In this document: in pieces, positions 1 through 64,000 of the stretch
How the letters are laid out: each line of letters starts with the position of its first letter
Numbering within the stretch: the first letter of the stretch is position 1
Origin: Kondoa subrosea
Lineage: Eukaryota
NCBI GenBank assembly: GCA_039545335.1
Contig: BCIN01000004.1
Coordinates: 1,478,925 to 1,542,924, forward strand
Length of the DNA: 64,000 bases
Reading direction: 5' to 3'
Notes under the pieces: generated by a model
Databases searched by the model: none
Seen by the model: the letters and a program-made list of their open reading frames with translations, nothing else
Told to the model about the DNA's origin: nothing
Translations under genes and position numbers: made by a program

Positions 1-690
1 GGCATAACAGATCTGCATCAAGCGGCTGAAGCTCAAAGAGATCAACAAGCGCGGCCACTTCCTGCTCTACCACCTTTTGAACAGCAAAAGCAGCAGCAAG
101 TCTACTCTTCATCTCCTTCTACACCTCGACGGCCTCAGCCATCTTCTTTTGTAGCACCAGTCGAAGCCCTGTCTCTCAATTCCCCTCGTCCATCAGTGGA
201 TGGTTGTGATGCTTCTTCTGCTATGGACATGGACGAATTAAATGCCATGGGCGAAGAATTCGACACGCCCGTTCTTCCTCTTCCATCAACACCTCGAGCA
301 CAAACTGGCAATCGCGCAACTATCGCAAATCGTCGGAAGCGCTCGTTCACACCCCCTTCTTCTGGTTCTAGCTCATCCTCCGGATCGAGCTGGGGCTCTC
401 TTCCACCCACACCCGATACACCTACTTTTCTTCGAGGTATACAAACACGCCATGCACCCGCACCTGCCGACATCGCGGTAGCAGTTGACAAAATCGGCAA
501 TCTGGTCAGCCCCACAAGCTCGAAAGGCTCTTTCAAACACTACTATGACCGCTATGCATCTTGGGCCTCGACAACAAGCGACGATGAGGCAGAAATCATT
601 CGCATCGACTCTCCAAACCCGCAATGTCGTCTGGATTCGGCATTCAAACCGGTTTCGCGAAGGCAGTCTCCTTCGGTGCGCTGTGCATGA
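1..690 (+). CDS. 3' part of a low-complexity Ser/Pro-rich protein, truncated by the window start; function unknown
   Basis: Frame 1 is open from base 1 (GITDLHQAAEAQRDQQ...) through the ORF 196-690 to TGA at 688-690. No recognisable domain in this part. Confidence 0.6.
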   Translation, partial: GITDLHQAAEAQRDQQARPLPALPPFEQQKQQQVYSSSPSTPRRPQPSSFVAPVEALSLNSPRPSVDGCDASSAMDMDELNAMGEEFDTPVLPLPSTPRAQTGNRATIANRRKRSFTPPSSGSSSSSGSSWGSLPPTPDTPTFLRGIQTRHAPAPADIAVAVDKIGNLVSPTSSKGSFKHYYDRYASWASTTSDDEAEIIRIDSPNPQCRLDSAFKPVSRRQSPSVRCA

Positions 691-908
691 TGTATAAGGT
701 GTCAACTGTTTGATGTATAGACGAAGCTTGAAATGCTTCCTGTTGTTATTGTAAGAGGTGTACTACTTAGATATTATCAAATAATTGTATAGCTACAATG
801 TAACACATAGTAATAGCAATATAAATGCATGAGTTTGATACTCGCTGAACTTTCAAACGTATTGCATAATGTGCCCAAGCAATGTATTGTTTCTCAGTAT
901 TAGGAGGA

Positions 909-3900
909 TCATCTGCCCATTGCAACTTTGCTGTACGATGCGGGAGCCAGCCTCTGCTTGATCCACTTGATGACAACCAGCGGAAACGCGCTAACAGCTA
1001 AAGTCGAGGTTAGCCTCCTAATACTTCGCCAAGAGGCTGAATCATCTCACCCACTATGATGCTGACCTTCCAAAGAAAGGTGATAGATAGCACAAAATTC
1101 AGATCTTTATAAGAATCGGATCAGAAGCGGATAATGCGAGCAGTATGAGAGCGGACCAAAGTATTGGGGTAAGAACGCCATGCTGAAAGCATATAGTGCT
1201 AAAGACCCAACTTCCGCTACAACCATGAGAGGGTGCCTATATTGACAAATCAGTCAAGCATTCGCGTGCAGAGATGGACCGCCTACCATGTCGTAACTTC
1301 AGTCGCAACCTGCAGCGAAACACAAATCGGCTCAAGTTCAAATGTGAACAGAGTAGAACACTGACCATGACGAGCTCGTTCAGTATGGTAGCGGTAAAGG
1401 CAATAGCTACGATATTAATGAACTCTGTCTCAAATAGCAGCATGCTCGAGATCATGATTGCGCCGCCTGTAGATCAGATCAGAGGATACAGTGAGAGATC
1501 GCTGTTTCAAGCAAACCTTGATAAACGGATATCATAACCCATATGAAAAATGTCTTGTACGACAATGAACGACCCTGCAGTAGTCTTTATCAAGGACATG
1601 TCGGGAAACACGAGGCGCAATCTACCTTAGTCAGTTCCTGTTCGACAGACACGTCAGACGGACACAACAATGCGGAAAATATTTGCTAACAGCATAGAGC
1701 TCGGGGTAGAGAAGTGAAAGATCTTCGTTGAGATCGGTGTCTAATACAAGACTAAACACTGGGCCCATTGTATAGCTGTAGTATTATTAGTACGAAGAAA
1801 AGGAAGAGTATGTGGAATTCACATTGTTGCATAGCCAACCGAAAGCCAATCTTGGAAGATAGCTACCGGGGAGAAGTAGACTATAGATGAAAACACCGCT
1901 TGAATTATAGCAACAAGAAGTCCGCGATGAATGATGAATTGAGCAAGCTTGGCTGAGCGTTTGTAGGAATTGCGTCCGTGCCAACATAATAGCTTGCTCA
2001 GATAGCTGAATTGGAGGATCGAGAAGTCGGCAGCAAGAGAAGCTTGTTTCCCTTCCTTGCCTACGATTCCTAGCCCGACATCAGCAGCTTGAATCATGCT
2101 GACATCATTGCCCCCGTCGCCAACGCAGCACACCCTTTTCTTAGTAAAAGACCGAATGAGCCGCGCTACATCTGCTTTCTGAGTTGGAGAGCATCGACAT
2201 GCGACCACTGTTGGCAGCTTAGTAGCCAGCTCGATGAATTCGTCTTGAAAGTATGTTAAGTAGAGCTTTGCAGAACTCTGAATCTCGGTCCTTATGTACG
2301 ACAGAGCATGACTGACTTGTAACGATTCCCCGTCAATGACCAGACAACAGTCGAGTTTACTGCGCAAGAAATCCAACTCATCGCGAGCAACACTCGATGA
2401 CCGCACTGGAAGATCAGTCAGTCTTGCGTTCGGCAGAAGCAGATGTGCTCCATCTCACGCTTTGCTATCTGACGAATATATTGATTCCGCGCTACAAGCT
2501 TGCTTGATATGGCAATGCACGTAGCTGTCTCTATTTTGTCACCTGTCAACATCCAAATCTTGATGCCGGCGTTACGCAACAGTTCTAAGGTCAGTCGCAC
2601 ATCATCTTGCAACTTGTCTTCTACGCCAGTGACGCCTAAGAGCTCCAAATTCCGCTCTAGATGTTCGGTCACAACACTGGCAACGGCTTCGTTCCGATCT
2701 TCAGTCTTCACTCGAGCTTGCCGCAATGCGCTTTCAAAGTTCTTCCAAGACTCCTCGCTTAGACGTTTGCGACCTATGACAAGCGTTCTCAGGCCTTCGC
2801 GAGCCATATTACCACATTCTTCTTCCAGCCAATCGTTCTGTTGCACAATCTGCGCCATGATGACATCTGCGCCTTTCTGATAGAAAATGACTTCTTGCGT
2901 GAGTAGATCGCGGACGACTAAGCCCATACGTTTGGATTCTGACGTGAAAGGAAAGATATCCAAGATTTCGAAACCAAGCGTGAAGCCAGAATGACTTCGA
3001 AGTTCCATCTTGGTGCGATCTCGTTGAACCAGACTGAGCCCTACTGATTCTGTCCATCTGACTATAGCGACTTCATCAGGTGATGAAGCCTGATAAGTGA
3101 GAATATTGTCTTCGTCGATAACAGGCGTGACCTAAACTTGGATCAATGCAGTAGGTCAAACAATGTGCAGATACTTACATTATGACATAGAGCAAGAGCA
3201 AGAACCACATCACGAACTCTAGAAGACATATCACGTCGGCCTCTCGTTATGATAGCAGAAGGTCCAATGAAAGAATCTCGCTTCTGATTAGGATCCTTGG
3301 ATTCTGCTACGAAAATCAACACTACTGAGTACCGGTTGCAGTTGGTGCTTACCTGTGACACTAGCAGCCTCGAATGCGGAATTAAGCTGAGCTGCAACTT
3401 CGTCCATCGAATCAGCTCCATAGGACATTGTTCCCAGATGCAGCTTTTTCAGCTCCATCTCTACATTATGAACTGATTGAGACCTTGATGACGTACAAGG
3501 AGAAAGCAAGACTGACCGTTTTGGGTCAGCGTTCCAGTTTTATCGCTAAGCAAATACTCTATCCGACCAAGTTCTTCGGGCAATGTACTAGTTCTTACAA
3601 TTGTCCCGGGTATCTCGTTATCGTTCATGATCTGATGCGCGTAGACGGTTTTGCCCATGTCGAGATTGACTCTCAGTCTAGAGACATACATAAGCTGACT
3701 GAATTGACTGTAGCGACCCAGAGACTTACGAGATTGGGATGATAGAGGAGAAGAGAATGAGAAAACGGAAGACATAGATATACCATTGACCTCTGAAGCC
3801 ATTAAGTGCAACCAGAACGACAGAAAGGGTGAAGGTGACAGCGCAAAGGATCTGAGCAAGTGAATCAGATTACAGCTTACCGAGTGCGCGATTTGGTAGA

Positions 3901-5432
3901 TCACCTTTGCCAATCGGTTAATCTCCATATCCAGCAGACCGACTTTCGTTTCGGGATGACTAGTATTCATTACCGCTCGAGTTTCTCTTCCTGTGTATAT
4001 CACGAATCCTATAGCTTGACCAGCAGCTAAGACGGTGTTTGACCAAAGCAGGTTATCAGCTGAAAGAGGGTAAGTTTGAGGTTCGAATTCCGTTGTAAGT
4101 GTAGCGAGGGGTTGAGAAGAAGGGAGTCGTGATTTAATAGTGAGAGTACCAACAAAGGTATGGATGTCTTTGGTTGGAGGGTCGGCTACCTTGAATCAAT
4201 TAGAGGTCATAGGCTTGACCAAAGGAAAGGGAAGACTTACCATATATTTCAGCATCTAATTCCAATAATAGTCTCTCACTTGTTATACTCTGCGTACACT
4301 CGATAGCTACTCTAGATTTCCAATCCGTTTCGCCATCCAATTGATCCGTTCGTATAAAGCAAGTTCCAGAAGATTCGCTCGTTCTCAATAAAACACAATC
4401 TGCTGGTACTCTTTGATTCTTTTCTATAAGCACTAAATCTCCAACCCGTAATCTTGATGATGGTATAGAACGTAAAGGTGGAATGCCGCCTGAAGCTTCT
4501 GGATCAGGTGAAGAAGACAAATGATGGGATATAGAAGAAGTGGTATTGTTGTATGTGGGTGATATAGTTGAGTCTAAAATTTGGTATCGTTCAGAGTTGG
4601 CTGCCTGATCCCTTTGATGTCGTTTGTAATCGTCGTATGCTTCTTTTCCAATAGTCACAATCAGCACAAAGGCCAGTGGGACGATGTATGTCGCTAGAAA
4701 GCCTGTACTCACTGTCAGAGACGTGTGAGCTATTCCCTATGCAGTGACTGACCTATTCTGAGCGCAGGCACTATCTGACTTACAGCGACAAGAAGAAAGT
4801 ACAAATTGAAGAAGAACTTGAATTGCTCATAAAGGACGATGGGTAAGAAGCTGACGACGTTGTATTTCTGATTTCGAACAATATTTGGCGGATAACGAGA
4901 GCGTAATTTGTCTGTGTACAGTTTCTGAGCAGTTCATCTACATTCATACACGACAAGTCCTACCTGGCGCATTATTAGGTATTGTTCTCGGCCGTGTAGC
5001 TCTTGGTGCTCTGCCTCTGAAAGCGTTCCAGCGAGACTTTGTTTCAAGCTTAAGTTTGACTGTATCTGAAGTTGTCGAAGCCAGAGTAGCAGCATCTTGC
5101 TCTTCCTGACCATCTGCACCTTTCCAACCTTGATCATAGACTCCCTCAATCTCTCCTTCGCCTATCGTGCTTCTCTCGACAGGTAGCAACAAGTTTGTGC
5201 TTTCCTCGTCGTCTGCAGGCAGTCCAGCAGCTCGCTTCCATTTCTTGTTACGCAGAGTAGCAGTAGATCTAGAGTTCCGCAACCTCTGACTCGTACTTTG
5301 GCTGCCTGTTCTTGAAGCATCATGCATTGATCTGTTCAAGGAGCGCAAAGCAATGTTGCTCTTGCTGCTGCTGTTAAGAGAATCAAGGGCAGAAAAGGAT
5401 CCTGTAGGTGATTCTGATTCGGAGGGATCCAT
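909..5432 (-). CDS. NEO1: P4-type ATPase / phospholipid flippase, Neo1/ATP9 subfamily (multi-exon)
   Basis: Motifs [19 protein letters not shown] (phosphorylated Asp), [33 protein letters not shown] and [11 protein letters not shown]. The last exon reads ...[14 protein letters not shown] with the stop at 909-911. Includes a 12-nt exon at 1626-1637. Confidence 0.95.
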
Positions 5433-5564
5433 CCATTAGCCCTGCTGTTGTGCGAATGTCAACAAAAAGATCGTCGTGTCAGAGCGACAAGTCAGAAACG
5501 CGGAAATGGAATGATGCTTTAATGATATTCTATACAATACTTCTATACTCTAATAGACTCGCTT

Positions 5565-6216
5565 TCACGGTGCTTGCGCATTCAACAGAGAGTTATTTCT
5601 TTCCTTTGCCTTGAATGCAAGCGAATTAAGCATATTAAGCAGTAAAAGAAAGCATTGAAGCATACCATTCGCGATTGCCAGCTCTTCGATACGACATCAT
5701 CTGTTTGAGCGATTAGCAAATTTCATTATGAGCTCGTAGAAACCACTCACAGACATTCTGTACATAACAGTTGCATTGATTAGCTGAAGCACTCAGGCCG
5801 TAGCCGAGTACATACAAAGAACCTCTCCGTGCACCTGTTCAGGCATCTGATACCAAATGAAGACGATTTAGTGCATCATCAAATGACACAACCATGAAAC
5901 TTACGCTTCATCGTTATGCGATAGCGATTCTCCAGGCTTTGTAATGCAAGCCTGAAGCATATGTCTTTAGATCACGGTAGATACAGTTGAGACTTGCACG
6001 AACCTTGTAGCAGCTGTCATTGAGTTTCTGTTCGATGGCAAACTCAGCATATTTAGACAGTAGCTGGGTGAAGAAGAGCATTACATTGATCAACTCCTGC
6101 TGAATCTCAATCTCTGCAGCGGCCGAAACTTGTTGCTTGAGTGCAGCAGCTCGTTCAGCGGGACTTTGAGTTGAAGTGCTGCCAGCAGAACCTCTGGATC
6201 CAAAAAGTGAAGACAT
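5565..6216 (-). CDS. TIM13: Mitochondrial intermembrane-space small Tim chaperone, Tim13-like
   Basis: Spliced product MSSLFG...QQELINKLNDSCYKACITKPGESLSHNDEACLNRCTERFFNVYDVVSKSWQSRMAKERNN...; twin CX3C motifs (CYKAC, CLNRC). Includes a 7-nt exon at 5751-5757. Confidence 0.85.
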
Positions 6217-6432
6217 TCCGATATTATAGCTTCTAAGAGTTGCTACCGCCCTGAGTATCGTGAGTGCTGACAGTACACAGTGGGGCTCACCTAGGGCACT
6301 TGGCTGTTCAGTGGCACATGAATGCGATTTTGGATTTTTCCGACTCTTGTCTTGTCCAAAACCGTCGAGAGCTTCATTGTCTTCTCGTCACTTTCTCACA
6401 CACTACTTTCTACAACAAACTCATACAATAAT

Positions 6433-7954
6433 ATGAGCGGAGAAGCTTGTTAGTCGCCCTATTTGCCTCATACATTCCTCTCGCCGTTTTCGGTCAATTC
6501 GACCCTTAATTCTACTCTCTGGCACCGTGCCGCCTAGTCCAGAGCCTCACTCGACTCATTACACATCCTTTGGCTGTATTTCGAGCCGAAACGCATCATT
6601 TTTGAGCAAGAAATATTGACTATACTGTTTTTCGCTTCAAACAGCTTGGGATAACCCTGCCTCTGGCTACGCTGATGATCGTGCCGGTGGAGGTGCTTCA
6701 TGGGAGGGCAACGGTGCATCAGGAGGAGCGGGAGGAGGAGGTGGAGGTGGAAGAGGTCGTTCTCCTTCACCAGGTCGAAACGACAGAAGATCAAGAAGTC
6801 CTGATCGCCGTATGGACACCGACCGTCGCGACGATGATCGTGGCCGTTCTGACAACAGAGGGTGAGTTTCCTTCGTCATTCTTTTATATTCTGTTGCTAA
6901 AAAGACTTGCTTCTAGCCGAGGAGACAACAGCGGTCACAACCCTGGCAACAACTTGCACATTTCTGGTCTCAGCGGTCGAGTCGAAGAACGTGATCTTGA
7001 AGATGCTTTCGCCAAATATGGCCGTGTAAGCTCTTCTCGTCGATTTCGATGATTTTGGCTGATCCTGTTCTACGATAGGTTCAAAAAGCTCAAGTTATGC
7101 GTGACCCTCACACCAAAGATCCTCGTGGCTTTGGTTTCGTTACTATGGAGACTCCTGAAGAAGCTGAAGCTGCAACTGCTGCTTTGAATGCCACTGAACT
7201 TGGCGGCAAAGTCATTTCAATCGAAAAGGTCAGCTTATCTTGACAAGCGCTCCATAACCACTTCTGATATTTTCTTTTCAGGCTCGTCGTGGCAGAGCTC
7301 GTACTCGTATGTCTGCCTAAAGCAAGAAGTTTGAGCAAAACTGAGTCTCCGCTTCAAGCAACACCTGGAATGTACCATGGTCCTCCAAAGCCTCGCGAAG
7401 CAGATGACCGATACCGTTCGTCATACCGCGATGATCGCTACCGTGATGACCGCTACGACCGATATCGTGACGATGATCGAGGGTGAGTGGTCAAACTAAT
7501 TTGACTTTATGATCTTGCAACAGCCCCATCTGATCGTGCACCTCGTTCAAGCTATGGTGGATCTTCTTACGCTCGCCCAATGCGAGATGATCGTCGAGTG
7601 CGGTTTCGAGATTGCTCTTGACAAAACGTCTTTGCTTATCGTTCCTTGCAGGACCCGTACGATGACAGAGATCGCCGTGACAGATACGATGAGTATGTCA
7701 TCAGCTTATCCTCTGCTCTTGGCGAGTCATTGACCTTTCTGCAGCCGACGTGGTTCCGACCGCGATTACCGCCGCGATGAGTGAGCTAAATATTACGATA
7801 TGCAAACCAAAGCTTATACACATATCAACAGCAGATACGATGATCGCCGCTCGTCATCTGTAAGTGCTCGACCACCGGTCGACCGTCGATACGCCTAAAC
7901 TCTGTCCTCTACCCGCAGCGCTATGACGATTATGATCGCAGATCTCGTTACTAA
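6433..7954 (+). CDS. Single-RRM RNA-binding protein with RS/RD-rich arms (Tra2/SR-like splicing regulator)
   Basis: N-terminal GRGRSPSPGR..RSRSP; RRM NPGNNLHISGL...RDPHTKDPRGFGFVTM...IEKARRGRARTPTPGMYHGP; RD/RY-rich tail ending DRRSRY* at 7952-7954. Confidence 0.85.
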
Positions 7955-9121
7955 GCAAGTCATTGGATATACGGTTCAACAGAAAGCAGCTGCGGAATGT
8001 TTTTGAAATCGGAATCAGTACAAAAAAGCTTTGAAATCGGGGTCGGTCGATAAAACACACAAAAAGGTTTCTTCGCGCTACTACTTCTCTCTCGAAATGC
8101 GGCTCTGTCCTGTACAAACAAAATTACACAAACCACAATGTCCTCAGCTCGCATACCTTTATCATTGCCTGTAATCATGTCGACTTCTCGTTAATGCTCT
8201 TTCGGCGACAGCAGGCCGATCTCGGTAGCACTAATTCGGCTCGCTCTCAGGTGCCATCCATAGCATAATCTGCTCGCACAAACGGTAAGAAGATCCAGTC
8301 TGCGCTGCGCTTCGATTCGGTCCCATTCAGCTTTTTACGTGCATATGATAAGGAGGTTTGGCGATACTTCTTCGCAGTTCTATACATCCGCTACGTAAGC
8401 ACGTTGCGGGTCAACCGGAAAGAACCTCACACCTTCATTTCGCGCTACGAATCCCCTCAGATCATGGTTCGCAATCCAGCACAGTCCTGCTCCTCGCTGG
8501 AATCTGCGGTAAATGTAGATGTTCCCTCTTCAAATAGGACGCGCCAACTGGCATTACCTCGCGATGTAAGTAAGTGAATGATAAGGCAATGTCGACAAAT
8601 GAATAAAGTATTTGCAAAGCCTTGAGTCAGAGTACTTCTGGTTCTTGCTTTCATTCGAGTCGTTGCGAGTTCATTCCTCGTCGTTCTGGTTTCCATGCTC
8701 GTTCTTTTCCCTACCGAGTTGCGTAAGCAATCTTACTTTTCGCTGATCTTCAGCTCTCGATCCCTGCTGCGCTCTTTCTAGCTATCTTACTTCCGTTCGA
8801 TGTGTGTATGCTATTCTAGAGAGTTGCGTCTTTCCCACAAAAGTCTCGTATTCAGTTGTTATTGTTTATTGTTGATGCACCTGTTCATGCGATCCTGCGA
8901 ATGAATTCCCACACCTTTCAGAGCGCAAAGGAGCTCAAACTAGCGATCTGCATTACAGACAAGTGAAGTTATGTTATGTTGCGCCACTTTGAGCAAGCTT
9001 GTTCCCTTCGAGACGGGTGAAGCGAATATAGATATTATTTCCTTGCGCCATATATGAATCAACCTTTCTACAACCCTGTCAATCCGCTGTCCGGCAGCTT
9101 CTACACGCTCTATCAAAATCG

Positions 9122-10734
9122 CTACACTGACTCTTCCTCTTCTTTCACTTTGTCATCACTCTCCAGCGTAACATTCAACACTCTTGAATTATGCTGTAGT
9201 CTGTTGGTATTGATACCTGTCAATGCTGTACCGATTTCGGTCGAAATTGGGCGGTTTTTGAGTTTTAGGTACGAATCCAAACAGAAGGGTACAGCGATGA
9301 TTAGCCCAAAAACAGCGTTGACCCTGATAAGGACTATAAGAAGGAATAATACAGTGCGAGACGGGATGCACGAACCAAAAGTAGACCAACATCTGATTTG
9401 GTGATGCTCCGTAGCCTGTCCTACTGGCGAGCGCAGCACTGACCAACAGGCCTGTTGCATAGAGATACACTGTTGCAAGGTGAATTACAATCTTTATAGT
9501 GAGGTATTGAGCATAAGTCGGTGACGAAAAATTGCAAGTCTCACGTATGTATATCTCCACTGACTACTTTTGCTAATTGCCGTTACTGGTACGTAACTCT
9601 GAGCCAAAGGAGACATCGAAAGAGATTTCGTTGGCGTAAGATCCTTTCGAAGGCTTTTTTGATCACGGATAGCTTTCGAAATCTTTCCGATCAAAATCAT
9701 ACAAAAAGGTGTGTAGGCCTGTTTCACAGAACTTGGTTAGATAGGTGTCAAGTACAGTTCATAGAAGAGGGTTTACCAATATAAGCATACTACATAGAAC
9801 CATGGCTATGATCTGGCAAGATTTTCTGTACCCAGAGTAAGAGGTACCAAGCCGAATCCCATTCTTTATACCAGCTCCAACCATCTCGCCAGATATAGTG
9901 CGGGTCACAACTGAATTCAGTTCTCCAAGAGATTTCTCAACTGCATCGAAGAATCGAAGTGATGCCAAAGTCCAGAGTGAACTATTGTTGTAAAGGCATT
10001 CTCAGCTAATGTAAAATCACAAAGGCATACAAATAATATACGAGATGACGATGACGGCCAAAATCAGGCATGGAGCCAAACACATGACCGCAAAATTGAG
10101 GGTCTTGGCAACTGTCGCTTTTTTGCCGCCAATATTCGACGCTATGCACGCGGCTATGATTTGCGATAGAGTCAGGTAGAGACCTCCAGCTATAGGCGGA
10201 CGGGTTCAGTTCTAATTTGGACAAAGGGTTAATAATGGAACTCGCTAGCGATGAAAATAACGTTGTGCGGGAAGATGTGAGAGAATAGCGGTGCAGGATA
10301 GCGCCCTTCAGTCAAGCTGGTATGACATATTAAGGCGGCTTCGAAAAGGAGGACTGTTTCGGAGCTTCAATGGATACAGCAAGACCAGCGAAGCAAGCAA
10401 CTGACGAATATTGTAGGGTATACAGGCTATTTGATAGATGAAAGAACCGCTATAGGTTGAAGGTAAGCGGGTTGATAACTTTGAGATCCTTGACTGACTT
10501 GGGAGAGATGTACTCATTACCATTGTGATGCACGCGCTTGAAAAGCCACCTTTCTTCTGGCTTCCTCAATCGGTATACCAAAGTGATTAGATGTAAGACA
10601 AGCGTGCTAGCTATTGCAAAGCAAATGACGCCAAACTCGATCGTGAATGCCGAGGAAGTCTTTGCGAAGACAGCTTGAAAGATCAGGTGCCGTATCAATG
10701 CCGCGTTGCCAGGAGTTACAGAAACGAAGGACAT
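9122..10734 (-). CDS. Multi-pass (about 6-7 TM) membrane protein of unknown function, multi-exon
   Basis: Consecutive hydrophobic exons joined by short introns: FTIEFGVICFAIASTLVLHLITLVY, NVIFIATGGLYLTLSQIIAACIA, FAVMCLAPCLILAVIVISYII, IVIHLATVYLYATGLLVSAALA, VNAVFGLIIAVPFCL. Acidic tail ending ...EEEESV*. Confidence 0.65.
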
Positions 10735-11884
10735 CTGCCCTCCGAAATGGCGCGATTCCACTTGACAGGCTCGAAACTGTTGAAGCTATACTTGGAAAGG
10801 GAAAGAGAAGTTCATCGATGAGTGCAGCAACAGCGCATGTGAGCAGCCTTCACGAGCGATGGTGAGAAAGGAGAATAGTAAGAGAATGACAAAATAAAGC
10901 GGACGGATTTAGGCATAAACAACAAGGCGGATCGCAATTTGCATTGATTGCCAATCGTGCGCGTGAAGGCCGGACCTGGCCCTGCCTGACGCCTTCCGAA
11001 ATTGCCAATGCTTTTCAAGGACTTCGAGCTGTTATGCTACAGCCTACCGCAGCACATGTCTCGGGAAAAGCTGTTGCATGAAACAGGTTGCATTAGCTTG
11101 ATGCCCGAATTGGCGATGGGCCAGATGATGGAGTTGCGCCAGAGCTCGCTGCAGAGGATCTGTTCATCATTCGATGGTATCCTCACTCAGACCAACTCGG
11201 ACAGTCGACGTCGAAGGAAGAAACACATGCCGATGGTTTTCCCAATTCAACGTGCCTCTTGTCGGATCTACTGGCCTATTGGAGCCCTGATATCAGCAGC
11301 TCTGTGACATCCCTGCTTGCTCAAGACTTTCCATTGGCCTTGATGGTGCTCGTGCTGACAGCCTTAAATCTTTCTGCTTCGACTCTTCTCTGCTGTATCG
11401 AGTGTACTCGACTGCTCAATGCCCTGTGATTCTTACTCTCTTTCATCACTTGCATGAACCTGATCAGGCTGCCTCGAAGCTCTTGCTATCGATCGCTTGC
11501 TGTAGCGATTATGACTTCTCACATTTTCCCGCGGACTCTGGATGGAGAATTTAATGCTCGCTACAGATTAATATAGAGCAACAGGCAGAATTACAGCTAC
11601 TACGATTCTAGTCTACTCTAGCCGGCCCCAAGCGGACAAACCATCTTCTCACTTGTCTCTTGTGTGGTTTCGCTAGTGTGCCACACGTTCTATTTCATTG
11701 TTCGAGAAGTAGCTCGTCAGCCAGCGCCAAGCTCTTCATTCGGATCTCTTTCCAGATTAGCTTCGGACAAAGGATAAACTTCGGATGAAGAAGTTGTCTT
11801 CTTTTTTTTGCTTTTGCCTTGCAACCGCTCTTGTCCTCTTCTGCCATCATCTTTACTTTCTTACCGCTTCACGAATATCGCAAT

Positions 11885-13154
11885 ATGATCGGTCTAGCCG
11901 CAAGTTCTGACGAGAAGAAGCACGATCTTGTGACCGAGATAGAGGTAGCCGAGTCTCTGATAGCATGATCGCCCTGCTGAAATCTCCATCAGGATCTTCC
12001 TGCTTGGTATCACTACAATGAATTCATTCATACTGGCTATCGACGGCAAATGAGCTCGTAAGCGATCTTGTCTAGAACCAAAGAAGCCGCTGAAAGACTG
12101 CTCAGCTTCGCCAAATGCGCTCTGAGCTCCTTCTATATGCACAATGAAAGTTGTGAGTTACTGTCAGTAAGTTACGTTGCTGTCCGCTAATTTGGCTAGT
12201 CAACATCTGGTCTCATTTGCTGGAAGGTAAATTCGATCTGCCCTTTGTGAGGCAATCGCCGCTGATACGACGAATTAGCTGCTCTATTTCTTGCTATCGC
12301 TTATGGTCCTCTGTCTACGAGCTTATGGGACAAGCTCGACTCCCTTTCTCATGGCATGCTCATCAATCCTTTGCCAAATCATCAATATGGTGTTACTCTT
12401 ATTGATACCTTGGTTTTCTATTGCTTCCTCCTTGGGGCGATCTTCCTCTTCTGCGCTTCTGCTTCCTTTCACACCTTCCGATGTCATTCTGCTACAGTCT
12501 GCCATACATGCAGCATCGTGGATCATTTGGGAATCGTAGTTCTGATCATTGTATGTCCCTCAGACATACAGATAGTCTTCCAAGACTTACAAGTCATTGC
12601 AGACCAGCTTTATACCCGGAATCTATTACTTGTATTGGTCTCAGCCTATCCTGCAATTCGTCTATATTGCCATGATCGTCATCCTCGGGACTGCTACTGC
12701 CAAAATGGTCGTCGATCCAGATTATCGTAGTGAGTTCTGCAGCATTCACGAGGTTTGACCTCTTATCGCTATTCAGAACCGGAGTACTCAAGAATCAAAG
12801 CTCGCTTATACGTCTTGACTGCTCTCAGTGGAGTGCTTCCGCTACTTCATTGCATCATACGCGATGGGGTATGTCCTTAAAACTTTGAATTCAGAACTCT
12901 GCTAAAGCAATATACAGTATCACGGCGCCAACTCCATTGGACTGTCTTGGTACATGGTCGAGGCTGGCTTCTATATCCTGGGTGCCGTTTTATATGCCGA
13001 ACGAATCCCTGAATCCCTGGCGCCTGGGTACTTTGATCAAGTCTCTTCTCATACACTCTTTCATATCGCTGTCAATGCTGGCGCTATAGCTCACTACTGC
13101 GCCATTTCGACTGCTTTCACATATCGCCACTTTCAAGATATAGCACGACCCTGA
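11885..13154 (+). CDS. PAQR / haemolysin-III family membrane protein (Izh/AdipoR-like)
   Basis: DLPAWYHYNEFIHTGYR, MHNESVNIWSH, SASFHTFRCHS, VDHLGIV, YAERIPESLAPGYFD and SSHTLFH; includes the conserved His ligands of the family. Confidence 0.9.
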
Positions 13155-13257
13155 CTGCGCAAGTCACCTGAAATGAATCCATTGAACTAAAGAGCGTGTA
13201 CTATCAAAGTAAAAGACTGCATAGAATGTTCGTTGAATTCGCAAATAAAGCTTCCAT

Positions 13258-14781
13258 TCAAGCTTTTCGACCATCCCGTTCATCTTCAGCTCGAATAAGT
13301 TCATCCGCTTCCAACAGAGCTCGATCTTCATCTTTTCTACTTTCTTCGTCTATGTCGAAAACAGTCTCTTCCTCTCCATTGCGTTGATTCATGGCGAAAG
13401 CGTTTTGCTGTTTCTGAGCTGCTTCCTTTTGACGCATTTCTCTATCCTTCAAGTAGGTATAAAGAATACTTCCCGCCAATATGAGAGTGATTCCTCCTAT
13501 TCTACCACTATTGTCCAAATCAATCAGATATTTGAGCAGGAAGAAATGCACAGGAAACTCGAACCTTGTCAAGACATCGTTGAAAAGACTAACGCCCAAG
13601 AAAGTTTGAATAACACCTCTGCAAGCTGATGAAACCATATGTGTTACAGGTGAAGTGATCTTGATGCTATTTCCAACATATAGATATATCAGTATCAAAA
13701 CTTGCTAATCAAAACAGCAAATACTGTTTGAAAACTCACCTAACGAAACCAGCGATACAAATCAAGAAACCAAACACCCCAGTAACCAAACCACCGACCC
13801 AAAACGTTCTTAAACCTTGACCACCTTCAGCAAACATGATTAAAATCGAACCAGTTTCCGCTAAAACCGCAGCAGGTAACATTATAAAGCAAGACAAGAA
13901 ATTTGAAAAGTAGGCTAAATCCATTGCTGAACCATTGACGACTGGTAAACTTCTTTTCACCACAATTGCATGACCTGCTGTAGTCATTGAAGAACAAACT
14001 CCCAAAAAGATACCCAATGCAGAAACGGAAAGGTTTTCAGAAGAAACGCCAACCATGAATCCTAGACAGACTATACCGATTGCGAGGTAAAGTGGTGGAG
14101 AAGGTCGAACGTTGAGGAAGATGTAAGAAAGGAGTGTGGTGAATGGTAAGACTAGACCTCGAGCGACTTGGTAGAAAGCAACGTCGACAAATTGGAGACA
14201 GTAAGTCTAACCGGGAAGATGAGCATAAGAGTCGCACTCGAGAATATCGGGAACAGCCTACGTTGAATGCGAGACCAATGCAGTTGATTGCTATGAGTGG
14301 AGTAAGGCCCTTGCATGTCGAGAGACGAAGCTCAGGGATCTTGAAGAGACCTGTTGACATTGTTAATAATAGCATTATAGGTATTGAAGCCAAAACGAAC
14401 CAAAGCAAGAAGCGATATGTAGACATACGACGGCTGTTGCTAGCTGAACCAAGAGGAAGAAAAGAGGGACTTGAACGGCATTGAGAACCCATTTATTGAC
14501 CATAACCATCTGAATGCAATAGCTTACTCAGCGTTTCGAAGACGCGACAATCGAGGCACGGCACTCACTACTAAAGCAGCAACGAGATAGAAGAGAACAC
14601 TAGCAGTCACAGCAGCTCTGCTACTCTGCTCTTCTGCTTTGGGCACTCCAGGTTTATCATCTCCAGTTGAAAAGCCATTGCTGGTAGAGATGCTGGGACT
14701 GCTGTAAGCTGGAGGAGGTGGACTGTTGGGCGTGCTTTCTGTTTGGTCTCCAGTAGAGACGGGCTGATATTTGCCAGACAT
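13258..14781 (-). CDS. Nucleotide-sugar transporter, GDP-fucose transporter (SLC35C1)-like / TPT family
   Basis: VLFYLVAALVMVMVNKW, CLQFVDVAFYQVARGLVLPFT, SIKITSPVTHMVSSACRGVIQT; many TM segments. Confidence 0.8.
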
Positions 14782-15206
14782 GATATGAAAATTGAAGCGC
14801 GACTCGAGTGAAGTGTGAGGGAGAGGTTGTAAGTGAAAAGAGTGTAGTGTGATATGTAGGTGTGTCGTGCTAGGTGTCTAGCAAGTAGTAGAGGCGATTG
14901 AGCGAGTGGTTGATCGTTGTCTTGGAGAGCGCGTCAAATATTATAATAACGGTTGGAAGTCTAAACAGGTCGCTGCACTAAATAAAAGGATGCTATTGTA
15001 CAATATCTGGCGTGTCAGACCACAGAAAAAACTCATCAGAAACCTTCGAGGAACAGGGTCAGACAAGGTAGCGGAACGGCATGTGCAAATCAGGCAAGCG
15101 AAGGGAAGACGAAGAAAGACGGAGACAGAGAAGAAGAAGGGCAAGGAGCAGCAATGTGGTGTTACAAGCTAGAAATACATTTCTGGTCATCGAACATCGA
15201 GAAGCT

Positions 15207-15685
15207 TCACTCTGTCGGAAAGAGATCTGGGAATTGAGCTGATAGCTGTACCACTGCTTCGACGAGCGACATGTCTATTGTACAAATGAGCTCCAGTGAT
15301 AGGAACGACAAGGCTCAACTGACCAATACTGGAACCCATGTTGATTGAAGTAAACTCTTGAATCGAATTGTCTTCGCTTGACACGCGTCCGATAACTTCA
15401 ACATACTCGTCCGCAAAGTGTGAGTCTGTCCTTACTGCTCAGCTTCGCGTTGTAAGGTGAGGTCTAGGATCGCACCTCTGTTCAACTTTATTGTTACTTG
15501 CCCTTGATCACTAGCTTCCAGCAAAGCAGTATCTCCTTCCAGCTAATCATCATTCACAATCAGTGCCGGATCTCCTGCGCATGTATCGCTTGTGGACTGA
15601 CTTTCAAGACTTTGCCAATAATTCGCACAGTCTTGCCTCCATGCTCATTCAGCTTCGTTGAGTTGACTCTAGGTGTGCAGTTCAT
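15207..15685 (-). CDS. RPA3: Replication protein A 14-kDa subunit (Rpa3/Ssb3)
   Basis: Spliced product MNCTPRVNSTKLNEHGGKTVRIIGKVLK...ALLEASDQGQVTI...YVEVIGRV...NMGSSIDMSLVEAVVQLSAQFPDLF; typical RPA14 OB fold. Confidence 0.9.
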
Positions 15686-15705
15686 CTTGATCAGGAGGGA
15701 GAGAG

Positions 15706-15711
15706 ACGCGT
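15706..15711. promoter_or_regulatory. Possible MCB element (ACGCGT) just upstream of RPA3
   Basis: Exact ACGCGT about 20 nt upstream of the RPA3 ATG. RPA genes are classic MBF/MCB targets in yeasts, but CGCG cores are common in promoters of this window. Confidence 0.3.
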
Positions 15712-16117
15712 CAGACCCGGATTAGATGCTTGTTCCGTGCAGAAAGTAAGCAACAACGCTTGACCTGTAACAGCGATGTATGGAAGACACCTGTCTGCCC
15801 AGCTATACCATGAGCTAGATACCAGTCTAGATATACCAGATTTGTTACATAGCCTCAATTCGCTTGCAAAATGTCTCAATCATGATATGTTCAATAGACT
15901 CAGCTCTGATACAATATCAATGCGAATCGCAATCTCGACATGCTGCTAAGCATAAGCTGCACGTGAAAGCTTCCGGCCAACTGATCTTTCGTCACGCGAG
16001 CGCAAGGCTCTGCTACTCCGCCTCACCATTTCAAGCATCTAAAAGCTTTTGTCCTATGCTCTGTTCCTATTCGTTTTGCATCTTCCTCGTCTCTATTCAC
16101 TTACTCCTGCCTGCATC

Positions 16118-17051
16118 ATGTCCTCTTTAGACAGGAATCATATGGCAGCTGTCTCGGCTGCCCTCGCTCATAACAAAATGAACGCGAAGAACACCTTCTA
16201 CAATGGCGGGAATCAAAGCAGTGAATTCAATGCAAATGACTTCTATGATTTCATTGCTGAAGGCAAGACATATCTTTTCTCCAAAGAAAAGAAGATTGCT
16301 TCTACTAGCCATAAAGATCAATTCTTATATCTCTATTGCTTAAGTTCAAAAGATCCTATTGTCTATCTCCAAGCTTGCTATTGCGCTATCCATGTCATCA
16401 TCATCAAAGATATTGCAGAACACGTCAAACAAGCCTTCGTATCATATTACCGTGGACCTTATTTCGATGGACCTGTAATAGAATCGGCTGGTAGACCAGC
16501 GATGAAGCAGAAAGCAGAACCAGCAAAGAAAGACAACTCATTTGATGGAAGCTTTGAAGAGTTATGCTGTGCAAGCAGGCTGTACCAGCTTAGAAACTTT
16601 TAACAATTCCATGAAAGACTACATTGCAGCGCGAGCACCTACTTCGGACACGGATCATAGTATCCTGCTGGCTGATATGGCGCGTCTTGGCTACAACATG
16701 CTTGTTCAAGAGATAACGAAGATCAACCTGAAGATCCAACAGAAAGAAAAGAAGAAGCTATTGGAAGAAGCAATGACGAGAAAGCACGAAGAAGCGAGGG
16801 TCGATCTGCTGAAACAGCATGAGATCCAACGAGGCGAAGCTCTTGTGCATTCAGTCAAAGGCCATTACAATCTTCATGAAGGCAATGCAAAAAAGAGGTC
16901 AGAATTGGAGAAAGTCCAGGATGAAGCTCTCATGCTGTTGGCCCGACGACACGCAGAAGAGCGAAGACAGCTAGCGATGGAAGCAAGATCCAGGCTTCGA
17001 AGTAGGACTGGAAATGCGGCTGAAGCAGCCGCTATTCGTAAAGTCCGGTGA
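16118..17051 (+). CDS. Orphan protein of about 300 aa with a C-terminal coiled coil, split over two frames (+1 frameshift or weak 49-nt intron)
   Basis: ORF from ATG 16118 (MSSLDRNHM...) overlaps ORF 16542-17051 (LMEALKSYAVQAGC...GYNMLVQEITKINLKIQQKEKKKLLEEAM...). The junction lies between 16475 and 16545. Confidence 0.55.
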
Positions 17052-17518
17052 TATGAAAGTGCAGATGGAAATCAAGAATCAAGTATGCACAGTGTACCGT
17101 TTCTAGATGCCTCGTTTTGTATTACTACTCCCCTGTACCATATTTAACGATTGAATGATATAAGCTAAGCTATGATACTCTCTCATTATTCCTCAAGAAA
17201 ATTTCATCAAGAAAATTCCAATGACGCTCGACGCGATGTATCGGGGCTGAGTGCTGACGCCTGGCGATCCGACTTTATCGATATTGAGACTTAAGGGTGC
17301 TTCCTCCTCTTCCGTGTATGAGATTGACTGCTCGACATCCAAGCTACTCACAATTGCGTTGTAGCAGGTGTACCTGACCCTTCGGTCCAAAGAATCGCTG
17401 CTTCTTGGGTCCATCACCAGCAAAGCTTATATTCATCCGATGAGAGGCATAACGAGCTTCTACGGAAGACTGGTTTCGCTTTCAGTAAAAAGGCAGCGCA
17501 CAATGAGGATTCTTACGA

Positions 17519-18544
17519 TCAAACAGCATTCAACTCATAATTGACAACCAGATTATCTATCATCCTAGTCTGACCTAACCACATTGCACCAGAAATGATG
17601 ACCGGCGTCTTGGCTTGCAATTCTTCCACCTCATTCAATGTATCCGGATCATTCAAAGTGATATAGATGGATTCTAATCTAATTCCTGACGCTTGTGCCG
17701 TTTGCGCGGCCTTTGCTATAAATCGTTCTCCTAACGAAATAGCTTCTTTTGCTGTTATTGACCCTAAAGATCTTTTGATCGATTGAGAGACTTGTTGGAG
17801 AGCTGCATAGAGAATAGGGGCGAATTGCATTTCTTCTTTTGTAAGGTACGTGTTTCTACTACTGAGAGCAAGACCTGTTTGAGGATGACGGAAAGTCGGA
17901 ACGATAACCAGATGTTGAGGAGAAGAAGGATGAGATAGTAAAAGATCTCGAACCAATTGACGTAAGACGAAACATTGCTGGATATCTTTTTGACCAAAGA
18001 AAGCTGTGTTTGGTTGAACGATGTTGAAGAGTTTCAAAACGACTGTTGCCACACCGCGAAAGAAAGTAGGTCGAGAAGCTCCTTCCATTTGATGAGAGAA
18101 TCCTTTGACTTCTACAAATGTTCCAACTTGCTTGTTCACATCTTGCTGGATTCCGCTTGGGTAAATCGCGGAAACAGGCGGAAGAAAGAGAGCAGAGACT
18201 TTTCTGGGTAGAGCAGAAGACGAAAGAGCTGCTATGTCGTGCTCTAGCGTTCGAGGATATGTTGACAGATCTTCTGTTGGCGCGAATTGAGCTGGATTCA
18301 CAAAGATCGACACAATTGTATAATCGCACACTTCGAGCGATTCTTTGACTGTCCGAATACTTGAGACTGGGGTGGCTCAGTCCAAGGTAGAGAACTGACC
18401 TAAATCCATATGACCTTCGTGCAGTGCACCCATGGTTGGAACAAAGCCTACAGTCTGGTCTCGCTTGAAAGCTTCTGATCTCCATGCTCTGACTTGCTCC
18501 ACAGATGTCAGGATAGGAAACGGAGCTGCTGGCAAACTGTCCAT
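17519..18544 (-). CDS. PAN6: Pantoate--beta-alanine ligase (pantothenate synthetase)
   Basis: VGFVPTMGALHEGH, VSIFVNPAQF, MEGASRPTFFRGVATVVLKLFNIVQP, FGQKDIQQ, GLALSSRN, TRMIDN. Confidence 0.97.
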
Positions 18545-19878
18545 CTTCGCAAGTTTTGGCTTGCTCTCTCTTCTTCTATAACCGTCACTCGCTGCAAATG
18601 ACACCCTCTTCAGCACTGTCACTGGATTGCTACTGGGCTTGCATTGTCTTATGATCTGATCGTTGTTGCTTGACGAGATTGGCAATGAAACTCGAATTCG
18701 TGTAATGCACTCTTCGGTCTTCGCAAAGCATTGGTCAGAGCATTCCTGATCGAGCAGCTATTAGTAGATCTGCTGCTAGTCATTTGTTCCATCCCATCTT
18801 CTGATTTATGAGAATATCTCTTCCATCGTGTTTCCTGGATCTGCTGAATGTTACTATCTTACTGTCTTTCTGATCACTGTCTCGCACTTTATTCTTCTGT
18901 AACGAAACTTGGTAGCGATCTCTCGGCGCGCATGCTACAACGCCAGCTATTATTGTCCTGGAGCGACTACTGTGCATTCCATGCTGAATCAATAGCTTTG
19001 AACTGCCTCGCGTATATCTAGGTTTGAGCTAGACAATTCTGAACAGACAATGCTGTCGTATTCTTTTCGTACATAGACTTACCACGAAGTTAGCTGATTT
19101 TCCCACCAATTGAAGCTTGTGTTTGCCTGGGTACTTTGGGACAAGACTTGTTTCTCAATATGAACTCATTCTTTCAACAGCTGAAACCTAGTTGCGGTTT
19201 GCAGTCGCATTCACCTACTGAGTAGCAATTACGCTGAACTTGGGTGATAAGCGGTTTCCTGCCTACCTGAAGTTCCTTTGGCACTGGCAAAAGAGCGGCA
19301 GAATGCTAATAGGCAGATCAGAGACAAGGCAGACAGCTGAGCAGACAGACGCGGAGCACAACACAACACAAAGCAGATCAACGCGCGAATCTCAGCTTAG
19401 GTAATCTAGCATGTGCTATACATTTCACAGATCACCCTTCCACTGCAAAAAAATATGAAGATTGATGCGAGCCCTCCGAAGAGAGTCGCATCGTTCAAAA
19501 TATTAAGCGACGCTACCCCCCAAAGGAGAGCAGCCTCTATAAGCCACTACCTGAAGAACTGATAACGTGTCGCTGTGCAATGGATGCGGCTCATAGAGGA
19601 CAACCACGATGCTTGAGCGCTCGTTGCCATCACAAGGTAAGTATGAAGAGAAAAGAAAGGGTTGCGAGGGATTTTCGAAGGTCATTCAGTCCGCGGATCA
19701 GGCCGTCCGTATGTCGGACGGTACAAGCCTTGCAATGCGATGGAGAGCAGAGGACAACAGGGACGCGTAGATGTGAGCAGTGTTTATGACGCTACGTAAA
19801 GTGCACCTTGCTCTGCAACCTCAACCCACCACTGATACTTGCTCGACGTGACTTCTCTCCTTGGCTCGTCCAGCAAGC

Positions 19879-21108
19879 ATGCAGCGTTATAGATCTGAAG
19901 TGTATGAAGGAGAAGATGGAGTGAGAGGAATCAAGTACAAAGGTTGGCATCTGGAAACAGCCAAACGACCTATTCTCAACGCGAGCGAAATCGAAGTGTT
20001 CGTCAATTATCGCACATCCAGCTGCTGAAAGCTCATCTAAAAGCGCAGAGCTACACAAGGATTGGATATACCTCTACCTGAGATCTGCTTTGGTCGAAAC
20101 TCGCTATCAATCAAGCAGAATGAACTCCCGCTCGAATACGCGTTCGAAGGACTGGACGCTCTGAAAGCCGTAGATGCAACAGGAGAAGGCAGCGGAATGG
20201 TCAAAGTAGCTTATGCTGCAGATTGGGCAAAGAGTAGACGTCTCAGTGGTGCTAGCGATCCGGTCAGCGTAGTCAAGAATTGGGATTGGACTTACACGAC
20301 GACGCATCCTGGAAAGTTGCAGGCTGAATCTACAGTGAGATGGGTCAATGCACTCTCCCATTGCATACTTACAAGCCAGACAGGTTTTCGCAGATGCACC
20401 GAATCATCCTGGAATACCTCTCGCCCAATTGGCATCGCAGAACGAACCCATTCTTTTCTTCGATGAAGTAACACTGTTTGAAGATGAGTTGCATGATAAT
20501 GGAATAGTAAATCTAGTTGTCAAAGTAGTGAGTCTTCTCGGTTTCAGACTCGCAACCAGATCTCACAAGTGAGACAACAGCGAGTCATGCCCTCCTGCTT
20601 CTTTGTGCTCTCTCGACTGTTCCTGCGAGTCGATGGAGTTCTCTTTCGGATCTTTGATGTCAGACTATATCATGCTTTTGGCTCAAACGAGATCATCAGG
20701 GAATGCAAAGGTCGACAGAATACATACGAAGCAGTGAAACAGGTATTCTCATCTTCCATAGCCTTATTTTCCACATTGACCAGATATTAAACACAGCGTT
20801 TACCTAGCGAGAAACCTCATGACCTTACACCTTTAACGGATAGCAATTGGGTAGCGAACGTCCTCGGCATGCTGGATGATTTACCTTCCCATCTCATTCC
20901 AGCTACTCAAGCACCTTCGAGCTCGTCGTCTACTTTACCTCAACTTTCTTCATCGAGAACGCTAGCTCAAGCATCTTGGGCAATACCGGAAGCAGCTAAG
21001 AAAGAGGACGACACGTCTGCAGCTTATCTGATAGCATCGCCAACCTCTTCGGCTTCGGATTGGAAAGGTTTAGGAACGACTTTGCAAATACTCAAGTTGA
21101 AAGCGTAG
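19879..21108 (+). CDS. TIP41: PP2A regulator TIP41
   Basis: KRPILNASEIE, IPLPEICFG, WDWTYTT, EPILFFDEVTLFEDELHDNG, RVMPSCFFVLSRLFLRVDGVLFR. Confidence 0.95.
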
Positions 21109-21623
21109 AACGAATCAATCGAGGTCCACGTCCTTACATGGCGGAAAAGTCGAATACGAAATCAATATACTGTCGTTCTATTTAACAGCGTCTTTACTTT
21201 GGCCTTTCTTTCCTCCTTATCACTTGCAAGCTGAAATGATCAAATATGGGTTTCTTACCAGTGCGAGCAGCTTGATCGCGGAAGTATGTCAAAATTCATT
21301 TCTGCCTTCTCTTAAATAGCTAAATAGTGAGCTCTTCAGTCAATAAAGTACTTGATGAGCAGAGCAATGTAAAGTTTGGCTGCGAGATTATGAAGGGTTA
21401 TATACAAGATATAATCCATAGGAGCAGTATGAAGATGAAGCCTATGGCTTTTGCTGTATAGTTTGTACTACTACAGCGCTCATCGTAGCTTGCAGCAGCA
21501 AATGTATTTCTGGCTTTCGTCATCTTCTAAGGACTACCACTTCCGAATCGCTTTCAGCTGATTTAAAGAGTGACCATACCCATAACTGCAGCCTATACCA
21601 CTACCCTGAGAGCTAAGCAGCAA

Positions 21624-22509
21624 ATGTTCACCGGTTTAATCGAAGTTTGTCATTGTTCAATTCGCAATTTGCCTTGCTCCATCGAATCTCATGTTCTCGC
21701 TTGCTAGCACTTGGGCACAGTCAAGGATATTCAAGAAAAGGATGACAGCTCAAGCGGAGGCAAAGGCTGGACTGTAACGATTGGTGATGCGAGTCAAGTG
21801 TTGACGGATTGTCATTTAGGGGACAGCATTTGTGTTAATGGGGCATGTTTGACTGTTACTGAATGGGATGAGGATTCTTTCAAAGTCGGTTTGGCTCCGG
21901 AAACGCTCTCAAGGACGGACTTAGGTCAGTCCACATTTGGGTGGAAAAGTATGTGTGAATAAGCTGATGAATGAGAGTACATAGGAGATTTGTCTGTTGG
22001 ATCTAAAGTCAACCTTGAGAGAGCTATGCAAACTGGAGCACGATATGGAGGGCATTTCGTACAAGTTAGCTGTCATTCATTATGACGTTTGTTTGGAACA
22101 CTCATGATATTTGCAGGGTCATGTGGATACAACAGCAACTATCATATCGAAAGAACAAGATGGGAATTCTATACGCTTTACTTTCCAATTACCAGAATCA
22201 GCAGCAGAGTATCAAGCTGGGTTGATTCCAAAAGGCTATGTAACAATCGATGGAACTTCTCTTACCCTCACTTCAGTCAACGATAAAGAAAGAAGTTTCG
22301 GAGTCATGCTTATTGCTCATACTCAAGAAAGAGTCATCATTACCGAAAAGAAAGTTGGAGATCGAGTGAATATCGAAATTGATGTGGTTGCTAAAGCTGT
22401 TGCCAAGATTGTGAATCAGACTCTGGAGAGCCATTTAGAGGGCGAGAGCAAAGTACAGAGTATGGTGGATGCTGCTGTAGAAAGGGCACTGAAGAAGCGA
22501 GGGATGTAA
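21624..22509 (+). CDS. RIB5: Riboflavin synthase
   Basis: N-terminal MFTGLIE, GDSICVNGACLTV, VNLERA, GGHFVQGHVD, KGYVTIDGTSLT, VNIEID. Confidence 0.97.
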
Positions 22510-22898
22510 GCATTTGGGCTTGAAATGAGTTGGAAAGCAAGAGTGTCGAACGGGCTGTAGGTCATCAACGTACAAGAAGTGTATCGTACGTCTAGCGTAT
22601 ACCAGCATTCTATACTTAGTGATAAAGCTTTTAGCGGATCCACAGTGAACAAAACAGACTTCTCAATGCCGGAAGAGTGATGCTGCTCCGATGCAGATCT
22701 TCTTCTTGCTTGTACAGAGCAGCGATCGACCGGTCGAGCCCTTGTCGCGTAAATAAATTTATTGTTTTTCTTTCATTTGACGCGTTTTTCCGTTGCAAGA
22801 TCAGATCTTTGCTGTTTTGAAGACTTAGATGGCTCCTGTAGCCCACCGACGACTCATCTCCCAGTTTTCACCACTTGCCTTTTTCACTAGACAGAGCT

Positions 22899-24685
22899 AT
22901 GGTGTCCTTCAAGAAGAAAGCTTTCTTCAGCTCACTGCCAATCGGTCTTTCGCTTCTCGTTCTATATCTATTCTTGCATAACGAAGAACCTTATGTGACC
23001 AAGCTGGATCCAGCGCTTCTCCTTCTCAACCCTCAAAATGCTCAGTCGAGTAGACCTTATTTACGGAACAATTTACGAAATGTGAGCATACCGAGTTTTG
23101 CATTGCTATCATTGTCTGATCAAAGAGGGAACAGAGAGCTATGCGAACTCTACAAGATTTCGAGACCTTGGATATGTCTGTGAAAGATCCTGCCATGCTA
23201 CCGCCTGGAGCAAGTCAAAGAGATTATGTCAGTTACAATAAGGTGAGCTATTCCTCTCTCTCTATTCACTATTCGGAATTCTGGGGCCTCATGCTTGCAT
23301 TTAGTACTGCTGGCAGACTGAAAAAGGATGGGAAAGAAGAGATGGTCGCATCAATCACGCAGTAACTCGTTCAGTACCAGATTACGATCTGTTTCGCAAA
23401 GTCGTTTCCCACGTTACTACTTTAGCTCTAGCCTATCATTTCAGCGAAGCCGATTATCTTTATCGAGAAAAAGCTTTGGATCTCATACATGGTTGGTTTC
23501 TTTCACCTGAAGCTGGAATGCTACCAAGAATGGAACATTCAAGTATATGTTCTGGTAAACCTCTCAATGATTCTATTCCTGGTAGCGGAAGTCGATCTGG
23601 GATCTTGGATCTGTTCCCGCTATCCCATATTTTCAAGGCAACAGAGATTTTGAGATTGGGTAAAGATGATCAAGGATTGAGAATCAAGAGCGGTTTGGTT
23701 GAATGGGCGAAAGAGTATGCAGAATGGCATGAAGTCCATCCGTTTGCTGCTTTGGAAAGTCGAGCTGTGAATAAGTGAGTTGCGACCGTTCTATGATGTA
23801 CTTGAATGCTGAAGAGGATTGCAGTCACGGAACCGCTTACGACATTCAATATCTGTCGCTGCTCCGCTTCATCAATGAAGAGCCATACTATCCGTCTATG
23901 TATGCAGCTCATGTAGAAAACTACGTTATGCCTCGGGCAATGAACGCGATACAAGTGAGATCCATTATTCCAAAAGAGTGACAATTGCTGATCCTGGTAT
24001 ACAGGTCGATGGTCGTCAACCATTCGAATTGGGTCGACCAGCTTCATGGGATTATTCGCTCTTCAATCTTCGTCTTGTCCATCTTCTAGCCTACGAACTT
24101 GATGCAGCTGCTTCAGATCTACCTGAGCATCTTAGCACAAGTCTCTGGACTCTTACACCTCCACCTTCGGCCCCTCTTGAAGAACAAGAAGAATTCCAAG
24201 ATGATCTGGAAACCTTCAAAGCAGTAGCTAATTCAACGGTGCCAACCTACGACACTCAAATTATGCCACCTGTAGTCGCGGCTCATGACTTTCTTCTTGC
24301 CCATGCACTAACGGAAGGTGCAAGTTGGCCAGTCTCAGATGTACACCAAGAATTCCCTGTTCAAACTCTACTTATCCTCATGGAAGATATCAATCAGAAT
24401 TTGGACATCATTCGAACAAATCGATATGGCTTAGGGAAAAGATGGTCAAAAGGAATTCTTCAATTGAGGTTGATTGACGAAAGGCAAAGAAGTCGATCTA
24501 CTTCCATCAAAAATTGGTTGAAGAGTCGATTCATTGAAAGTCAACAGTTGTTGGAGAAGAGTTTGATTGGAGCTACTTCGGCTGGCATGCTTTGGTTCGC
24601 AGTGCGGTTAGCTTGGCGCAGTATGAGACAGAAGAAGGCAGGGCCGGGACATCAAAGAGTTGGATCAATGGCTTTCAAAGCTTAA
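22899..24685 (+). CDS. Alginate_lyase-fold polysaccharide lyase (PL38/PL5-like) with hydrophobic segments at both ends
   Basis: LPPGASQRDYVSY, WFLSPEAGMLP, GILDL, spliced VNNHGTAYD, I..DGRQPFELGR..WDYSLFNL. N-terminal LPIGLSLLVLYLFL and C-terminal AGMLWFAVRLAW. Confidence 0.75.
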
Positions 24686-24871
24686 GCAAGTCGCGTCGTA
24701 ACAGTATTTATTTGTAGATAACCATTTCGCATTGCATAAATTAGATTGTAGAGACTATAACATATCGCCTCCAATATTACAAACTTGTGTGTAGCAAGTG
24801 CATACTGTGACGTCCCGTCCTGTGTAAACATGCTGCTCCCTCCGAAAGCTTGCATCCGGGACCCTCGGAGA

Positions 24872-27217
24872 TCAGTTCACGATAAGCCATAAAGTCAAAC
24901 TAGCAGCCAGCAGGGGATGGAGGTACTCGCGGACACTGCTTGAAGCTGCATCTTGGCTTGTAGTGCTCGTGAAGTACGAAACAGGCGGCGAGAATTTGTT
25001 TGACCCGTAATCAAAGTAGTCGTCCATGTACGATTCTGGAAGTGGAGGTAGCGATTCTACTCCAAAGGTAAGGGTCGTTATCATGCCCATCACCTTGAAG
25101 GAACGGATCAGCGAGTACTAGAAGAATTTGAAGCAAAGTGCTTACCATGTGCGGCAAAATGTGACAATGAAGCAACCAGGCTAAGCAACAGTATCAGTAC
25201 GACTCTAGCAAATTCATTGCGCTATAGTACCTCCAGGACTTTATCGGAAAAGATCAGCTTGGGCTCAACTGAAGTGCAAGGAGACTCACTCATCGACTCG
25301 AATCCGGTAAGCGACCCAGCCCTCTGGTGTTCCCGGGACAATACCCGTTGGACTGCCTTGATAAGACGCTCCAGGTGAAGGATAGACCACATTCGTATCT
25401 CTGATAACAGCTTTGGATGTATTCCAAGTACTTTTGAGCGTTGCTGGGTCATAAAGCCCTTCTCCTCCTCCAACTGTTATTTGCTTTAGTACAATCCTCC
25501 TTTATGCAAAATGTACGAGGCTTACGATAGTAGTAATGAGCACCGTGAGCATGGAACGGATGTGTTTCAGATACATTAGAAGGGTTGGCGAGATTTTGAA
25601 TGATGATGTCTAAGATTTCTCCTTTCTTAGCAGGGTAGGAGAGGGTTGAGGGATCGTATCCATTGTTCTCGCTTGCCAAAGTATAGTTCGGTTTCAAAGT
25701 GCCAGCGTAAATTTGAACAAGAGTCGGCACGTTTGGTGCGGTTTCGTTCGATGAACGGTTGTTGATGACCCATGCTGATCCTTTACCTGTGGTGTTGTAA
25801 GGAACGTTGATCTGCTGGCCGTTCATGATGATTGTTCTGGTCACTTCCTCGTCTTTGGGTGGTGGTGCATACATTCCTTGCTTTTGTGTCAAGTTGTGCA
25901 GGATCCAGCCAAAGCTTTCGAGAGGAAGTGGAAGAGTGACGTTTAAATCAGCTGGGGCGACTAGAGAGCTATCGATCGAGGACTGATCGTAGGAGAGTAG
26001 AGCGACACCTTGAGTCTTGACAGGCCGCCAGCGAGTCTCCAGGCGAATCCAGTAGTTTCCGTTCTTTCCGTCTTGACGTAGCTGATCTTGCGATTTTGTC
26101 TTGAGTAGGAAAGAGTAGCGTTGACCTGAGGCGATTTCCAAATGGTCAGTGTCATATTGCTCGACTGATCATCGTCAGCAGGGAGGATCATAATCTTCAT
26201 CAGTACGCACGATAGCGACCATCAGCTTCTATCAAAGTCATGGTATCATGATCCTCAAACAGCATACTGATATAATTCAAGGCAGTACCACCGACGACTC
26301 GGAAGCTGTGAAGCGAGAAATTTGCGAATCAGTAATTGTCCGTTTGCACTGAATGCATACTGACCGGTATGTCTTATCCGGTTGTACACTGATCTTCTCA
26401 TACCCGCAAGAAGTGCTGCACACTTGATCAGGCAAAAGAGCGGAAGCATTACATTGCCCAAGCGCTTTGCCGTTTAACAAGAGTGCTTGTGGCTCTCCCA
26501 ACCAAGCGAAGGTCTCGTTCACTAAACCGGCGATGATAGCTGAATCATTCTTGTGCCAGTATTCCGAAAGCAACAGAGTACGCTCTAAAACAGAGACATG
26601 TGTTTAGTCCTCCAAACGGTCTTGATGCTGCTGACGCACCTTCATCGTACTGATATGGAGGCTCCTTCCCGCTCTTCTCTTTGATATTAAGAGAGCCTTG
26701 AGCAGTCATTGCTTGCATGCCGACATGAGCGTGATAGAAGTAAGTTCCGGCATCACCATCTTGTAATTGAAATTCGTAGTCGAAGTATGATCCTGGAGGG
26801 ATGGGCCACTGACGAAAACACCACAGCAGGTCAGAAATAGCTCAATCAGTACATGAATGGCAATCTTACTTGAGATAGATTCGGGGTGCCATCCGCGAAG
26901 CAGGCGGCTCGTTGACTTAAACCATGCCAGTCTGCAGCCATGTCAGACGATATGCAACAACAAGGATGATTGAGTAGCTCACGAAGGGTAACATTTTCGC
27001 CAGACGGTTCATTATCGTTGTACACGCGAATCCAGACATGCTCCCCTTCCGCATATTCGAGAGGTGGACCTGGAGATGTACCATTGATGACAGAGGAAGT
27101 ACGAGGAGTGCAGTCACTCGTCAGAGTTGTTGTGTTGATTCTAAGAATCGTATCAGGTTGCCAAGCAGAGGCAATCGAACAGAAGGAAAAGAATATTAAT
27201 AGCAGAAGAGATCTCAT
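24872..27217 (-). CDS. Secreted multicopper oxidase (ascorbate oxidase/laccase-like, AA1)
   Basis: Signal peptide MRSLLLLIFFSFCSIASA. All four Cu motifs present: LHWHG (split by an intron), YFYHAH, HPFHAHG, WLLHCHILPHMVMGM. Hydrophobic C-terminus. Confidence 0.93.
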
Positions 27218-27992
27218 CTCGGGAAGGTGTTGCGCAGAGATGGCAAGGATGAAGAGATACAGAGGAATGCAAAAGATTTGTTCTGACAGTAGAATACAGA
27301 TTCTACTTAAGAAAGCATGGGGTGACTTGAGACACACCTAGAAGCATCTGCACTGCTACGCGGGAAGCATGCTGTGGTCATGCGCTTTCCCGGTACTATT
27401 ATGTCATGTCTCTGCCTCTCTGGGTCGCAGGGACAGCCGAGTCCCTTGCAATTTCCTGAGATGTGGAGATGTGATACAGAAATATATTAAAATGCTGAGC
27501 CGGGGCGAGCGTTCTTGTTAAAGAGGCTACTGTTCGCGCTTTTGGCGCCGTTGAGATCCAAGATTGCTGTCACGCAGAACCAAGCAGAACCTGTGCGGGC
27601 ATAAAATGCCTCGTCGCCGGATCTTTTTCGGTCCCTTCATCAGATTCTTGTCGAAAACCGCCAGTCCTCAGGCTCTACTGTACAATGACTCATCGCATTT
27701 ACTGGCGACCGATGCTTATGATGACCAGAGCCAGCTCTGAGAGCTTGCTGTCCCTAATGCGGCTCACCACGCCTAAGTCCAAGATATACCTACCTTGTTT
27801 CTCTCCTCCTTTGTGTTTCCTCGACATTCTGACCGAGCCGTTACACCATCACATGTACGGTACCCCGAGTGGCCTTCTGATTCGCATACTGTATCTTTAT
27901 TGTTGTCTTTATTTAATTGCATTTGCTGTACGTTTCTACTGGTACTATTTCTGTGAAATTGTATATCTGCTCGCTTGAACGGTCACGAAGCG

Positions 27993-29703
27993 ATGCAAAC
28001 ACCGCAGGAAATACTCAAGGATGCGACGGTGCTCGTTAGGTAGATCCTAGCGCTTGCACATTGACCATAGACTGATACTACAGAACTAGTGGTGGTGCAG
28101 GTTTCGTCGGCTCGCATCTGATCTGGAGATTGCTTCAAGAAGACTTTCACGTCAAGCGGGTCTTCACTCTCGTACGCTCAAAGAATGGTTCACCAGCAGT
28201 ATCTCGCCTGCCGAGATTCTTGCGACCATACACTTCAACCCGTCTTACAGTCTTGGAAGGAGATTGTATAAAGCCTCAATTTGGACTTGGTGACAGAGAC
28301 TGGGATCTGCTTGGAAAGACAATTGATGTAGTAGTACATGCTGGTGCGTTCCGGCCACACTCTCGCAGATGTCTCGCCTGAATTCCCTTCCAGCTGCAAG
28401 CACTTCTTTCACTGATCCTATGCCATAGTAAATTGTTCTCATATATTGTTGAGTGCTTACTTATATATTCTCAGTATGCTGAAAGCTGTGGTGATTGCTA
28501 CTTTCGACTAAGGCTCGCTGAAGATGCTGATAGTGATACTTGTATTTTCAGGTCGAGCCAGCTTATGCTATGGCCTATTTCTCTGCCCGAAGCTCGAACG
28601 TCAAAGTGCATATCCATATTTCTACCGCTTTTGTTGGTTGGAACAGACCCGCAGGTCTCATATTCCTCGAGAATCCGTTGGTACCTACCACAAATGCATA
28701 TCACAACACATGTAAGCTTTGGCTGAAATTGCGGAAAAATTGTAGCTGAGCTTTTGCTTAAGACCTCCAAGCTAAAGCTATTGCTGAAGATTTCGTCACT
28801 ACCTTGGCCGTACAACCTTCTACCAGAACTGTCTTTAGGTCGGTAAGGCTTGACGGGCTTGCAACGCTTACTTATGGGATGACTAGACTTGCACGCCTGT
28901 CAATCATTGGACCAGCCATACGAATGCCTCATCCTGGTAGTGGAGCAGGGCCTGCAGTAAGCTTCTCTTCCAAGATAGTAGTTGTCACGCACTCAAAATA
29001 CCCTGACAGAGTCCGGTTGCTGCATTGTTGTCCGCTGAAGTAATTCCTGCTCGGTTCATCAATGAAGATGCGCAATTCGATAGTGCGTCCTACTCCGTCT
29101 TACAGACTTTGACTAATATTGATGATAGTGCTACCTGTTGACATTTGCGTAAGCCAAGGCCTTCCTTGGCAGTTTTCTGTTCCTTGCTCACATCTATGCT
29201 GTTTCATTGAGGTAGGTAGACCGACTTATTGCAATCACCGCCGCTTCTCTCTTGACTTCTCAGAAATCTCTTTCCGCTCCCAGCAAGCCCAGATCTATAG
29301 CTTAGCTGCTGGCATCGTGCGATCTAATCTGGTTCCCCAAGAGATCATGAACGACCCGAAATACAAGATTTCAAGTTTAGCAATTCCGTATCAGGTTTTT
29401 CTTGCAGCTTATTCAGATATCATCAACAAGGTAAGATCATGCTGTAAACTATTGAAGAGAAAAAGCTTGGCTGATGAAGTGTCTTAGAGCGTTCTGTTCG
29501 ATACTTCTTGCACCAACTATATCTGCGGCTTATCTTCTTCTCGCACCTCTTTGGATCCACCAGTCGACTGCACAAGGTTGAATGTGGATCTATCGCAAGA
29601 GCTTGTACGAATGAAAGGTTGGGATAGCTACTTCACCATGTTACGCGACTATATGGAAAGAGGCCTGGCCAATAAAGCGAAGCGAGGGAAGGCGAAGCTT
29701 TGA
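27993..29703 (+). CDS. Extended SDR, NAD_binding_4 / fatty-acyl-CoA reductase-like, with C-terminal PTS1 (AKL)
   Basis: GGAGFVGSHL, LEGDCIKPQFGL, IDVVVHAAA, IHISTAFV, spliced YLQAK (YxxxK), ARLSIIGPA, LPVDICV. Ends ...KRGKAKL*. Confidence 0.8.
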
Positions 29704-30119
29704 TCTTGCAGACTGTGCAGCCTACACTTCTTAGTGCAAGAGCTCCATAGTATGCAGCAATCATAGCAGGCGAGAGGGTTGTTGCAGAGAGGGACTAGAA
29801 GCCACAGACAGCAATGTATTACGTAATCCTTTCTCTGATACCGACAGTGACTTCCCAACTTCTCGACTCTCAGGATCATCGATAGCATCTCGCAATACGT
29901 TTCTATACGCTATCGGTCACCTGCTGCTGGAATTCCCGCTCCGAATTACCTGAAATGCCTTGACCAGCCATTTTTTAACTTGCTCCGTGCCATCCTGCTG
30001 TCCATGTATCCTGCCTTCCTGTATCAGCAAGCCATCATGCTGTACTGCTATAAGAGCCTTTCCATTCTGTCTGGCTTGCTCTTCTACACCCATCACTTGT
30101 CAATCCATTTCATCAAACA

Positions 30120-30941
30120 ATGGCTCGCTTCAACTTCTCACTCGTCGCTTTCTTCGCCCTTGTTCTTGTCTTGATTTCCATCGAGTCGACTGATGCTCTT
30201 CCGACAAGTCGTTTTGCACCTCGCCGTGCTATTCGTCCAGTATTGGCCAAACGATCAACTGCTACTGCCACACCTTTAGCCAACCTGGTCTCAGCCGTGA
30301 CCAAACGATGGACATCAAAACCTGAACCTACAGTACTGAAACCAGTTCAACCTAAGAGGTCTATCGTTGTCGCTGCTCGCAAATTAGCTATTCGAAAAGA
30401 AGCTGAAACCGTATCCGATATTTGGACTTCTGCAACCCAGACCAAGATCGTCAACCCTAAGATGAAAAGGCAGGAAGTTCAGGCTACTTCTGTTGAAAGC
30501 GTATCAGCTAGCGAGTAAGTTTTGCTTGCGAACTACCCAAACGATCTGTGCTGACGATTTTTCCTCAGTGTCTTATCAAGCGATGCTATCATTTCTTCTA
30601 CATCATCTACACAAGAAGCCTATCCTACTATCACATTAACAAGAACTGTGACAATGATTCCGGTCACTCGCTTCGTTCAAATTAGAGCATCATCGGCTTC
30701 CGGATCAGCTTCTGCTTTTGATCAAACCATTATCAAAGTCGATTATGTGGATGCAGCTCCTTCTTCATCTGGATCTGCCTCCTCTATCAATATGGCGGAG
30801 TTCCCTTCCAGATCTGGGCCAGTAAAATTCGGTTTACCTAGAAACGATGTATCTGCGCAATCTGGATCTGCTTCTGGTTCTTCGGTCCAACATGCAACCA
30901 GGAACGCTGCTGTACCTTCTGCAACTTTGGCAGTACTATGA
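30120..30941 (+). CDS. Secreted Ser/Thr/Ala-rich protein with several Lys-Arg sites; unknown function
   Basis: Signal peptide MARFNFSLVAFFALVLVLISIESTDA; four KR sites; one intron at about 30515-30568; SGSAS motifs in the C-terminal half. Confidence 0.75.
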
Positions 30942-31277
30942 AAAGGGCAATGATGGGTAGAGAGGGGATCAAGAGAGAGATGGATTTGGATTGGCTTCGG
31001 GTTTTGTTCGTTTTTGGGTTTTTAAAAGGGAATTCTGCGTGTACATATAAGGGCTTCACTTTCGAGTCTGCAATAGACACTAGAACTGTTACGCATTGGA
31101 ACACTTCAAGTTGACATCTTTCAAGTTCAATTGTTTGTTTGACGACAGTGATCTCAGAAGACGCGCATCTGCCTTTGATCTTTCCGCCTGCTGTTGTGCA
31201 TCTTTCGTTTCTCTGTCTTTGAAAGCAACAAGACTCTACCTTCCGCTCGGGCAATAAACAACTAAACTGTCGAAATC

Positions 31278-32507
31278 ATGTCTTCACGTCGAGATGACAG
31301 CGCTCTTACTTCATTAGCTGCCAATCAGCCCAACTTCGAGGTTTGTCACTGAACAACTTGTCGAATTGCAACTGCTTCCGTTGCTGATGTCCATCCTTCC
31401 TTCCTTATTCTCTAGAAAGGTGTTGCATATTGGGATTCGATAGAAGCAACCAACAATGGTGTCCTTGTACGCAAAAGTACTCTCAGTACAATCGGAAACC
31501 TCAATCTGATCGATCTTAGGGAGGTTTTGGCAATGGTCCTGTTCCTCGGATTGACGCACTTGGTTCTCGGATGTTCTTACTCACACTAAAACCTTCTTTA
31601 TCCACTATCGTTCCTCCTCATAAAACATCTCTACCAGATCGAACTCGATCTTACAAAGCGCTAGATGCTGGTGTATGTCCTTCAACCACTCTCTCTATCA
31701 GTTGGACGATGTTTCTGATGTGTTGAGACTCAAGGCTGGAATAGGTAGAGTAACAGCCGATGTTCTCTTACCTCTTTTCGACAGAGTGGATCTAGTAGAA
31801 AGCTCTTCTCACTTCCTAGAAAAAGCTCAGAAAGCAAGTAAGAATTGGAGAGGAATCAAAGATTGCAAGAAAGGCGTCAGGTTTTTCAAATCTGGGCTGC
31901 AACATTTCGATCCTGCAGATCCAAAAGGTCAATTTGGGTCAATACTTGGTGCTCAAGATTTTGATGACCAATATGATGTGATATGGAGTGCGTTTCGATT
32001 CACTTGGTTATGCCGAGAGACAAGCTAATCTACATGTATCATCAGTTCAATGGGTCGCTGGTCATCTTTCAGAAGAAGATTTAGTCGATTTCCTCAAAAG
32101 GTGTCAGAAAGCCCTGCGGCAAGATCAAGATCAAAGGAAGGAACGATCTGCAATAGTAGTCAAAGAGAATGTAATAAACCAAGAAGAGAACATGTTTGAT
32201 GAAACGGATTCAAGTTTTGTTAGGTTGGTTTGCGCCATTCATTTGAAGAATATTTGCTCATCTACCCACTCAGAACCGACAAAAGCTTCAAGACATGTTT
32301 CGAGTTGGCAGGTGAGTTCGTTCGTCAGACATAAGCCGAACAGTAATAAATATTGCTGTCAAGGTCTGACACTGTGGAAAGAGGAGATACAGCAGGGCTT
32401 TCCGGACGAGTTATACCCTGTCAAAATGTGCGTCCTGCTTTTGTGTTGATGCCTACAATCCAAAGACTGATTTCGTTTTCGATTTCGTCAGGTATGCTCT
32501 TTACTGA
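31278..32507 (+). CDS. NTM1: Alpha-N-terminal protein methyltransferase (Ntm1/Tae1)
   Basis: YWDSIEATNNGVLGGFG, ALDAGAGIGRVT, VDLVE, QWVAGHL, IVVKEN, FDETDSS, QQGFPDELYPVKMYAL. Confidence 0.93.
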
Positions 32508-34442
32508 TGATATGCTCTTTCCGAATGCCTTTGAGCTGCCCAACTCGTGTCTACATCCGTCGGCCCTAGTAATGCTACTTGCAGCAATATCTTGTTGATA
32601 AGAGCTCTTTTGAGGAATTGCTCCCTTGCCAGCGATCGCAAACGCTGTTCGAGGTAAATCAGGGTTGACTTCCACACGCCAATAATGAAACGAACTTTGA
32701 GGAACTTGTCTAAATCTATGTTTGCTGTTCCAGAGTTCAATCCTCTGCCTAATTGGTAAATAGTATCTTCCAAAGCGTTGTCTTCAGCGACCAGATCAAT
32801 CAACCTATCAGAGACTTATATCAGATTCTCTCTTTTCTCTTTAGATTTGAGTAGACTCACTGATTATAGACTACCGTTGTCGAACAGAGAATCTCATCCA
32901 CAGGCGGATCCGGTCTCGAATTCAACTCGAGCACATTTTTCGTTGCTAAATCAACCGCTTGCTGATATTTGTCCCTCACGCTCTCACAAACTTCTTTGAC
33001 TGCTTTCAATCTATTCATCTCATCCAAAATCGCTGGTTCTCCTTTCAACAGATCTTGCTGTAATAATTGTAAAGAAGAACATTCTTGCGAATGTTGATGC
33101 ATGTAGTTCTGATAAGCTGCATTCAATTTTTGTTGTAAGGCTTGTTTGGCTTGCATCAGTTCTGGATTGTCCGGTCTATTTGGAATGACAGAAGGTGAAG
33201 AGGGTTGTTCGTCCTCATCTAGAATATTGATTGCTGAAAGTGCTTTAGTGATCTGAGCTTCTGAGGTTGGTTGAGTTGGATTTGGTACAGGTGCTGGAGT
33301 GGAAGAAGAAGGTTGTGCTTGATAAGATTGGTTCTGAGGTTGATAGTGATATTGCGGTTCAGCGTTTTGATGCTGATGTATCGGTTGTGACTGCTGCTGA
33401 TATGACTGTTGAAGTTGAGGTAAATGATTCGCAGACGTTGATGTAGAAGGCTGTGATCTCTCTTGAGGCTGCTGCTGCGACCAGTTTGACATCACCGCAT
33501 TGACAGGTCTGTAGCTTGGTCCAGGGGTTAAAGGAAGAGAAGGAGACTGAGCTGGCCGTACTGGTATCCGGCCCTCTGGTGTAGGAGGCAGAGGCGAACG
33601 AGCCCGCGTCTCGTAAGAAGAAGAAGAAGCAGAACTTGTACGCGTATGCAAACTCTGGGAATGTGGTCTCATTGGTAATGGAGGCTGCTGCTGGAAAGAT
33701 GAAGAAGAGGGAGAGGGCGGAGCAGGCACTGGTCTGAAATTAGGCTGTCCAACATTGGCTCGAGAAGTTGGACTTGCAGGACTTTGTGAAGATGCAACGG
33801 AAGGAGATCGAGGCGATTGCTGAGATTGAGATGTTTGAGGTTTCGCATATACTGGAGGTTCCTTTGAGAACAGATCTCGATACGATATAGCAAGTTCCAA
33901 GAGATTACAGCTCTATGCGAGCGATAAGACGCAGACCAGAGAACGAACGGGAAACACTCACTTCACTCTTGCGAGTCCATTGATTCATATACTCTCCTGA
34001 ACAGCGACCGCTGACATCCACGTTCTTGTTGGCTCGAACAAGCATAGAACTGGTCGGTGTCACGTAAACGATAGGCGGTTTGGAAGGATAGTCATAAGGT
34101 ATCCAGAAAGCTAAAGGGATGTTGTAGCTAGCTCCTCTGAAGGAGACTGCAATCGTGCCAGCCAAACGAAGCAGAAGTTGACTCTCGCCATTGTCATGAA
34201 CTTGTAATAGAGCGAATGAGCTCAAGCATACACCACTTGAAGACTACGAACTGTAGGTCGTTGTACTCGGATTCAGAGCAGTAAACGTCTGCAATGTCTT
34301 GTCCACGTCCGAGTAAACGCGATCCCTTTGAGCATACTAGCCAAATGACAATTGTTTGTGAATTTCGAGCTCGCACTCTGTCAGAAGTACTGACAGGTCC
34401 TAGTACAGAGCGCAACCATTGCTGCACTGCAGGTGTGCTCAT
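32501..34442 (-). CDS. VPS23: ESCRT-I subunit Vps23/Tsg101
   Basis: UEV domain (LLLRLAGTIAVSFRGASYNIPLAFWIPYDYPSKPPIVYVTP), Pro/Gln-rich linker, coiled coil, and SB core (VAEDNALEDTIYQL...FLKRLRSLAREQF). Confidence 0.93.
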
Positions 34443-34545
34443 TCAATCGGGGGTATAGCCTAGGCGACTTGGGTATTGGCTGCTAGAAGTCAAGATAAGT
34501 CGCATAGCTATGCGCAACCATCTGAATGGCAAGGCAGATACAGAT

Positions 34546-36546
34546 TCATTGTCCTCTTCTGCCTCTTCCTCTCCCTCGTCTTCCTCGTTGTCCGCCTGAA
34601 TCATCTCCCCACATATTCCCTTGATCAGGTAATGGACCCATTCTTCTCATTCCATATTGCTGCTGTTGCTGCATCCCCATTCCTAGTCCCATTCCAGGAG
34701 GCATGCCATCTCCCGTGAAACCTGGTGGAGGAGCAGGACCACCGAAACCAGGAATAAAGCCTTCTCCTCCCATCATCATATTAGGTTGCTGCTGACCAAA
34801 CATTTGCATAGGTCGACTGTTTTGATAGCCAGCAGCATTGAATCCACCTGCTTGTTGTTGTTGTTGTTGTGAATTGAAACCTCCAGCTCCTAATCCAGGT
34901 AAAGCGAATTCATCATGATCATCTTCTTCTTCTTTCACTCCTAAGCGTCTTGATTCATCTTTTCCAATATGGAAACGATCCATCATATTCCGAGAGACAC
35001 CAGGTCTATTCCGAGACCAGAACCGAGTAGTATGATCATTAGAAGCTGAAGCGAGGACATGACCCAAAGGAGAGAAAGCCAATGACCAAACGTTTGAATC
35101 ATGTGCGTAATCAAGAGCTTCTATAGGTGCTGCTGTAGGTGCCGAAGATTCGATAGACCAATGTAGGATGGAGCCTTCTGATCCACCACTTGCAAGGTAG
35201 GAAGTATGGATTGGATGCCAAGCTATAGAGCAGACGTCTTTCTTGTGACCACGAAGCGATACAAGTTCTTTCATCGCTCGGATATCGTATACTTTGATGA
35301 AAGAATCTCTCGAAGCTGAAGCAACAAGGTGTCCGTTTGGATTCCATGCCAGAGCTTGAACTGTGTTCTTATGGCCATGTCTATCCATTTCTTTAAGCTC
35401 AAATCGACTGATCCCAAAACAAGGACTGACAATGTAGTGAGACATTTCGCACTTCTCGGATCCCAGAATTTGACCAAATTATCTTTACTCCCAGAAACGA
35501 GTAGTCCTTTCGTAGGATGCCATTTAACGCATTTCACGTCCCAACCATGACCAGTCAAGATCTTTTCTTCCCTCATTTCCTCAAAACTCCAAATCTTAAT
35601 CGTAGAATCATCTGCACCTGTAGCAAATCTAGCATCGTTTGGTGCAAAAGAAACATCTCGAACTGATTCTGGATGAGCTTGAAAAGCTTGCAAGTTGTTC
35701 ATGTTGTTTTGAAAGTACTTTATCGTTCCATTCCCGTCACCTGAAACGAACCAGATTCCTGAATTTGACCATTCACCACATCGAACTGGTCCATCATGTG
35801 CTTGTAAAATAGATTCAAAGTTGAAAGTTAGACCATTCCAAAGAGTGAATTCGCCAGATGTTGAACCCGTTATTATCCTTCGACCTTCAGATGTGAACTA
35901 CGCACATAATGAATGGTCTTCATGCAGAAGAAGTATGACTGTACTCACTTTGACTAGATTGACCGGACATCGTACCTTGTTTGTAGAAGTATGTACATAG
36001 CGCGCGCATATCGAAGTAGAGTAGTTTTCAGGGTAAGCAGTAGGTGGAAGCATCTGTTTCGGCTCGCTGAGCACGTGAAGCAGATGATGAGAATGAGCAT
36101 ACCTCTATCACATAGTTGGGATTCGGCCTCATTTGATGTATCTCGCCCATGCAAGTTCGCATTGTTCGAAGCTTGACGGACAGAAATCAACGCCTATCTC
36201 ACAGCGAGATACTACGAAGGACGTACCAGCCTCCATCTGTCCAGCCCAGCAAAGTAGTCAACCGTTTTCCGCGGCTGAATCAACTTCGAAATCAGGATTT
36301 CTCAATCTTGTACTCATGCAATGAAAGCTTTACTCTGTTCTTGGTTTCTCTCCCTGTTCCTCTGTTACTTTGCATTCCTCTTTCCATTCTCGAATTATCG
36401 CTCAGCATAGCTTGTTGCTGGGCTTTCAATGCCTCCGCTTCCCTCTCTGCTTGTGTTGGCGGCAGAGGTGGTGCATACATCAGCTTGGGCTGCCATGATA
36501 CTGTCGCTGCTGTTTGTGCTGCTGTATTGGGTACTAGGTTCAGCAT
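34546..36546 (-). CDS. PFS2: WD40 polyadenylation factor Pfs2/WDR33
   Basis: [82 protein letters not shown]; Gly/Gln-rich tail. Confidence 0.95.
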
Positions 36547-36861
36547 GTTTGGGTATGACTATCCGCTGTTTGGCTTCAACCTAGAGGTCTTCGTGAGAAT
36601 CGTGTCGATTCGTCTCATCTCTCCTCTCCTCTCAGCTCGTCTCCTCGTCTCTTTCTGCTCGTAGCTACGCTGTCATATTGCACAAGAAGAGAATGGGAGC
36701 ATGCGACTTGTATTGGTCCTTCGCCTTTACTGGAGCGGATTGTCTCTGCAGTTGGGTTTGGTTTGAAGTACGCTATGTACAGGGTAGATTCAAAAGTAAA
36801 ACAACGGCAACAGAATACAGTATCTGAACAAAGCAGAATTGTCTATATTTCCCAACGAAGC

Positions 36862-39200
36862 TCAAGCCTGCCTGCGTACGAATCCAGCTGGTCGAGATTG
36901 GACTGCTTTGGCGGATCCGATGGTATGTGAATGGTCCCGGTAAAGCCATTCGGTGAGATCTGCTTTGTATTGTCTCACCATTATTTTCTTTGTATCGAAA
37001 TCGGCAAGACATTGAGCGAAAGCATTAGCTTGAAGCTGTAAGATATGGTGCAAGCCGAGCAAGTCGGTCGTAGGACCCATCAAGGATAGCTAATAGTTTG
37101 CCATTCAGCAACTCGTGAATAATCAAAGGCAGAACAACTGACATAGCTCAAATCAGTCGTCACCAGATCAGTGCCGTGCATGCTGGGGTTGTCAGAGGAC
37201 ACAGTAACAGAAACGCCTCGATCCAATAGAGCCTTGGTCTGGCATCAGAGTCAGCATTGAATTTGTAGCATCCGCTTGTGCATGACTTACAGCACCGATC
37301 CCCGCATGTAATTTCAAGTTGGACAGAGGGGTAAGATCAATGCCTACTCGATTATCCTTCACTTTTTCGACCAGCATCCTGCAAGTCTCATTGTGCGGAG
37401 CTACGATGACAGTCCTGATCGAGGAACAAGCTCAGCAAAACTGCCACCGAGCAAACAATACTTACCCGTGGCAAAGAGTCCATGCACCAAAATGGAGCGA
37501 CCACTTCACATTGTCTATCATTTGTTCTGCAATGGGATTTGACTTTTCATCAGCGCCAACGTGTTGATGGTCGTATTCACCGCAATGAGGACAGAACGGA
37601 TGGGCTTCCCGTTGATAATGTTCGAGGGCTTCCATCCATTTCTGTAAAGAGTCTTTGATCCTGTCCAGCGCCATGTTCTTTTCTGGCACGCCAACAAAGT
37701 CGAAAGGCCCGACATACTTCTTCAGATATCCGAGATTAGTGAGGCGAACCACTTCTTTCAAAAAGGGTCCCATATCGAATCCAGGTACTCCCATAGGGAA
37801 ATTTCGAGCGGTTGTGCTGACGATAGAGGTATCAGTGAGTTGTTGCAGATGATAGGTAAACACTGACAGGATAATCTTCCCTCCGCGAAAGCTATGCTCG
37901 TCTTCCCCAATCACCATTGTACCGTATCGGAAAGCATCAGCGAGATATTTGAGCGAATCTTCATTTGAAAGCATATTGGCGTTCAATTTGGCTCGATCGC
38001 TTGTTAGAGCCTTTTCCCACTTCTGCTCAAAGGCAATGTGATGCTCTCCTACCATACTTTCCTTGAGCTGTTCGTGGGCCTTTCTTCTCTCCGGTCCATA
38101 ATTTCGAGCATCAACGGCCATGTTGCCTCCGTTTTCCGCCAATACTCGACTGCAACTACATGATAGTCAGTTGTATACTCAATCAGATGTGTGCGTAAGA
38201 TGTACCCTCCCATTATGTTCCAGCGGACCTGAATATATGGAATGTGCTCAGCTTTGCAGAGTCTGACAATCTCGGAGCAGCAGAGCTGTAGAATAGGCTC
38301 ATATCCGTATAGCGCGGCCTATACAGTGGAGTAAGCGTCAAGTGTCCAGTAGTACGCAACGTTGAATTACCGTAGCGTTGGTTCGCAGGTCGAAAGCACC
38401 GCAGACCTCGTCAGCCTCATCTGGATACAGAGACTACATAAGCTTGCCAGGTCGACGAGTTTAAACGCACCCACAATGCTCATCAAAATTAAGAACTCTC
38501 ACCAACCAATCTGCTAAGCGTTCGCCATCTGCTAATTTCCCTTTCTTGGTTGCTACCTGCTTCCAGTCAAATGGGCCTACTGCGTCCCCAGTGATCGGTG
38601 TATGCTTGTTCCATTCGAATTTATGTTTGATGCCAACCGGTGCATACCAGAGATAGACCTTATTCTGCTCAGCGATGTGTTCTTTAACATTGGCAACAGT
38701 TTCGGCCAACCAGCGAAGCGGGCATATCGCATAAAGATGAATGTGAGAAAGTATGCCTTTTGGCATGTCGAGCATCATCTTGTGAATATGAGACCTTGGA
38801 AGTGTGCCATCGCCCGCCACCGCTCGAATAACTGGTTGGATTGAGTAACGACTAGCCGATAGACATAAAAAGCCTCACTTTGGGTGAACCGATTGGGATC
38901 ATTTGGACCGTTCAGAACAGCAGCCCGATCCTTCCTATCAGCAGTTCGATGATCCATGAAGAGTTTATCGACATATGCGATGCGATTCTCGAGCTCGGTA
39001 TGTATTCCTTTGACTGCTTTTGATACTGTGCATCTTAGGTAAGAGAAAAGGAATTATACAGCATTCTGGGAAAGAGACTGACTATGATCGACCTCTTGCA
39101 TGCGTCGTACATGATGTTCGCTCTTATAGGCTGACAAGTCGAGATGCCCTTTCAAAGAGCCGAACTCAGAACCATGAGTATGGGTATCAGCAGAAGTCAT
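36862..39200 (-). CDS. Divergent adenosine deaminase-like amidohydrolase (ADA2/ADGF-related); 5' exons uncertain
   Basis: MPKGILSHIH (compare ADGF MPKG..LHxH), FDFVG, HCGE, LCHG, IDLTPLSNLKL, GVSVTVSSDNP. Confidence 0.7.
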
Positions 39201-40119
39201 TATGATATTTGGTATGTAATGAGTAGATGATGGTAGAGAAGAGAGAAAGAAGAGTCAAAAAGACAGCTCTAAATAGCCGGGAAGGAATCTGTGGGGGCGT
39301 TCATTTGGAAATTTCAAAGGGAGATAGTGAGAGGTCAAGCTGAATTTCATACTTATAGCAACGACTTCAACAGTACCTTGTTTGCACGGATCAGCACATT
39401 CTGATTATCTAATTTTGAGCAGGGAATGATGAAGTGGGATAAAGTCTATATGATCAGAATGTTGTTCATCGGAAGGTTACTTTGAAGAGACTATCTTTGA
39501 GTATTGTCTGGCAGTATTGCTGAGATGGGTAGCTTAGGAGAGCTCCGCAAGTGTAGATTGATATTAGAAGTGACTCCTCTTCAAGAAGACAAAGGCAGAT
39601 CCGAAGAGTAGAAGAATCAATCTTCTGACAACTCAGTGGCATGTAGGAAACGACATGTCACTTGCCATAGCAGTATGAGATTGGCGAGTGAACACAGACG
39701 AGACAGAGCAATTGCTACACTTGCGCTCAGCTTCCAGCGAGCTTCCATATATAGATGCCTGGTCAAAGCCTTTTACGACAGTGGTTGAACACTTTTGCAG
39801 GCTAGAGAGCACTGTTATGAATGAGCTGTATTTCTGTCGGTGCTCCAGCGCAACAAGCACGCCGAGTATACATGACGAGATTGCATTTGACAATGTCAAC
39901 TTCTTGTATTGCAACCACTTCCACTGGTCTCTCAGCGCTCTGGTATAAGACGAGCGAGATATCACAGCAGTCGTGTATATCCTGCAAAGATCCTGATATC
40001 GTACAACTCCGTGGTTTCGGACAAGCTGTGCGAGTTCGTGAGCTCAAAAGTCCGCTCACTCTGGAGCCGCAATCTATCCTCTCTTTGCACTACAAGTCTC
40101 ATGATTCTGAGTCCACATT

Positions 40120-42834
40120 ATGGTGGAAGCGTCTTGTGAATACTGCCAGAAGAAGTTTTCGAACAAGGCAAGTCCACGAGCACTTGTCTGACATTCCAAG
40201 GACAGTACTGATTCATGCAACAGGAACATCTCGCAAGGCATGTAAGATCACATACTGGTCAGCAGCCCTTTGCATGTAGCTTGTGGTCAGTCTCTTCAAG
40301 AACAGGCAGCTATATGCTTGGCGCTAATGCGTACACAGCGGTCGAGCTTTCTCTCGTCGAGATTCACTTCAGCGTCATGAACGTCGTCAAAAGATCAGCC
40401 CAGACGGAGTCAAACGCTGTCCAACCGGCACTCCTGCAACCACTCGAATTGCTCCAGCTCCTTCTACACCTGCAACACTTCCGCTGCCTCCACTGGTACC
40501 TTCTCTTGCTCAATCGAATCCCATACACATGCTTTCTGCAGCTGCATCTTATCAGAGTACAGCAATAGATCCCTCTCTTTGGCCTGAACAGCCTGTAGCC
40601 TCGACTTCCATGCTGGTTGATGACCCTTCTCCCCCGCATTTTGCTTTGGTAGAAGATTCTTTCCCTCACTTCATAGAGCCCGATCGTACAAGCACAGCAG
40701 AATACAACGGATTTGATCTCGACAGTTGGCTTGACCCAGCTTGCTTCCAGCAAGCATACGATGAAATCAACAACTTACCTCGTGGATATCTGGAACAACA
40801 AGTCCCAATGTTTGACTTTACCTATTCCACGCCCTTAGATCCCCCTGCTTTAGTACAAGCTTTGCCTATGTCCAACAATAGTTCCGCGCCAGAGATCCTA
40901 CCTATGGCCGAAGACAAGTGTAAGCAATTGCGCGAAGCGATGGAAGCTGGAACGAGCATGACAGAGCCAAGAGTGGAAATAGAGTCTAGCGCCGATTTTT
41001 CCAACGTGACTGCAAATTTGGATCTGTCGAAGGTGCGTACACTTTTAGCTTTGTGACCCCAAAGCCTGAGGACAAGAGCAGTTGCATACTCGCTCTCGAC
41101 CTGGAGATGTTCTGGGCGTTCTAGGTGGCTCTTTTGACTTTATTGATCAATGCGTGTGAGTTTTTTTCTGTCACTATTTTTCTCCGCTGAAAGTCCCTCA
41201 GTTCTGCTTTCTTTCGAGACTATCATCCTCCTTTGCCGCTCTTGCACGCGCCTACCTTCAGACGGCCCGAATGTCCCCCTCTACTTTTGCTGGCTATTGT
41301 CGCAGTCGGGTCAATCTTCATAGGAACAAGTCAGTCAAGTCAAGTCATAAATGCTGCATCAAGTTGATACAATGTGTCACAGAGGATGCATTCCTCAAAG
41401 GTCAATCCATCTACAGAAGATTGAACAAAGTTCTTCTGAATACTTGGGACACTCGGATGGCTCGTAACGCATCAGAAGCTATCGTCATCACACAAACAGG
41501 CAGGTGAGATAGAATATGCAGTATATCTCCTTACGTGAACCGAACTTTTGATGCTGCTTTAGATTACTCCAAAGCTTCGGCTATATGTCTGATTCAGCGC
41601 AAGATCGCCTGACTGCCATCACTTTCCAGTTCGTCTTGTTTTCTTACAAGCGACGCTCTATCTGAGCTTCCGTTCGACAGCTCTACTGTCATCAGCTGGA
41701 TGTCGCAAAACCTCCTCACTTCTAGTACTGATTCGATCACCGATGACTTCGCACAATTGTCTGGCAAACTTCGAGCGCTGGATGATGCAGGATTGGATCA
41801 AGCTTGGAGAGCCTGGGCGAAAGCTGAATCGGAAAGAAGGTGCGTTTGCGCTGCCTTACCTATTTGATCAAGCTTAAGAGCATAATAGAACCACAGCTAG
41901 TCTGATCATTCATGATGCTGTAATGCAAGATCGCTCTACGCATACTTTCTTGCTGCAAATCGGTCATGCCACTCATATCTGCTCTGATGCTATTTACGAT
42001 GCTCCATCGGCTATGATATGGCGTGAATCTTTCCTGGACGAGAAAACTCGCGAAGCCCCTTGCGCTTTCAGAAGCTACCTGAAGATTTCTCTTGCTGCAA
42101 TACATTTACGATTGGCTCTTGCGATTCCATCTTCACCTGTTAGAGATATTCTCGCTCTACAATCAGAAGGAGAACTCTACGATCATCTACAATCAGAAAT
42201 CCAGCAGACTGGCGATGTTCGCAATAATACTAGCATCGAGGTCATGATCCACTATCAACTGCTTGAATCCAAAGTCGACTGTATCATGTGAGTCATCATG
42301 AAACTGTCATTGCGAACTTTATAATTCTGCTGTAGCTTGCAGCAAGTTTGTGGATATCATGGAGCTGTATTAGCAGAACGCTCAACCTTATGGCTTCGAG
42401 ATTGGGTTCACACTCAAAACGCAAGGGAATGTCTTTTTGAAGCTGGCCGAATTCTATCTATCTGTGGAGATCGTTTGGTTCAACATCAACGCGGTCTTCA
42501 CATGTCCAGAGCACTCTACTTTGCAACTCTAGTCTGTTTAGTTCACCTCGCTCTAGTTCAACAACCTTCAAGTGCCGTTCCGATAGACATTTCTACTTTA
42601 CGAAAACCTTCAGCAAGTCAAGAACCACTTCATCCTCTTCATTCCTACATCACAGGTTCTCAAGCTGGTCGACCTTTCCTTCCACATTTCTTTGACGGCG
42701 AGAATCAAGCAGAAGATGTGAAACGCTTGCTCAAAACTTCGACCGCTTTGATGGAACGTCTAACACCATATCGACTTTCAGCTCATTATGCTAAAATACT
42801 CAAAGCACTCAGCGAGGTCATCTTCTCTTCTTGA
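40120..42834 (+). CDS. C2H2 zinc-finger transcription factor with a fungal-specific TF domain
   Basis: [88 protein letters not shown]. Confidence 0.88.
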
Positions 42835-43365
42835 AGCGTAGCTGTAGGCTGTCGATTCTGGAACAAAGAAGGTGCATTCAAGATCAGTATCAATGTGCAT
42901 ACACTAGCTCACAAGGCTCTCTATAGTTCTTAGAAACAGCCCACGATATCACGGACGAATCTTTGGGATTACAAAATGCATTGCTCACACTAATGTGAGT
43001 TCTTGTTATTGCGTTTCGGAACGGCGACGCAATGGCTCATTGTTATACTCCTGTGAACAGTGAATACAGCCTTTGTCTGCAGATTCTGCAGTTGACGAGA
43101 TCACCGACGAAGCGGATTCTCGTTCGAATCAAGCTCCTTTACTGATTGATAGGGAGATAGAATACTGCTGTCGCTCAACTGTGCAGATGTAGCCTTGTCA
43201 TACTTAAATCGATTCGAGCGAAAGCATCCCGAAATAGATCCTCGCTCTCTTGTTCCGCAAACGTGACCTTGATGCTCATTGTGTCATATTGTAAGATGCA
43301 AGCGCAGTGCCTACTGTAACCTGCCATCCGCGGGGAATGCACTTATAGTCAAGTAATCCACTGCA

Positions 43366-44171
43366 ATGGCAAGCCTACCCTGCAGATCTATCAACGAGTC
43401 AGCACCAAAGACCATTTTACTGTTACATGGAGGCAATTCAAGCTCTGAGAATGGAATCAAGTTGCTCAACACCTCTCAGGGTATCATCTTCTTCTTCCAG
43501 ATTTGCATCATTCACCCGAATTAGTCGACACTTGGTCTTTCGCTGTATTAGCTCCTTTGCTTGCTTCCATCATTACTTGTCAAGCACATGAAAGTCAAGT
43601 AGATCTAGTTGGGTTCTCCGCTGGGGGTTATCTAGCCGTTTATCTCGCTTCCCATTATCCTAATCTCATCAAAAACATCTTTCTAAGTGGTTGCCATACT
43701 TCATCTCATCAAGGTCCATCTTCAGGAATAGCATCTGGAATCGAAAGTTCTGTTTCAAGCTTATTACCTAAATGGCTCTACCTTTATGTGGTGTCAAAAA
43801 TCGCTAAGCAAATCAATGGGGAAGAATTATATCGACAAATGCATAATAATGGGAATCTTCCATTAAAAGCTGGAGGAGTTTTTCAAAGATCAAGAGCTAT
43901 TTCAACTGCTATAGGAACAGAAGTTTCACAAACCGTTTTTGAGCGAGTTACAAATCGAACGCTTTTAGTAGCAGGAGGCAATGAGTTTCGGTTGGATAGA
44001 ATGAAGATCAATTTAAGTTGGTTGAAGAAGGTTAATAGTGAAAGTAGAGGATATATCGTACCTAATCAACCTCATCCTTGGAGTCAATCCGATCCTGCTC
44101 TCTTTGCACAAGGAATCATTGCTTGGTTCGAGAAAACACAATTACCAGCTCAGTATGAAGAGGTGAATTAG
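43366..44171 (+). pseudogene. Intronless alpha/beta-hydrolase with a 1-nt frameshift near 43447 (pseudogene or assembly error)
   Basis: ATG 43366 gives ...TILLLHGGNSSS. The continuation EWNQVAQHLSGYHLLLPDL...VGFSAGG...LVAGG...HPW is in the -1 frame, with no room for an intron. Confidence 0.7.
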
Positions 44172-44368
44172 TTGTACAGGCAAGGACTAGGATGCTTTGA
44201 AGGGGTCGCTGCTGTGATGCTTTATATTGTGTGGACTTAGTTTCCTTCTGTGCTATTGCGCAGACTTGATGAAAGGAAATTGGTACTGCAATAGAGTCAT
44301 AGACCGATTGCTTCAGTTGCCTGCAAACAAAGATCAAATGAAATTGTCTCTTGTCTCGTTACTTCGAG

Positions 44369-45255
44369 ATGGGCAACAAATTAAGCAGATCCAAGGCTGC
44401 AACAGGGCCAGTGTCTTCTTCAGCAGCTCGTCCACCACCTCCTTCTGCTCGTCCTCAAGCAGCAGCAATACCCAAAGCATCAACGAGTCAACAAGCTCCG
44501 CATACGAGCACGAATCCTTTAGATGGTCGTGATCCACATTTGGCTGCTAATCTTCAGCAATTAGGTCAAGTAAAGATTAACAAGCAATCCACAAATTATA
44601 GACCTGTTCGTCTACCATTCGACCGCTTTGTCTGTTAATCTGAATGACATGTGTGGTTTGCATGAATTAGACGGATCAAATGCTTGGAATCTTAGCGCAA
44701 AGATCTCATCAAGAAAACTCTTCATCCATGTCATCACCAGCAGCAGCTCATAATAAACTTACAGCAGGTCAATTAGCCAATTTGCTAGATTCAAGAAAAG
44801 AAGCCAAATCGGATAAAGAAGTAAAAGAGTTGGCTAAACTTTATGGAGTGGATTATGAATTGGTGGAAAGTTTGGCAAAATACGTTACTTCTCCTAGTGT
44901 GGAAACGAAACAAGCTATTGGTCCGGAAGGTGTAAGAGATGATGTGATGAACGTGAGCTCTCTGGTACTGCTTGTTCTTCTTCTTCTTCTCCCTCTTGCT
45001 ATCTTGCTTGATGTCGTGCTTCTGTTTTGCCTGGATTCTTTAATTCTCGGTCGGCGTGATAAGCAGAATTTCATTCTGTTCATCAGTCGTATGCATCCCT
45101 TTTCTGTTCTTTACCTCGTCGAGGGTGATACAGAACGAAGACTTCTGCCCTCCTATTCTTCGTCACTAATCCGCGGAATGATTATGCTGATCAAATCATC
45201 TCGTTTTTGACAGGCGAGATGGATAGATCGATCAAAAGATGTATCAGCAGCATGA
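44369..45255 (+). CDS. Conserved-looking small fungal protein with an MG N-terminus, possibly NDUFAF4-like; last intron about 260 nt
   Basis: MGNKLSRSK..., DGRDPHLAANLQQLGQV, LTAGQLANLLD..LAKLYGVDYELVESLAKYVTSP; final short exon ARWIDRSKDVSAA*. Confidence 0.65.
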
Positions 45256-45421
45256 TAAGATAAATAGAATCACTTGTAAAATAGCTTAGCATGCAATTGC
45301 ATCCTTTACCCAAATTTCTTTGAATGACACTCACTCTCTTAACATCGACCATCTAGAATTTTGTATAACAACTCGCGCCTCTGCTACTTGCTCTAGTACC
45401 ACTTAGCATCGAAACCAAATC

Positions 45422-47049
45422 ATGAATAGCTCAACTACTCCAATTGCCTCTTCCTCTTCTTCCTCAAGTGTAGTCAATCAAGCGAATGGTGTTCATAATG
45501 AAATCAACGGCCACATCACACCACAGCAGCAGCAAGAAGAGTATGCAGTCAATAGCCATTCACAACAACAGGATGAAGCAGGGACAACAGCAGCTCAAGC
45601 TGATTTCCAGCATGATTTCGAAATAACTTCACATTTGGTGCGTTTCCTTCAAATTGTCTGTACTTTATCGGTACACAGTCTGAGTAGGGTGTCTGTTACT
45701 AGTATTCCTCTGGATTCTCTGGAGCAGAATGGGCTGATTGCAGAGTTGAAGCACATTTTGGTAGCAGTGAGTTCTAGAGATTATCAATGTCCGGCGTAAG
45801 GATGCTTATAGACCGCTACTTTCCTCCAAAAGCAATACGAGTCCGTTCTATACGATAAAGTGGTTTCCAGGACAAACCAACTGATGCGGATTTACAGGTC
45901 TACGGTCTTCACAAACTCATCCTTGCAAGGTAGGTCAATCCATTTTACAATGGACGGCCGCATATTGATCAGTGGAATCAGATCACCAACGCTCGCTCAC
46001 TACATGCGCATGAGTCCTGGTCCAGATCTAGTTCTCATGATTAATGACGCGAACATCACTGAAGGTACATTAGTTGTTCGCTTTGCATAATATGATGCTA
46101 AGCTGGCTATCAATAATGTCAGACGCATTCTGCACGGCTGTTGGATACCTGTATTCGTCAATAGCAAGACAACGGCTCGTACATGACAATGCGCGGTCAG
46201 TATTAGCAGCAGCTACCTTCTTAGGCCTGGAAGGTGAGTCTACTATTACTGACAAGATGCAACCAGCTCACGTAAGTGCTCAGATCTGGCCTCCTTAGCA
46301 TTCGACCTTTGTCGGACATTGATCTACAATCTGGTTCAGCCTGCCGAAATCGCAGATTGGCTCTCTTTCCTAGAAACAACGACGCCAAGTAATTCTAATC
46401 ATTACCAACAACAGTCATCTTCCTCTTCTTCTTCTTCTTCTCCAGCTGAAACTCAACTGTTGTATGGCGCAGCAGCTTATCACTTGCGATTACAACTCTT
46501 ACATTACTTAACATCAACTTTACCTACCCTCTTAGCAGCTTTCGGTTCTTCTTCCTCTTCTCAAACACCTCCGTCTTCTCATCAACCAGCTTTAAACGGT
46601 GGAATGAATTATCAACCTACTTCTACTTCTACTTCTTCATCGTCTAACCCAAATTCTTCTTCCTCAACTATTGCAACAACAAGTAGTAACAACAATGGTC
46701 AACAAGCTTTGATTCAAGTTTATGCTGTTTTACCTTTCAATGTCTTCAAAAGCGTTATTGAGAGTGCAGATTTCCCACCTGGCGATATGGAACGTGTGCG
46801 TTTGCATTTTTCTTTGCATGTGTTGAAAGAGTTCCGATAGTTGACGAGATTATTTAGTTCTCATTCGCTAAAAGATGCATTAATGAACGTAAAAGAAGAA
46901 GAGGTAAAGAAGGAGCACAGCAAAGTTTGGAAACTGCAGTTTTGGCTTTTGGTGGTCCAGGAAGCAGTAGCTCAAACGCTGGAACTTCAAACGTTCAAGT
47001 AGTCAGTCGACCAAAGAAGAATAGCAAATTATGGAAAGTCGAGGGCTAG
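45422..47049 (+). CDS. BTB/POZ-domain protein
   Basis: HLYSSGFSGAEWADC, YGLHKLILARSPTL, DANITEDAFCTAVGYLY, SVLAAATFLGL; LPFNVFKSVIES...RFSFAKRC...LWKVEG*. Confidence 0.8.
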
Positions 47050-47312
47050 TTCAGTCATAACAAGTAGATCTGAAAAACTTTATCTCACATGCATGCATTT
47101 TTGGAAATTACTTTTCTCGTTCGAATTGCAACTCAAAAACTATAACGACAATAATATCTATGTTTGGGTACTTGTTTTGCTAAAAGATCTATGCTGAAAA
47201 TGCCAAACACAACTCGATGAGAAAATGAAGTACAAGAAGAAAGAGGTGAAACGAGAAACGATTTTCTTGGGGAATTTGGGTACTGGCATTGAGACTTGAT
47301 CACCAAGGGAAA

Positions 47313-50300
47313 TTAAGTGCTTGAACTTGACTTTGCTGAAGTTTTGCAGCTTCCCTTTCTTGTCTAGCTCGATTGAGCCGAGTGATGCTTTGCGCTCGGA
47401 CTAAGTTGAAACTGCCTGCTTCCATGTTCCGAGTAATGTCGTCAATTAGTTGACTGACACTGCATGAAAAACGATCAGAATCCGGAAAGCTTCATGATCA
47501 ACAATAAGGCTTACACGCCATCTTCAGCAGCATAAGCGACAATCTCTTGCTCCGAATCTCCTCTCATACGCAGAGGTTGACGGAACGCTTTGCCAGGATC
47601 GTCCGCAGGCGAAACTATATAACTCAATCCTCCTACACCACCTTGTTCTCGAGATCCGAGACGTTGATGACCGCGAACGAACAGTTTCAGTGGATCAGTA
47701 GTTTTGCTAGACCGTGTTGCTAGGGGTGCCGTGAAATTGCTGTCTACGCTTGCGTTACGAGAATGGAAGTTGAAATCGGCAGATATGGCACTATGTCTCG
47801 CACTTTGTCGTCGCAAATTTCGCACAATTGACCATCTGTAGATATTTGATGTCAGTCTATAGCAACAGGAGGAAGACACTTCAGCTTACACAAGTGATCC
47901 GTCGCCCATTTCGTCTACCTCGACACGATCTCCAGGCTCTCTGGAAGGCATTTCATTCGAAGCATCTGATTCGACTTGTTGTTGCACAATTTTGCTTTGA
48001 GTCGCTTGTCCAATAGCTTGAACACGACCTTGAGCAATGACGATCTCGTCCGTATCTTCGCCACGGTAGAAGTCCAGAAAAGAATCAGTGTAAGATGATC
48101 TGCCTGCTGTTGAGCGTGAAGCAGGTGACATGGCTGGAGGCAACAGAAAGCTGCTTGTTGTAGGACTCGCACTCATCGTAGAAGTAGTGGACTGCTTTGG
48201 GAGCTGAAGAGGGAGTGTGGGCTTACTGGTGAACAGAGGCGCTTCAGGTAAGGTAGGCACTGGCTCTTGAGCCAACAAATCTTGAGAAACCCTTCGACTG
48301 TGACGCTCGTGAGGAGGAGGCGGGGTCGGAAGTCGATCCTCTATCGACTTAAATGGGACGAGTAAGCCTCCGACGTCATCATTCGCAATTGAGGACGAAT
48401 GTTGTGATTGATCTGGCACGGTACTGACATTGACTTGAGGCCAATTATTGAGAGGAAAGAAGCCTCCATGCTCCGTCGACTCTCCCGCCGGGTTTTCACT
48501 CAGCACAGGAGAAGGAGGCACTGAACCGTTCTCCGAAAGAGCAGACGTTGGGAAGATGATGGTTCGTCTAACGATTTTGCGAGATAGATCAGCCGTAAGC
48601 TCTTCTTGTTCTTCCGGTATCGAGATGCATTGCCCAGAAGAAGACTGCGAATTCCTGTGTGAGGCTTGACTGATGAGATCATTCAGCTTGTTTGTATCTA
48701 TTCCCAGATTCATCCCGGCAGACATAAGTTGATGTATTGATTCGCGAAGCGGGTCTTCTTCTAATTTGAGAGGAGCAGGAACATGATTATAACCTCGCGA
48801 AGTGGGTATAGGTTCAGATGGTCCACGTTCCATAACAAGTGGACTTGAAGGTGTAGAAAAGGACGTAGAAAGATTTGCAGGTACTGGACTGTTCGTTCTA
48901 GAGCGATTGAATTCGCTGAGCGACATAGATCGCTTTCGCCATGTAGCGGAAACATCATAAGTGACAGGGGCGCGCCCAGCTGCTGAAGGACTTCTAGGAG
49001 TGGGTTCAGATTGCTTCTCGTCCGATAAAAGACGAGCTGGAGGCGGTGACATAGGTCGAGGAGGTTTGCGGTAGGTGGAAGGTGAAGTCGATCGATTTTG
49101 AGGTGTTACCGGGATTGAGGTTTGATGCGAGGATTGCCCGACCTGAGGCACCGGTGGCGGAGAAGAACTCTGGTTGGAAGAAGAGCCAAGATTGAAAGGA
49201 AGATACGGAATTGGCTCTGGGAAAGAGTTAATAGGATTTGATGGCTTTCTCCTTCGCAACCTAGACAGCAACCGAGCCAGACCACTTTCTGAGCTGTCGT
49301 TTTGTCCTTGACGCGATGTATTTCGAGGCGGAGGTGGTGAGGTAGGTGTAGCAGGGGACGGATGGGAACTGAATTGAGCATTCTGCTGCATAGGTGGCGT
49401 GGTTGTATCTTGAGCAGAAGGTAGAATAAGACCAGAATCAATCATTGCTTCTTCGGCGGTTTCCCAATTCCGATGGAAGACTTTTGTTCGAAGATTATTT
49501 GTAGAGCTGTTGTTTCGCGAGTGCTTGCCTGCAGACCGTGCTGCTTCGGGAGAAGAAGGAGGAGATTGTATTGTGGCAACATGTTGTAGATGAGACAAGT
49601 CTGCAGACGATGACAGCAAATGAGGCACCGAAATATTACGGGTGGCGAGGGATTTGCTAGACTTGCGTCTTGACAATATTGAACGATGAGGAGTATCTGA
49701 GCTGCTCGATGATCCCTTCAAAGCGATTGTAGCTGCTTCAGCTTGATCTGAGACCGAGCGAAGAAGGACTGATTGAGTATTGGCACCATATCTAGAATTG
49801 GGAGGCGAGTGTCTTGGTCTTTGAGGTGTTTGCGGCGAATGAAGACCGCTGTCGGAAGGAATATTCTGTGATTCGGGATGTACAGGCATATGACGAGGTG
49901 CCTCTTCCGTTCTAGCTTTGGCCAGGCCGCGAAGTTCAGAAATAGAGACTTTTGGTCGGAGACTTGGTCGATCACCATACGCTTGAACAGGCGAAGCCGA
50001 GGCAGCTGAATTCGAATAAGTCGCTCTCTCAATACACTGTGATAAGAAACATACATCGAGACATATCAAATCCGCTAGCGGGCGACCAGTTCTTGCCTAG
50101 ATCAGGCGACGTATGATCTAAAGTTGCAAGCTCTTCTTGTTCCATAGACTCGTCAGGCGAGACCAGCTGAGCTGCTGCTTCAGTTGGCGGCGATTTCCGC
50201 ATATCGCTAGACATGAACAAATCAGGTGAAGTCGTAGCAGAAGTTTTTGGCGTTGGTCTTCTAGAAGACATTGTTGCATTACCGATCCCAAGCTGCATTG

Positions 50301-52087
50301 TCGCTTGAGCTCTCAAACTTGCAGACCGAATCAGTTCTTGCTGCATGAAAGCAACATCTTCAATTTTTAAACCTCCAAGAACCATTGGATCTTCCCCGAG
50401 CACTTGCTGTACTGAGAAACTTTCCCGAGGACCAACTGATGCTGTTTCGGGTGTCTTCTCCCGCAGAGCATCCTCATCTGAATCAATTTCAACTGCCCGA
50501 TAACTCGAACCAAGAGAGGTGATTGATGTCGTTGATTCATGGCGCTGATGAGAAAAATGATCTGAATTACTGGTCGATTGAGTCCCACCTTCGAGTTCTT
50601 CCTCTTCTCCCGCTTCCCCCCTTTCCCACGATAAAGCTTCTTGTTCTATATCATCTTCTTGTTCGTGATCTCTCTTAGACCACGAGTGTGGAACCTCTTC
50701 ATCATCATCAGCTTGATATTCGTAGAAACCAGGCTTCAGGTATTGCAAGTTTTCCATCGTAGGCGAAGAAGCGGCAGCAGCTACCATACCGGCTGAATAT
50801 GTTTGTATCGGCGAAAGATCCTTTTTAGAGATTTCCAGATTTACAGGCGTAAGAGGTACGGGTGTATTTGCATCCCTCTCGGTGGTAGAATCCCGATGCG
50901 ACGGAATTTTGTCGCCCTGTTGATTCGAAGCTGGTTCAAGGTTCGAGAAGAGTACTGAATGGACATCGGAAAGTGAGTCAGAGCCTCTTTTAGCGTCTAA
51001 TGAAGGTAGTGAAGGAACTGGTGAAAGAGCTCTTGAATGTGGAAGGAAAGGTTTGCGCAACAAAGAATGATCTCGACCAGGATCAATAGCTTCAGTATCT
51101 TCATCTGTATATCGAGAAGAAGCTTTGGTAGGAGATGGACCCAGAGAAGTAGAGGTAGATTTGCTTAGCATAGCTTGTGTTGAATGGAATGTTTGGTCTA
51201 ATTCCTCTTGAGCTTTCGTCGGGCGCGCAGTTTGTGCAAGAAGGGAAGTATAGTTTGCTGAGAATTCCAGCTCCATCTCATCCAGTACGCGAGATATCCT
51301 TCGTATTTGAGATTTGGTCATAGCCTCAGGTTGCAATTTCGAGGCGTCTGAACTCGTAGGCAAAGGTTCCAATTCTTCTTCGTCATCTTCATCACTCGAT
51401 GAATCGTCTGACATCTTATCAGGATTACTGTATTGTAATGCAGGTGACGCGTTTGGAGACCTGGATATGGATCTTGATCTTGAAGTGACAGAAAGGTTTC
51501 CACTTGCCGACTTCTTTATCTCTGGTTGACCTGTAGCATGACCGAACATACTTGAATTCCCCTGATGTCGGACTCGACTTTTGTGAAAGTCTTCGAGTGT
51601 ACTTGGAGCACTTGAGTTCACAATATCGCTCAGTGCAGGTGAGGGCAAGGTATCGGAGGAGATCTGCCAAGTTTGATCGATGCCGTACATTGGCGCGCTT
51701 TGAGGAGGTTCTAGGAACGAGCCTGCCTCGCTTTGAGATTGCATACGATATTGATCCATGATGCTGAGTTCTTCTGCTGCAGTAAGACGACCCGTTTCCC
51801 TTTGCGCGCTATTCACACCGTGTCAAGATATGACACGAGACTCGACTGGACAACAACGCTCACCGAAGGGCTTTTGAGAAAGCTTCGGGCGACAACAGTT
51901 CACCATTTGTATCGCGTAAGAGAGCGAATCTTTGTGTCAGGTGAGGCAGAATCAAAGAAGTCCTGAAGGATGAAGTAGGCAGCTCTAAGATAGGCAGAGC
52001 TATAGACGTCGCATTTTGCTCGCCAGCTGAATCTGATGCTGTGCTTTTCGGCTTGCCAGCTTTATGGCGTCGGAAGCGCGACTTCAT
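47313..52087 (-). CDS. Large (about 1500 aa) intrinsically disordered Ser/Pro-rich protein; unknown function
   Basis: Long exons 50029-51816 and 47886-50069 are joined by an intron at about 50007-50055. Conserved-looking ends: FRTSLILPHLTQRFALLR and EVDEMGDGSLVWSIV...QLIDDITRNM. The exact 3' end is uncertain. Confidence 0.75.
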
Positions 52088-52311
52088 GCTTGCCGCATAG
52101 ATATTGATGTATACAGTGCAAGGATATAGACGAGGCTTGGGGGTATAAGGTTGATTGCTAATAAGGGTCCGATTTCGACAAAACGCGCGAAAAGTAGATA
52201 ATGCACATTACAGAATGTTGCCCTTTCCTCTTTCTCAGCTTGATACCAGTTAAATCACACATTCCTCTCCCTATAATATTCGCTCACGAGACTCGCGAAA
52301 ACATTCGGTTC

Positions 52312-55008
52312 TTACAGTGCATCAAAGTTAAGCACAGCTTGGCGCTAAATAACGAGAGATCAGCAAAAGACCTGTTATATTACTTGTGAGCTGACCTTCT
52401 TCCTCTCTACTTCATCTTCGCGCTATTGATCACAATAAGCAATCAATCCAACACGATACGAAACAATTCGCACCTTCTCCTTAACATGCAAGACGAAAAC
52501 CGTTATAGCCAAGATCAAGATCGTACCCAAAACAGTCGACATCACTCCAGGTACCCAATCACCAGGATGCAAGAACAATTCTCTTGTCCAACTTCCCGGA
52601 TCATTGCTTCCTTGAGGTTGGAAAGGTAGAATCAACACTTGAGAATTAGGGATCAAACCTTCTAAATTCGTGTAATGTCGATCTTGATGTCTCGTGGAGC
52701 CAACAAACAAGTTTTCGACGTAATTATTCGTTCTTCCTAAACCGAAGAAGGAGTAAGGTGTTAAGAGGGAAAGATAAGAAGTTTGTGGGATCTGGGCAAC
52801 TTGAGTAGCTCGACGAACACCTGATGAGTCGAAAACGGTGAATTTGACCGAGGCGCCTGAATAGCTGACACCGTAGGGCTAAGACGAACTATCAGCCGAC
52901 TTCTTTTTATACAGAGACAAACTGACGTGATACTTCTCTGTGCTAATGCCCTGGGGCGGACAGAGTCCATCGCAAGCTCCATTAGCCACTGTGTAACAAT
53001 TGGTAGCTGTTAATGAATGTAATTTCAATAACGCTAAAAATTGCGCACCTAGCGTTTTCATAAAGAAAGCATCGTTGAAGTAATTGTTCTTGATAAAGTT
53101 GATCTTGCGTGAAATTCCTCCTGAGCTACCATCACGCTGAACCATGATATCCAGAGATCCCTATCACACAGAACCCATCAATCTTTGAATATGCCTAACC
53201 TCTTTGTCGACTCACATCCTCATCAATATCCAAGAAACTTGCTTGCCGAGCGTCTTTAATGTTGTTCAGTGCATCAGCACCTTTGACAACTTTCTCAAAT
53301 CTCCTTCTTCCATTTTTCCCACAACCGCTGTATTTCTCTTCACAAGGTAAACTTTTCAAAAGACTGACGGAACCAGATGAAGCTGTTGAACTTGAAGAAG
53401 AGAGGACGAGCAGGTCTGGGAACCCATCTTGGTTGTAGTCACCGATTTTGATGGAGATAGGTAAATTGCCTTGAAACGATTTGTCTTGCAAGATGAAGTG
53501 ATCTAGACCGGGAAGAATAGAACTTAACGGAAACCGAGCAAAAGCCTGATGAGATCACGTCAGTGCTGTCTTGATCGTCACCAAAGGAAAGAAAGCCAAC
53601 CTTGTTCGAGGTATTATCTGTTAGATCAAACTTGAAATTAGGGTCAGCTTCGCATAAATCGTTGGCATCTCGACATGGTCCTCGGTCGATTGGTCCAGGC
53701 GTACAAAGAGGGATTTGTTCGTTATAAGCGATATTGATGTAACAATCTGAAGTGCCAGAGCTGCAGGAAGGGAAAACCATGTCGAGAGTTCCATCACGGT
53801 CTGAACACACCTAAGAATTACTCGTTTGACCTTGACTATAGACTATAGATACTGACCTATATCTGCGAAAGTAACTTGACCGCTTCCTTTCGGTAATCGG
53901 CCAGACTGAGCAAAGACGAAACCCAATTCCTTCTTATTCTGCCATATTTGATATGAAAAGCGATTAGAATCGCTGGGATCGACACATGTAAGAAACAAGT
54001 CTGCAAGAAAACTTGAACAAAATCGTTTAGCATTCAGTTACAAGCCTTACCTGCCAGGCAATCACCGTCCAGATCGATAAAAGCGTTACTATGCGGATTT
54101 GCAAGCTTGCAATCTACAGCGTTCATATCTAGAGGTGGACCTGAGCTGCCTCAGGAAAATTAGACTGCTTCTGTAGCTATTCAAGGCTTGAACTCACACT
54201 TCAAACAAGGTATCGTTCCGCTGAGCAGATATCACGTTCTTCCATAACTGAATACGCGGGTTGTCACCCGTTGACATGCCTAAAAGATCTGCCTTCATAT
54301 CGCCATTCGTATCCAAGACCATAGGTTGGACAGGACTCCCATCCGGTAATTCTACAGGAGTATCTGTCTGAGAAGTAAGCAGTTGCAGATCATGGAGAGC
54401 ATCATTACCTACCAAAAGTTGCTTCCCCTAGACCTTTATAGAAGTGCATCTTCAGAATCTGATCGTCTGACCACCAACCGCCGTTTGGATTAGCTTGAGA
54501 CATGAGTAACAGATCCAGTCTTCCATCGTAATTGAAGTCTCCTGGTACTACATTGACGATCTTGAGGTTATCAGGCGCTTGTATAGCTGGGGCAGAGGAG
54601 ATCTTGAAGGTGTATGAATCTGTCTTCCAGCATGAGTTCTCGCAAACTGGCTCACAGACTTGTCTCGCCTTTATCCCAGAGCCATACTTGTAGACTTCTC
54701 TGCTCCGAGCTGAGTATAAACAAGTCCAATCTATCCTTGCACGAAAGTCAATGCACACTTCTTTTGCCTCGACAACGCGCGTAAGAAGGCGCATACAATT
54801 GATTGCCTTCTACATCTCCAACAGCTGCAACCATTCCATTCGCATGATCTAATCCTAGAGCGCCTGCATTGACCAGTCCTTCGAAAGTGAATCTCTGAGG
54901 TTTGCCAAGTAGCGGCCAATCTAAACCAAACAGTGCATGACTGGGTTGTGATAGAGCTAAGAGTATCACGCTCAGCAAGCTCGTGGGTATCAGGCGGAAG
55001 TCGAGCAT
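52312..55008 (-). CDS. ITFG1: FG-GAP repeat type-I membrane protein, ITFG1/LINKIN (T-cell immunomodulatory protein) homolog
   Basis: Signal peptide; VVPGDFNYDGRLDLL, DTNGDMKADLLG, HSNAFIDLDGDCLADL, ADIDRDGTLD, GDYNQDGFPDLL, FGLGRTNNYVE, IPNSQ; TM then KEKREDEVER..NFDAL*. Confidence 0.9.
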
Positions 55009-55200
55009 GGGGAATACGGTTGTTATGTAAAGGGCTTTGTCGCAGAGATCATTCAGGGCCATGATGGTCTTACACAAGAAGAACATTGGGCATGCGCTGA
55101 CAATAGCAGTGCACTAGAGAACTCGATCGTTCATACCATTTTCCATCTTTCCCTATCATCTTCATGACAGGTTCTTGCTGCGCTCTACGATCCCGCACAC

Positions 55201-55603
55201 TCAAGACAGGTTATCCGTCCAAACAAGTGTAATCTTCCTGTCCCAATCGGGCTCTCCAGCACCGTAGACCTAAACGTGTGTCGAAGCTCGTTAGTCTCGA
55301 AGCAACAAACGATGATTATGAGAAATGAGCTTTACCTGCGACTTGAGAGTACCTTTCTCATCATCCACTACAACAGTCTCCAACACAATAACTTCACGCT
55401 ACGGTGTAAGTTTCCGTCAACTATAGGAAGAAAAATACAAGCGAGAGAGGAGGGAACGCAACTGAATCTTTGCCGCCAGCCATTGATTCCGTAGCTTTAT
55501 CTCCACGATTGAACTTCAGCTCATTCGGTAGAGCATCTTGATTGGCACCATAGGTGAATCGCTCAAGTTTGGCGATACGTTCCTCCAGGCTTAGATTTGA
55601 CAT
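55201..55603 (-). CDS. Small (about 98 aa) orphan protein, three exons
   Basis: Splicing two GT-AG introns gives an open frame: MSNLSLEERIAKLERF...KFNRGDKA...REVIVLETVVVDDEKGTLKSQVYGAGEPDWDRKITLVWTDNLS*. Confidence 0.55.
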
Positions 55604-56006
55604 GGTGGGGTTGAAGTGATTTCTGTAAATGCACGAGAATGAAAGTAGAAGTGTAACTTCGTTGATGGCTGTAGACGAGAAGAGAAAACGGCAGCAAAAT
55701 TTTGGCTCGAGGCGCGCCCAGTGACCTCATTCAATGCACAGAATCAATCTTCTTCTTCACTTGATCATCGCGCAAATGCAAAGATGAGGCTTTTGTGTCA
55801 TCTGGGAGCGCTGGTGCACTGAAACGAACTCATTGAGGTGAGGTATGTTGAGTAGCCTGAAAATAAAAGGATTTGAAGAAGGAAAGAGCGAAGGTCTCCT
55901 GTTCACTTTCTGAGCCAAAATATTGACACGGATTGAAGGCAGAGGGAAATTTAGTACAGATAGCGAAGGTCATGAAAGTAAAAGAAAGCATAAGAGAGGA
56001 GATAGA

Positions 56007-56601
56007 TTAAGTTTTCGGTTTGATACAGCTTTCGACAAACAAGTGGTTAAGACAACAACTGCACAGAAATCAGCTTCCTCCATGGAACGGAAGAACGAGA
56101 GTGCGGAGAAAGCTCACCAACTGGCAAGTGTACCCAAGAAACAACCGCAACAGCCGAGTTTTCGTTTCTCTTCCGCTTCATATTCATCTATTTCAGATTG
56201 CGTGAATTGTTCTTGCTGCCCAGTAGCTTTCGTAACGTAACCTTGCTGCTGCTAGATACCCGTAAGCTCATTACGGCATAAGAGCTGGCTTGCTAGCTAA
56301 CCTGATGAGATGCGCGATTCGACTGAATACATCACAGTAAGTATACCGGGATATCTTCCAACGAAGCGAGACACGACGTACCTGTCCAGAAGAAGCCCAA
56401 TTTGATCCAGCTTCAGTTGCATAACTCGGCGGTCGAGTGCTCGGTCGACATGACTGACGCTGAGCATAGTTCTGCTGAGACATCTGCGGAGGATGTGCAG
56501 GTCCATTCTGCTGCTGTTTCCATAAGCGTAAGACATCAAGCTCGGTATCAACGCCCGCGACTTGCTTGTGGATTATATGCTTGATTGTTTGTTACTGCCA
56601 T
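56007..56601 (-). CDS. CYSTM-type protein (Gln/Pro-rich N-terminus, Cys-rich membrane tail)
   Basis: MAVTNNQAYNPQ|QQNGPAHPPQ...PPSYA...EEKRKLGCCGCFLGTLASCCCLNHLFVESCIKPKT*. The first intron is GC-AG (56514-56565). Confidence 0.7.
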
Positions 56602-57100
56602 GACTCTTGACTCGACTTATAGTGATGCAGGTGCTGGTCCGAACAGGAGATCGTGTTTCTGAACCGTCTGAATCCTGCAGTATTCCTTCTGAAACTTCTA
56701 TTACACACATCTTCGACATATTCGTAACGAGAATTTGCCAAAGCCAGACTAGTAGTGTGGTATTCAGTCATCATGGTCCTGATTCAGGGATATTGGACAG
56801 CGATGGAGAAGCCTCATGCTATGTAGACTGTCCAAAGTCAACCCGAGCTGTTTTGCGCGCTTCTCTCTCGCTGATCTACGCCTATTTCTGCTGTCTTTCA
56901 ATTGGCCTTCCCTGCTCTCTGTTGTCATCTCTGCGGCTTGTCTTATTATCTTTCTTTAGATTTCGGCAAATTTCCCTTTGTCAAAGAGAGGTTGCCTTCA
57001 AAGCGATGTTTATAGAAATTACTACCCTCAAGACTGGCTCTTCTTCTTCTCCAATATGCTCATCTGATTACTGTTCATATCACCTGCCTTCCCAAAGCAA

Positions 57101-58664
57101 ATGCCTAGTCCATGTTCTATAAGAAATCTATGCTTCGCCTCTTTTTTAGTCTCTGCTCAAGCTCATAATTGGCTAACAAAGTCAGTATATCCATTCTGGA
57201 ACTACTCAAAACATTGACTGGCTTCCGATATTCAACAGCCCGAAAGCGAGAGCTGGCTTATTCGGTGAAATCGGAGTAGAGGACAATTGCGAAAACGACA
57301 ACACAGATGTTCCCGATGGCAATACGTATCAAAGAGGTCAACAGATTGAAGCAACCTGGACTTACAATAGTGAGTTTATGAAAGTGATGGCCTGCGTGTT
57401 GCACTGATTACGATTCCTCTTTAGATCATTGTTAGTCTCGACTCTAATGGACCACTGCTGGATTAATGATGAATATTGGTAGGGAACGGGTTCTCCAGAT
57501 TTTCGATAGTCCCTGCCGGCCGTAAGTGCCTAAAGCAAATCTCATAGGTTATGCTGATCTAGTTTTGCAGAGGAAACGGACAAGGATGCTTTCCATGATC
57601 CCAAGAATGTCAGTCAGGCTCCATAATAGTCTGTAAGACTCGTTTCAACAATTACGATGCAGTTTGTCAAGATTTCGTGCATGTCTCAAAATTGCGGAGG
57701 AAGAAGACTAGGTCTTGATGGACCGCAATGTAAGCTCACTATTCGCCCCTTTAGCTCTTAAGCTGATTGGATTTGAGACAGTCGATTACTATGGACCTTA
57801 CAATCTTCCAGCGCAATCTGGGATCCCGCAAGACAATTCTGAGCCAGACCTCGCTTGTCGAACGAATATTACAATACCTGCACTGGCGGATGGGAGCTAT
57901 GTTCTTCAATGGCTAATGTATGGAGTGCATGTAAGTCTACGTACTACATAGTCTCTACGGTGAGCTGAAGGCTAGCAAAAAAAGGATTCGTATGGTGTTG
58001 TTGATGAGACATTACCGCTCTTCCGAAATTGCGCGAATGTGGGTGATATTCGAATAGAGTGTTCAATTCTTATTCGTTGGACAGATCAAGATTAGCGGCG
58101 GTAGCTCAGTCCAGACGAAGGAGTCTGATGGCTGCGCATTCGTAAGTGTTCGCTGCCCATCGCTACCTCATACTGACGAAAGCTGATAGGAATGGGAAGG
58201 CGGTGATCGAGTAATTCAATTAGAATTGCTAGTGATATCGCTGATGATTGCAACAGGCTTTGAGCGATGCAACAGATGTAGGCAAGATTACCAGTTTGAA
58301 ACCCGACGAATGCGGCTACTGGCTCTTCAACTCCATCAACGCTTCAGCGGGCTATTACATGCCCAAAGGACTGGCTGGTCCGGATGGGAAAACTGCAGCT
58401 CAAGATCCTACAGTATTGCGTCACGGTCAACCTCAAGAAGTCATCAATTGTGGAGGTCAAGTAGGAGCAAATTCTTCTGGCAAGCCATCACCAGTAGCAG
58501 TAGCTATCTCTAATGAAGATCAAGGTTCGGAATCAACAAGTACAGTCGTAGTGAAGGAAACTTCGACTACTCAGCCTGATCAACAGAAGTTGGTCAAGCA
58601 GTGTAAGAAAGATCATATAGTAAAGCGATACGTGAGGATACTTTGGAAGAGGAAGAGACGTTGA
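57101..58664 (+). CDS. Secreted histidine-brace, LPMO-like copper protein (unassigned family), about 10 exons
   Basis: Signal peptide ending SAQA then His22 (HNWLTNPKAR); YQRGQQIEATW.YNNHWNGFSRFSIVP; ITIPALADGSYVLQWLMYG; LFRNCANIKISGG; Cys-containing C-terminal extension. Confidence 0.75.
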
Positions 58665-59156
58665 TGAAAGCAATACCTGTAGTGTGGCACTTACTGTACT
58701 GCAGTCCAGTGTTTATTGTCAATATTGACCTGTACATGTACGACGAGAGGGCTTTTTTCAAAGAGCTTCGAGAGCCCGATACTTTAGTATTGCTGCATAC
58801 TCTAGCGGGGCCTCTACTTTGTTTCTACCCTTGCACTTCTTTCTATGTCGATCAAGAATTTTAACAAGTTGTTTTGCTCGCCTTTCTTGCCTTTCGAATG
58901 CTGTCACAGTGCATTGACTTTCGAATATAAGCCGGGTCTTCATGCCTTATATGTCTCCGCCTTACCTTCATGAAACTTTGAGGCGCTTTCCATTCTTACG
59001 TAAGCGAGGTCTGAGTGCTGAATCTTAAATTCTCCCTTTTTGCTTTCACTCTTGCCTCTCTACCGTCACTTACCTCCTACAGTCTTGTTTGACGTTGCTG
59101 TAAGTCGAATTGCAGTCAAAGTCGAGCCTGTGACTGATTTCGACTTAGCAGGCCTG

Positions 59157-60551
59157 ATGCTGCGACTTTCTAGCGAAATTCTTCAGCTCATAGCTGAGAA
59201 TCTTGAAGGTCATCGAACGGACAGTCTTGCAACTCTTGGACACTTTTCAAGAGTTAGTACCTTGTGCAGAAACGTCGCGCTTCCACTTCTTTACCGCGGT
59301 CAGTAACAATTTTGCATGGCAAGCTTGTTCTGATCGATCTTTGCAGACATCTCAGCCTCAAAGCTCGCTTCTCCTAAACTGCTGCGGACTCTACTTCATC
59401 GACCTGAATACGGGAGATTAGTGAAGGCTGTCGCGTAAGGAGTCGGATGCACCGCAGTACTACGATATCTAATACTATTGCAATCAGTTGGGTGCTAGGA
59501 CCTGCAGATGCAATTGGCAGCTTTTGGACCATGTCAGCTGAAAAGGAAAGCCTGCTCAAGAGCAACGTTGTCGATCCGGCTCAGATCTCTCTAGCAATTC
59601 TCCGACACTGTCCCAACATCGTCAGAATTGGCTTCTTCCTGTCTCCACCGGGTCAGCCTGGATACACTGGAGAAGCTCATGCCAATCTTTCGTCTGAGCT
59701 CTGCCGGATGCCAGCGATCAGATCGATCAAAGGCGTCAGTATCATGGCGCTAGGCTATCAGCAAGCTCCTACTATCTCTCATCTCTATTTCTTCCTCTGT
59801 GCTCTGCCGAATCTCAATCAGTTGAACTTCAAAAATGTTCTCTTACCGCACTGTGATGCTCAATCGCCTTGGTATTTACCTCCTGCTCAGCTCACCAAGC
59901 TAGACATCGATTTTAGCGCCGTCGTTAGTTCCGGAAGCTTGACTCATCTTCTGGCCAACGCAGCCAGCACTCTCGATCATTTGGTAATCACTGGTCTTCT
60001 AATTTCGCCTTTGGATCTTCTCACTGCATTCACTGTCGGTGCATACACTTCTGAAAGGCTTCGATTCCCAAACTTGAAAACCTTTCAAGCAAATCACTTG
60101 GCAATGTCTATGTGGGCCGCAATGGATTGGCTTCAATTGCTAAACACTTTTCCTAATCTTCAAAGTTTGGCACTCATGTTCAATTGTATTGTGAGTTGGC
60201 CTTTTCCCATGAAGCAGAATATCGCGTTATTCATAAGATATTCAAAAGTTTGGCGTCTACCCGAACTATCTTCAACCTTTGGCAACAGCTCTTTGTGAAG
60301 CTCGTTGTGGTCCAACTCTTCGATGCTTGGGTATCAAGACTAATTCGCCCCTTTCGAGCAGTACTCTTTCCTCCATTTTCAGCAGCGCTCGTCAATGCCC
60401 TCAATTAAAACGATTGTTTCTTCAAGCTACAACCTACAGCAAGGACGAATTGATTCAGTTGTGGTACGATTCGGGCCTAGGAACTTGGGATGAAAATCAG
60501 GAGGTGCAGTATGCTGGACAGGTTTTCAGAGCTGAATTAGCTGCACTGTAA
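59157..60551 (+). CDS. F-box protein with LRR-like C-terminal repeats
   Basis: MLRLSSEILQLIAENL...FSRVSTLCRNVALPLLYR..LLRTL..RPEYGRLVK; repeats LPNLNQLNF, FPNLKTF, FPNLQSLAL, CPQLKRLFL. Confidence 0.75.
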
Positions 60552-60787
60552 GGTTCCTTTGGTCGTTGGCAAACGCTGTGAGCTAATCCAACCATGTATA
60601 AGTAAACACTGGGGAGAGATCTGTCGCTTGCCCTGGTCGTTGGGTATCCAGCGCAACGGTAGAACCTATTTCTTCACCAGCGAAATGTATCGTCCGGAAG
60701 TCAAGGAAGAGAAGTGACGTCCTTACACTCAACGGAAGCATGGATTGATTGAGATGTGAAAGCTTGATGCAAAAATTACAGTTACAA

Positions 60788-63700
60788 TTAGATGGGTGCG
60801 TTACGAACAAAGGACAAAGATCCTAGACAGAACCCTACTAGCTTGCCTATCCGTTCTGTTTCACGATCTTGTTCCGCCGAGAGGATGCGCAGAGCTTCAA
60901 TAGCTTGCTTGTCATCTAGCAGTGCTTCACCTTGAACGCGAAGAAAGACAGCGAGAACGGATTGAACAGCTTCGAAATCTTTATGCGAGCGGAGACGAGC
61001 TGTGAGTGCGTCGATAAAAGTAGAGAGATGATCAATGCTGAGCGAGCGCAACTCGAGATCAAGACTCGATGGCGGGAGAGCCAACAGCTGTGTGAAGAAG
61101 TTCTCATCTGTGAGAATTAATCAGTTTGAGATCGTTCTCAATATGTTGCATTAGCTTACAATCACCACCTTGTGCTTCGCTGCGCAAAGCTTGCACGACA
61201 TCGCTGTCTACATTGAGGGATGAAAAACCGACTCGAGAATCGGCTTGCATGTCTTCTTTGCTTGAGCCAGTAGTCAGGTCGAATCGCTGTTCCGTGCCTG
61301 GTAGAGAGGGAAGGAAGAATGGTGCGTTTTCGGGCGCTTTAGGTGCTTCTTTTGGTTTGTTGCGAGCCTGCATCGCTGTTATGAGTGGTCTCGCATTCAA
61401 CGTGTCCGAACTCACTCGTATCGTATCGAGATTCAACAAAGTCTGCCATTTTGTCCGTGGCAAAAGCGAAAGTGAGATCAAGCCATTAGAAAGTTGTTCT
61501 GAGCCAGAAGGTAAATCAAGAGCAGGTGCATCTTCTTCCAAATCAGAAATGTCTATCCACTCATCAGTGATCTACCACGCTCGAGTCACGAAGAGGTTTA
61601 CCTTCTTCGTCATCATCCTCGCCTTGTATAGTCGGTAAAGCTAATTCTGGTATTTCATCTTCCTGCGCAAAAGTCTTGAACGACACTTCAGTCAATTGAG
61701 CCCGATTTGCCCTGAATGTCGCTCAATTGCAGTCCCAGCTGTATACAGACGATGGCTTACCATAAGAAAACACCCATCTTATCAACATGTGCCGTAGCTA
61801 GAAAGTCGCCAGTAGGTGAGAAACTCAAGCTCACTGCTGTACTTGGTGTTCTGAATGCGTCAATAAGTCGACCGGTAGGTAAGTCGAAAGTCCTGATGAC
61901 AGAGTCGGATGATGAGACGACAAGCCAACGAGAATCAGCGGAAAAGGCCTGTAGATTGGATGAGCTCTTCTAATGGAAAAACACATTGCTTTACTGACAA
62001 GATCGAGGATTCGACCGCGGAAAGCATTGAGTTCTCTGATCGTCCGCCGTGTTTCGATATCTACGATTCGGACGACCATGTCTTCGCAAGTGACAGCTAA
62101 TAGGTTGTTATCTCTGTTGAGTAGCATAGAAGTGATGCCCGCCGGCAGTGAGTGAGGTTTCTGAATGAGTTTGGTTGTATGAAAGTCGAAGAACTGTCAT
62201 GAGACTTCAATTTCCGAACCTTACTGATAGTTGATTCAGGCGCTCACAAATAGATTCCCAGCTAAAGTAGAAACAACAAGACTTTTGTTGAGCGCATCGA
62301 GCACTATACCGGTTATATGCGAATCTCTCGAAAGATTTTGGACGTCCGGTAAAGTGAATGTCCGCCTTCTGATACCGGATTGCATGTTCCAGAGACCAAT
62401 TTCAGGCGAGTTAGCGAATCCAGCGAGGCCAAAATTCCCACAAGCAGAAATGCAGATCGCCTGTTCGTCCAACAAAAACATCAATCGAGTGACAATCTCA
62501 CTTATGATGTGATGAAACGAACAGTAGCGTTCCCAGCTTCACCACTCTTATCTAATGCATTCTTCCCACTCCCGCTCTTCTTGGACTTTGTATCCATATT
62601 GGAGAAATTGTAATCGCCTTTCCTCTTGTTTGCAGTGGACCAACTTCTAGCCGTTCCTTCGCCTTGATGAGTAGTAAGCATATCATCCCAGTCCCTACTT
62701 CTAGCTTCCGAAAACGATAAAGAAGTAATAGGTGGAAACCGATGTGCAAAAGAAGAAGATTTAACTTTTTTCTTTGTACTTGCTAATTCGAAAGATCTGG
62801 AATCTCTAACGATTGAAGTAGATCTTAAAGCTTGATCACCTTCTCCACCAGCGGTTAAAAGAGTTTTCCCATCTTTACCAAAATATCTAACAAGACAAGG
62901 TGGTGCTTGATGACCTGATCTTTCTCTTAACAATCTGGCTGGAGTAGTAGGTGAATCAAAAATCCATTGACGTAAAGCGTTGTCTGAACCGGAAGTGACC
63001 ATGATTGGTTGACCAGGTAAGAATTGAACGCTACCAACTGGTGATGCATGAGCTTTCATTGTATGTAGCAATCGACCTGGAATCAGATCATCTTCTGGAC
63101 CTGTATCCAAATCCCAAAGAGCTATTGATCCATCGGAAGAAGCTGTTGCTAGAGTATGTGCGAGGTTATCGGTACGGAAGGAAATGGAAGTGATACCGTC
63201 TGGAGTAACTGTATTCTGGGATGCAGAAGGAGTGAAGTCCATCTTGAGGTGAAGAAGAGTTTCGCCCAAGCGAATGTCTTTGACAATGATATCGCCTGTT
63301 GTATATCCTACTGCTACTACATCTACAGCTGGTGATTGGGCAAGAGAAGTGATTGACGCTTTGTCCAGTTCAGCTTCGTATGTATGTATAAGAGAACTAG
63401 TCGAAGCGAGTCAGCCTATGTTCTGCTGTATTTGATCGGAACATACCAAGTTTGAATGTTCCACAAAGCAAGAGCGCCTTCTCTAGAGCTAACTAGAACT
63501 TTGTTGAGATAGGTAGCGGGATGTATGACTCCATTTGCGGTGAAACCAGAAGGGAAAGTAATTGTCGTATGTAACTCTTTGAGCATCCCAAGCGTGAGAA
63601 AAGTAGATAAGAACTCGGCTAAAGATGGACTCACCACCACTCTCTATATCCCAAATCCACATTTCTTCCCCTGAAGCATCCATAGCGAGCATTTTATCTC

Positions 63701-64000
63701 CCAAAACCAAAAGTTTGCTGATCTTCTTGTTCTTCGAAGAACCAGCAGGGATAGTCAACTTGGCTATCCTTTTCCCCCTCAAATACTGATACACGCTATC
63801 ACCACTTGCAGCCCAAACATAATCCCCATTAAGCTCAACAGACGAAATGTCCTCATCACCATCTACAGCTGGACTTCCAACAAAACGCAACAGAATAGAT
63901 TGACCAGACCAGAGTGCCCAACTTTGTCCGGTGCATGTTAAGTAAGAGAATTCAGCTTTGTGTTGTCCGCGAGCTGTACGAAGTTGATAGGCAAAGGGTA
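60788..64000 (-). CDS. UTP21: U3 snoRNP / SSU processome WD40 protein Utp21 (WDR36), 5' end truncated by the window
   Basis: HPATYLNKVL, QSPAVDVVAVG, RSGHQAPP, ISACGNFG, LSLLPRTKWQTLLNLDTIRARNKPKEAPKAPENAPFFLP, PPSSLDLELRSL. Confidence 0.95.

Follow-up and report, generated by a model that had tools for sequence, protein, structure and literature searches.

The analysis of the 64-kb stretch of DNA considered here (hereafter, the window) outlined a plus-strand gene with a six-base internal exon, ATCATT, which is very probably real and supplies the codon for a conserved His. The interpretation that we favour, and regard as likely, is that of a genuine and constitutive micro-exon in an 11-exon gene, the product of which would be a secreted protein resembling lytic polysaccharide monooxygenases (LPMOs) and distantly related to the AA9 family. 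According to this interpretation, in an intron-rich genome of the fungal type the two short introns flanking ATCATT (55 and 52 nt) would be recognised and removed separately, just as the remaining eight are, and their separate removal would leave the six bases spliced in, yielding Asn-His-Trp. The resulting 349-residue secreted protein would belong to a small and poorly sampled LPMO-like family, and its mature N-terminal His and the micro-exon His, located some 50 residues further on, would form a copper-binding histidine brace.

Structure of the gene model and of the probable micro-exon

The gene model, spanning positions 57101-58664 of the plus strand, was assembled by hand and reads as a single open frame of 349 codons. 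The model contains ten introns, all of them GT..AG, and the eight besides those flanking the micro-exon measure 46-58 nt. Its main features are the following:

57101-57180, plus strand: exon 1, with the start codon, the putative signal peptide and the predicted mature N-terminal His (CAT, 57164-57166), which opens H-N-W-L
57239-57369, plus strand: exon 2, 131 nt
57370-57424, plus strand: intron 2, 55 nt, GTGAGT...CTGAT...TTTAG
57425-57430, plus strand: exon 3, the putative micro-exon ATCATT, which completes Asn (AAT), holds His (CAT) and begins Trp (TGG)
57431-57482, plus strand: intron 3, 52 nt, GTTAGT...TTAAT...GGTAG
57483-57521, plus strand: exon 4, 39 nt, completing Trp and followed by the conserved strand N-G-F-S-R-F-S-I-V-P
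57571-57608, plus strand: exon 5, 38 nt
57663-57729, plus strand: exon 6, 67 nt, with a conserved C-x-x-x-x-C-G-G segment
57782-57930, plus strand: exon 7, 149 nt, with the first half of the AA9-like C-terminal motif D-G-x-Y-V-L-Q-W...H
57985-58038, plus strand: exon 8, 54 nt, with a Phe codon (58021-58023) at the position of the relatives' Tyr that aligns with the AA9 axial Tyr
58085-58141, plus strand: exon 9, 57 nt
58190-58210, plus strand: exon 10, 21 nt, a second very short exon, encoding the family-invariant G-G-D
58257-58664, plus strand: exon 11, 408 nt including TGA, with a conserved Cys-containing C-terminal module, a Ser/Thr-rich linker and a basic tail

The hydrophobic leader of the encoded protein ends in A-Q-A and is directly followed by H-N-W-L, with the cleavage site placed by eye, and some 50 residues separate the predicted mature N-terminal His from the micro-exon His downstream. 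A tblastn search with the 349-codon model found no paralogues within the 64-kb window.

Inspection of the sequence around ATCATT shows that exon 2 finishes in TACAATA at 57369, the last A being the first base of an Asn codon. The intron upstream of the micro-exon carries the donor GTGAGT, a CTGAT element 17 nt from its 3' end, a pyrimidine run and a terminal TAG, and the one downstream carries the donor GTTAGT, the elements TTAAT and CTAAT, respectively 16 and 35 nt from its end, and again a terminal TAG. When the micro-exon is included, the junction codons read AAT CAT TGG (Asn-His-Trp), and the His codon (57427-57429) lies wholly inside the six bases; when it is skipped, the junction codon is AGG (Arg), the product reads Asn-Arg and the frame is kept. 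The bases, the intron lengths and the in-frame change from NNHW to NR on skipping given in the preliminary description hence all match the sequence. ATCATT is, in addition, an internal coding exon of at most 15 nt bounded by canonical introns of a size typical for the gene, which is how a micro-exon is defined here.

Relatives of the predicted protein

Searches outside the window used single exons or relatives as the query, and not the whole spliced protein. With exons 2, 7 and 11, Pfam returned no family, the sole row being an insignificant similarity of exon 11 to Bindin (E 0.095), and PDB phmmer searches with exons 7 and 2 gave no matches. Word-based protein searches with exons 7 and 11 (length class 'longer') returned nothing, as did Pfam searches with the read-through of exon 7, intron 7 and exon 8 and with the N-terminus of L001 (a metagenome locus described below), and NCBIfam provided irrelevant or low-complexity rows only.

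Relatives were identified through an exhaustive HMMER search using as the query exon 7, the in-frame intron 7 (with stops as X) and exon 8. At E<=0.001 it retrieved 37 proteins, and seven of them (P0003, P0005, P0006, P0009, P0010, P0018 and P0036) were kept. The remaining 30 were dropped; most of them are long proteins matched through 3 to 15 short repeated stretches, and the five that were checked in Pfam presented bacterial cadherin-like, Big_9, CopC-like or RTX repeats, or weak CopC-like matches only. The exon 7 motif P-x-L-x-D-G-x-Y-V-L-x-W thus attracts many bacterial CopC-like and cadherin-like repeat proteins, and queries based on short exons can mislead in spite of their significance.

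A word-based search with P0003 as the query returned P0003 itself and P0018 only. Both proteins are complete; P0003 (336 aa) is encoded on a 1362-nt contig and P0018 (387 aa) on one of 1371 nt. A further protein, P0039 (430 aa, on a 1609-nt contig), was reached through the cluster of P0036. The second of two metagenome scans provided L001, a 1012-nt locus without introns, the protein of which is designated P0040. The first metagenome scan, and scans of viral and prokaryotic genomes for the relatives' DNA, detected none. The fragments P0005, P0006, P0009 and P0010 are open frames on genomic contigs of 3.9-55 kb.

Four relatives (P0003, P0018, P0039 and L001) cover the micro-exon site, and all of them are read without introns. 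Contigs of 954-1609 nt are too short to accommodate ten introns, indicating that the site-covering relatives are either transcript-like or intron-poor. Homology in P0005, P0006 and P0009 stops just past the exon 7 stretch ending in Y-G-V-H, as though intron 7 were common to them, and P0009 and P0010 run uninterrupted over the exon 6/7 junction, as though they lacked intron 6, so that intron content seems to be variable within the family.

Several minor features were also observed in these sequences. In L001 the frame is broken by a single base near base 120, at the position of a Cys codon conserved in the family, and there is an Asn/Asp-rich linker. The C-terminus of this relative contains a LysM-like module that scores 20.7 bits (cut-off 20.9) and may hint at a chitin-type substrate. 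Exon 11 (58257-58661) and the relatives share a conserved module of about 70 residues after the LPMO-like core, with an invariant Cys, Y-W, R-x-G-P-P-A-E-V and A-C; this module is without a Pfam match, and in the P0003 structural model its pLDDT is below 50. With five members reached in very large databases, most of them below the Pfam cut-off, the family looks under-described.

Evidence for inclusion of the micro-exon

The Asn-His pair encoded at the micro-exon site is present in all four covering relatives, which reveal what the protein requires at this position and not how the window gene is spliced. The pair is followed by W, Y, I or R, then by N, G or S, and then by G-F, and its Asn and His are both invariant columns in the family alignment (A3). 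P0003 and the inclusion product share seven consecutive identical residues around the site. Furthermore, P0003 and P0018 can be aligned with the window model over its full length (172 of 327 and 150 of 344 positions identical, respectively), which supports the other nine introns as well.

To place the micro-exon model among the possible splicing patterns of this region, every GT..AG solution with one or two introns was enumerated, the introns being no shorter than 35 nt and the inner exon measuring 1-40 nt. The enumeration yielded 219 models, 32 of them in frame and free of stops, which were scored with a hidden Markov model built from the four relatives only. The micro-exon model ranks first of the 32, with 371.8 bits; skipping scores 355.1 bits, 16.7 lower, and the next model 352.5 bits. 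The claim that a six-base exon supplies a conserved His is hence well backed, both by the relatives and by the ranking of splice models, and ATCATT is predicted to be included in the mRNA.

The frequency with which such an exon might arise by chance was assessed with 200,000 shuffled versions of the stretch between exons 2 and 4 (113 nt, of which the inner 104 nt were shuffled). A frame-preserving AG..GT mini-exon of 3-15 nt was found in 98,557 shuffles, about half, and is hence not unusual. Frame-preserving mini-exons containing a His were obtained in 5,234 of the 200,000 shuffles, six-base exons yielding Asn-His in 116, and six-base Asn-His exons that also have a GTNAGT donor in three. The bare pattern AG-AYCAYN-GT occurs four times on both strands of the 64-kb window, the micro-exon site included, and the weight of the argument therefore rests on position and homology rather than on the pattern.

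These results bear on the possibility that the exon is unused or that the gene is decaying, in which case exon 2 would be joined directly to exon 4 and the product would be a His-less, copper-dead paralogue or the gene a young pseudogene. The presence of some frame-preserving mini-exon in about half of the shuffles is compatible with this scenario, and so is the replacement of the relatives' axial-position Tyr by Phe in the window copy. Nevertheless, the 349-codon frame is intact over all 11 exons, the six bases, together with both splice sites, yield precisely the residues invariant in the family, an outcome seen in so few of the shuffles, and the skipping model loses 16.7 bits against the family profile. 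As regards the substitution, AA10 LPMOs normally carry Phe at the axial position, and the Phe of the window protein (58021-58023) would correspond to an AA10-like state. Non-use of the exon or decay of the gene thus appears quite improbable.

The preliminary description had also put forward that the exon might be included or skipped depending on conditions such as copper supply, generating a copper-binding form and a form without Asn-His. Skipping takes place in frame, and the skipped mRNA would hence be no obvious target of nonsense-mediated decay. There is, moreover, a precedent for condition-dependent micro-exons in Xlr2 of Trichoderma virens, for which both micro-exon isoforms, dependent on glucose level, are reported (PMC11121469). 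Against such a switch, skipping requires a single 113-nt intron, roughly twice the longest of the gene's other introns (46-58 nt), retention of either flanking intron leads to a stop codon, and the skipped product would be left without two family-invariant columns. Exon skipping, in addition, makes up 0.5% of alternative-splicing events in Coprinopsis cinerea, the one fungus compared on this point, against 67.5% for retained introns (PMC12230235). The proposed isoform switch is consequently left unsupported, and we deem regulated inclusion very improbable; the same strong doubt applies to a true cassette exon that would tune the ratio of a copper-loading to a His-less secreted form. If true, the cassette reading would imply a splicing-level switch of a metal site in an uncharacterised LPMO-like family.

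A probable LPMO-like protein at the edge of the AA9 family

A feature common to the window protein, P0003, P0018, P0039 and L001 is the presence of a His immediately past the signal peptide (5/5 members). In Pfam searches, residues 12-141 of P0040, the protein of L001, matched AA9 (PF03443) with 32.0 bits (cut-off 27.8), and the micro-exon-site His falls within this segment. P0040 is the only one of the four site-covering relatives above the cut-off, P0003, P0018 and P0039 scoring 19.6, 15.5 and 14.3 bits. Among the fragments, P0036 scored 15.5 bits in the AA9 scan and P0005 had no match. P0003 also matched DUF7492 below threshold (20.2 bits, cut-off 27), and DUF7492 was not found in the literature searched; a broader search of the LPMO literature likewise provided nothing on this H-N-W-L family.

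Comparison of the family profile with the PDB returned 23 matches at E<=1, all of them AA9 LPMOs and each covering only about 50 residues of the C-terminal motif. In these alignments the axial Tyr of the AA9 Q-x-Y motif is matched by a Tyr of the relatives, and Pro stands opposite its Gln. The Tyr is present in P0003, P0018, P0039 and L001, and the window protein has Phe in its place. The PDB alignments therefore locate the similarity in the C-terminal motif and not at the micro-exon His, and only the Pfam match of P0040 reaches the His region. Given inclusion of the micro-exon, an invariant His is nonetheless found about 50 residues after the first, within the span of the P0040 match to AA9 and in a region where pLDDT is below 50.

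Structure prediction provided additional, low-confidence indications. The AlphaFold model of P0003 had a mean pLDDT of 35 with a three-row alignment, which made it unusable, and of 49.4 with nine rows, with values below 50 near both His residues. In a Foldseek search with the latter model, AA9 and AA11 LPMOs made up 12 of the first 13 rows (E 7e-5 to 6e-4), with the AA11 structure 7p3u ranking first and with low target TM-scores (0.32-0.41). VIA-align searches with the same low-confidence model gave the Magnaporthe effector NIS1 as the best match (Z 8.5), followed by LPMOs of the AA15 (5msz, Z 8.2), AA11 (9exj, Z 8.0) and AA9 (Z 8.0) families and by many others at about 7. LPMOs constituted most of the 50 rows, with Z between 6.4 and 8.2, a range that the tool itself rates as common. 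As leads, an Atlas feature search pointed to a mostly Zoopagomycota cluster at 0.93 and to LPMO_10, DUF7492 and 'SCE4755 polysaccharide monooxygenase' clusters at 0.84-0.88, those bearing LPMO_10 lying at 0.84-0.87.

Taken together, the N-terminal His, the second invariant His and the aromatic residue at the axial position argue for a member of the LPMO superfamily located at the edge of AA9. The micro-exon-site His, the mature N-terminal His and the AA9-like C-terminal motif fit together in a histidine-brace reading, and the two His residues are thus likely to form a copper-binding brace. Copper binding, and any enzymatic activity of the window protein, are predictions from its sequence. The histidine-brace assignment of the preliminary description can consequently be retained in part: the conserved His, the N-terminal His and the C-terminal motif agree with it, but the similarity to AA9 is weak or borderline. 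Its suggestion that a missing micro-exon would hide the family assignment fares poorly, given that complete relatives mostly fall below the AA9 cut-off as well and that the PDB similarity lies in the C-terminal motif.

A real exon would also be compatible with a protein that does not hold copper in a histidine brace, the conserved His being structural or otherwise employed in a secreted, non-catalytic protein with the shape of an LPMO, such as a binding protein or an effector. The borderline similarity to AA9 leaves room for such a protein, as does the fact that the best VIA-align match, level with the LPMOs, is the effector NIS1. The P0003 model is, moreover, of low confidence at both His residues, and none of the alignments obtained pairs the micro-exon His with an LPMO His at the residue level. 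Against this alternative, the predicted mature N-terminus is a His in 5/5 members, another His is invariant and the AA9 axial position is held by an aromatic residue, which together make up the full LPMO triad pattern; the LysM module of L001, at just below its cut-off, would moreover fit chitin-type glycans. On these grounds a non-copper role for the protein is considered unlikely, and a secreted LPMO-like protein remains the favoured product of the gene.

Comparison with known micro-exons and LPMO families

Micro-exons are a known feature of fungal genes. In the mushroom Coprinopsis cinerea, about 9% of gene models contain a micro-exon of at most 15 nt, and misannotated micro-exons can break gene models (PMC12230235). 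The omission of the micro-exon would introduce a premature stop in 835 of 1,165 micro-exon gene models from that species (PMC12230235). Like those of C. cinerea, the exon described here is a tiny internal coding exon that separates two short canonical introns of an intron-dense gene of the fungal type, and it is easily lost in annotation. It differs in that its omission keeps the frame, in that it carries a probable metal-ligand residue and in that it is known from DNA sequence. With Xlr2 of T. virens (PMC11121469), the mechanism proposed in the preliminary description shares the principle that presence or absence of a micro-exon changes a functional domain. In Xlr2, however, two glucose-dependent isoforms were observed, whereas the switch in the window gene is only a proposal.

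Micro-exons being common in intron-rich fungi, the exon in the window is a fresh example of a known feature, ordinary in itself but placed at a notable residue. In biological terms it amounts to a pair of short introns separated by six bases, in a genome rich in introns. Provided that the exon is real, its omission would leave a gene model in frame and seemingly complete, but without the residue likeliest to hold copper. Such a model would represent a silent annotation error, of relevance for the cataloguing of LPMO-like proteins. The literature searched contained no papers joining micro-exons and lytic polysaccharide monooxygenases.

With respect to the LPMO families, the window protein and its relatives share with AA9 (formerly GH61, PF03443) the predicted secretion, the predicted mature N-terminal His, a second His and, in the relatives, a C-terminal His/Tyr strand motif that aligns to AA9 structures. 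They depart from AA9 in their N-terminal motif (H-N-W-L), in a second His only about 50 residues after the first, in a Gln of the Q-x-Y motif that is not conserved in the family, in the Phe that replaces Tyr in the window copy and in the extra conserved Cys-containing C-terminal module. Structure matches to AA11, AA15 and AA10 LPMOs were about as strong as those to AA9 with the low-confidence P0003 model, but the family has no sequence-level match to these three in Pfam or PDB searches. The locus hence points to a small and thinly sampled family at the edge of AA9, which could merit characterisation.

The gene content of the window is eukaryotic and fungus-like, with P4-ATPase, pantoate ligase, alginate lyase, multicopper oxidase and WD40/Utp21 sequences all present as exon-sized frames. 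The alginate-lyase-like fragment lies at 23305-23775 of the window, and exon fragments of a laccase-type multicopper oxidase were observed on the minus strand at 25452-27337, about 30 kb upstream of the LPMO-like gene.

Follow-up and report, generated by a model that had tools for sequence, protein, structure and literature searches.

The window analysed here, 64,000 nt of the 18.9-Mb Kondoa subrosea genome (27 contigs), carries a gene built of short exons, and its product is predicted to be a secreted His-brace protein. Both a family profile and the structural model of a relative (P0002) point to the fold of lytic polysaccharide monooxygenases (LPMOs) with no clean fit to the characterised families, in agreement with the original prediction, which had been made by splicing the exons by hand. 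All sequence fragments quoted there are present, and the splicing holds: 11 exons are separated by 10 introns of 46-58 nt, all of them GT..AG, and the reading frame stays open for 349 aa (Table 1). Judged by its sequence and by that of its homologues, the gene is real; the splice model is based on homology. The spliced product is 56% identical over 285 aa to P0002, a 336-aa protein encoded on a 1,362-nt contig that we take to be a transcript, and all exon junctions are gap-free in this comparison.

Table 1. Features of the gene, in positions of the window
Feature	Position	Strand	Basis
Exon 1, including the start codon	57101-57180	+	Splice model
Predicted 21-aa signal peptide, Ala at -3 and -1	57101-57163	+	Rule of thumb
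His22, predicted mature His1 and putative first brace ligand (CAT)	57164-57166	+	His in 35 of 35 alignment rows; structural alignments begin at the equivalent residue
Exon 2: conserved Pro..Arg, first Cys, Arg-Gly-Gln strand, first Asn of Asn-Asn-His	57239-57369	+	Splice model, alignment
Exon 3, 6-nt micro-exon with His72 (CAT 57427-57429), putative second brace ligand	57425-57430	+	Splice model; register with His60 of AA11 4MAH
Exon 4: Gly-Phe-x-Arg strand	57483-57521	+	Splice model, alignment
Exon 5	57571-57608	+	Splice model
Exon 6: two conserved Cys	57663-57729	+	Splice model, alignment
Exon 7: clade-specific aromatic-rich loop insertion, Cys, Gly-x-Tyr-x-Leu-Gln-Trp strand, His170	57782-57930	+	Splice model
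Exon 8: Pro181 (58015-58017), axial Phe183 (58021-58023), Cys186	57985-58038	+	Splice model, alignment
Exon 9: last core strand, then first portion of the domain's C-terminal part	58085-58141	+	Splice model, P0002 model
Exon 10: conserved Gly-Gly-Asp	58190-58210	+	Splice model, alignment
Exon 11: end of the catalytic domain (about aa 280), then tail; stop codon 58662-58664	58257-58664	+	Splice model

The micro-exon is read as coding because in one paralogue (L004) the His2 motif lies inside a single long exon. It is frame-neutral, and if it were skipped, the product would lack the second brace His. The axial Phe183 stands three residues N-terminal to Cys186, and Pro181 two residues N-terminal to Phe183. 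Behind the domain, exon 11 encodes a tail rich in Ser and Thr (58470-58664), whose only Cys precedes a basic end; similar endings occur in many relatives. In one AA9 enzyme, according to a section of PMC10990093, a Cys in the tail drives dimer formation.

By rule of thumb, the signal region combines a hydrophobic stretch with an Ala-x-Ala site ahead of His22, and cleavage after Ala21 would expose His22 as the first mature residue, as had been foreseen. The early His motif recurs in 94 of 108 relatives, where the residue before it is always Ala, Gly or Ser. A hydropathy scan found no hydrophobic C-terminal anchor, the top 19-residue value of the mature chain being 0.83.

Single-exon pieces gave nothing above noise against Pfam (no family for four of the five pieces, and one weak Bindin match) and no match in a word-indexed protein search; nor was there any phage match. 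In a protein-cluster atlas, exon 7 led to a cluster with LPMO_10 on 16% of it, and P0002 to a Zoopagomycota cluster at 0.91. The genes around the locus lie at 52423-55113 (minus strand), 59022-60551 (plus) and 60788-63410 (minus); Pfam assigns ITFG1/FG-GAP on one side and UTP21 on the other, while the gene just downstream, without a Pfam match, looks F-box/leucine-rich-like by eye. The ITFG1-like and UTP21 neighbours give no hint of function.

Paralogues and the Asn-Asn-His family

Genome searches with exon 7 and with exon 2 each returned six places, namely the gene itself and five on contig C1, where two of the paralogues stand in tandem, 2.2 kb apart. By spliced alignment, the beginning of all five looks like a signal peptide, and each retains His1, the Cys set and the Pro two residues before the axial residue; the axial residue is Tyr in every one of them, as against Phe in the gene under study. 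One paralogue (L003) retains His1 and Tyr and has Arg (CGT) at the His2 position, which points either to a copy that naturally lacks the brace or to an error in the sequence; the codon lies at about 1934-1936 on the minus strand, on contig C1 near 2.849 Mb. Across the aligned domain, the number of introns varies from 5 to 13 among the paralogues. Several intron places in L002-L006 are shifted by only a few bases relative to those of 57101-58664.

Beyond this genome, a profile of the N-terminal half retrieved 45 proteins at E<=0.001 among 1.84 billion. Names were sought for 30 of them, and nine come from named organisms: two Pythium species, Paraphysoderma (two proteins), Allomyces, Catenaria, Coemansia, Neoconidiobolus and Rhizophlyctis rosea. 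The family thereby ranges over oomycetes, chytrids, Blastocladiomycota and Zoopagomycota. Kinship with early-diverging fungi, as proposed from the sequence alone, is borne out; the red algal relatives proposed alongside did not appear, neither red algae nor named Dikarya being among the named matches of these narrow searches. The strong representation of oomycetes had been overlooked. When a Pythium oligandrum member was used as the query, 52 proteins were found, all the named ones from oomycetes; one of them, from Phytophthora infestans, bears the name 'putative lytic polysaccharide monooxygenase 9'.

In an alignment of the gene, its five paralogues and 29 full-length relatives (35 rows; fragments were left out), mature His1 is invariant and His2 is present in 34 rows. 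Asn directly precedes His2 in all 35, and a second Asn stands one residue further upstream in 29, a motif by which we refer to the family as Asn-Asn-His. The axial residue is aromatic throughout (Tyr in 23 rows, Phe in 11, Trp in one). The 52 oomycete proteins show the same pattern, with His2 in 51 and an axial Phe in 36 or Tyr in 16. Phe183 had been viewed as an AA10-like trait of this protein; however, all paralogues and the nearest relatives carry Tyr, and the gene is the sole Phe member of its 10-row clade.

The replacement by Pro of the Gln or Glu usually found two residues before the axial aromatic was described correctly, yet the lack of Gln/Glu is a property of the family and not of this gene: either residue occupies that position in only 2 of the 35 rows and 3 of the 52 oomycete proteins. 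Glu recurs elsewhere: 11 of 35 rows have it behind the first Cys, and 35 of the 52 oomycete proteins have it three residues before the axial residue, where the gene has Leu. By sequence, we found in neither the 35-row nor the 52-protein alignment a family-wide Glu/Gln column near the copper site that would be an obvious substitute.

The match of the gene to this family exceeds chance. On a profile of 22 relatives outside its own clade it reaches 140 bits, as compared with a maximum of 6.5 bits for 200 shuffles and 11.7 bits for 460 open pieces taken from six loci of AA9, the latter a lenient control, as it consists of exon pieces. A tree of these 35 rows, built without an outgroup, places the gene as sister to P0002 (94/95) with an ordinary branch length, and the two fall within an 8-row clade that holds all six paralogues.

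Some relatives carry additional modules. In P0004 (417 aa), a close relative, the C-terminus is extended by a further domain of about 150 aa in which Trp-containing motifs recur; it may be a lectin and could hint at the substrate, and Pfam gave no match for it at E 0.1. In P0027 and several P. oligandrum members, a small Cys-rich module follows a linker and is possibly a carbohydrate-binding module.

Fold, copper site and possible function

P0002, of the Tyr type, was folded as a stand-in for the gene product (mean pLDDT 70, pTM 0.71; low pLDDT in the aromatic-rich loop of exon 7), and its model shows the immunoglobulin-like beta-sandwich typical of LPMOs. Foldseek, one of the checks that had been suggested, ranked LPMOs first for this model with no family clear of the others, and rows 1-22 of a wide structure search are all LPMO-fold copper proteins. 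The best structural match is AfAA11B (Z 11.1, rmsd 3.2, 162 residues aligned, 18% identity), and the structural alignments gave Z scores of 9.8 for AA15, 9.6 for AA9, 9.4 for AA10, 9.0 for AA13 and 8.8 for X325; the corresponding values in the wide search were 10.4 for AA11, 9.8 for AA15, 8.9 for X325, 7.7 for AA14 and 7.5 for AA16. With Z of 9-11 and 14-20% identity to AA11, AA15, AA10 and AA9 overall, the model appears roughly equally distant from these four, none of them being clearly nearest. As the fold is at least as near to AA11 and AA15 as to AA10, the link drawn from Phe183 to AA10 is not supported at the structural level either.

Searched against solved structures, a 33-row family profile gave 35 matches at E<=10, of which 34 are LPMOs. 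The AA11 structure 4MAH was matched along the domain (E=3.9e-8), with His1, His60 and Tyr140 in register; with half profiles, no solved relative came below E 0.19. The Cys-bearing C-terminal stretch, previously described as an extension, belongs to the catalytic domain, because the P0002 model can be aligned with AA11 and with AA9 as far as residue 274-277.

The family is probably a distinct, unnamed one among LPMOs, and on balance we lean, by a modest degree, towards the gene product being an active, secreted mono-copper LPMO that belongs to it, as the sequence and the stand-in model suggest. Once the signal peptide is removed after Ala21, the beta-sandwich would carry one copper at its surface, coordinated by His22 and His72 and with Phe183 beneath; after reduction of the copper, a glycosidic bond would be oxidised and broken with the help of H2O2 or O2. 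The sections of PMC10472438 cited here state that the Gln/Glu is structurally kept in >96% of AA9, AA10 and AA11 LPMOs, and that shortening it to Asn/Asp in NcAA9C leaves minimal product. We hypothesise that in the Asn-Asn-His family the near-invariant Asn pair beside His2 would hold the peroxide in place of Gln/Glu. It provides the sole near-invariant polar residues beside the brace, and its first Asn aligns with an Ala of AA11 in the profile alignment.

Several observations weaken the reading as an active LPMO: the Gln/Glu is missing, the model is that of a stand-in, one paralogue lacks His2, and there are precedents of His-brace proteins without polysaccharide activity (PMC10952591 and PMC13353379, in excerpt). 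The protein might accordingly combine the LPMO fold and copper site with another task, as an H2O2-producing oxidase or as a copper-binding protein serving other secreted enzymes, such as the AA9s of the same genome. We consider this unlikely, although it is the most serious competitor. The non-conservation of the second-sphere residue in both alignments would fit it, as would the reports that some AA16 are H2O2-producing oxidases (part of PMC13353379), the match of LaX325 to the P0002 model (Z 8.9) and the presence in the genome of at least seven AA9 loci above the Pfam cut-off that an H2O2 donor could serve. However, the family retains the axial aromatic without exception, the tail has no hydrophobic anchor, and the Pfam BIM1-like profile matches only one of 33 members, below its cut-off. 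The tandem expansion and prey-induced expression of members in Pythium, described below, likewise favour a wall-attacking enzyme, without being proof.

If the protein is indeed an active LPMO, its substrate may be a polysaccharide of microbial cell walls (beta-glucan, cellulose or chitin), a tentative guess that falls somewhat short of an even chance and derives from the expression of P. oligandrum members on oomycete prey. The role could then be remodelling of the organism's own wall or attack on the walls of other microbes.

The AA9 label on oomycete and chytrid members

The family is not unseen, since some of its members are already in print and in databases as AA9, a circumstance that the original prediction had missed. 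AA9 names stand on members in GenBank and UniRef, and 14 of the 52 oomycete relatives have a precomputed Pfam AA9 match. AWM99266.1 of Rhizophlyctis rosea, deposited as 'lytic polysaccharide monooxygenase 9', is a family member, and six R. rosea genes form a separate clade among CAZy-listed AA9, as described in a portion of PMC6690862. For the mycoparasite P. oligandrum, 16 'AA9' genes in two tandem arrays were reported with a dbCAN cut-off of 1e-3 (PMC7720654, in part). By eye, 15 of the 16 entries in Table S2 of that source carry the Asn-Asn-His motif, the exception being PyolAA9-3, and the sequence of PyolAA9-2 is that of P0044. Three motif carriers, PyolAA9-1, -2 and -4, are described in the same source as up-regulated on oomycete prey. 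The words 'histidine' and 'copper' are absent from the main text of PMC7720654, and four of the qPCR primers it gives had no match among our collected relatives.

The AA9 label of these P. oligandrum members is due to the loose dbCAN cut-off. The set appears to mix families, as PyolAA9-3 has the look of a different LPMO type, presumably an AA16-like one. In a literature search confined mostly to journals outside subscription, we found no paper that names the family or assays a member.

These names raise the question of whether the matter is one of nomenclature, the group being a far-diverged subfamily of AA9 (or AA11) with ordinary activity on cellulose (or chitin). The deposited name, the separate R. 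rosea clade and the precomputed Pfam matches would agree with this, and the domain does have a C-terminal extension of the AA9/AA11 type; in addition, His170 aligns with the His of the corresponding AA9 strand, as seen for P0002. Yet an equivalent of His170 exists in only 5 of the 35 rows. Of 33 members, 11 have a Pfam AA9 match at E<=1, and just one of the 29 scored passes the cut-off (29.8 versus 27.8 bits), P0002 reaching 19.6 bits on residues 150-203. The genome-wide Pfam AA9 search produced 16 matches, all outside the six paralogue loci, and AA9 structures match the family profile mostly in the strands of its C-terminal half. With the Pythium labels themselves stemming from the 1e-3 cut-off, we hold a mere naming issue to be distinctly improbable. 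It is scarcely credible that the gene is a drifting, weakly functional paralogue whose Phe and other differences reflect decay, despite its being the sole Phe member of its clade and having a paralogue without His2, given an open frame across 10 canonical introns, an ordinary branch length next to P0002 and the frequency of Phe elsewhere in the family.

A wider version of the preferred reading, that of an active LPMO of the Asn-Asn-His family, places the family outside AA9-AA17, with a Gln/Glu-free copper site that relies on Asn-Asn-His in their stead and has natural Tyr, Phe and Trp variants, cleaving microbial wall glycans and shared by oomycetes, chytrids, Blastocladiomycota, Zoopagomycota and Kondoa subrosea. 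We put it forward as a possibility on the doubtful side. If it were true, most 'AA9 cellulases' of mycoparasitic Pythium, and perhaps of other oomycetes, would belong to the Asn-Asn-His family. Published counts would also be corrected: the P. oligandrum 'AA9' expansion, which has been associated with mycoparasitism in this biocontrol agent, consists mostly of this family, and the cellulase function ascribed to it is for that reason an assumption.

To our knowledge, every LPMO family added so far has come with a new substrate or role. The present one would test whether a His brace works without the Gln/Glu held to be necessary for handling H2O2; for comparison, the K. subrosea genome supplies natural Phe and Tyr versions as well as a paralogue that lacks His2.

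Comparison with known LPMO families

The gene does not carry the tested membership features of AA9, AA10, AA11, AA15 or X325. AA17 is represented among the structural matches by a Phytophthora sojae oxidoreductase (8S71) with a Z of only 6.1, no other AA17 entry being recognised there, and the AA18 enzyme, in connection with which one paper cites Santos 2025, has a different fold. DUF7492 (PF24320) gave weak matches in 10 of 33 members, confined to their C-terminal strands and, where scored, all below the cut-off (best 22 versus 27); a precomputed PF24320 match exists in 2 of the 52 oomycete relatives. Among groups described earlier, the LPMO16 of Voshol et al. is an uncharacterised one that occurs in fungi, oomycetes and animals (PMC6950343, in excerpt); LPMO14 and LPMO16 have been described, and 2% of the profiles remained unplaced in the tree, according to parts of PMC5320794 and PMC6950343.

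X325/Bim1 proteins, which had been offered as a non-catalytic model for the gene product, share His1 and the fold (LaX325, 6IBH; 127 residues aligned). In contrast to them, the gene product keeps the axial aromatic, its domain is larger, and its tail is basic and unanchored, so that an X325/Bim1-type protein is not supported. X325 uses Asp as a fourth ligand and Bim1 has a GPI anchor (sections of PMC10952591); the conserved Asp columns of the Asn-Asn-His family fall in motifs common to AA9 turns.

AA10 (ScLPMO10C, 4OY7; CBP21, 2BEM) has the axial Phe in common with the gene, at a Z of 8.9-9.4 and 12-14% identity. Pfam LPMO_10 matches none of 33 family members and has no match in the genome, in a search whose control matched in 1 of 14. 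In some AA10s, as the excerpted text of PMC10472438 has it, the Glu is supplied from another backbone position, which offers a precedent for a second-sphere residue located elsewhere. AA9 reaches a Z of 8.4-9.6 with 12-18% identity by structure, and of its His-Gln-Tyr second sphere the gene has His170, the Gln and the Tyr being replaced by Pro and Phe, respectively. AA15 (TdAA15A, 5MSZ) aligns at a Z of 9.8 over 137 residues with 20% identity and is tied with AA11 in the wide search; its alignment stops at model residue 199 and thus leaves out the C-terminal extension, and 5MSZ is not among the 35 profile matches at E<=10. AA15 enzymes have a Glu two residues before the axial aromatic, where the gene has Pro181.

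The highest-scoring structural matches are those to AA11 (AoAA11, 4MAH/4MAI; AfAA11B, 9HDG/9EXJ; AfAA11A, 7P3U), with Z scores of 10.0-11.1 over 147-164 aligned residues; AA11 is also the sole family that the sequence profile matches domain-long in one stretch, and it has the same C-terminal extension. In solved AA11 structures the second sphere comprises Tyr, Glu and Asn (PMC12186267, in part). Identity is only 18-20%, however, and the gene has Phe183 and Pro181 where AA11 has its axial Tyr and the Glu two residues before it, while the Asn-Asn-His of the family takes the place of Ala-Val-His in AA11.
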